Origin: a virus
Taxonomy: Duplodnaviria; Caudoviricetes
DNA: 33,338 nucleotides
Virus record (IMG/VR): IMGVR_UViG_3300037422_000264
Span: 1-33,338 of that record
Reading direction: 5' to 3' (one strand)
Every line of letters begins with the position of its first letter. The first letter of the stretch is position 1. This document shows, one piece after another, positions 1 through 33,338 of the stretch. A program made the position numbers and the translations under genes. The notes beneath the pieces are model-generated. The model was not told where the DNA came from, ran no database searches, and worked only from the letters and a program-made list of their open reading frames with translations.

Positions 1-1
1 C

Positions 2-121
2 TCGGGCCGTGCTCTGCTGGATGAGTTCCTTTTTGTAGCTGCGTTCCCTGGACCCCCACGCGGCCAGGGCGGCGAGAATCAATGCGGCGAGTGTGTAGTG
101 CTTCCAGTCGAGGGTGGGCAT
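2..121 (-). CDS. Partial N-terminally anchored membrane protein, possible i-spanin (Rz-like); runs off the window
   Basis: ATG at 121 with AGGAG upstream; MPTLDWKHYTLAALILAALAAWGSRERSYKKELIQQ = one TM helix then charged helix; lies in the lysis module. Confidence 0.5.
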   Translation of the reverse strand, partial: MPTLDWKHYTLAALILAALAAWGSRERSYKKELIQQSTAR

Positions 122-132
122 GAGGGCTGCTC

Positions 133-711
133 CTATTGGCAGAACTTGACGCGCTCGCCTGCCGTGTGCGGGCGTTTGAAAATAACCTTCCGGCTCACCA
201 TCACGTTGCGGGCATACCACATGGCCCGGTAGCCCGCGCCGTTGTATCTGCGCACGCCGCCCCATAGGTTGCCCCGTGCGACCCGCAGCTTGGTGTAGAA
301 CTCGGCAGCGGCGAAGGCGGCTTGCGTGTCCAGGCTGTCGATGCCGCCGAGTCGGTAGCCACGCGCTTTCCAAAAGGCGCGCCAGTTCGGCTCGTTCTCC
401 CGCAACATTTGAAAGGCCCCGTAACTCCGTCCGTCATCCCCGATCAGCGTGGGATCGAAGCCGCTCTCCCGATGACCCATGCTCAGGAAGGTGTCGAGCT
501 GATCTTCGAGGCAGAGCCGCGCAAGCCACTTGTGCGACTCCCGCGCCACTTCCCTCAGCCACTCGGGCTGCGCCGCATTGGGGTAGTGCTTTGTGTAGAA
601 GGCGACGAGGGCTCGCTCCTCCCTCGTCGGGCCTGCATGGCAGAGCCCGGCGAGAAGGAGCAGGGCGGCTAATTTATTTGCAGTTGCCCTTGCCTGCTTC
701 AAGCGCTTCAA
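133..711 (-). CDS. Lytic transglycosylase (SLT/lysozyme-like) with signal-peptide-like N-terminus; start uncertain (TTG 711 or 702)
   Basis: HRESGFDP catalytic Glu motif, SYGAFQM, VRRYNG; basic N-region followed by LAALLLLAGLCHA. Confidence 0.7.
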   Translation of the reverse strand: MKRLKQARATANKLAALLLLAGLCHAGPTREERALVAFYTKHYPNAAQPEWLREVARESHKWLARLCLEDQLDTFLSMGHRESGFDPTLIGDDGRSYGAFQMLRENEPNWRAFWKARGYRLGGIDSLDTQAAFAAAEFYTKLRVARGNLWGGVRRYNGAGYRAMWYARNVMVSRKVIFKRPHTAGERVKFCQ

Positions 712-1159
712 TCTGTTTTTTCGCGAGGACTGAATTTCTGGCGACGAGCGCGGAGCAGGCCTTGGCTCCCTTGGGGCCGTCAACGTGGCTGTTCTTTGCC
801 ACGGCGTTCCCAATCTCAGTCTCGGCCTTCTCCCACAAGTCGAGGGCGCGTTGCAACTCTGCCTTGTCGCACCATCCCGCCTTGGTCATGATGATGGCTA
901 ATGCTTCGTTATGCCAGAGCCACGCGAGCTGGATATGGAACATGGCGAGGCGGCGAGCCTCCCCATAATTCCCGGACTTTTTCGCGGCCTTGTGCAGCTT
1001 GTCCTGCTGCCCGATCTCTTTCCAGCTCGCGTCGAAGTCGGCCTGCGTGGGCTCGAAGAACAGCTTTTCCTCAGCGGTGGCGGGAGTCGTTTCTGACGCT
1101 CCGGCGGCCACGCCAAAAAAAAATATCACGAGCAGCGTCCATATCCATTTCAATTTCAT
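674..1159 (-). CDS. Secreted/periplasmic helical protein in lysis module
   Basis: MKLKWIWTLLVIFFFGVAAGA signal peptide; ATGA coupling to the upstream gene. Confidence 0.6.
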   Translation of the reverse strand: MKLKWIWTLLVIFFFGVAAGASETTPATAEEKLFFEPTQADFDASWKEIGQQDKLHKAAKKSGNYGEARRLAMFHIQLAWLWHNEALAIIMTKAGWCDKAELQRALDLWEKAETEIGNAVAKNSHVDGPKGAKACSALVARNSVLAKKQIEALEAGKGNCK

Positions 1160-1611
1160 GGTGCGTTCCCTCCTTGGGGTGTCGCCGGTTTGATGGGCAG
1201 GTCAGTCCCGCCACCGATCCGCTTGGCGAGTGCGGAAAGGATGTTCTTCGCCTGGTCGCGGGCCGCGAACCAGAGCCATGCAAGGCAGGCGTGGGCGCCA
1301 TCCCACCAGAATATGATATCCGAAACTTGGGTGTCCACCTTGTCCTTGTCGAGCAGCGTGTCGAGGGTCGTCCAATAATTCCAGCTTGCCCATATCACCC
1401 AAGCGCCCGAGGGCGTGATGACGTGCAGGGTCAGGAAGCGGAAGAACGAATACCAGACCACGGCGAAGGCTGCGTCCTTGCCCAGCACCGGGGCGTGGGC
1501 GAGGCGCTCCAGCTCAAGGTCGCGCTCGTGCTGGATGTCCTTGCGCTCTATCCGGCGCATGGTGCGGAGAAAAATATCCTTGAGCCCAACCTTGGGCCTC
1601 TCGTTTTCCAT
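1156..1611 (-). CDS. Membrane protein, holin candidate
   Basis: ATG 1611 overlaps the endolysin stop (TGATG); 2-3 hydrophobic Trp-rich segments; directly downstream of the endolysin. Confidence 0.5.
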   Translation of the reverse strand: MENERPKVGLKDIFLRTMRRIERKDIQHERDLELERLAHAPVLGKDAAFAVVWYSFFRFLTLHVITPSGAWVIWASWNYWTTLDTLLDKDKVDTQVSDIIFWWDGAHACLAWLWFAARDQAKNILSALAKRIGGGTDLPIKPATPQGGNAP

Positions 1612-2258
1612 CACGCTACCCCCAATGCTTTCTTTGCCTCGCCCCAAAGCCTGAACCTTTCATCCCACCAGTCCATCTGTCCAAGCGCCAGCTTGTCGCG
1701 CCAATCCTTCGGGCCGCCGTTGACGAGGTAACAGGTCAGCCCGAAGTCATCGAAGTCTGCCGCCTCGTTGAGCTTCTTCCATTCCCAAAACCACGCGGCG
1801 CTCATGGCGGCGAAGCGTTGCTCCTTGAGAAGCTCCGGCTTTCCCACGAGGTCGAGGCCCAGCGCCTTGCCGCAAGCCGTATAATTTTCTTTCCCGGTGA
1901 GCTGGATCAATCCCCTCCCCCGGTAGCGATAGCCTTCCCCGCTGGCCTCGTCGCCGTTGCCCATGCGGGTGCCGTAAACGCGGGAGCCTATCTTCTCCGG
2001 CTTCCCGGCGTAAAGGCTCGCCACGTCCATCGAGACGAAATAGCGGGGGAAAACTTTCATCAATCGCTCGGCGCTGTAGTTCAGGTTTTCCTCTTTGACC
2101 CGCAGGCCCGTCTCCGTGCCCACCTGGGCGAGGAAGGCCGCCTGCCGCTTGGGCGTGGCGATGCCGTAGCATCCCATTGCATCGGACAAATCCGCGAGCC
2201 ACGGCGCCGCCGTCTCCGGCTTGCATCCCGTGCAGGCTGCGAGCTGTTCTTTGGTCAT
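1611..2258 (-). CDS. Endolysin, glycoside hydrolase family 19
   Basis: AAFLAQVGTETG, EENLNYS, RMGNGDEASGEGYRYRGRGLIQLTGKENY, SAAWFW, VNGG motifs. Confidence 0.93.
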   Translation of the reverse strand: MTKEQLAACTGCKPETAAPWLADLSDAMGCYGIATPKRQAAFLAQVGTETGLRVKEENLNYSAERLMKVFPRYFVSMDVASLYAGKPEKIGSRVYGTRMGNGDEASGEGYRYRGRGLIQLTGKENYTACGKALGLDLVGKPELLKEQRFAAMSAAWFWEWKKLNEAADFDDFGLTCYLVNGGPKDWRDKLALGQMDWWDERFRLWGEAKKALGVA

Positions 2259-2485
2259 TTGCCACGCTCCATACGCCCCAGGCCCAGCGCGATCTCCTCG
2301 GCCTCCTTACCCGTGCGGTTGACGCGGTAGGTGTGGGCGCCCAAGTCTTTCCCGTCCATGCTCAGCGCCACGTCCACGTCGGTGGAGCCGTTGCCGAGGT
2401 TGCGCACGCCCACGATCTTGCACTCGATGGTTGCGGTGATGGGCGCGGGGGCGGCCTTGGCGGTCTTCTTCTTGTCGTCGCTCAT
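2255..2485 (-). CDS. Hypothetical protein (76 aa)
   Basis: GAGG RBS, GC-rich codon usage, coupled to the endolysin start. Confidence 0.65.
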   Translation of the reverse strand: MSDDKKKTAKAAPAPITATIECKIVGVRNLGNGSTDVDVALSMDGKDLGAHTYRVNRTGKEAEEIALGLGRMERGK

Positions 2486-2492
2486 AATTTCC

Positions 2493-2996
2493 TCAGTGTG
2501 GGATGAGGTTCTTGTCGGCCAGCTCGAGCAGGCCGCTCTCGTGGATCTCGCTGGGGGACGTGAGGCTCGGCTCCTCTTGGCTGAAGCGCACGCCGACCGC
2601 CGCGTAAAGGGTCGACGCCAGCTCGCTGCAAAACGGGGCCGAGGTGTTGGCGGGGTTGCGCTTGATGCGGATGCCGAGGCGGCGCAGCACGAACTTGCTC
2701 CAAATGCCGAGGATGCCGAGGCCGTCGTAGGGCGTGCTCAGGGCCGCCAGCGCGCCCTTGGCCACGGCGTCGGCCTCTCTGTCGCCTACGCTTGGCACGC
2801 TGTAGGCGTCCCACTCGTCCCCGGCGTATTCGGTCCAGGGGTTGCAAAGCCGCACGCCGCGCTTGAACGTGGCCCCCACCGCCTGCCCGTTGCCGGTGTA
2901 GATGTCGACGTGGCTGTAGTGGCCGCCCGAGGCCTGCCGGATCAGGTGGTTCACCAGGCCGCCGCCACGCACGAGGATGAGGTCGCCGGGCCGCAT
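2493..2996 (-). CDS. Permuted papain-like NlpC/P60 enzyme (YiiX/YaeF, peptidase C92)
   Basis: PGDLILVRG, YSHVDIY (His first), PYD, FCSEL (Cys last); ATG 2996 overlaps the upstream stop. Confidence 0.88.
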   Translation of the reverse strand: MRPGDLILVRGGGLVNHLIRQASGGHYSHVDIYTGNGQAVGATFKRGVRLCNPWTEYAGDEWDAYSVPSVGDREADAVAKGALAALSTPYDGLGILGIWSKFVLRRLGIRIKRNPANTSAPFCSELASTLYAAVGVRFSQEEPSLTSPSEIHESGLLELADKNLIPH

Positions 2997-3217
2997 CACC
3001 ACTTCCTCGTGCCGTTTTCGTAGCAAAAAACAATTTCCCGTGTGGCATCGTTGAGCACCATCACGTCGGGGTTGCTGGGGTAAAGGATGCTGATCTGTTT
3101 ACAACACTCCTCGGCCGTGGGCAGGTCGAGGTAAGGCGTGCCCAGCCACATCGGTTCGAACTTGTGTGTCGCGGGCGAGTCGGTCGTGATGTAGTGCCGA
3201 TAAAGCGCCAATGCCAT
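2996..3217 (-). CDS. Hypothetical protein (73 aa)
   Basis: GAGGAG RBS, coupled stop/start. Confidence 0.6.
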   Translation of the reverse strand: MALALYRHYITTDSPATHKFEPMWLGTPYLDLPTAEECCKQISILYPSNPDVMVLNDATREIVFCYENGTRKW

Positions 3218-3226
3218 GACTGCTCC

Positions 3227-3649
3227 TCAGATTGTGTAGTCGACGCCGTTGATGTTGATGTGCAGGGTGCCAGCCACAGCGACGCCGTTGGTGATCCTGA
3301 AAATGTAGCCGGCGGGGAGCACCTTGTTGCGGATGGATGCATGTTGGGTTGACGGATCCGCCAAAAGGCCTGCGGCCTGTTGATTCGCCGGATCTCCCTT
3401 GGAAAGGTTCAGCATGAAATTGCCCGCCGCCGCCGGGGAGGTGTACTGATCCGTCACGCGCCTGAAGGTCACGCCGTCGGAAATTTCAAAGTAGAAATTC
3501 CCGGCTCCGGCGGCCGTCTTGTTCCACCAGACGCTGCCCTCTTTGATCAGGTAAATGTGGCCCGCCGGCACCGTGAAAAGGTTGGTCGAGGCCACGGCCC
3601 CGGAGCTCACGCCCGTGTGGACCAGGTTTTTCAAAAGGAATCCTGCCAT
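3227..3649 (-). CDS. Small beta-rich tail tip/receptor-binding candidate
   Basis: AAGGAG RBS; beta-strand-rich sequence; end of tail module. Confidence 0.55.
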   Translation of the reverse strand: MAGFLLKNLVHTGVSSGAVASTNLFTVPAGHIYLIKEGSVWWNKTAAGAGNFYFEISDGVTFRRVTDQYTSPAAAGNFMLNLSKGDPANQQAAGLLADPSTQHASIRNKVLPAGYIFRITNGVAVAGTLHININGVDYTI

Positions 3650-3661
3650 GTCGCGCTCCTT

Positions 3662-3967
3662 CTATACGTCGAGCAGCCACAAAAGCTGCTCGCTTGAGAA
3701 AAACACCCCGGTGCTCAGCGTGCCGTTCACGGTGAAGTTCCCGTCCACGTTGCCGTCGTTGTCAAGCTGGAAGGCCGTGCCTGCTCCCGCGATCACCACG
3801 ATGCCTGTGGTGATGGTCTGGGGCGCCAGCGCGCCATCTGTCAGCGTGGCCTTGAGGTAGTTCAAATCCACGACCGTGTCCGTCCACAAATCTGTGGACA
3901 CCGGGGCGTCGACCGCCACGCGGAAGTCGTCGATGTCTGTCCAGGGGATTTTAGGTAGCAGGGCCAT
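3662..3967 (-). CDS. Minor tail protein/short fibre adaptor
   Basis: AGGAG RBS; follows hub protein; GNVDGNFTVNGTLSTG fibre-like segment. Confidence 0.55.
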   Translation of the reverse strand: MALLPKIPWTDIDDFRVAVDAPVSTDLWTDTVVDLNYLKATLTDGALAPQTITTGIVVIAGAGTAFQLDNDGNVDGNFTVNGTLSTGVFFSSEQLLWLLDV

Positions 3968-3976
3968 GCTGGTCTC

Positions 3977-5614
3977 CTACGGCGTGATGTAGTAGCCGTC
4001 GCTGCCGTCGCTCATCACGCCAAAGGTGTTGTTCACCTTGCGGCTGATGAAGGCATAAAGGCGCTGGGTGGCGCTCGCCACGTTCCAGTTCGGGAAAAAG
4101 GTTGGGGCCTTGGCGCTGGGGCTGATCGCCGCGTACTTGCGCCCGTAGCTATAACCCGTGTTGAGCAGCGTGAACTCCTCGACCGACTCCTGAAAATTCA
4201 GGTCGACCTGCACCACTTCCATGAGCTGGTTCTCAATGCCCCGGATGCCCCGGCTCAGGTCAGGGACAAAGGCCGAGCTCAGGGGCACGATGTCGCCGGG
4301 CTCCAGCAGGCGCTTGTTGAAAAGCGCCTTGACCTTGAGCACAGGGGACGGCACGCCGAAGCGCTTGAGGATGCGCGTGGCCCAGTTGTTGATGCGGGGC
4401 GCCCCGGTGACCGCCGTGCGGAAGCCCCGGCTCAGCACGGCCTTGGTGCGCACCTGACCAAAGGTGGTCTGGCTCGTGCTGTCCTCGTAAAGCGCCCGGC
4501 TCAAAAATTCGCCCGTCCTGAAGTCGTAGTCATACTGGACGTCGACCTCGTTGAAGAAGTAGCGCTCGAGCACATTGCCCTGGTACCGGGGCGGCCCCAC
4601 GAGGTCGTCGTCCGTGATCCCCGCCGCGATGGTGCTGGGGAGGGGAGGCTGGTAAATCTTGATGCTGATTCGCCCGAGGTTGTCCGTGGGAGGGTAGGCG
4701 TTGCAGAAGGTGTAGAGCTGCTCCTCGAGGAACTTCTTGCCTTCCTGCTTCTCGAACTCCTCGAAGCGGAAATTGACGCCCGTGATCCAGCGGTTGCGCT
4801 CGGCCTCGAACTTGGCCACGTCGATGTTGGCCTGGGGGATGGCCAGCCCTGCGCAGGCCGGGAGCACGTCGTAGGGGCCGTTGGTGCCCGCCCCTGTGCT
4901 CGTGAGTATCTGCAGCGCCAGCGTGAGCGGGTTGCCCTGCAGCACCACGAGGTTGTCGAGCTGGGTGTCGATGCTGTGGGCCGCCGCCGCGGTGCCGAGC
5001 TGCCCGCGCAGGCAGCCCGTGAAGGTGGTCGCCGTCTTGCCCGTGTAGCTGATCACCTCGTCTTCGATCTTGAGGTAAAGCACGCCAGCCGTGGCCGTGG
5101 GGAACAGCGCCGTGCTAGACACGGTGAGCACCGCGTCCCCGGCGCCCGCTGCGGCTGTCAGCTTGGTGAAGGCCGTGAAAATGTCCTGCTTCTCGTCTTT
5201 GAGGTAGTTCACCGTCTGGATGTTCCACATGACGTTGTTTTCGGCCAGCGTGTAGTCGAGGATGCGGCCCGTGAAGACCGTGACGTATTTTTCCTCGGGC
5301 ATCCCTTGGAAGCCGCTTTTGATGGTGACGGCCCGGTTGCCGAGCTGGTACTGGAAGGCCAGCTTGGTGATCTTGCCGTCCTTGTCCAGTATGGAAAAGT
5401 TCACCGCGCCTAGGCTCGAGCGCCCCTCGTCGACGGTGATCTGGGAGCCCGCGCCCTGCAGGTTGCTCAGCCACAATTCCGTGGGGCCGCTGGGGCTGGT
5501 CACCGGGCCGGTGGCGTAGCGGGTGGGCACGCCATCGAGCACCAGAATGTAGACCGGCTGCAGCGCCTTCTTGTTCATCGCCAATGCGTAGGCGGTGTTG
5601 ACCGACTGGCTCAA
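3977..5614 (-). CDS. Tail tip/baseplate hub protein (Tal-like)
   Basis: 545 aa, second gene after the tape measure; VFTGRI, FTGCLRGQLGTAAAAH, LEPGDIV motifs; TTG start with AAGGAGG RBS. Confidence 0.75.
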   Translation of the reverse strand: MSQSVNTAYALAMNKKALQPVYILVLDGVPTRYATGPVTSPSGPTELWLSNLQGAGSQITVDEGRSSLGAVNFSILDKDGKITKLAFQYQLGNRAVTIKSGFQGMPEEKYVTVFTGRILDYTLAENNVMWNIQTVNYLKDEKQDIFTAFTKLTAAAGAGDAVLTVSSTALFPTATAGVLYLKIEDEVISYTGKTATTFTGCLRGQLGTAAAAHSIDTQLDNLVVLQGNPLTLALQILTSTGAGTNGPYDVLPACAGLAIPQANIDVAKFEAERNRWITGVNFRFEEFEKQEGKKFLEEQLYTFCNAYPPTDNLGRISIKIYQPPLPSTIAAGITDDDLVGPPRYQGNVLERYFFNEVDVQYDYDFRTGEFLSRALYEDSTSQTTFGQVRTKAVLSRGFRTAVTGAPRINNWATRILKRFGVPSPVLKVKALFNKRLLEPGDIVPLSSAFVPDLSRGIRGIENQLMEVVQVDLNFQESVEEFTLLNTGYSYGRKYAAISPSAKAPTFFPNWNVASATQRLYAFISRKVNNTFGVMSDGSDGYYITP

Positions 5615-6978
5615 AACAGCGCCTCCTTAAACACAATGGTGGCCGTCCAGCGCTTTTTCTTGAGGTTGCTCAGCCCGAGTTGCAGGGTCTTGTCGGTGGC
5701 GATGGCGTAGGGCCAGTAGAACTGATCGCGCACCTGGTCGCCGTCTTGGAAGTCGGCGCAAAAGGCGCTCTCCATCGTGGCCACGAGCCCCGCCACCGAG
5801 GCCACCTTCTTGATTTCGCGCCGGTTGCCCGAGGATGATTTGAAGCTCAGCGCCTGCCCCTTGGCGACGCCTGCCACGCTGTCGAGAGTGGCCGCGGCGC
5901 TGCCGTAGGCCACGTTGGCTGTCAGCTCGCCGGCATACGTCGCCCCGTTGTCGAGGGCGGCCGAGAAGACCTCGCCGCGCTTGGCAAGCTGCCACCAAGA
6001 GTAAAGCGCTTCCTTCTGCTCCTCAGTCAAGTCCATGAAGGTCATGCTCACAATGTCGCGGCTGAAAAAGTAGGTGCTCTGGTTGACGCCCGTGTTGCTT
6101 TCCTTGTCGTCGCGGGCGCTGGCCTCGCGCACGTCAAAGCCGCTGGGGCGCCGCCCGAAGTCGTAGACGCAGAGGCTGTAGTCGTCCCCGGCGCTCATGG
6201 AAAACACCGCCGAGCGGAAGTAGGGGATCGTGCCGCCCGGCCGGCTGATCTTGATGTAGCCGTCGAAGGGCGAGTCCTGGCTGCTCACGTCGAGGATGGC
6301 ACTGGGGCCCGCCGCTGGGGAGCTTGCCACTAGGGCCCCGGCGCTCGTGTAAATCTGCACAAGCTGGCTGTTGCTCAGCCCGTTCACTGTGATGTCGGTG
6401 CTCACCGCCACTTGGATCCAGTCGAAGTAGCCAAAGGCCGGGGCGCCTGCGTAGACCGAAACGCCGACGCGCACCTTCACCAGCGTGCCCACAAAGCCGG
6501 TGCTGCTCACCGTGGTGCCGTCGATCTTGAGCACGCGGGTGCCTGCGGTGCTGTTGTCGACAATCTCGAAGCGGTGCCAGCCTGTGCTGCGGGCCACGGC
6601 GGTGGCGCTTGTGACGCCTGCCACGACCTTGCTGTAGAAGCCCACGCTTGTGGCGAGGTCGACGCCCAGCCCGAAGGTGGCGGGGGTCGAGGTGATCCAG
6701 CGCATGAAAGGCGTGAAGCCCCCCGCGACCGCGGCCGCGTCGTCGTAGAACCAGCCCGCCGAGTATTTGAACGCGGTGAAGGTCTTCTCCAGCTCGGGGT
6801 AGCTGGTGTCCAGCTTCAAGCTCTTGAGCCCTTCCTTGGCCACGTCGCTGCTGATCTGGGGCGTGCCGTTGAGCAGCGTCCAGCCCTGATCTGTGGGGAA
6901 GCTCTGCACCTCGAAGCTCTCGAAAAGCAGGAGCCCGTCGGTGATCTTGGGGAGCGTTTGGAGGATCGTGCTGCCCAT
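5611..6978 (-). CDS. Distal tail (Dit-like) protein with N-terminal lectin-like beta-sandwich
   Basis: ATG 6978 overlaps the tape-measure stop; RSTGWHRFEIV...LKIDG...YFDWIQV ConA/LamG-like; C-terminal part Dit-like by position and pattern. Confidence 0.65.
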   Translation of the reverse strand: MGSTILQTLPKITDGLLLFESFEVQSFPTDQGWTLLNGTPQISSDVAKEGLKSLKLDTSYPELEKTFTAFKYSAGWFYDDAAAVAGGFTPFMRWITSTPATFGLGVDLATSVGFYSKVVAGVTSATAVARSTGWHRFEIVDNSTAGTRVLKIDGTTVSSTGFVGTLVKVRVGVSVYAGAPAFGYFDWIQVAVSTDITVNGLSNSQLVQIYTSAGALVASSPAAGPSAILDVSSQDSPFDGYIKISRPGGTIPYFRSAVFSMSAGDDYSLCVYDFGRRPSGFDVREASARDDKESNTGVNQSTYFFSRDIVSMTFMDLTEEQKEALYSWWQLAKRGEVFSAALDNGATYAGELTANVAYGSAAATLDSVAGVAKGQALSFKSSSGNRREIKKVASVAGLVATMESAFCADFQDGDQVRDQFYWPYAIATDKTLQLGLSNLKKKRWTATIVFKEALF

Positions 6979-8672
6979 CACCCACCCACCTGTGTGGCGA
7001 CCAGCCGCACGTCGCGGTTTTCCACGGCCTCGCTGACACGGTTGATGAGCCGGTCGATGTAACCCTGGTCGTTGACCATGTCGCCTTGGATGTGGAAGTG
7101 CACCGTGGTGCTGGGGCGCGCTGCTGCCGCTGGCGCCGCTGCTGCGATGTCCCCTGCGCCCCCCCCGCCCACGGAGCCCACCGAAACGCCGCCGCTGGGG
7201 AGGCTCGCCCCGCCCCCGCCTGAACCCCCACGGATGGCCGCCTTGGCGACCTCGCCCACGCCTGCGACAAGCCCCGAAAGCGCCGCGCCCGTGGCCAGCC
7301 CGAGGAAGCCTTTGCCGGCCACCTCGGTGATCCAAGCCCGGGCCTGCCCCGCGATGATGCTGGCCTGGATCTGCTGCACCAAGCTGTCGATCACGATGTC
7401 GGTGATGCGCTTCCAGGCGTCGCGCTCGCCCGCGACCATCTGGCCGGTGACCTTGCCGATGGCCGCCCCGAAGGTGGTAGCCGCCTTAAACTGCTCCTCG
7501 TACTGCTTGCGGATGATCTCGTTGCGCTGCGCTGCAGCCCGGGCGTCGATGGCGGCGAGCAGGGCGTTGCGCTGCGCCGCCGTCTTGATCTCGTGCTCGT
7601 ACTTGGCGAGGGTGGCGGTCTTGAATGCCTCGGTCTCGCGGTCGAGGCGCAGCAACTCGTTGGTCTCGCCCTGCGCCCTGATCTTCTCGGTCTCCAGCGC
7701 GAGGTCGCCCACCACGCGCTTGAGCTCCTCGCTCATGGCCGTGACCGCCGCCGTGGTTTTCTTGGCCCCGGCCTCGATCTTGGCCGTCTCCTCGGGCTTG
7801 CTCAGCATCCCGAAGGCCCTGGCGAAGGCGTCTTCCAGCCCCGTCAGGCCTTCCTTGATCAGGTTCTTGTTGAAGGTGAGCACGCCCGTGACGATGGCAA
7901 GCTGCGAGGCCATGCCTTCCGCAAAGGCCCGGATGATCTCCATGAGGTGCCGGAGGGCCGCCGCCACGGCGTTGACCACGGGCAGGAAGAAGGCGCCGAT
8001 CTGCTCCTTGAACTCGTTGAAGGTGTTCTTGAGCCTTTGAAGCTGGGAGTCCGTTGTCGAAGTGTCGGTGGCCAGCTTGCCGAACCTGCCCGACAAAATA
8101 TTGAGGAGTTGCTCTGCATCCTGTGCCGCCGCCCCGGTGACGCCGAACTCCCGGGCCAGCGCCTTCATGGCGCGCTCGTTTCCGTTGGCTGCCGCGCCGA
8201 TGTCCCCTGCCACATCGGCCACGCTCCGGCCCGTGGCCACGCTGATCCCCATGACGGTCTGCAGGTTGGCCATCGCCACCGAGACGTCCCCGGTGCGCTG
8301 GATCATGGTGCCCAGCGCGTCGTTCAGGTCGTCGTCCGCAAAACGCGAAACTTCGGCCAGCGCCGCGGTGAAGGTGTTGATGCGTGCGCCCCAGACGTTC
8401 CAGCTCTGGCCCGTGCTTTCCACTTGGGTCTTGAGCCGGAGCTGGGATTGCTCGGCCGCCGCAGCCTCGTCCACCGCGCTCTTGAAAAAGGCGATGATGG
8501 CCGTGGCTGTGAAGGCAGACTTGAGCTGCCCCACCACTTCCGTAAGCGCGCTGCTCTTTTGGGAGACTCCCTCGACCTCGCCCTGCAGCTTGCGCATGTG
8601 CTCGGCGGCTTCGGTGAAGCCAGCCTTCTGCAGCTGCGAGGCGATGGTGAGGGTCAGTGTCTGTCCGGCCAT
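6978..8672 (-). CDS. Tape measure protein (564 aa)
   Basis: Ala/Gly-rich helical sequence, NTFNEFKEQIG-type motif, follows the chaperone. Confidence 0.88.
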   Translation of the reverse strand: MAGQTLTLTIASQLQKAGFTEAAEHMRKLQGEVEGVSQKSSALTEVVGQLKSAFTATAIIAFFKSAVDEAAAAEQSQLRLKTQVESTGQSWNVWGARINTFTAALAEVSRFADDDLNDALGTMIQRTGDVSVAMANLQTVMGISVATGRSVADVAGDIGAAANGNERAMKALAREFGVTGAAAQDAEQLLNILSGRFGKLATDTSTTDSQLQRLKNTFNEFKEQIGAFFLPVVNAVAAALRHLMEIIRAFAEGMASQLAIVTGVLTFNKNLIKEGLTGLEDAFARAFGMLSKPEETAKIEAGAKKTTAAVTAMSEELKRVVGDLALETEKIRAQGETNELLRLDRETEAFKTATLAKYEHEIKTAAQRNALLAAIDARAAAQRNEIIRKQYEEQFKAATTFGAAIGKVTGQMVAGERDAWKRITDIVIDSLVQQIQASIIAGQARAWITEVAGKGFLGLATGAALSGLVAGVGEVAKAAIRGGSGGGGASLPSGGVSVGSVGGGGAGDIAAAAPAAAARPSTTVHFHIQGDMVNDQGYIDRLINRVSEAVENRDVRLVATQVGG

Positions 8673-8693
8673 TTTAGTCCGTGTTCGAGAAGG

Positions 8694-8895
8694 TCATGGG
8701 TTCGCCCGCTTCCTCGTCGGGGGGCCTCGCGGCCCGGGCCTGCTTCTTGTTCCAACTCACTTTCACCGCTTCCCACAGATTGGCGGGCATCTTCCAGACG
8801 CTGCCGCGCTGCAGGGGTGTCCCTGTGTAGGCGCCGAGTTCGATCAGTTCTTCGATGGGGCTGCAGTGATCTTGTTCGGCGCCGCAGATTTTCCC
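8694..8895 (-). CDS. -1 frameshift extension of the tail assembly chaperone (gpGT-like)
   Basis: Slippery G GGA AAA at 8895-8889; -1 frame open (KICGAEQDHCSPIEELIELGAY...RANP*) to TGA at 8694. Confidence 0.75.
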
Positions 8896-9560
8896 AACTC
8901 GTCCTCGCTCAGTTCAAAGGCCTTGCGGTATTCGGCCCAGACGTCGGCCAGCACGCGGGGGTCGATCTTGTGCGCCTGCTCGACGCTCAAAAGCCGGGCC
9001 ACGGGCTCGGCCAGCGCCGTGTGGTCGCCCTGCCGCGTGCCCTGCTTGAGCGCGCACTCCACGCGCTTGGCGAGCCAGTAGGCGTTGGAGGTGAACTCGA
9101 TGGCCTCGTCCCGGGCTTTCTGGCCTTCCGGGCTGGTCTCCTGGGGCAGCGTGACTTCAAGGTGTCGGCGCGTCTTGTAGTAGTAGGCGTTACACTCCGC
9201 ATCCTCGGCCAGCGTCAGGGGCGTCAGCACGCCCTCCAGCATTTGGGTGTCGAGGTTGCGGATGTTTTCCTGCAGCGCGTCCAGCTTGGAGCGCAGGAGC
9301 TCCTCGGCCGGGGCGCGGTGCTGCAGGGTGTTTTTGAGGAAGGGTTTTGAAAGCCAGCGGATGGCGCCCGCGGCCCAAGCCGGGACGCCCTGCAGCCGTA
9401 GCCCCTGCTTGACCACGATCTGGTCGCCTTCCCTGAGCACTCGCTGAAGTCTTGCCGCCTCGTCCCGTAGGGAGGGGAGGCTGTGCTTGTGGCGAGGTAC
9501 TGCGATGGGGTGCTCGGTCTTGGCCAGTTTCGCCATGCCCGAGGCCAGCACGTCGTCCAT
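8844..9560 (-). CDS. Tail assembly chaperone (gpG-like)
   Basis: Between tail tube and tape measure; AGGAG RBS; slippery heptamer near its 3' end. Confidence 0.75.
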   Translation of the reverse strand: MDDVLASGMAKLAKTEHPIAVPRHKHSLPSLRDEAARLQRVLREGDQIVVKQGLRLQGVPAWAAGAIRWLSKPFLKNTLQHRAPAEELLRSKLDALQENIRNLDTQMLEGVLTPLTLAEDAECNAYYYKTRRHLEVTLPQETSPEGQKARDEAIEFTSNAYWLAKRVECALKQGTRQGDHTALAEPVARLLSVEQAHKIDPRVLADVWAEYRKAFELSEDELGKSAAPNKITAAPSKN

Positions 9561-9617
9561 GTCGGTCTCCTGTGATGGGCCCGCTCCTGCTTATTCAGGG
9601 GCGGGTTGGTGCTGGGG

Positions 9618-10724
9618 CTACGGCTGGTAGAGCGTGATCAGCTCCCAGCTCTTGCTGGCGGGATCCTCGTTGACGCTGAAGGTTGTCCCCGTCGAGTTGA
9701 ACAGGAAGGTGTCAATCGTGGCGGGGTTGTCGACCGTCGCCACAATGGCGCCCTGCCGCTTCACCAGCACGTAGTCCAGACCCGTCTGGCCCAGCTTGAA
9801 GGCCGCGCTGTCCAGCGTGATGGTGTAGGGTCCGGCACCCGTGAAGACCTTGTCGCCCGTGGCCGCGAAGACGCCCGAGGTGTTCTGGGTCGGGGGGGTG
9901 TTCGCGGTGGTGCTCGGGAGCGCCGTCACCGAGAAGGCGCCCGCCACGGCTGCGTTCCCGTAGAAGCGCTCGCCGTTGGAGCGGTTGCTCACGTAGACGT
10001 TGTAGGAAAGCACCGGGGCCACAATGGCCGGGATGGTCACCGTCACGAGATTGGTGTCCGTTCCGGTGGGGATGTGGATCGCCGCCTCGTTGCTCACCGT
10101 TGTCTCGCCCGCCGCCGTCACCGCCGTGATCTGCACGTAGACCGTGTCGTTGCCGGCGAGGAAGCCGCCCACCGCCGCCGTGGCCAGGGCCGGGTCGCTG
10201 GGGGCCGCTTGCTGCGTTGTCGCCCCGCGCCCGCGGGTGTACTGCATGGCCAAGCCGGGGAACATGATGCCGTTGAGGCACTCGAAGTCGAGGGAGCGCT
10301 TGGCGCCTTCCTTCACGGCCTGGGTGAATGGGTTGCCCGAGGGGGTGCAGCCGTAAAGCAGCATGCTGCCCTTGACCTTGCCGTCGAGCCCCATGAGGTT
10401 CATGAAGACGTCGAAATTGGCGAACACCGCCGGGTTCAGCATTTGGGTGGCGACGCTGGGGTCGATGTCCATCAAGGCCGCGCTGATCAGCCCCTGGTTG
10501 CTTTCCATGAAGCTGATCTTGCCAGTGCCGCCGTCGAAAGTGGTGTAGGTCAGCGCGTCGACCTTGTTGTCAAACTCGGGGATGCGCTTGTTGCTCAGCT
10601 TGGGGGTGAACTCCATGCTGTCCACGAGGTTTGGCCGGATCACGCCGTGGTTGGCGCTGACGATCCTGAGCTGGTTGCGCTGCCCAGTGAAGATCGACAG
10701 CGGGTTGCGTGTGTCTGCGGGCAT
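9618..10724 (-). CDS. Major tail tube protein with C-terminal Ig/FnIII-like extension
   Basis: Gene order; AAGGAGG RBS; VYVQITAVTAAGET...SYNVYVS FnIII-like pattern. Confidence 0.75.
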   Translation of the reverse strand: MPADTRNPLSIFTGQRNQLRIVSANHGVIRPNLVDSMEFTPKLSNKRIPEFDNKVDALTYTTFDGGTGKISFMESNQGLISAALMDIDPSVATQMLNPAVFANFDVFMNLMGLDGKVKGSMLLYGCTPSGNPFTQAVKEGAKRSLDFECLNGIMFPGLAMQYTRGRGATTQQAAPSDPALATAAVGGFLAGNDTVYVQITAVTAAGETTVSNEAAIHIPTGTDTNLVTVTIPAIVAPVLSYNVYVSNRSNGERFYGNAAVAGAFSVTALPSTTANTPPTQNTSGVFAATGDKVFTGAGPYTITLDSAAFKLGQTGLDYVLVKRQGAIVATVDNPATIDTFLFNSTGTTFSVNEDPASKSWELITLYQP

Positions 10725-10739
10725 GGTGTTCCTCCTTGG

Positions 10740-11330
10740 CTAGTTAAGCTCAAACCATTCCAGCCGCACCAGCAACCGGATGGTGTGAATTTGCGGGGTG
10801 TTCTCATCCGGGGGGATGTAACTCTCCTGGATGGCGTTCTCTTGCTCTAGGGGCACGCGGGCGATGATGCCGGTCTCGGCTTGGGCATTCTCGAAGTCCA
10901 GCACCTTGATCGGCTCCACGGCCACGGCGCCCGTCTCGTCGTTGGCGACCCCGGCCTGCACGAGCCCGGCCCGGATGCGGTCGCGGATTTTATAGGCGTT
11001 GCGCAGGGCCTCGTTGTCGGTGCCCGAGTCGGTCTGGATGTCGATCTGAAACAGCGCCGCGTTCAGGGAGCCGTGCTTGGCCGGATCCGCGAGGGGGTAG
11101 GTGCTGGCCGGGAAGACGTTCATGCCGAAGAAGCCGGCGCCCGGCTGGAAATACTGCAGCTCGACCACGCCCACGCTGGCGTACTTCTTGGCGTTGGAGT
11201 TGTCGGCCAGAAAGGCGTAGCGGAAGACCGACCCGGCGCCGTAGGGCACCTCGGTCTGCAGCCAGCTCTTGAAGCTGGCCAGCAGGTTCCGCTTTCCCGT
11301 GGGGTTGGTGTATGTCAGTGCTATGGGCAT
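10740..11330 (-). CDS. Tail terminator protein (putative)
   Basis: Between the gp10-like gene and tail tube; FQIDIQ motif, typical size. Confidence 0.6.
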   Translation of the reverse strand: MPIALTYTNPTGKRNLLASFKSWLQTEVPYGAGSVFRYAFLADNSNAKKYASVGVVELQYFQPGAGFFGMNVFPASTYPLADPAKHGSLNAALFQIDIQTDSGTDNEALRNAYKIRDRIRAGLVQAGVANDETGAVAVEPIKVLDFENAQAETGIIARVPLEQENAIQESYIPPDENTPQIHTIRLLVRLEWFELN

Positions 11331-11909
11331 TTAGTTTTCCGGCCTCGGCTCGTCGCTGAAGTCCGGCGGGATCCAGCCCGCCTTCCTTGCTGCGGTGATG
11401 AAGTTCTCGAAGTTCTTGTTGATCAGGCGCATGGCGTCCTGGGCTGCCAGCTCGAGGTAGTGGCTCTGGGCGTTCACCTTGACCGCGTATTCCACGTTGG
11501 TGCCCACGGTGGTGATCAGGGCGCTCTCCCTGAAGAAGCCTTCCCGCTTGCCCTCGCTTATGGAGTCCAGCTTCAAAACCCTGCGCACCGCTGCCGCCGC
11601 CCGGCCCAGCGCCGACTTGGGGCGGCTGCGCACCAGCGTCTTGTCGCTCAGGAAGCGTCGGTATGAGGCCTGCTTGCCCCAGCGGTCGAGGTAGGGCGTC
11701 CAGCTCCCGCGCAGGCGCCCGGTGTCCACGGGGGTGTAGCGCAGAAGCTGGATGAGAATCTCGAACACCGTCTTGCGGTGCACCTTGAGCGCCGCCTTCT
11801 CGAACTCCACGTGCTGGCCGTCCATGTATTTCACCATCTGACGGAGCGTGTCGTCTTTCAACTCAGCGGTGGCCGTGGTCATGGTGGCTTGGATGGATAT
11901 CGCGCTCAT
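11331..11909 (-). CDS. HK97 gp10-like tail completion/neck protein
   Basis: TPVDTGRLRGSW and VGTNVEYA motifs. Confidence 0.85.
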   Translation of the reverse strand: MSAISIQATMTTATAELKDDTLRQMVKYMDGQHVEFEKAALKVHRKTVFEILIQLLRYTPVDTGRLRGSWTPYLDRWGKQASYRRFLSDKTLVRSRPKSALGRAAAAVRRVLKLDSISEGKREGFFRESALITTVGTNVEYAVKVNAQSHYLELAAQDAMRLINKNFENFITAARKAGWIPPDFSDEPRPEN

Positions 11910-12352
11910 GTCTTTTGCTGCCTCAGCGTGACGCTCCAGTAGTACTGCCCGCCGTAGTGGATCCGCTCGGGGTGGCCGACGATCTTGTAATCGCGGCCCC
12001 GGAACACCACCACGTCGCTGTAGCGCCCGGCGTCCTGATCGTCCCCATTGACCTCGTCGATGGGGCCGCTCTCGCTGCCGTAGACCTGCAACCGGAACTG
12101 GGCCTTGAGGTCGCCTATGATGAGGAAGCCTCCGCTGGCTGCGGCCTCTTGGGCGCTCAGGCTCTCGATCAGCGCCGTGGTGCTCACCAGCGTGTAGTCC
12201 TTGGTGGGGGCCACGCCGTCGACCTCATCGCCGCCCGTGGTGCCCGTGAAGCGCTTGAGCTGCACGGCTTCCTCAAAGGCGCCCTGTACCTCGGCCATGC
12301 CTTCGTCGAAAAACTCCCCGTCCGGGTAGGCGGTGCTCGGGATCATCACCAT
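11906..12352 (-). CDS. Head closure (stopper) protein
   Basis: Gene order; DVVVFRGRDYKIVG...TLR C-terminal pattern. Confidence 0.7.
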   Translation of the reverse strand: MVMIPSTAYPDGEFFDEGMAEVQGAFEEAVQLKRFTGTTGGDEVDGVAPTKDYTLVSTTALIESLSAQEAAASGGFLIIGDLKAQFRLQVYGSESGPIDEVNGDDQDAGRYSDVVVFRGRDYKIVGHPERIHYGGQYYWSVTLRQQKT

Positions 12353-12353
12353 C

Positions 12354-13025
12354 TCAGCGCCTCGGTTCCCAGTACCGGCTGCCGCGTGCGGGGCCTGTGT
12401 AGGCGAAAGCCGGGGCCTTGTTCTGGTCGAAGCGCTCGGGCACCGCGAGGCGCCCTTCCTTGGCCTGCTTCTCCCAGCCGTCGGCCTGCTCCATAAACTT
12501 GCGGCTCACTTGATCCTTGTTGAAGCTCTTGTTTCCCGCGTTGGCGCTGTAGTACCAATGCGTCAGGCTGGCCAGGGCCCGGGAGGCCTGGGCTGCCGCG
12601 TACTGGGCCACGGGCAGGGCGTAGGCGTCCTGAAAGCCGGTGCTATCGGTCAGGGCGGTCACCGTGGAAACGTCGCCCACGAAGTTGGCGCCGAGGCGGT
12701 AGAAGTCCAGCCATTCCTCGTCGGTCGCCATCTCGAAATAGTAGCGGAACTCGACTTGCGCGAGGCTGGCCGGGGCTGCGGTCAGGGTCACCAGCCCGGC
12801 GCTCTGGTCGAGGCTGGCGATGGCCACCGCCGCGCCGTTCACCAAGGCGGCCACGTTGCTGGGCGCGCCATCAGCTGCCTGCAGCAGGTTGCGGTTGCGC
12901 ACCTGAAAAACGAGGTTCACGCCGTTGGCCTGCTCGTTCAGGAACTCCCGCACGTAGTGCCCGTCCTTGCGGTCGTGCATCAAGGCGCGGGCGCGGTCGA
13001 CGATCTGTGAAACAAGCAGGCTCAC
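12354..13025 (-). CDS. Head-tail adaptor/connector (putative)
   Basis: GTG coupled start; helical adaptor-like termini around a beta-rich insert (GLVTLTAAP); precedes the stopper. Confidence 0.6.
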   Translation of the reverse strand: MSLLVSQIVDRARALMHDRKDGHYVREFLNEQANGVNLVFQVRNRNLLQAADGAPSNVAALVNGAAVAIASLDQSAGLVTLTAAPASLAQVEFRYYFEMATDEEWLDFYRLGANFVGDVSTVTALTDSTGFQDAYALPVAQYAAAQASRALASLTHWYYSANAGNKSFNKDQVSRKFMEQADGWEKQAKEGRLAVPERFDQNKAPAFAYTGPARGSRYWEPRR

Positions 13026-13204
13026 TTTTTCACCGCCATCTCAAAAACCATCATACCCACTCCGACGACCACGCCGCCGAAGGTGCAAAGGATCCAGAAC
13101 TGGAGCCGGTCGAGCTTCTCGGCCACGCTCTGCACGTCGCGGTCGAGGGTTTCCACCTTGGTCTCGACGGCTGTGACTCGCTCCCCGATGGCGGTTTCGT
13201 TCAT
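13022..13204 (-). CDS. Small coiled-coil + TM protein (XhlA/holin-like)
   Basis: ERVTAVETKVETLDRD coiled coil, then WILCTFGGVVVGVGMMVF; AGGAGG RBS. Confidence 0.7.
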   Translation of the reverse strand: MNETAIGERVTAVETKVETLDRDVQSVAEKLDRLQFWILCTFGGVVVGVGMMVFEMAVKK

Positions 13205-13896
13205 TCGCCCCTCCTGCGGCGATCCAGAACTATGGATCCTATGTTGTCGGGGTCGACCGTCGGGAAGCTTGTACGCGCCACGTTGCTGATCCTCATTTCG
13301 TCGACGTAGCCGTCCAGCGCAAAGGTGGGGAAGGCCAGGGACGAGCGACCGACAAAAGAATCGGTGACCGTTCCAAAGGTCGCCCCGCTGGCTGCCGAGG
13401 CGATGAGGGAGTGCGGCCCCAGCTCCCCGCCGGAATAAAGCGCCTTGTAAACGCTCACCGAACTGCCGTCGCAAACCACCGCCACGTGGTAGGTGTTGCC
13501 CACCACAAACTCCCCGTCGGCGCTCTGGGCCAGAACTGGCCGCGCAAAAAGGCGGTGGAACTTTCCGGCGCCTTCAAAGGGCGGTGGCAGAATTTCAAAA
13601 AACGCCAGCCCGTCGTCCACGCTAAGAAGCACGATGGGGCTGTTCGCCACGCTGTTCGGCGTGACGTAAAACTCCCACGTCCACACGGACAGGCCGCTCA
13701 GCGCCGCATTGAATCCGGCTGGAGTGTTGAAATAATCCGTGTCGGTGAAAGGGCCGGCCTGGTAAGCGCCACCTGCCGGGCCGCCCGCTTGGAATGGGAC
13801 GGTACCCACTTCGACAAGGTCGTACCCGTTGCCCGAGGAGTCGAGGCCGTTGTTTTCGAACTCGTAAAGCGCGATAGTGCCCGGTGCTATTGGCAT
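13201..13896 (-). CDS. LamG/concanavalin A-like lectin domain virion protein
   Basis: ALYEFENNGLDSSGNG, WTWEFYV, TYHVAVV, LDGYVDEMRISNVAR. Confidence 0.88.
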   Translation of the reverse strand: MPIAPGTIALYEFENNGLDSSGNGYDLVEVGTVPFQAGGPAGGAYQAGPFTDTDYFNTPAGFNAALSGLSVWTWEFYVTPNSVANSPIVLLSVDDGLAFFEILPPPFEGAGKFHRLFARPVLAQSADGEFVVGNTYHVAVVCDGSSVSVYKALYSGGELGPHSLIASAASGATFGTVTDSFVGRSSLAFPTFALDGYVDEMRISNVARTSFPTVDPDNIGSIVLDRRRRGE

Positions 13897-14093
13897 CAAA
13901 CCACCTCGCACTGGGCAGCGAGCCTAGCCGTGGCTTCGGGCGTGGCGCTGCGCACTTGAATGATGGCGTGTCCGTCTTCATAGTAGACGGAGCAATTCAC
14001 GCCCTCGAGGCTCACCACCGGCACATTCTCGTCGGCCTGTGCCTTGGCGCAGCGGTAAGTGGCGATGACCGGGGGGGGAGGGTCGCCCATCAT
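13896..14093 (-). CDS. Hypothetical protein (65 aa)
   Basis: Fills the gap exactly; TGATG coupling to the LamG gene. Confidence 0.5.
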   Translation of the reverse strand: MMGDPPPPVIATYRCAKAQADENVPVVSLEGVNCSVYYEDGHAIIQVRSATPEATARLAAQCEVV

Positions 14094-14097
14094 CGGC

Positions 14098-14466
14098 TTA
14101 TCTCTTGGCCACGAGGTTCACGTTCACCGAAGTCACCGCCACGCTGGCCCTTGGCCGGATGTAGCGGGTGAGCTCCAGAATTTGCTTGAGCCCCGCAGCC
14201 GCGAAAGAAAGCGCCGCGCCCGTCGGGTCTGTCAGGGTGAACCAGTTGCTGCCGTCGTTGGATCCCTCGATCAACACCGTGCCGCCGCCAAATGTTCCAG
14301 AAACTTGCACCGATCTGTCGGAGCCCTGGGGATTCTGCACGTAGGTGGGCCCCGTGGTGCTCAACACGCCGGTGTCGGTGCCCGTCAGAGTCCAGTCGTC
14401 GAGCTGTACATCTTTGCCAAACGCCCCGACCGTATGTTGCCGTTCCGTTGCTGCGACATTTGCCAT
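14098..14466 (-). CDS. Small beta-sandwich virion (capsid accessory) protein
   Basis: VQVSGTFGGGTVLIEGSNDGSNWFTL...RYIRP; AAGGAG RBS. Confidence 0.7.
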   Translation of the reverse strand: MANVAATERQHTVGAFGKDVQLDDWTLTGTDTGVLSTTGPTYVQNPQGSDRSVQVSGTFGGGTVLIEGSNDGSNWFTLTDPTGAALSFAAAGLKQILELTRYIRPRASVAVTSVNVNLVAKR

Positions 14467-14475
14467 GTCGTCTCC

Positions 14476-14946
14476 TTAAATCTTGGCTCCCTGCTTGCGG
14501 AGCTCGGCTTGGGCTTTGTCGATCTCCAGCGGCTCGCCCGGGAGCACGCCGATGTAGGCCACCTTCAGCTTCTTGAAAACGGCCTCTTTGGTCTTGAGCT
14601 CGGCCTTGGTGTAGGGGTAGTCGATGGCCACCTTTTGGGTGGGGAACCAGTACGAAACGATCAGCCGATTGCCGTCATCGTCTTGCCACGTGGGCAGGCC
14701 CCAATTCCCGATGCTGTAGTTGTCGCCCACGACGATCTGCTCGGGGGTGACCGCCTTGCCTCCCTGGGCGCCCCGGACACTCCGGCCTTCGTCCTCGTTG
14801 CGCTCCTCGTCTTTCCAGTCTTTCGGCGTGCGGGCCGGGGGCTGGGGCGCTTTGCTTTTTGGCTGCTTGGCTTTGATAGTGCGGTGGGCCGGGGCACCAG
14901 CTTCCCGGCTGCGTGTCGCTTTTGGTGCTGTTTTCGTTGCGGGCAT
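14476..14946 (-). CDS. Hypothetical protein with basic disordered N-terminus
   Basis: AGGAGG RBS; GC-rich codon usage. Confidence 0.7.
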   Translation of the reverse strand: MPATKTAPKATRSREAGAPAHRTIKAKQPKSKAPQPPARTPKDWKDEERNEDEGRSVRGAQGGKAVTPEQIVVGDNYSIGNWGLPTWQDDDGNRLIVSYWFPTQKVAIDYPYTKAELKTKEAVFKKLKVAYIGVLPGEPLEIDKAQAELRKQGAKI

Positions 14947-14961
14947 GATGGGTGCCCTCCT

Positions 14962-15004
14962 AAAAGAACCGAGGGGCCGGGCCTTTGTCGACCGGGCCCC
15001 TCGG
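14962..15004 (-). terminator. Rho-independent terminator after the major capsid gene
   Basis: CCGAGGGGCC...GGCCCCTCGG stem followed by TTCTTTT on the minus strand. Confidence 0.75.
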
Positions 15005-15032
15005 GGTTATTGCTGCTTCAGCTCAGTTCGGC

Positions 15033-16313
15033 TTACTGCAGGCCGGTCACGGAGCCGTCGTTGCCGAGCCAGACAAACCGGGCATCGACGAAGTCGAACT
15101 CCCAGCGGCTCCGACTGCGCCAGCGGATGCTGTCGAGGTCGAAGCTGTCCCCTGAGTTCGGCACTTCCTGCACCACGCTCATGGGGGCGCGGCGCTGGAA
15201 GACGGGGCCCTTCTTTTTCTCCATCAAGCTCCACGCCCAGTCGCGGTAGAAGTAGTTCACCGAGAATGAAACGAGGCCCTTGAAGACGTTCTTGGCGAAG
15301 GCGCCAGCCAAGCCGCCAGCCGTGGCCGTGGAGGCCGTCTGGCCGCTCAGGCCCTGCACCGCCGGCCAGTAGTCGCTCTCGACCAGCGTGCGGACGTTGA
15401 GCGCGTCCTGGGTGCTCACCACCAGGTGGTTCGGGCGCACAAGGATCTTGATGCCCTTGGGGTCGAGCGCGTTCATCAATGCGGTCATGCCCTGCTTGAA
15501 CGTGATGGTGTTGAGCTGCGCGAAGGCCGCGGGGCGGTTGCCCGATCCCGTGGTGTACATGTTCACCGAGAACGGCGTGGTGATCGTGGTGCCTGCCGCG
15601 TTGCGGGTCTGGTACTGCGACGCGGGCACCACGAAGTCGGCCACGGTGTAGTTGCTCAGGCCCTGCATGCGGCCTGCCACGTAGATTTCCTCGATGATGC
15701 GCTGCGCCTCGCCCAGGCTCTGGGCCCGGGTGCGGATCTGGCCGGTCTGGTCGTCTTCCCACAGCTCGGCTTCGAAGCTCTCGCCGCCCATGAACTTCTT
15801 GTTGATGAGCTCGATGTCTTCGCCCGAAATCGGCTGCTCCTTGTAGGGCTGCTGGGGGCGGGTCAGCTTGGGCAGGCTCGCCCGGTGGAGCGGGGCGTAG
15901 AACTCCTGGCGCTTGTCGCTGCTGACCTCCTGGACGTATTCGGGCCAGCTCACCGGCGTGCGCAGGTACCAGTCATTGGCGATGACCTGGACCCCGGCGC
16001 GCAGGAGCTGCCCAAAGGCCGAGCTGGAGTTCGCTTCGCCCAGCTCCACGAAGTTCTCGTGGGCCATGTCGGCGAGCTTGTCCCAGCCGTCCCAGCCTTC
16101 CTGCAGGAACATGGGGCTCATCTCCTCGATGGCCGATGCGATGGCTTCGTTCAGCCGCACGCCCATGCCTTCCTTGCCGCGGGCTTCCTTGAGGTACTTC
16201 AGGTCGGCCACGCGGATGATGTTTCCCTGGCGGCCTTCCTGGAGGCGGGCCCCGCCGGCCGCCTGCCGGCCTTCGGCGAGCGCCTCGATGATGTCTTGTG
16301 CTTTGAGCTTCAT
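15033..16313 (-). CDS. Major capsid protein (HK97 fold, Mu gpT-like)
   Basis: 426 aa after protease and decoration genes; ELWEDDQTGQI, IKILVRPNHLVV, RWRSRSRWEFDFVDARF. Confidence 0.88.
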   Translation of the reverse strand: MKLKAQDIIEALAEGRQAAGGARLQEGRQGNIIRVADLKYLKEARGKEGMGVRLNEAIASAIEEMSPMFLQEGWDGWDKLADMAHENFVELGEANSSSAFGQLLRAGVQVIANDWYLRTPVSWPEYVQEVSSDKRQEFYAPLHRASLPKLTRPQQPYKEQPISGEDIELINKKFMGGESFEAELWEDDQTGQIRTRAQSLGEAQRIIEEIYVAGRMQGLSNYTVADFVVPASQYQTRNAAGTTITTPFSVNMYTTGSGNRPAAFAQLNTITFKQGMTALMNALDPKGIKILVRPNHLVVSTQDALNVRTLVESDYWPAVQGLSGQTASTATAGGLAGAFAKNVFKGLVSFSVNYFYRDWAWSLMEKKKGPVFQRRAPMSVVQEVPNSGDSFDLDSIRWRSRSRWEFDFVDARFVWLGNDGSVTGLQ

Positions 16314-16328
16314 GGTTTGGGGTCTCCT

Positions 16329-16805
16329 TTAGGACGCGAAGTCGGGCGACGGGAAGTTGACGCGGATGCGCACCTGCACCTTGTCGCCAGCCGCGACCAC
16401 TTGGTCGTTGCTGTCGTCGGGCCAGAAGAAGCCGATGACGTCGGCCACGGTGGTGCCGCCCGGGGCCGCTTTGACCACGGTCTGGGAGTCGGCGCCGAGG
16501 TAGAGCGCGTCGCCCATCGTGAGGGTCTCGCCTGCGGTGCCGAAGAACATGTGGGCGCCGCTCAGGCTCGCCGTCACGGAGGGGTCGGGGGTGACCACGC
16601 CGTTGTCGATGTTGCTGGAAATCGGCCATTCGCCCAGCGCCACGCCGGCGAACAGGTCGCCGTTGGCGGCCGCGGTCAGAGGACGGAAGGTCTTGGTCGC
16701 CGCGTCCCAGTAGAGCATGTCGCCCGGGTTGACGGTGTCCGTGGTGGTGATCTTGAGGGGCCAGGGCCCGACCTGGCTGAGGTAGTTGTAGTTCGGTGCG
16801 GTCAT
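16329..16805 (-). CDS. Capsid decoration/cement protein
   Basis: VNPGDMLYWD, FAGVAL, GDALYL, KVQVRI; lies between scaffold and capsid. Confidence 0.75.
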   Translation of the reverse strand: MTAPNYNYLSQVGPWPLKITTTDTVNPGDMLYWDAATKTFRPLTAAANGDLFAGVALGEWPISSNIDNGVVTPDPSVTASLSGAHMFFGTAGETLTMGDALYLGADSQTVVKAAPGGTTVADVIGFFWPDDSNDQVVAAGDKVQVRIRVNFPSPDFAS

Positions 16806-16827
16806 GGTTCAGTTCTCCAGGTTGGGG

Positions 16828-18645
16828 TTATTCAAGGCCCGCTTCGGCCTTCATGGCTTTGATCGACTCGGACAGCTTGGCGCTCTTGGAGGAGCCGCCG
16901 CCCTTGGCGCCTGCCGGGATCACCACGCGCCCACCGGCGGCTTCGATCATGGCCTGCGTCTTCTCGATCTCGCGCTTCATCTCGCTCTCGGTCATGCCGA
17001 GCAGGTCACCGACTTGCAGCAGCTTGACCGGCACTCCGGCCTCGCTGAGCAGGCGCGTGGCCAACTCTTTGTCTTCCGCGAGCTGCAACTTGGCCTTGGC
17101 CTCGCGCAGTTCGGTCTTGACCGCCTTGATGTCATCGCTTTTCTCGGCTTCGCTCTCCCGCACCCGGGAGGCCACGGCTTCAAAAAGTTTCGGATGCTTG
17201 ATGCGCAGCTCGTCAGCGGTCATGCTCTCGACCGCAGGCGCAGCCGCTTCTTTTCCCTTGGAGGCCGACTTGACCTTGGCGAGGCGAGCTTTGTAGGCCT
17301 CGTCGGTCTCGTCTTTTTCCTTGGGGATGAGCTTCATGAAGCCGGCCTCGTCCATGTCTTCGTCCTTGGCCTCTTTCTTCTCGCCCTCTTTGGCGGCTTC
17401 TTTGAGCTGTTTGTTGAGGTCTTCGATCTTGGCCGTGGCCGCAGCCTTGGCCTCGTCGGTCTTGGCCTCGCTGAGTTTCTTGGTTGCCTCGGTGATCTCG
17501 GCCGTCAGGGCCATGAGTTTCTTGAGCATGAGCGCTTCCTCCTTGGGGAATTTGTGCGCCGTGGCGGCGCTTTCGACTAGGGCCAGGAAGGCGCCGCCCC
17601 TTGCGGGGCGGGTCACCACGTCTACACTGTCGGCCTGGCCTACGCCGACGATGCGATTCCACTTCTGTCCCTTGTACTCGGCTTGGCCTTCTCGCACGCC
17701 GCTGCCGCAGATACTCAGCCCCGCGTACTCCTCTGGGCTGTCCGGGAAAATTTTCGAGTACTCGAGCTGGGCCTCGATCTTGGCCAGCGCCTCGTTGCCT
17801 GCCGCGCTTTCGTCGAGCACCAGCGTGCCCTCGACCGCTTTGACCGGGTCACCAGTCTTGCGGTCTCGCACCGTCACCACGTGGGTGTCGCGGTAGAAGC
17901 CGCACATCTGCCGGACGTCGCCCTCGGGCCTGTTCTTATACTCGGCCTCGCTGGCGTGGTTGACGAAGGCCCGGGCCCCGTTGTACTTCTTGGCCGCGTC
18001 TTCGATGAACTCTGCCGCGTAGTAGTTCTTGTCGCGGAGATTGCCGGGGCCCTCGGTGATCAGAATGCAGCGCACTTGGCGCTTTGGGCCGTCCAGTACC
18101 GCCGCTTCCCGGAGGCTGGTGAAGGAAGGATGGCGGTCGCGCCAGTCGCTTTCTTTCGCCTCTTGCCCGTATATTTCGAGTTCTCCGTAACTATCCAGGC
18201 TTGCCACAAAGGTGTCTTTTTTTCGCCAGACCGTTCCACCCTTATCTGTGGGCGAAGAACTATCAAAATCAACGCCCTGCCTTTTTAAAACATCTTCAGC
18301 GTGTGTCAGTGAACCCACGTTGAAAGTTTGGGCGCGTATTTTGCCTCCGCTTTTTTTATCGCCTTTGCTTCCTCCGGCGCCTGACCATTTTCCGGTTTCG
18401 TCGCGGTCTTGATCCGGGTTGTAGGCTTCCTTGGCTCCGGCCCGCTGCAGGGCGCCCATCACCGAGGCGCTCGCCGCCTCGTCGGCCTTCAACTCTGCCG
18501 GGGCGCCCTCACCTGCTTGGCCGCCCATCTGCTTGTAGACGTGGGCCACTACCGCCCAGGGGTCGCCGTAGCTGTCCCAATCGGGCTCGACCGCTTTTTT
18601 GGCCTTGTCCCACAGGCCCTCGTCTTTGACCCAGCTTGCGGGCAT
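16828..18645 (-). CDS. Prohead protease-scaffold fusion with N-terminal accessory domains
   Basis: AFVNH, GLSI, SVDVVTRPARGG protease motifs; C-terminal Lys/Glu/Ala coiled coil. Confidence 0.82.
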   Translation of the reverse strand: MPASWVKDEGLWDKAKKAVEPDWDSYGDPWAVVAHVYKQMGGQAGEGAPAELKADEAASASVMGALQRAGAKEAYNPDQDRDETGKWSGAGGSKGDKKSGGKIRAQTFNVGSLTHAEDVLKRQGVDFDSSSPTDKGGTVWRKKDTFVASLDSYGELEIYGQEAKESDWRDRHPSFTSLREAAVLDGPKRQVRCILITEGPGNLRDKNYYAAEFIEDAAKKYNGARAFVNHASEAEYKNRPEGDVRQMCGFYRDTHVVTVRDRKTGDPVKAVEGTLVLDESAAGNEALAKIEAQLEYSKIFPDSPEEYAGLSICGSGVREGQAEYKGQKWNRIVGVGQADSVDVVTRPARGGAFLALVESAATAHKFPKEEALMLKKLMALTAEITEATKKLSEAKTDEAKAAATAKIEDLNKQLKEAAKEGEKKEAKDEDMDEAGFMKLIPKEKDETDEAYKARLAKVKSASKGKEAAAPAVESMTADELRIKHPKLFEAVASRVRESEAEKSDDIKAVKTELREAKAKLQLAEDKELATRLLSEAGVPVKLLQVGDLLGMTESEMKREIEKTQAMIEAAGGRVVIPAGAKGGGSSKSAKLSESIKAMKAEAGLE

Positions 18646-18660
18646 CGTGCCCCTTAAACG

Positions 18661-18717
18661 AAAAAAGGGGCGGTTGCCCTCGCTCGCCTCATCGGCTCCG
18701 CGCTGGGCACCGCCCCT
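18661..18717 (-). terminator. Long GC hairpin + U tract in the leader of the head operon
   Basis: AGGGGCGGTGCCC...GGGCAACCGCCCC then TTTTTT. Confidence 0.65.
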
Positions 18718-18752
18718 AGTCAGGTGGTGGCCGCCTCTTTAATCGTAGGCCC

Positions 18753-18782
18753 CTTTTAACACGCCACTATATTTGGTGTCAA
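18753..18782 (-). promoter_or_regulatory. Sigma70-like promoter for head genes
   Basis: TTGACA (18782-18777), 18-nt spacer ending TGT, TAAAAG; upstream A tract; AT-rich gap. Confidence 0.55.
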
Positions 18783-18792
18783 ACTTTTTTCG

Positions 18793-19080
18793 CTACCTTG
18801 GGTTGTGGGTGGGCTCTTGAATGCGGGTTTCGATAGGAGTTTCAACGCTTTCCAGCGTTTTTTGCGGCTCAGAAATTCTTATCGTTTTTTTCTCTAGCGC
18901 GACCTCGGCGTCAATGCCTTTCCAGATTTGCGCGTGCCCTCTCGCTCGGTCTGAGGCTTCCACGTCGACCTCCACTTTGACGGCCCTGATCTCCCCAGCG
19001 TATTTCACCGCCACGATCTTGCCGGTGGGAACCGAGCGCAGTTCGTTGATGAGCCTGGCCTCCCGCTGCGTCAGCTTCAC
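18793..19080 (-). CDS. Hypothetical protein (95 aa)
   Basis: GTGA coupled start; (M)KLTQREARLINELRSVPTGKIVAVKYAG. Confidence 0.6.
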   Translation of the reverse strand: MKLTQREARLINELRSVPTGKIVAVKYAGEIRAVKVEVDVEASDRARGHAQIWKGIDAEVALEKKTIRISEPQKTLESVETPIETRIQEPTHNPR

Positions 19081-19811
19081 AGGCCGGCCCCCGCGTGCTT
19101 CAGCGAAAACTTCCGGTTCACGATCTTGAAAGCCCAATGGTGGCTGTTGGTGACGGGGCTGTGAAAATAGTGCAGGCCGGTGAAGCTGATGTCCCGTGCG
19201 TCGATGCGCCGGTTGTTCAGGATGTTGACGAGGTGCTCGCCCAGCGTCATCGTGACTTCGAACACCGCAGGGTAGTCGTCGTGCAGCTTGGGCAGGCGCG
19301 CATACCCGCGCTTGAGGTACTCGGGCGCGGCCTCGGTGGTGATGGCGTAGGGATCGTAGGTGAGCTCTGCCGAAATCTCGCCCGATGGCGTCCAGAAAAT
19401 ATTGCCCGCCTTCAGCGCCCTGGGCCGGTATTCTTTTTCCCGGCACAGGTTGCCCACGGCGTTGGCCAGCTTGAAGGCGAAGTCTATAAGCTGGGGCAGC
19501 TTGTGCTCGATCCGCGTCAGGGCGCCGTAGTGCCGTTCGATGTCGTTCAGGTGATCGTCTTCGCCCTTGAGGCTGTCCTCGACCTGGCGGCTCAGCGCCT
19601 TGGCCTTGGCCGCCGCGCTGCTCAGCTCGGCGTCGGGGCCCGGCGCCACGCCCTCCTCCTCGGCCTTGATGTTCTTGGCGACCTCGTCCAGTTCGGACCG
19701 GTGCTCGGCTCGGTGGGCTTCCCAGAGCTGGTCGAATTCGGCCTCGTTGTGTGCCGTCAGGTTGACGTTGCAGACTGGGCAGGTGTGTGCTCGGCTGGGG
19801 ATCTCGCTCAT
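19077..19811 (-). CDS. Hypothetical protein with N-terminal CxxC...H Zn-finger-like motif
   Basis: ATGA coupled start, AAGGAG RBS; HTCPVC...WEAH. Confidence 0.7.
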   Translation of the reverse strand: MSEIPSRAHTCPVCNVNLTAHNEAEFDQLWEAHRAEHRSELDEVAKNIKAEEEGVAPGPDAELSSAAAKAKALSRQVEDSLKGEDDHLNDIERHYGALTRIEHKLPQLIDFAFKLANAVGNLCREKEYRPRALKAGNIFWTPSGEISAELTYDPYAITTEAAPEYLKRGYARLPKLHDDYPAVFEVTMTLGEHLVNILNNRRIDARDISFTGLHYFHSPVTNSHHWAFKIVNRKFSLKHAGAGL

Positions 19812-20032
19812 GCTGGCTCCTTTGATGGGAAGAAGCGCTTCTTGAGCCGGGCCAGAAGGCCGGGCTTGTCCGGGGTGATGTCGCCTTGGCCGTACTCGAG
19901 GCGCCCGTAGTATTCGGTCAAGTGCTGCAGCAGCTCGACGCCGTCCTGGTGCTGCAGCGTCAGCGTGGTACGGTGGCCGTCGTCGACGGCGATCACCACC
20001 GCCCGGCTTTCGTCCATGTCGACTGTGATCAT
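19808..20032 (-). CDS. Hypothetical protein (74 aa)
   Basis: GGAGG RBS directly after the MuF stop. Confidence 0.65.
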   Translation of the reverse strand: MITVDMDESRAVVIAVDDGHRTTLTLQHQDGVELLQHLTEYYGRLEYGQGDITPDKPGLLARLKKRFFPSKEPA

Positions 20033-21892
20033 TTAAACCTCCACTCCCAGCTCGCCGGCCCGGCGCTCGAGCCACGCATCGAACTTTTCAACGGGCGCGA
20101 TCTCCCACTTGCCCTCGGGGTTGCGGATCCCGCGGGCGTCGTCGCTCAACTCCTCGGGCATGTCGAGGCCGATCAGGTTGCTCCAGCTTTTCAGCTTGGG
20201 CGCCTTTGTGCATCTGCAATTATGGACAATAACCCCGTTACAGATGTATATTGGCAGGAAACCACTCTGGAGGTCGTACACATGCCCGCTAAAATAACTG
20301 GTCTTGATCTCGACAATCTTAGGCGCCTGTACGAATCGGGCGTATCTGAGAAACAGCTCGCTGCTCGACATGGTGTGTCGCGCAATGTTGTCAGAAGCCG
20401 ATTGCTCTCCCTCGGCGTCTCTCCCCGTAATCGCTCTGCCGCAATGTTCACACGCATGGCCCGCACCAGCTCCAGGGAGCGCCAGCGCCTCACTTCCGCT
20501 GCCCATGCTGCCGTGCGAGGAAGTCGCAGAAGCCAAGAAAATCTTGAGGCTGCGGCCAAGGGACGCGAAAAGGTCGGAAAGGTCTTTTCTTATGCTGAGA
20601 ACTTGATGCGTGAGCTGCTCAAAAAACGCGGGCTTGAATGCGTGCCGCAGAAGGCCGTTGGCCCCTACAATCTCGATCTGGCCGTCGAAGCCTGCCGCGT
20701 CGCCGTGGAAATCTTCGGGGGCGGTTTTCACGCCTCTGGACGCCATGCCCACCGCCATTTTGAGCGCACTAAATACTTGCTCGATCTTGGCTGGGCTGTC
20801 GTTGTGGTCTGGGTTGATGGCCTTCATCATCCCCTTGGGGTCGGTGCTGCTGATTACGTGGCCGCCTTGGCGCAAGAGCTTCGCTCTAAGCCATCCCGTC
20901 GGCGTCAGTACCGGGTGATTCTCGGTAACGGCGAACTCGCTTCCGTCCGAAAGACGCACCTCAATGATCCTGCCGCGATAGCTCGCCTTGGTGGCGGCTT
21001 GGACTTGGGGCGCTAAAACAAACTGCCCCGCAGGCACACAATTCGGGTGCAGCGGCGCCTCGGTGTCGTTGCCCCAGGGGTCCTCGCCGGGGTCTTCCTT
21101 CTCGATCTCTTTGTCGGTCTTGCCCTCGCGCCGCAGGCACCAGGGGCAGAGCCGGTCGTCGGGCGTCACCAGCCACTCGGTCTCGTCTTCGTCGAGGAGG
21201 TCTTTGTTCTGCTCGTAGGTGAATCCGCGGGCGAGGTTCTGGGCGCGCATGATCTCGCTGCGGGCGATGACCGCGGCCCGATTGGCGTAGCCGCGGGGGT
21301 TCTTGAGGTTCTCCAGCCCCATGACCTTGGTCAGCCGCTCGGCCGCTTGCTGGATGCCCTCGCCTTGGATCAGGCTCTGGGTGAGCTGGTCGCGGATGTC
21401 TGCTGCCATCGCGTTGGTGATGATGCCGATGCGCTGGCTGAACATCGCGCCCCGGTATGGCGTGTTGACGAGGATCCGCACCGCGTCCTCGGGTGGCCGG
21501 GCAAACTTGATTGGCGTGCCGGGGGGTGTGGCCTGGTCGAGCGCCCACGCCGTCTTGTCGTAGGCGTGCCTGAACTGCAGCATGGCGCCCGCGCCGATCT
21601 CTTCCTCGAGCGCCACCTGCAGGCGGCTCAAAGTCTGCTCAACGGAGCCGAGCAGCGCCTGCAGCCGGCCGCTGTCCAGAAATTGGTTGTAGCTCCAGCC
21701 CGTGGTGCCGCCCAGCCCTGTGGTGAGCCGGGCGATCAGCTCGTCTTGGGCCACGCGGTAGGCCTTGAGCAGCCGGATGACGCTTTCGTTCTCCTCGCCC
21801 CGCAGCGTCTTCATGGCGCGGGCGTAGAGCATGTCGATCACTTGCCGCTGGGTGAGGAAGCCGCCCGCCTGGGCTGTCTTGATTCCGGGCAC
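20033..21892 (-). CDS. MuF/SPP1 gp7-like minor head protein, intein-containing precursor
   Basis: RAAVIARSE, DDRLCPWC, PLHPN|CRC motif interrupted by an intein; follows the portal. Confidence 0.92.
   Translation of the reverse strand: MPGIKTAQAGGFLTQRQVIDMLYARAMKTLRGEENESVIRLLKAYRVAQDELIARLTTGLGGTTGWSYNQFLDSGRLQALLGSVEQTLSRLQVALEEEIGAGAMLQFRHAYDKTAWALDQATPPGTPIKFARPPEDAVRILVNTPYRGAMFSQRIGIITNAMAADIRDQLTQSLIQGEGIQQAAERLTKVMGLENLKNPRGYANRAAVIARSEIMRAQNLARGFTYEQNKDLLDEDETEWLVTPDDRLCPWCLRREGKTDKEIEKEDPGEDPWGNDTEAPLHPNCVPAGQFVLAPQVQAATKASYRGRIIEVRLSDGSEFAVTENHPVLTPTGWLRAKLLRQGGHVISSTDPKGMMKAINPDHNDSPAKIEQVFSALKMAVGMASRGVKTAPEDFHGDAAGFDGQIEIVGANGLLRHAFKPAFFEQLTHQVLSIRKDLSDLFASLGRSLKIFLASATSSHGSMGSGSEALALPGAGAGHACEHCGRAITGRDAEGEQSASDNIARHTMSSSELFLRYARFVQAPKIVEIKTSYFSGHVYDLQSGFLPIYICNGVIVHNCRCTKAPKLKSWSNLIGLDMPEELSDDARGIRNPEGKWEIAPVEKFDAWLERRAGELGVEV
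20223..20274 (+). promoter_or_regulatory. Candidate promoter and Shine-Dalgarno for the antisense endonuclease
   Basis: TGGACA (20223-28), N18, TATATT (20247-52); GGAGGT (20269-74) 7 nt before ATG 20282. Confidence 0.5.
20282..21016 (+). CDS. HTH + Vsr/DUF559-like endonuclease encoded antisense inside the intein (244 aa)
   Basis: LYESGVSEKQLAARHGVSRNVVRSRL (HTH); SYAENLMRELL...PQKAVGPYNLDLA...VAVEIFGGGFH...ERTKYLLDLGWAVVVVW; strong RBS. Confidence 0.8.
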   Translation: MPAKITGLDLDNLRRLYESGVSEKQLAARHGVSRNVVRSRLLSLGVSPRNRSAAMFTRMARTSSRERQRLTSAAHAAVRGSRRSQENLEAAAKGREKVGKVFSYAENLMRELLKKRGLECVPQKAVGPYNLDLAVEACRVAVEIFGGGFHASGRHAHRHFERTKYLLDLGWAVVVVWVDGLHHPLGVGAADYVAALAQELRSKPSRRRQYRVILGNGELASVRKTHLNDPAAIARLGGGLDLGR

Positions 21893-21895
21893 GGT

Positions 21896-23827
21896 TTACT
21901 TCCGGCCTTTGCGCCGGGCTTCCACCGCAGACTTTGGGGTGGGCTTCGACTTCTTGCCCGGATCCGTGGGCTCGTTTTCCTCTGGCTCCTCGTCGTCACC
22001 GGCGCCCGCGTTCCACTCCTCGTTGCCGCCGCCCATGTCGGACTCGGCTTGGATGGCCTCGGCTTCCTCCTGCGGGTCGTAGCTCGTGACGCCAATCTCC
22101 TTGGCGTACATGGTCGCGGCGCGCTCGTGGCTCAGGTACTTCTGCGCCTCGCCCAGCACAATGGCCTCGAGCTTGGCCTTGCGGTCTTCGCCCGCGGGCT
22201 CAGGGAAGATGATTTCGAAGCTCTTGTCGATGGGCTCATCGACTTCCTTGCTCAAAAGCAGAGCTGTCGCTTCCTTGATGACGGACTTCCAGTTGCGCTG
22301 CACCAGCGCCAGCTTCAGCTTGCTCAGCGACGCGGGCCGCACCTGCGTCTCAGGCAGCGTGCTGTCGCTGTCGAGCACAAACTCGCCGATGCGCCGGATG
22401 TACCGCTCGATCACCATCTGCTTGTCTTCGATGTTGCGGCTGGCCGGCCCTTCCTTGGTGCGGGCGGTCTCGGCTGTGCTCCCCGCCGCGCTCTCGCCCA
22501 GCCACTCGGGCGCGATCCCGGCGCCCACGGCGATCACGTTCTTGATCTGCTCGCCCACGTTGTCGCGGCCCTGGGTACTGCTCGAGGTGGGGTTCAAGTA
22601 GCTGAACTCGACGTCCTTGTTGTGGATGCGCGTGCTGCCCGCCGGCGGGATGCGCTGCACATCGGGGTTGGAGGCGTAGGCGTCGACGTCAGCTTGGTCG
22701 CCGTCGATGGCGATGTCGAGGCCCCAGCTTTCCTCCATCTGGGCCTTCACCACCTTGGCGTTGAAATAATCGCGGAAGCGCTTGAGCCAGCTCAGCACCG
22801 CGAACAGGTCGGAGCGCCCTCGCTTCTCACCGGGGGCGTTGTTAATCTTGATGTGAATCACCTTGTCGCCAGGGATGTCGTTGATGATGTACTCAGTGTT
22901 CTTGTCCGTGGGCTTGTAGGTGAGCTGCCACTGGGTGGGGTATTGCTGGTGGAAGTAGAGCGCGACCTCGGGGGTGAGCGGGTCGGTGACGATCTCCCAG
23001 ACCGTGCTGGGGTCGATCTGCTTGAGGATGGGCAGGCCCTCGGTGTCGAAGGCCTTCTCGGTCATGATCTCGCCCGCCCAGACCAGCGTCTCCACGTCGG
23101 TGCGCAGCTTGGCCTGAAAGTCGGTGCGCTTCTCGAAGTCGTCCCAGCACTTCTGCGCTGCGGGGCTGGCAAACAAAACCTTGACGCCCTTGCCCACCAC
23201 GTAGCTGCGCAGGATGTTGACGATGGCTTTGCCGAAGGGGTGGTGGTTCTTGCTCCAGAACGCCTTGGCGTGCATGTCGAGGTAGTCGTAAATATAGAGC
23301 TGCTTGGAAAAGGGGCCTCCCAGCAGCGGGGTGTACTCGTCGTTGGGGGGCCCCACGATGCTGCCCGTGGTGAGGTCGTCGCCGCCGTAGTTGAAGGCGT
23401 CTAGCCCCAGCGTCTCGAGCAGCTTGGCCGCCGCCCAGTCCTTGCGCTGGGTCAGCTTCCTGAACGCCTCGGTGCTGTCGACGCGCACGAGGTCGACCTT
23501 GTACAGGACGCCCTGCTTGAGCGCGTGGTGCCTCGACTCGCTCAGCTTGGCGAATCCGAGGCGCCAGCCCTTGCCGGTGTGCTGCGCCTCGATCATGCGC
23601 CCGTCTTTGTAGGCGGTCACCACGGCGATGCGCCCGCGCACTTCGACCTTGCCCGCGGCGAGGCCCTTGCTCTCAACGGCCATGCGCTTGTAGTGCTCAT
23701 GGGCGCTGATCGTGGTTTCGCTCAGGTTGCTTTCGGGGTTGTACTCGTCGGCCTTCTTGACGTGGATCCGTGCGCGACCGCCCCGGCGCTCTCGGTCAGC
23801 CGGGTGTCTGAGTTTGTTCTTTGCCAT
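21896..23827 (-). CDS. Portal protein with N-terminal extension
   Basis: ATG 23827 with AGGAG; VIHIKINNAPGEKRGRSDL, IAVGAGIAPEWLG; acidic tail; follows TerL. Confidence 0.88.
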   Translation of the reverse strand: MAKNKLRHPADRERRGGRARIHVKKADEYNPESNLSETTISAHEHYKRMAVESKGLAAGKVEVRGRIAVVTAYKDGRMIEAQHTGKGWRLGFAKLSESRHHALKQGVLYKVDLVRVDSTEAFRKLTQRKDWAAAKLLETLGLDAFNYGGDDLTTGSIVGPPNDEYTPLLGGPFSKQLYIYDYLDMHAKAFWSKNHHPFGKAIVNILRSYVVGKGVKVLFASPAAQKCWDDFEKRTDFQAKLRTDVETLVWAGEIMTEKAFDTEGLPILKQIDPSTVWEIVTDPLTPEVALYFHQQYPTQWQLTYKPTDKNTEYIINDIPGDKVIHIKINNAPGEKRGRSDLFAVLSWLKRFRDYFNAKVVKAQMEESWGLDIAIDGDQADVDAYASNPDVQRIPPAGSTRIHNKDVEFSYLNPTSSSTQGRDNVGEQIKNVIAVGAGIAPEWLGESAAGSTAETARTKEGPASRNIEDKQMVIERYIRRIGEFVLDSDSTLPETQVRPASLSKLKLALVQRNWKSVIKEATALLLSKEVDEPIDKSFEIIFPEPAGEDRKAKLEAIVLGEAQKYLSHERAATMYAKEIGVTSYDPQEEAEAIQAESDMGGGNEEWNAGAGDDEEPEENEPTDPGKKSKPTPKSAVEARRKGRK

Positions 23828-24080
23828 TGTCGTCTCCTGCTGGGGTGGGGGTGGCCATCGCGGCCATTTTCTTTTCGAAGCCTTCTCTCCAAATCTCGTA
23901 CTTGTTGGTGGCGCGCCGGATCCGCGGCCAGGGCGGCAGCCCCAGGGCGTTGAGCTGCGCCGCCTGCACCTTGTCTGGCTGCGTGACTTGCTCGGCCTCG
24001 GTGGTGCCAAGGATGAAGGCCAGCATCGATTCGATGCGCTGGAGCCTGAGTAAAACTTCCTGCTCTTGCTCTGGGCTCAT
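23796..24080 (-). CDS. Hypothetical protein (94 aa)
   Basis: GAGG RBS, abuts the TerL stop. Confidence 0.6.
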   Translation of the reverse strand: MSPEQEQEVLLRLQRIESMLAFILGTTEAEQVTQPDKVQAAQLNALGLPPWPRIRRATNKYEIWREGFEKKMAAMATPTPAGDDNGKEQTQTPG

Positions 24081-25859
24081 TCAATCCTCAAAAAAGGCGC
24101 GGCGCTTGACCTTGTGTTTCAGTAGCCGCTGGGCTGCCGCCTTCCAGGTGCTACGATACCACGAACAGAACTGTGTGAACATATCCACCTGATCCGAAAA
24201 TTTGCCCGTGGGGAAGGCTGCGGTCTCGGTCAGGAAGTCCTCGAGGTAGGGGGCGCCCTGCAGCAGGAGCACCTGCTTGGGGTGGCGCTCCCCTGGCACC
24301 GGTGCCTCGATCATGCCGGCCACGGCGTTGGCCCGGGCTACCTTGTCGCCTGCGGGCTCCACCGGCACCAGCGTGTTCTTGGGCAGCGACTCGGCCAGCT
24401 CGGGGATGAGGTCTTTGCCGCTGGCCTTGTCTTCGATCAGGAAGCGGTAGGCCCCGGTGCGATTGTGGGCCGTGCGCGCCCGGGTCTTGAGCTGCGGGAA
24501 GGCCCACCAACCCTTGTCCACGTCGATCAGCACAGCCTTGTCGCCGCCCGTGAGGATAGCAAAGGTGCCGATGACGCTCCGGGCGTTGCTCTCCTTGGTG
24601 CTGAAGGCTGTATCCGCGCTCAGCACCTTGCAGAGCGTGCCTTCCTTGACTTGCTGCTCGGTGGCGTAGTGCCAGGCGTCCCGGCGCAGGATGGCGCCCT
24701 CGCCGGCCGAGGGGCGCTGCTGGTAGAGCGCGTTCCACCAGCGGATGCCGCTTTTGCGGAGCCGGGCCTTGATCTTGCCCAGCCGCTCGTCGTTGAACTT
24801 GTCCGGCCAAAGGGCGGCGCCGTGGGGCCTGTGGTCTCGAATGTAATTGGGCGCGCCCGCGGGGGGCTCGGCCATGTCTTCCCGGATGGCCTCGAACTTG
24901 ATCACCACCCAGCCCTCGGTGGGCTCCCCGGCCTCGACTGCTTCCTTTTCGGCCTGGAGGATGCGCCCGATGAGGTCGTCTTCGTGCCAGCGGGTGGCGC
25001 AGATCACGATAGCCGCGTCGCCCTCGTCGCGGCTCAGGAAGGTGCTGAGGTACCAGTCCCAGATGTTGTCGCGGATGGTCTCGCTGTCGGCCTCTTTCGG
25101 ATCTTTGATGGGGTCGTCGATGATCCCCAGCGTCATACCCGTGCCGGTCAGCGTGCCGCCGATCCCCGTGGCCATGTAGTAGCCCGTGCGGTTCACGATT
25201 TCGAAGTACTCTGTTTTGCGCACCCAGCGCGCCCCGGCGAGGCTCTGCTTGGTCTCGCTGGGCAGCATGGTCTCCGGGTGCAGCGCCTTGTACCCGGGGC
25301 TAGTCATGATGCGCTGCACCGCCCGGCTTTCCTTCTTGGCCAGCGTGCCGTTGTAGGTGGCGTGCACCACCTGGCCGTCGGGGTGGCGTCCGAGGTAGGC
25401 CGCGGGAAGGCGCCGGCTCACTCGCTCGCTTTTGCCGTGCCGGGGTGGCATCTCGATGATGACGCGCTTCAGGCGCCCGGCGACCACTTCCTCGAGCGCC
25501 TTGTCCATAATCGTGTGGTGCCAGTTTTGCTTGTTGCCCTTGAAGGTGTAGTGGATGAAGGCGCCGAAGTCGGCCCGGGCGGCCTTCCGGCGCAGGCCCT
25601 CAAACGCCGCCTCCCTCGCCGTGATTTCTGTCCTTGGGCGCCACCAGTCGCCGTCCCACAGACTTGGGGGTGGGCTTGGCTGGGTGGGATGGCTTGTGGG
25701 CTGCTGGGGTGGTCTTGGGGCTTCCCACGGGCTTTCCTTGGCCACCTGCGGGGCCTGGGGGCCCTTTCCGGGGGGCTGCAGGGGCTTTGCCAGCGGTGCG
25801 CTTGGGCTGGGGGGCCCGCCGGGGCTGGTCGGCTTCAATGACGCGGATGAGGTGCTCAT
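24081..25859 (-). CDS. terL: Terminase large subunit (start uncertain)
   Basis: Walker A MPPRHGKS, Walker B IIDDP, TRWHEDDL, LYQQRP, nuclease SADTA, IEDKASG, DQVD. Confidence 0.95.
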   Translation of the reverse strand: MSTSSASLKPTSPGGPPSPSAPLAKPLQPPGKGPQAPQVAKESPWEAPRPPQQPTSHPTQPSPPPSLWDGDWWRPRTEITAREAAFEGLRRKAARADFGAFIHYTFKGNKQNWHHTIMDKALEEVVAGRLKRVIIEMPPRHGKSERVSRRLPAAYLGRHPDGQVVHATYNGTLAKKESRAVQRIMTSPGYKALHPETMLPSETKQSLAGARWVRKTEYFEIVNRTGYYMATGIGGTLTGTGMTLGIIDDPIKDPKEADSETIRDNIWDWYLSTFLSRDEGDAAIVICATRWHEDDLIGRILQAEKEAVEAGEPTEGWVVIKFEAIREDMAEPPAGAPNYIRDHRPHGAALWPDKFNDERLGKIKARLRKSGIRWWNALYQQRPSAGEGAILRRDAWHYATEQQVKEGTLCKVLSADTAFSTKESNARSVIGTFAILTGGDKAVLIDVDKGWWAFPQLKTRARTAHNRTGAYRFLIEDKASGKDLIPELAESLPKNTLVPVEPAGDKVARANAVAGMIEAPVPGERHPKQVLLLQGAPYLEDFLTETAAFPTGKFSDQVDMFTQFCSWYRSTWKAAAQRLLKHKVKRRAFFED

Positions 25860-26409
25860 CGGTGATCTCGCTCAGGGTCTTGGGCCCGTGCAGCAGCCCT
25901 GGGGGGCTATTGGGCACGGGCACCGGTACTGGGGTTCCGGGCTCGTCTCCATCAAAGGGCGTCGACCCATTGATGGGCTTCCCGCGGCGCAGGAAGATTT
26001 CGCGCTCGATCTCGGTGGCTGTGGCTGCGGCGCGGATGGCCTCCATGCCGCTCAGTCGGGTGCTGTCGTCGCCCAAGGTCTGCACCGCCTTGAGCTTGAG
26101 TATGTCGGCGGTGTCGAGCATGCCCCGGAGCCGCTTCTCGAACTCCCGGCTCAGCATGCCCAGCACGCGTTGGGCCGCTGCGGCTTCGGCTTGTTGCTCA
26201 AGCGCTGCTCGTTGCGTATTCCAGCCGTCCTTGGCCGAGCGCTGCCGCAGGTAACCGGCCCTTATGCCGATCTCGGCGGCTGCCAGGTCAAAGGTCGCCC
26301 AGCGTCCGCCGAGGTAGTCGGCTTTGATTTTCGACCAACTCCATGCGCCGTTCTCGTGCTGCCATTGGTTGGGCGGCCCGTCAGTTTTCCGGCCCGGCTT
26401 GCTGGTCAT
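25600..26409 (-). CDS. terS: Terminase small subunit (putative)
   Basis: Upstream of TerL; WSKIKADYLGG...LAAAEIGIRAGYLRQRSAKDGW HTH pattern; LSEITDEHL. Confidence 0.7.
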   Translation of the reverse strand: MTSKPGRKTDGPPNQWQHENGAWSWSKIKADYLGGRWATFDLAAAEIGIRAGYLRQRSAKDGWNTQRAALEQQAEAAAAQRVLGMLSREFEKRLRGMLDTADILKLKAVQTLGDDSTRLSGMEAIRAAATATEIEREIFLRRGKPINGSTPFDGDEPGTPVPVPVPNSPPGLLHGPKTLSEITDEHLIRVIEADQPRRAPQPKRTAGKAPAAPRKGPPGPAGGQGKPVGSPKTTPAAHKPSHPAKPTPKSVGRRLVAPKDRNHGEGGGV

Positions 26410-26719
26410 CTATTTTCTCGGCTGGGTATTCCGGGCGGCTCTTGATCTCGTTGTTGAAAAACTTGCCGACACTCTCGGCGGTCAGGAGCCCGTGGGCGGT
26501 TTCACGTGGAACGCCTTTATAGCGCCAGCGGTTGCCGTTGCCGAACATGACCTCGATGGTGCCAGTCTGGGCTTCCTCGGCGGCGTAGAGGTCTTCTCCT
26601 GCGGCGCCGAGCCACGCGATGGCCTTGAGGTTGCTACTGGTGACGGGGCGGTAGTGCTGGGGGAGTTGGGGGGCGGGGGCTTCGGCGCCCTCGGTGTCGG
26701 TGCGGGTGGGCGTGCTCAT
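26381..26719 (-). CDS. KTSC domain protein
   Basis: PVTSSNLKAI...IEVMFGNGNRWRYKGVP...LLTAESVGKFFNNEIK. Confidence 0.88.
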   Translation of the reverse strand: MSTPTRTDTEGAEAPAPQLPQHYRPVTSSNLKAIAWLGAAGEDLYAAEEAQTGTIEVMFGNGNRWRYKGVPRETAHGLLTAESVGKFFNNEIKSRPEYPAEKIDDQQAGPEN

Positions 26720-27297
26720 TCTTCGCCCTCGGAGTTGTCTTCGCCTTCATCGGTGGCGCCGCCCAGCTCGAGCTGGCTGTCTTCCTCGGTGATGTCGCGG
26801 GTTTCGTTGGGGAGTTCCTCGTCGGTGTCGGTGCGCTTGTAGGTCACCTTGCCCGTCTTGAAGTTCTTGGTCTCCTCGACTTCCATGTCCACCAGCTCGC
26901 CCTTGTCCACGGTTTCGCGGAGTTCCACGATCTCGGCGGCCAGCGCCTTCATCTTGTCGCTGTAGCCCTTGGCCACTTGCTTGCGCTCGGCGTCGATGGC
27001 TTCCTCCTCGCGGAGCTTATGCACCAGTTCGGTGGTTTTCTGGGTCTTGGTGTCGGCGTCCTGGCCGATGCGCACGCGCTTGGTGATGATGCGCCGGTGG
27101 ATGGTCTCAGTCTTGGCGGTGCTCCCGGCGGCGGTTTTCGCTTTCTTCTTGGCGGTTTTTTTCATTTTCTCCTCTGTGATGGGTGTAGGGGCCGCGGGGC
27201 GTTGCCCTTGGGCTCCGGCTGGGTTGAGTACTGGGCACTGGTGTAGGGGCTTTGCGTGGCAGAAACAGGCTTGTTGGTCGGGGGCGAGCTCGGTCAT
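26716..27297 (-). CDS. Hypothetical coiled-coil protein (alternative start 27165 with GAGGAG RBS); paralog of 30676-31068
   Basis: ATGA coupling at 27297; shared ETK.F...T.KR.DT motif. Confidence 0.7.
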   Translation of the reverse strand: MTELAPDQQACFCHAKPLHQCPVLNPAGAQGQRPAAPTPITEEKMKKTAKKKAKTAAGSTAKTETIHRRIITKRVRIGQDADTKTQKTTELVHKLREEEAIDAERKQVAKGYSDKMKALAAEIVELRETVDKGELVDMEVEETKNFKTGKVTYKRTDTDEELPNETRDITEEDSQLELGGATDEGEDNSEGEE

Positions 27298-27590
27298 GCT
27301 TTGCTCTTGTGCTTGGCGTACCACGCCTTGGCGTAGGCGCGCTTACGTTCCTTGATCTCAGCCGGGCTCAGCTTGGCGCCGCGACTCCGCCACCCATGGG
27401 CCCTGGGTGCTTGGGCGCTCTTGTCAATCGACGCCAGATTTTCCTTGAGCTTGGCCACCAACCGGGTGTTTTCCTGCAGCTTGCCGACCAGAATGTCGAG
27501 CGCCTCGTGGCAGCCCTGCAGCTCGGCCTGCTGTGCCTCGATCATTTCCCAGAGTCGGTAGCGGGGCGTGAGGTTGTAGTCCTCGTCCAT
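27294..27590 (-). CDS. Hypothetical coiled-coil protein with basic C-terminus
   Basis: AGGAGGA RBS. Confidence 0.7.
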   Translation of the reverse strand: MDEDYNLTPRYRLWEMIEAQQAELQGCHEALDILVGKLQENTRLVAKLKENLASIDKSAQAPRAHGWRSRGAKLSPAEIKERKRAYAKAWYAKHKSKA

Positions 27591-27615
27591 GTGTTCCTCC
27601 TGATGGGGTGAAGGT

Positions 27616-29043
27616 TTAAAGTTTTTCGGCCTTGGTCTTGGTGGCCTTTTCCCAGCGGGCCAGGATGCCGTCGGCCCAGCGGGGATCCCGCTCGATGCAG
27701 AAGGCCGCCCTGCCGGCGTGCTCGGCCGCCATGAGCGTGCTGCCGCTGCCGGCGAAAATGTCGAGCACGGCCTGACCGGGCTGCGTGCTGTTCTCGATGG
27801 CCCGCAGGGCCAGTTCCACCGGCTTTTGGTTTGGGTGGATGGCCTGCACGGTGTCGCGGGAAACCTCCCAGACCGTTCCCTGGCCGCGGGCGTCGCTGAG
27901 GAGGAGGGGCTTCCCTTTTTCCACGCGCATGTGGCGCAGCTTGCGGCTCGAGGCGCCGGCGGTAAGGGTCATCTCGGCTCCGTTGCCGTCGCTGACAAGG
28001 ATGCCGGGCCCGAGGGCCGTGGCCGTGTCGTTGGCGCCCACGACCGCCACGCGCCACAGGGTGGTCTCGGCGCGCCCGGCGTAGAAGGCTGGGCGGGTGC
28101 CTGCCTTGCTCGCATAAAAGCAGGGCTCGTGGTTCCACTGGTAGTCGGCGTGGCCAAGCACGAGGGCGGGCTTGGCCCAGATCAAACACTGCCGCTCCAC
28201 GAGGCCGGCCGCCTTCATGGCGTGCTCGAAGTCGGCCCGGGTGGCGTTGGCATGCCAAATGTAGAAAGCGGCGTCACTGGCCGCGGCCTCGACGGCCGCC
28301 TTGAAGACTCCGGTGAGGAAGCTGGCCAGGGTGTCCCGGCCGAGGGCGTCGTTCTTGATCGTGCGCCCTTTGCTGTCTTCGTAGTCCACGCCGTAGGGTG
28401 GGTCGGTGAAGACGCACTGGGCCTTGCGCGTGCCCATGAGGCGGTGGATGGCCTTGGGCTCCCTGCAGTCGGCCACCAGCAGACGGTGCTCGCCCAGGGC
28501 CCACAGGTCGCCTGCCTTGGTGCGGGCTCGGCCCGGGGCCGCGGTGTCCCAGTTCGATTCCCGGTGTCCCGCAGCCGCCTTGATCCGGGCGAGGGTGGCC
28601 TGCAGCTCTTTTTCGTTGAAGCCCAGGGGCTCCGTGGCCACGCCGTTGGCCTTGAGCCGGTCGATGGCTTCTTTCAGCTTTGCCGGGTTCCATCGGCTCA
28701 GCCTGGCGGTCTGGTTGTCGGCCAGGGAGAACTCCTCGGCCCGGTGCACCAGCTCGCTGGGGATCTGCACCACCGCGATCACCTTTGCGCCCATCTCCTT
28801 GGCTGCCAGCCATGTGCCGTTGCCAGCCCGGATGATGCGGTCTGGGGTGATGACAATGGGCTTGAGCTGCCCGAACTCCTGCAGGCTGTTCTTGATGGCC
28901 CGGAGGTTCTCTGCCGGGTGCTCATTGGCGTTGGCCGCGTCGGGCTTGAGTGTGTCGATCAAGGTGGCCAGCGGCAAGAGCGCCGGGGCTATTTTGAATG
29001 CGTTGGCACCGGGCTTGCTGGGGGGGGCAGCTTTCTTTTTCAT
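27616..29043 (-). CDS. ParB-N domain-fused DNA amino (m6A/m4C) methyltransferase, beta class
   Basis: NANEH...EFGQLKPIV...AGNGT...ADNQ ParB-like; FTDPPY precedes HPNQKP and LDIFAGSGST. Confidence 0.92.
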   Translation of the reverse strand: MKKKAAPPSKPGANAFKIAPALLPLATLIDTLKPDAANANEHPAENLRAIKNSLQEFGQLKPIVITPDRIIRAGNGTWLAAKEMGAKVIAVVQIPSELVHRAEEFSLADNQTARLSRWNPAKLKEAIDRLKANGVATEPLGFNEKELQATLARIKAAAGHRESNWDTAAPGRARTKAGDLWALGEHRLLVADCREPKAIHRLMGTRKAQCVFTDPPYGVDYEDSKGRTIKNDALGRDTLASFLTGVFKAAVEAAASDAAFYIWHANATRADFEHAMKAAGLVERQCLIWAKPALVLGHADYQWNHEPCFYASKAGTRPAFYAGRAETTLWRVAVVGANDTATALGPGILVSDGNGAEMTLTAGASSRKLRHMRVEKGKPLLLSDARGQGTVWEVSRDTVQAIHPNQKPVELALRAIENSTQPGQAVLDIFAGSGSTLMAAEHAGRAAFCIERDPRWADGILARWEKATKTKAEKL

Positions 29044-29252
29044 ACGCTTTCCTCGGGCCGATCCACAAAAAGGATGCGGCGGCCTTGGTAGTAGAAGTTG
29101 CGGTCTGTCGGCGCCCGGCGTTCGTAAAGGTGGACGGCGTTGCGGGGCTCATCGCAGATGAAATAATTCCAGACGGCGTTGTTGACGACAACGACCGGGG
29201 CTCCGCAGTAGGGGCCGCCCACGCAGGTGGGGGTGCCTATCCCGTTGGTCAT
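29040..29252 (-). CDS. Hypothetical protein (70 aa)
   Basis: ATGA-coupled at both ends. Confidence 0.55.
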   Translation of the reverse strand: MTNGIGTPTCVGGPYCGAPVVVVNNAVWNYFICDEPRNAVHLYERRAPTDRNFYYQGRRILFVDRPEESV

Positions 29253-29950
29253 GGCTTTTGCTCGCTTGTGTCGATCACGGCCTTGGCTCCCAGCAGCACA
29301 ATCGTGGCATCTCCCTCGTCTTCCTGCAGCGCGCCCATGCCCAGCGCCTCGAGACGGGCCGCCACCCGGGTCTTCATGTAGCCCTTGGTCTCGTAGTCTT
29401 GCCGCTTGCGCACGTCCACGCCTGCGGCCTTGCGCGCCGTGATCTCCGGCACGGGGATGGCTTGGATCCCGTGGCGCGTGAGCTCGGCCATCACGGCGCC
29501 CCGCAGCGCGACGTTGGCCCGGAAGGCCAGCATGTTCTTGGCGCTGTAGAACTCGCTGAAAATCACCACGCCGCAGTTCTTGCTGGCCGCCCACCAGGCT
29601 ACCGCCTTGGCCATGCCCAGCAGGCGCTCTCCCTCGTTCTGGGCGTCCTTGTGGCCGCAAAGGCAGACCGTGCCCTCGGGCAGCTCGCCCGGTTTGCCCC
29701 ATGCCAGCCCGGTCTTGGCCATGCTCAAGTCTGCCGCCATCACCTTGCCGGGGGTGGCCTTGATGCTGTGCTGGGCCGTGTCACTGGGGTCGGATTTGTG
29801 GATGTAGACCGCGTTCTCGGCCGGGATCTTGCGCGGCACCGCCGTGCGGGCTCGAGGCACGGCGATGGCTGGGGCGCGCCGCTGAAAGGCCACGGCCTTC
29901 AGGCCGCGGGCTCGGAGCGCCTCGAACTCGCTGGGGCTCACTCGGATCAT
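29249..29950 (-). CDS. RuvC-like Holliday junction resolvase
   Basis: VMAADLSMAKTGLA, VVIFSE, ARKAAG, EDEGDA acidic catalytic pattern. Confidence 0.75.
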   Translation of the reverse strand: MIRVSPSEFEALRARGLKAVAFQRRAPAIAVPRARTAVPRKIPAENAVYIHKSDPSDTAQHSIKATPGKVMAADLSMAKTGLAWGKPGELPEGTVCLCGHKDAQNEGERLLGMAKAVAWWAASKNCGVVIFSEFYSAKNMLAFRANVALRGAVMAELTRHGIQAIPVPEITARKAAGVDVRKRQDYETKGYMKTRVAARLEALGMGALQEDEGDATIVLLGAKAVIDTSEQKP

Positions 29951-30159
29951 CGGAGCAGCTTGTCCGGGGTGGTGCCGAAGAATCCGGCCAACTTGCTCAA
30001 AAGCCGCCCGCTGGGCAGGCGCTTCGCTCCCTCGAAATCGGCGTAGGCGCGCTGGCTGACACCCGAGCCCTGCACCACTTGGTACTGGGTCAGCCCCTTC
30101 TTGTCCCGCAGGACCCGCAGCTTTTGGGCGAGGGTTGCCTCGAGGGTGGGCGGGGACAT
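29947..30159 (-). CDS. XRE/Cro-family HTH regulator (alternative start 30198)
   Basis: KLRVLRDKKGLTQYQV...GVSQRAYADFEGAKRLPS..LL.KLA.FFG. Confidence 0.88.
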   Translation of the reverse strand: MSPPTLEATLAQKLRVLRDKKGLTQYQVVQGSGVSQRAYADFEGAKRLPSGRLLSKLAGFFGTTPDKLLR

Positions 30160-30169
30160 ATTTTTCTCT

Positions 30170-30218
30170 GCTGTTTTTGGCATGGCTGTTTTTAGCATGC
30201 TTTGAGCCCTCTTGTCAT
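30170..30218 (-). promoter_or_regulatory. Candidate promoter overlapped by a 15-bp direct repeat
   Basis: ATGACA-N18-TAAAAA with TG-n extension; catgcYaaaaacagc x2 (30170-30199). Confidence 0.4.
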
Positions 30219-30679
30219 CAAAAAAGGGTGACCTGACGCTCGTCCACCCGTGGCCGGGCGCCCTGGGCGTACTGAATGCGCCGCGGGATCTCCCAGCTTG
30301 GGTCGACCTCGGCGATGTGGATCTGGGGGGCGGGGGTCTCCTCGCGGGCCACATCGCCGCGGTAGGTGCGCACAAACTTGGCCGCGGGGGCCTCCCCCCG
30401 GACGAAGGCATCACCCATGACCGTGATGCGCCAGAAGCCCTCGATGGGGCGCCCCTGGGAGCTGGTGGCGTGATCCACCAGCCCCCAGTATTTCAGCTTC
30501 TGAAAGTTCGCCCGCTCGCTGAATGTGAAGGCCTCGTTGTCGCTGACCTTGAATGGCATCGTGGCCTGGGCGCTCTCCCGCCACGCCACCTGCAACGCGT
30601 GGACGAGCACCCGGTTCAGGCCATGCCTGTAGGTGACGATCTTGGCGCCGCAGTGCGGGCAAGAATGGCGTGGTTTCAT
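30218..30679 (-). CDS. Hypothetical protein, CPHC knuckle + winged-helix-like region
   Basis: ATGA coupled start; FQKLKYWGLV...FWRITVMGDAFV. Confidence 0.7.
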   Translation of the reverse strand: MKPRHSCPHCGAKIVTYRHGLNRVLVHALQVAWRESAQATMPFKVSDNEAFTFSERANFQKLKYWGLVDHATSSQGRPIEGFWRITVMGDAFVRGEAPAAKFVRTYRGDVAREETPAPQIHIAEVDPSWEIPRRIQYAQGARPRVDERQVTLF

Positions 30680-31068
30680 TCTTGCGCGTCCCCGTCTTCG
30701 CCCTCGAGGTCGGGCTGCATCTCCCATTCCTCCATCGCCCGGTCTTCGTAGGTGTCCCCGGTGTCCATGCGCTTGAGCGTGAGGCGCTTGTTCCTGAAGT
30801 CCTTGGTCTCCTGCACCTTTACGCGGGCTTCCTTGCCCATCGCCAGTTCGCGGGTCGCGGCCTTGATGTCGGTGTTGGCCGCGGCGAGCTCGTTTTGCAA
30901 CTCGTTCTTGAGGCTCTGGATCTTCGCCATCGCCTGGGCCCGCTTCACCACGGCGTCGGCCAGGGTGCCTTGGCGCTTCTTGATCTCGGCCGGGGTCAGC
31001 GGCACGATCAGCCATGCGGTAGTCTCGCGCACTTGGGTGTCGGGGGGCGCCTTGGTCTTCCTGCTCAT
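30676..31068 (-). CDS. Hypothetical coiled-coil protein; paralog of 26716-27297
   Basis: AAGGAG RBS, ATGA coupling. Confidence 0.75.
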   Translation of the reverse strand: MSRKTKAPPDTQVRETTAWLIVPLTPAEIKKRQGTLADAVVKRAQAMAKIQSLKNELQNELAAANTDIKAATRELAMGKEARVKVQETKDFRNKRLTLKRMDTGDTYEDRAMEEWEMQPDLEGEDGDAQE

Positions 31069-31277
31069 GGTGTCTCCTTGGGGTTTGACGCCGGGTGAAT
31101 CCCGCCGTCGATCACGTAAAGCCTGGGCTTGGTCTCCATCACGCTGTAAAGGGTGGTGCGCTCCCCGCACTTGGCGCAGTTCGGGCTGCTGGGCATGCGG
31201 GTCTCAAAAGACCGCTGGTCGGCATATTCGGCCTTGGTGCTGTGACCGCGCCAACACCCAAAAATAGCCAGCTTCAT
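31065..31277 (-). CDS. Small Zn-binding hypothetical protein
   Basis: CWRGH...CAKC; GGAG RBS. Confidence 0.55.
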   Translation of the reverse strand: MKLAIFGCWRGHSTKAEYADQRSFETRMPSSPNCAKCGERTTLYSVMETKPRLYVIDGGIHPASNPKETP

Positions 31278-31289
31278 CTCCGCCCCCCA

Positions 31290-32487
31290 TCATGCGCGTT
31301 GTGCGCGGTTGAGTTCACTTACCATTTGAATCCGTTCACCTATCCAGCGCATCACCGGCACAGCCATTGAATTTCCCAGTGCCTTGTAGCGCGGCCCATC
31401 GGCTGCACCCGGGATCAACGTATAATCGTCAGGAAATCCCTGTAGGCGTTCGCACTCCCGCGGTGTCAGCCGGCGAACCTGTGCGCCAACCTGTGCGCCA
31501 ACCTGTGCGCCACGCCGTAGCGTCGGGGCCATCTGATTTTCATAGCCGATGCCTTGAGCCTTGGAGCCTTGTGAGGGCAGAAAGCCGGCGACACACTGCG
31601 GCGCCCCTCGGCTATCTTGGGTGTATGCTGAACCATCATCCAAGTATTCCTTCCCTTGTGGCCCTGCGTTTGGCCCTCGACCAATAACGTGCGGGTGAAT
31701 TGCTGTGACCAGCGGCACTCCCCTGCCTGTCCCATCCTCGCTGGCATCAAAGCCCCCTCCGCGCAAGGTGTGGGCTATCTCCCCCCCCCCCGTTCACTGG
31801 TATGTATGTATCATTGTCGTTGCCATACCTGCCGACACCGCCCTTGGCGGCTAGGGGCTTGGCGACTGATTCGCCACAGCTTCCAGCGCTTGCCGCAACT
31901 GTGGGGGCAATTTTTTCCCCCGTTTTTCTGCTCGGCGGAGAATCCCCGCGCAGGCTTTGGCGCTCAAATAATACCGCTGCGGCAGGTCGCCAGTCTCCAA
32001 GATATCCGACAACGAACACACGGCGGCGGCGCTGGGCCAGACCAAAGTATTCAGCGTCAAGAATTCTGTAGGCGAACCCATACCCGCACTGCGCCAGCCC
32101 TCCGAGGAAGGTTCCAAAATCCCGTCCTCCCCCACTTGACAAAACGCCAGGCACGTTCTCCCAGACAATCCAGGTGGGCTTGAAGCGGTCAGCAATTGCA
32201 AGATATGTAAGCATGAGGTTCCCGCGTGGGTCAGTAAGGCCTTTTCGAAGTCCTGCGATTGAGAAGGATTGGCAGGGGGTTCCTCCGACGAGAACATTGA
32301 TATTTGGCTCATTGGGCCACTCCTTAAATTTGGTCATGTCTCCGAGATTCGGAACGTCAGGGTAATGATGCTTGAGAACCTTGCACGGAAATTTTTCGAT
32401 CTCGCTGAACCATGCCGGCTTCCAGCCAAGGAGCTCCCAAGCACAGGTTGCGGCCTCTATGCCGCTGCATACCGAGCCATAAATCAC
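31290..32487 (-). CDS. C5-cytosine DNA methyltransferase, frameshifted at a G11 tract (N-part 31747-32487, C-part 31290 to about 31780)
   Basis: VCSGIE, GGTPCQSFS, WENVPG, QRRRRVF; C-part RRLTPRECERLQGFPD and YKALGNS in the +1 frame. Confidence 0.9.
31476..31511. repeat. 12-bp perfect tandem repeat x3 (AACCTGTGCGCC), encoding GAQV x3
   Basis: Read directly from the sequence. Confidence 0.95.
31781..31791. repeat. C11/G11 homopolymer at the methyltransferase frame junction
   Basis: Read directly from the sequence. Confidence 0.95.
31851..32312 (-). CDS. Nested +1-frame ORF, M.EcoHK31I beta-subunit-like
   Basis: AAGGAG RBS 7 nt before ATG; CSLSDILET...YYLSAKACAGILRRAEKRGKKLP. Confidence 0.7.
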   Translation of the reverse strand: MSQISMFSSEEPPANPSQSQDFEKALLTHAGTSCLHILQLLTASSPPGLSGRTCLAFCQVGEDGILEPSSEGWRSAGMGSPTEFLTLNTLVWPSAAAVCSLSDILETGDLPQRYYLSAKACAGILRRAEKRGKKLPPQLRQALEAVANQSPSP

Positions 32488-32549
32488 TCTCCCCCCTCAT
32501 CGGTGATGGCGTCATGCGGATGCATGGTTTGCGATTCAAGACGGGTCAT
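32484..32549 (-). CDS. 21-aa mini-ORF coupling the upstream gene to the methyltransferase
   Basis: ATGA overlap at start, GTGA overlap at end; MTRLESQTMHPHDAITDEGGE. Confidence 0.4.
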   Translation of the reverse strand: MTRLESQTMHPHDAITDEGGE

Positions 32550-32761
32550 GGGTGGGCCTCCATATATTGCTGAATTTGATTCAGCTTATCCTGCACATCT
32601 TGGAGTTCAAGGCGAAGCCTAGAATTCTCGGCGCTAATTTCCCTAATGGAATGTTGCAAATTGCCCACATCGCTATTGAGCGAAGAAATTTCATATCTAT
32701 CCGCCTTCTGAGAAAGTTTGCTTTCCATTTCGGCGCTCATTTCTTCCTCATTGATGGTCAT
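32546..32761 (-). CDS. Small coiled-coil protein
   Basis: Heptad pattern; ATGA coupling. Confidence 0.6.
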   Translation of the reverse strand: MTINEEEMSAEMESKLSQKADRYEISSLNSDVGNLQHSIREISAENSRLRLELQDVQDKLNQIQQYMEAHP

Positions 32762-32958
32762 GACGCCTTCGCGGCATTTACGTAGACTCCGGTTCCATCA
32801 CAAGCAGGGCAAATCACATAATCGCCATGCATACACTGGGTTCCTAATCCCTGGCACATATCGTCAATGCAGATATTTATTTCGCCCTCTCCGAGACAGC
32901 GCCCACAAGTGTTATCGTCCTCGTTGTATAGTTCTTCAAAATCTTCGTCTTGCATCAC
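32758..32958 (-). CDS. Small DnaJ-type Zn-finger (CxxCxGxG) protein
   Basis: CGRCLGEG and CPACDGTG; AAGGAGG RBS. Confidence 0.7.
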   Translation of the reverse strand: MMQDEDFEELYNEDDNTCGRCLGEGEINICIDDMCQGLGTQCMHGDYVICPACDGTGVYVNAAKAS

Positions 32959-33338
32959 ACTCCCTCCTTCGCGGCCTTGAGGTGGGCGAGGGCTTCCTGT
33001 GCCACAATCTGCGTCCGCCTCTCATGCGTTGTGCGCTCGATTTTATCCAACGCCTCCACCGCCACCTTCAGCGCCTCTTGTGCCGCCTGCGGGGTGGGGC
33101 GGGTGTTCCAAGCTTCACGGCATTGCTTTCTGTCTTCTTCGTTGAGCCCATTGGCATCTTCAATTTCACCATCGGGCGTCGGATTGCTTTCGCCTCCAGA
33201 TATTCCAGCATGACAATTTTTACAATAAACCCATAAATCGCTGTCTTCACCAGAGGTTAAATCAAGGTCTATACCCCCGCAAAACGGGCACGGCAACAAC
33301 TCAAGCTTGGCGGTCGAGCCGATCTGCTTTTCGAAATC
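32955..33338 (-). CDS. Lar-like (restriction alleviation) Zn-ribbon protein; frame open to the window edge
   Basis: LLPCPFCGG...VYCKNC...AWNTR. Confidence 0.7.
   Translation of the reverse strand, partial: DFEKQIGSTAKLELLPCPFCGGIDLDLTSGEDSDLWVYCKNCHAGISGGESNPTPDGEIEDANGLNEEDRKQCREAWNTRPTPQAAQEALKVAVEALDKIERTTHERRTQIVAQEALAHLKAAKEGV

Follow-up and report, generated by a model that had tools for sequence, protein, structure and literature searches.

Nucleases encoded opposite an intein have been described before: Gosselin, Arsenault and Gogarten reported full inteins of actinobacteriophages with anti-sense VSR-like nucleases, as well as minor capsid (MuF-type) genes with non-canonical inteins (bioRxiv 10.1101/2025.01.02.630785). 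Thus, the arrangement that we found in a phage muF gene, which the first-pass annotation had thought undescribed, was already present in that preprint. Both systems have a contiguous intein, an opposite-strand ORF with a Vsr fold and a long helical N-terminal part, and an in-frame middle without a fold; the similarity to Vsr (1CW0) is Z 10.6 there and 11.1 here, and the minor capsid family (IPR006528) is among the intein hosts there, as here. The preprint called the layout rare and described second ORFs as typically lying beyond the splicing domain. In contrast, we found the layout in 503 or more IMG/VR stretches, in 128 GenBank phage records and at 46 of 47 GTDB loci, and our ORF spans block B, with its predicted signals spanning blocks F and G. 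Moreover, the main text of the preprint does not contain "promoter", "ribosom-", "start codon" or "express-" and leaves the expression of such nucleases open; the codon evidence given below offers a concrete answer that can be tested with reporters. What is known is the layout; what we add is a predicted sigma70-type promoter, a Shine-Dalgarno sequence and a start codon overprinted on blocks F and G, plus the overlap with block B.

Other described elements share parts of this organization. The EDxHD prototype I-Bth0305I likewise has an N-terminal DNA-binding part followed by a C-terminal Vsr-fold domain (Taylor et al. 2011, PMC3239194). Our protein has counterparts of the prototype's first Glu and D196, of the acidic residue matching Vsr Phe62, and of H213, but none of D222; it has a single or double HTH and is encoded antisense in an intein, whereas I-Bth0305I has NUMOD repeats and resides in a group I intron. 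The fractured genes of Dassa et al. (2009, PMC2677866) also place a separate Vsr-like nuclease gene within an intein locus; that gene has expression signals of its own (in our case predicted) and overlaps the intein coding sequence, but their intein is split and 6-69 bp are shared, whereas ours is unbroken and 735 of its 822 bp code on both strands. In a cyanobacterial dnaX intein (Phillips et al., bioRxiv 10.64898/2026.09.14.751524), there are overlapping splicing and nuclease frames, frame-specific selection and an internal Shine-Dalgarno sequence, as in ours, but the second frame is +2 on the same strand, the nuclease is a LAGLIDADG protein, the host gene is chromosomal, and no promoter is discussed in the available text.

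The window analyzed here is the whole 33,338-nt stretch, and the element lies in its muF gene (Table 1), which follows those for the portal (21896-23824) and terminase (24081-25859). We consider it probable that the element is a homing intein split over both strands, with a predicted self-splicing MuF insert encoded on the minus strand and an HTH/Vsr-fold nuclease, expressed from its own promoter, on the plus strand. The first-pass annotation had likewise proposed a homing element with a separate antisense nuclease gene, and the fold, strand-specific selection, conserved start and ribosome binding site, and patchy distribution all support it. The N-extein also matches PHROG minor head protein families, and the spliced MuF product is predicted to have 345 aa. 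Among the 51 ORFs scanned against PHROGs, we found no integrase or other sign of lysogeny; the record is linear and 90% complete.

Table 1. Features of the muF locus, with positions in the window
Feature	Positions	Strand	Evidence or remark
MuF ORF, 619 aa	20033-21892	minus	
MuF N-extein, 284 aa, phage head morphogenesis/minor capsid, C-terminal ...APLHPN	21041..21892	minus	Pfam Phage_Mu_F E 2.7e-10
Class 1 intein, 274 aa, MuF residues 285-558, inserted HPN/CRC	20219..21040	minus	Pfam Intein_splicing E 3.4e-10
Sense-strand spacer, intein residues 131-232, predicted unstructured	20345..20650	minus	pLDDT < 50
MuF C-extein, 61 aa, N-terminal Cys-Arg-Cys	20033..20218	minus	
Predicted sigma70-type promoter TGGACA-18-TATATT	20223..20252	plus	10/12 match, 18-bp spacer
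Shine-Dalgarno GGAGGT, 7 nt ahead of ATG	20269..20274	plus	complement of Asp256-Leu257-Gln258 codons
Start ATG	20282..20284	plus	complement of CAT (intein His253, directly before VYDL)
Antisense ORF, 244 aa, HTH + helical basic linker + Vsr/DUF559-fold domain; putative homing endonuclease	20282..21016	plus	
Helix-turn-helix domain, ~residues 9-45	20306..20416	plus	Pfam GcrA E 5e-5, HTH_7 E 0.011
Vsr-fold nuclease domain, residues 101-229	20582..20968	plus	Glu106/Asp132/Glu143/His150
Doubly constrained stretch: block B Ala37-Val-Thr39-Glu-Asn41 (minus), nuclease I-x-G-N-G 213-217 (plus)	20918..20932	minus/plus	

The intein, with blocks named by the established nomenclature, interrupts the HPN|CRC motif of MuF as originally annotated, and all of its coordinates hold. 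It has Cys1, block B Thr39-x-x-His42, block F Asp256 and a terminal His273-Asn274 followed by Cys+1, which are the class 1 residues (N-terminal Cys or Ser, TxxH, block F Asp, His-Asn and a +1 Cys, Ser or Thr); C1, T39, H42 and N274 are invariant across 56 family members. The AlphaFold model matched the Mtu RecA intein (2imz) with Z 11.8 and an rmsd of 1.6 over 108 aligned residues, and every structural match with Z > 5 was a Hint domain. The first-pass annotation had assigned to the intein a middle of ~165 aa without a nuclease motif. The absence stood, as Pfam listed no LAGLIDADG or HNH family on the sense strand of the intein at E up to 1, but the length did not, because the low-confidence part comprises only about 100 aa. 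We also rejected a folded sense-strand nuclease in the middle, since this part is modeled with low confidence and the fold searches were topped by Hint domains. Within the family, the spacer shows roughly half the amino acid identity of the antisense reading, and the sense spacer is a shadow of the antisense gene.

The antisense ORF is in exact antiparallel codon register with the intein, and both its annotated limits and the placement of its start opposite the His codon ahead of block F were confirmed. Its openness in the window is by itself no evidence for a gene, because the antiparallel frame across the whole 619-codon MuF gene contains a single stop, and the original caveat on antisense open frames in GC-rich DNA was right. 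The start is found across the family, in that 48 of 57 members have an ATG at the His253 position or two codons farther along, compared to 26 expected. The stop was said to lie opposite a rare TTA; indeed, the TAA is the complement of the TTA codon for Leu9, and TTA is used once among the 4217 codons that make up eight large genes of the phage. This is true of the window but is not a feature of the family: we rejected a fixed stop position at Leu9, as stops scatter over intein residues -3 to 24 (54 of 55 members), most commonly at position 2 or 3.

The antisense protein was modeled with a pLDDT of 90.8, and Pfam matches together with the model bore out the predicted order of an HTH, a basic linker and a Vsr/DUF559-like domain. 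The top three of 48,161 chains were Vsr (1cw0, Z 11.1), the DUF559 protein 3hrl (Z 10.2) and I-Bth0305I (3r3p, Z 9.6; 95 aligned residues, rmsd 2.6). These matches came from VIA-align; Foldseek gave none at E <= 0.001 for either the antisense or the intein model, and its best row for the antisense model was I-Bth0305I (E 0.004). Pfam matched MTES_1575 (E 1.7e-8) and DUF559 (E 3.6e-4), with DUF559 (PF04480) marginally above its gathering threshold (20.8 vs 20.6 bits) and MTES_1575 below (34.9 vs 38.2); the score for the Vsr mismatch-repair family TIGR00632 was 11.6 bits, compared to a cut-off of 97.85. In structure, the HTH resembled the DNA-binding domain of GcrA (Z 6.3) and Tn3 resolvase (Z 5.9); with E values up to 1 considered, the protein matched HTH families but no listed NUMOD family. 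In the 56-member alignment, E106, D132 and H150 are present in all and E143 in 55, but the last Asp of EDxHD (the D222 equivalent, column 159) is not conserved, being Phe in 32 members, His in 18 (as in the window) and Asp in 1. EIFGG is the usual form in the family, and we therefore rejected its reading as decay. All 11 Guernseyvirinae alleles have Ala for His150 and Gly for Gln123, and the protein of phage Vivi2 lacks the FGGxWH motif.

The family includes elements in phages of Salmonella, Escherichia, Pseudomonas, Klebsiella and Vibrio, and Gordonia phages Vivi2, Fosterous, Affeca and Angelicage encode 43-45% identical proteins beneath their MuF genes. We compared 80 viral loci, the best 80 of the 503, picked by likeness to the antisense protein. 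The antisense gene lies inside a MuF-type intein at 81 of 81 loci and at 46 of 47 GTDB loci. The sense frame was open in the same register at all 81 loci fetched by the antisense protein, and the antisense ORF was kept at 9 of 9 loci found through sense-strand patterns and at 46 of the 47 GTDB loci. Across the family, we observed 1 antisense stop in 13,873 codons, compared to 329 expected. Furthermore, the third sense position is conserved above the first over intein residues 66-235, with the opposite in blocks A-B and F-G. Among the 11 Guernseyvirinae alleles, single changes in the intein middle were mostly silent on the antisense strand (75 vs 15 sense-silent), as opposed to 11 antisense-silent and 21 sense-silent changes in residues 1-65. 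These substitution patterns indicate that selection acts on whichever strand carries the local domain, switching along the element, which answers the proposed check on antisense conservation and strand-specific selection. None of the outcomes named beforehand as fatal (no nuclease fold, scattered antisense stops, a folded sense middle) occurred. Where block B overlaps the nuclease, some codons are fixed by both strands at once: the Thr39 codon is ACC in 56 of 56 members and reads Gly on the antisense strand, and codon 37 is xCC in 56 of 56, giving three different residues in sense but always Gly in antisense.

We predict that the promoter, Shine-Dalgarno sequence and start codon of the nuclease gene are written into the intein's own splicing codons. 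The predicted promoter is the sole site in 19500-22200 and the sole plus-strand site with at least 10/12 matches in the window; its -35 lies opposite the His273-Val272-Ile271 codons and its -10 opposite Tyr265-Ile264-Pro263, where it depends on ATA, a seldom-used Ile codon (5 of 200). For the family, we used loci retrieved by the nuclease motif and a null of synonymous recoding with amino acids held constant. TTGACA-17/18-TATAAT with at least 11/12 matches occurred in 25 of 57 divergent members, compared to 0.5 expected (null maximum 3), as did TATAAT in 34 (null 3.0), TTGACA in 16 (1.8) and a Shine-Dalgarno sequence in 38 (5.4), the last bearing out the suggested conservation of the ribosome binding site. 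For the Leu of YDL, 46 of 48 members use CTC, compared to 240 of 1289 extein Leu codons, and for the Leu at the -10, 35 of 46 use TTA, compared to ~10% in exteins; four-fold sites nearby (third positions of Gly and Val) are mixed. The -35 arises through two residue solutions (Leu-Ser-Ser-Asn at 17 bp and Val-Lys-Asn at 18 bp), while a third, Ile-Ile-Thr/Ala-His-Asn, goes with an extended -10, and in member L053, despite a 7-codon insertion, the -35 stays 17 bp from the -10 rather than at the end of the protein. A second subgroup carries the extended -10. Among 43 GTDB members, TATAAT occurred in 16 (null 2.6) and exact TGnTATAAT in 7 (0.33).

The signals are not universal, as a 10/12 promoter and an extended -10 are both missing from 21 of 57 viral members, 30 of 43 GTDB members fail both criteria, and just 1 of the 43 has a promoter with at least 11/12 matches. 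Neither signal was found in 34 other inteins. These are a weak control at the codon level, most being chromosomal, with residues that leave almost no room for TATAAT (null 0.05). The alignment-based intein search used the pattern YFSGHVY, and therefore cannot show conservation of that pattern. We rejected a T4-style hairpin masking the ribosome binding site, as leaders fold like shuffles (mean z 0.01, 3 of 57 below -2), and a conserved terminator 3' of the antisense stop (4 of 55 below z -2); terminator-like sites in the window are at chance level (4 vs 3.0 expected). In a literature search with few subscription journals, no title or abstract described an antisense promoter inside intein blocks. 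The locus is an exceptionally clean natural case of two unrelated folded proteins and a (predicted) promoter in one 822-bp stretch, useful for studies of overlapping genes.

As we envision the cycle, the late 619-aa precursor would splice by the class 1 route, restoring HPN-CRC in MuF; since the 100-aa unstructured middle is removed along with the intein, it may drift. On strong codon evidence, host sigma70-type RNA polymerase is predicted to begin near 20259, and translation would start at the complement of His253 after a leader of ~22 nt bearing GGAGGT. Because promoter, leader and start are all within blocks F-G, the entire expression cassette would move inside the intein. In a co-infection, the HTH would bind the intein-less junction and the nuclease would cut nearby, and recombination or repair would then copy the 822 bp into the intein-less muF. 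An own promoter might uncouple the nuclease from the late structural programme, and this freedom could perhaps explain the preference of MuF inteins for out-of-frame nucleases; however, T4 homing-nuclease promoters are described as middle or late, never early (PMC2988022), which weakens the rationale from timing. More tentatively, the element may be a two-stranded mini-operon, with its signals in blocks F-G (in at least three independent residue solutions) and the last strand of the nuclease in block B, switched on by host sigma70 at entry without regard to the late head genes, as an early weapon against intein-less co-infecting or superinfecting phages; the HTH could autorepress, the -35 being four bases from the C-extein half-site. 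We find this extended version possible but rather doubtful.

Signs of mobility are clearest in the Guernseyvirinae, in which the relatives show a transfer-like distribution and the intein alleles look horizontally transferred. The intein-bearing gene is covered in 70 of 497 records. The Snoke and NCTh5 inteins are 97.7% identical, compared to 68% and 82% for their exteins, and the Snoke exteins are 91-92% identical to those of an intein-less phage; relative to Salmonella phages, identity falls on either side of the Snoke intein. The last 60 nt of the Snoke and sidste N-exteins are 93% alike and the part farther out 70%, as co-conversion would give. In demigod, dunkel and sam, the inteins are identical, but the C-extein is also 98-99% shared, and thus ordinary recombination can explain this trio. 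The muF genes of the group are mosaic. These are the alleles with the best signature of transfer, yet all 11 lack the catalytic His150.

This last point bears on whether the antisense gene is expressed but acts as a DNA-binding regulator, or as a nuclease directed elsewhere (for example at host DNA or competing phages), with the intein spread by ordinary recombination. Such a role would fit the missing last Asp of EDxHD, the GcrA-like HTH, the mosaic muF genes, and selection on Guernseyvirinae alleles without His150. We nevertheless judge it unlikely, given the invariance of E106, D132 and H150 in the alignment, the residence of the gene in MuF-type inteins at nearly all loci, and the drop in identity flanking the Snoke intein with its co-conversion-like N-extein.

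It is also conceivable that the nuclease has no promoter of its own, the signals being by-products of the F-G residues and of ancestry, and that it is carried on antisense transcripts begun upstream or barely expressed. The members are indeed related, and many lack both forms of the promoter, but the null holds amino acids constant, the -10 Leu codon is biased to TTA while neighboring third positions are mixed, distinct residue solutions give a -35 or an extended -10, and spacing is kept across an insertion; we regard this account as very improbable. As for the frame being a shadow of GC-rich codon use with no gene at all, it is true that in the window the same frame is open through the entire N-extein. 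However, the nuclease fold, the invariant catalytic residues, the antisense-silent substitutions, and the near absence of stops in a frame that is open in AT-rich members too leave this idea a negligible probability, and the conservation results already refute a chance antisense ORF. Thus, we favor the homing intein with its nuclease gene on the other strand.

The full-length nuclease gene is unannotated in 14 of 14 intein-bearing GenBank records examined, although that of vB_StyS-sam calls a 401-bp part. Among these records are Salmonella and E. coli phages belonging to a group that phage-therapy work draws on, and the genuine MuF proteins in intein-bearing GenBank records would be ~270 aa shorter than annotated.

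The window is a virus record of 33,338 bases, and its minus strand carries genes for a terminase, portal, MuF, head protease, major capsid and tail proteins. The first-pass annotation had placed a contiguous intein with all its splicing blocks in the HPN|CRC motif of MuF, and a 244-aa ORF opposite it in codon-antiparallel register; coordinates, splicing residues (Cys1, Thr39-Glu-Asn-His42, Asp256, His273-Asn274) and Pfam bear out both, with the antisense ATG opposite intein His253 (CAT) and its TAA opposite Leu9 (TTA). The accompanying caveat about antisense openness in such DNA was also justified: the antiparallel frame contains no further stop across the entire MuF gene, because TTA, CTA and TCA are so rare in this phage (12 occurrences among the 4217 codons of eight large genes). 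Thus, the open antisense frame is by itself no proof of a gene.

Coordinates of the MuF gene, its intein and the antisense features
Feature	Position	Strand	Remarks
MuF	21892-20033	minus	619 aa
Intein	20219-21040	minus	MuF residues 285-558; splicing residues, Pfam
Antisense ORF	ATG 20282 to TAA 21016	plus	244 aa; exact antiparallel register to the intein frame
Predicted sigma70-like promoter TGGACA-18-TATATT	20223-20252	plus	complement of blocks F-G
Shine-Dalgarno GGAGGT	20269-20274	plus	complement of Asp-Leu-Gln codons

Domain matches and the predicted fold indicate that the antisense ORF does encode a protein. Pfam matched it to MTES_1575 (E 1.7e-8), DUF559 (E 3.6e-4) and HTH families, and in the PDB a profile built from seven sequences picked out 3hrl, Vsr and I-Bth0305I. 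Its AlphaFold model (56 sequences; mean pLDDT 90.8), compared with 48,161 chains, was closest to Vsr (1cw0; Z 11.1, rmsd 2.4, 115 aligned), followed by 3hrl (Z 10.2) and 3r3p (Z 9.6), as the proposed Vsr/DUF559/I-Bth0305I fold predicts, and residues 1-47 matched HTH domains. The sense product was modelled as a Hint domain (Z 11.8 to the Mtu RecA intein), with pLDDT below 50 across residues 131-232; the middle of the intein did not turn out to be a known folded domain.

The antisense ORF is conserved in related MuF inteins, as had been expected of a gene. Sense-strand patterns found nine loci (six distinct), all nine of which keep it. Conversely, a search of IMG/VR with the nuclease motif yielded 532 stretches (503 confirmed), and the sense frame is open in the same register in the window and in all of the best 80 of these 503 (60 distinct); with three GenBank loci added, 59 of 63 distinct loci parsed as inteins at an H-x-x|C junction, the pattern missing four. 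The sense strand is also open in 46 of 47 GTDB loci, the exception being a free-standing relative (L153), and GenBank holds 128 phage records, 64 named for Salmonella, 15 for Gordonia and 15 for Pseudomonas (RefSeq duplicates counted). In 57 representatives below 70% identity, we found one antisense stop in 13,873 codons compared to 329 expected from extein codon use, a contrast inflated by picking representatives for likeness to the antisense protein.

Selection on the two strands changes along the intein. In alignments of 56 sequences, conservation across residues 66-235 is higher at the third sense position, which is the first antisense one, than at the first sense position; residues 1-65 and 254-274 show the opposite order. 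Sense "motifs" such as PEDFHGD and IEIV are shadows of antisense AVEIFGG and YNxD; read backwards, codon 122 (ATC or GTC) always gives Asp and codon 131 (TTG or CTG) always gives Gln. Moreover, all 56 sequences use ACC for splicing residue Thr39, the sole codon that reads as Thr on the sense strand and as Gly on the antisense strand, and all 56 have xCC at codon 37: the nuclease I-x-G-N-G motif and block B occupy the same codons. The strand-specific check proposed earlier gave the same picture in 11 Guernseyvirinae alleles compared with Snoke: single-base changes in residues 131-235 were antisense-silent in 75 cases and sense-silent in 15 (12 altered both, 5 neither; 39 multi-base codons were unclassed), versus 11 and 21 in residues 1-65.

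The putative promoter is the only sigma70-like site within 19500-22200 and the only site of at least 10/12 on the window's plus strand; it requires ATA (5 of 200 Ile codons), and the start requires CAT (5 of 59 His codons). We compared the 57 representatives to a null in which each protein was held fixed and synonymous codons were redrawn from its own exteins. Promoters of at least 11/12 occurred in 25 (null mean 0.53, maximum 3 in 1000), TATAAT in 34 (null 3.0), TTGACA in 16 (null 1.8) and an ATG at the His site, or two codons further along, in 48 (null 26.0, maximum 35 in 400); conservation of the RBS was likewise evident (Shine-Dalgarno match of at least 5 in 38; null 5.4). On codon usage, kinship of the members is not the cause of this bias, since TTA encodes the -10 Leu in 35 of 46 members and CTC the YDL Leu in 46 of 48, whereas nearby Gly and Val third positions show all four bases. 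The residues that supply the -35 box are of two sorts, Leu-Ser-Ser-Asn with a 17-bp spacing and Val-Lys-Asn with an 18-bp spacing; in L053, where a 7-codon insertion displaces the protein end, TTGACA and TATAAT are still 17 bp apart; and in members with Trp-Tyr for Leu-Tyr, TATAAT frequently falls on Ile-Ile, in the form TGnTATAAT. The reading in 8 of 11 Guernseyvirinae alleles is TGTGCTATAAT.

Among 43 GTDB members (47 loci minus L153, one duplicate and two unparsed), TATAAT occurred in 16 (2.6 expected) and an exact extended -10 in 7 (0.33 expected). Near-perfect promoters (at least 11/12), common in the viral set (L010-L089), are rare in these cellular genomes (1/43; L107-L152), reflecting either counter-selection in prophages or the sampling of differing subclades. 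Counting against the promoter, 21 of 57 viral and 30 of 43 GTDB members qualify under neither promoter criterion. In 34 other inteins we found neither TATAAT nor a promoter, Shine-Dalgarno matches in 4 (3.8 expected) and a start codon at those places in 1, but these are mostly chromosomal, with residues unable to encode the boxes, and show a residue difference rather than test codons. Neither a conserved RBS-hiding hairpin nor a conserved terminator was found among the antisense-ORF loci. The only other sigma70-like 10/12 site in the window, TTGACA-18-TAAAAG, lies from 18782 downwards (minus), about 110 bp ahead of the head protease gene (16828-18645).

The antisense-nuclease intein is real and well supported, and its outline is already published: Gosselin, Arsenault and Gogarten reported full inteins with VSR-like nucleases encoded anti-sense, with minor capsid proteins among the hosts (bioRxiv 10.1101/2025.01.02.630785). 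By its layout the window element belongs with those of the preprint; Gordonia phages carry proteins 43-45% identical to its nuclease. The preprint's main text is silent on promoters, RBS and start codons, whereas here predicted signals lie on blocks F-G; second ORFs are described there as typically outside the splicing domain, whereas here the nuclease motif overlaps block B. Our additions are the overprinted predicted promoter, RBS and start codon and the block B overlap. The window protein would work like an EDxHD nuclease (Taylor 2011, PMC3239194), but it is without the last Asp and is therefore not classed as a strict member. The next relatives are those of Dassa 2009 (PMC2677866) and Phillips 2026 (10.64898/2026.09.14.751524).

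Both products are conserved and look folded, and the expression signals are conserved. Class 1 splicing would restore a 345-aa MuF, a host sigma70-type polymerase would produce an antisense message with a short leader, and the HTH-Vsr protein would cut the empty HPN|CRC junction, repair copying the element in. We speculate that the benefit is a nuclease freed from late transcription; the Gosselin preprint's observation that minor-capsid inteins came with non-canonical nucleases only would fit this idea, but T4 nuclease promoters are described as middle or late (PMC2988022), which weakens it. Equally speculatively, the nuclease might repress itself, by analogy with I-TevI, because the -35 box lies four bases from the C-extein.

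The Snoke branch bears on mobility. The Snoke gene matches 497 records, of which 70 cover at least 80%, and the spread of the others shows just the two exteins. Identity to Snoke in six Salmonella phages is 95-98% over the intein, 68-70% (five phages) or 89% (dunkel) over the N-extein and 80-82% over the C-extein, whereas the Snoke exteins are 91-92% identical to those of intein-less fFiEco03. Dual coding slows sequence change, but in pairs whose N-exteins are 65-67% identical and whose separation is apparently older (AH01, STP-1), the inteins are just 78-81% alike, and the 95-98% identity thus points to transfer. One trio of identical inteins also has its C-extein in common and could reflect plain recombination. 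In all 11 Guernseyvirinae alleles (L104, L206-L211, L216-L219), nuclease His150 is replaced by Ala (GGGWAC) and Gln123 by Gly (PGKAV), and the antisense proteins nevertheless remain under selection and mobile-looking; none of our explanations accounts for this loss.

Several family members differ in form. The antisense protein is longer (about 280-350 aa) in L004, L009, L103, L105 and 18 of 55 IMG/VR representatives, with a second HTH in those inspected and a sense intein larger by an equal number of codons. The element occupies variant junctions (GWN|C, MGR|C, NGR|C, HDH|C, YGN|C, VIN|C, HDN|C) in L115, L127, L133, L138, L143, L151, L103 and L105, and has therefore spread across MuF-type subfamilies with differing target DNA. 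Premature stops (L117:1968-2420; L028:2477-3004) or a usual start position lacking ATG, GTG or TTG (L018, L036, L050) mark likely decaying members. The Vsr-like ORF at L153:1227-2228, not within an intein, has the AIEVFGGxWH motif of the intein nucleases and repeated GxHHSxxxKxK(L/M) units, which we take to be NUMOD-like; it is a candidate for the type of gene that entered the intein.

Elsewhere in the window (31290-32487, minus), the gene for a C5 DNA methyltransferase is broken into two frames, 31747-32487 and 31290-31766, each with a match to phrog_116. The break lies beside 11 consecutive G (31781-31791), and the cause would be either phase variation or a slip in sequencing. Between muF and the head protease gene lie two ORFs of 74 and 244 aa (19077-20032, minus), neither with a PHROG match; the latter has an N-terminal CPVC...H...H motif.
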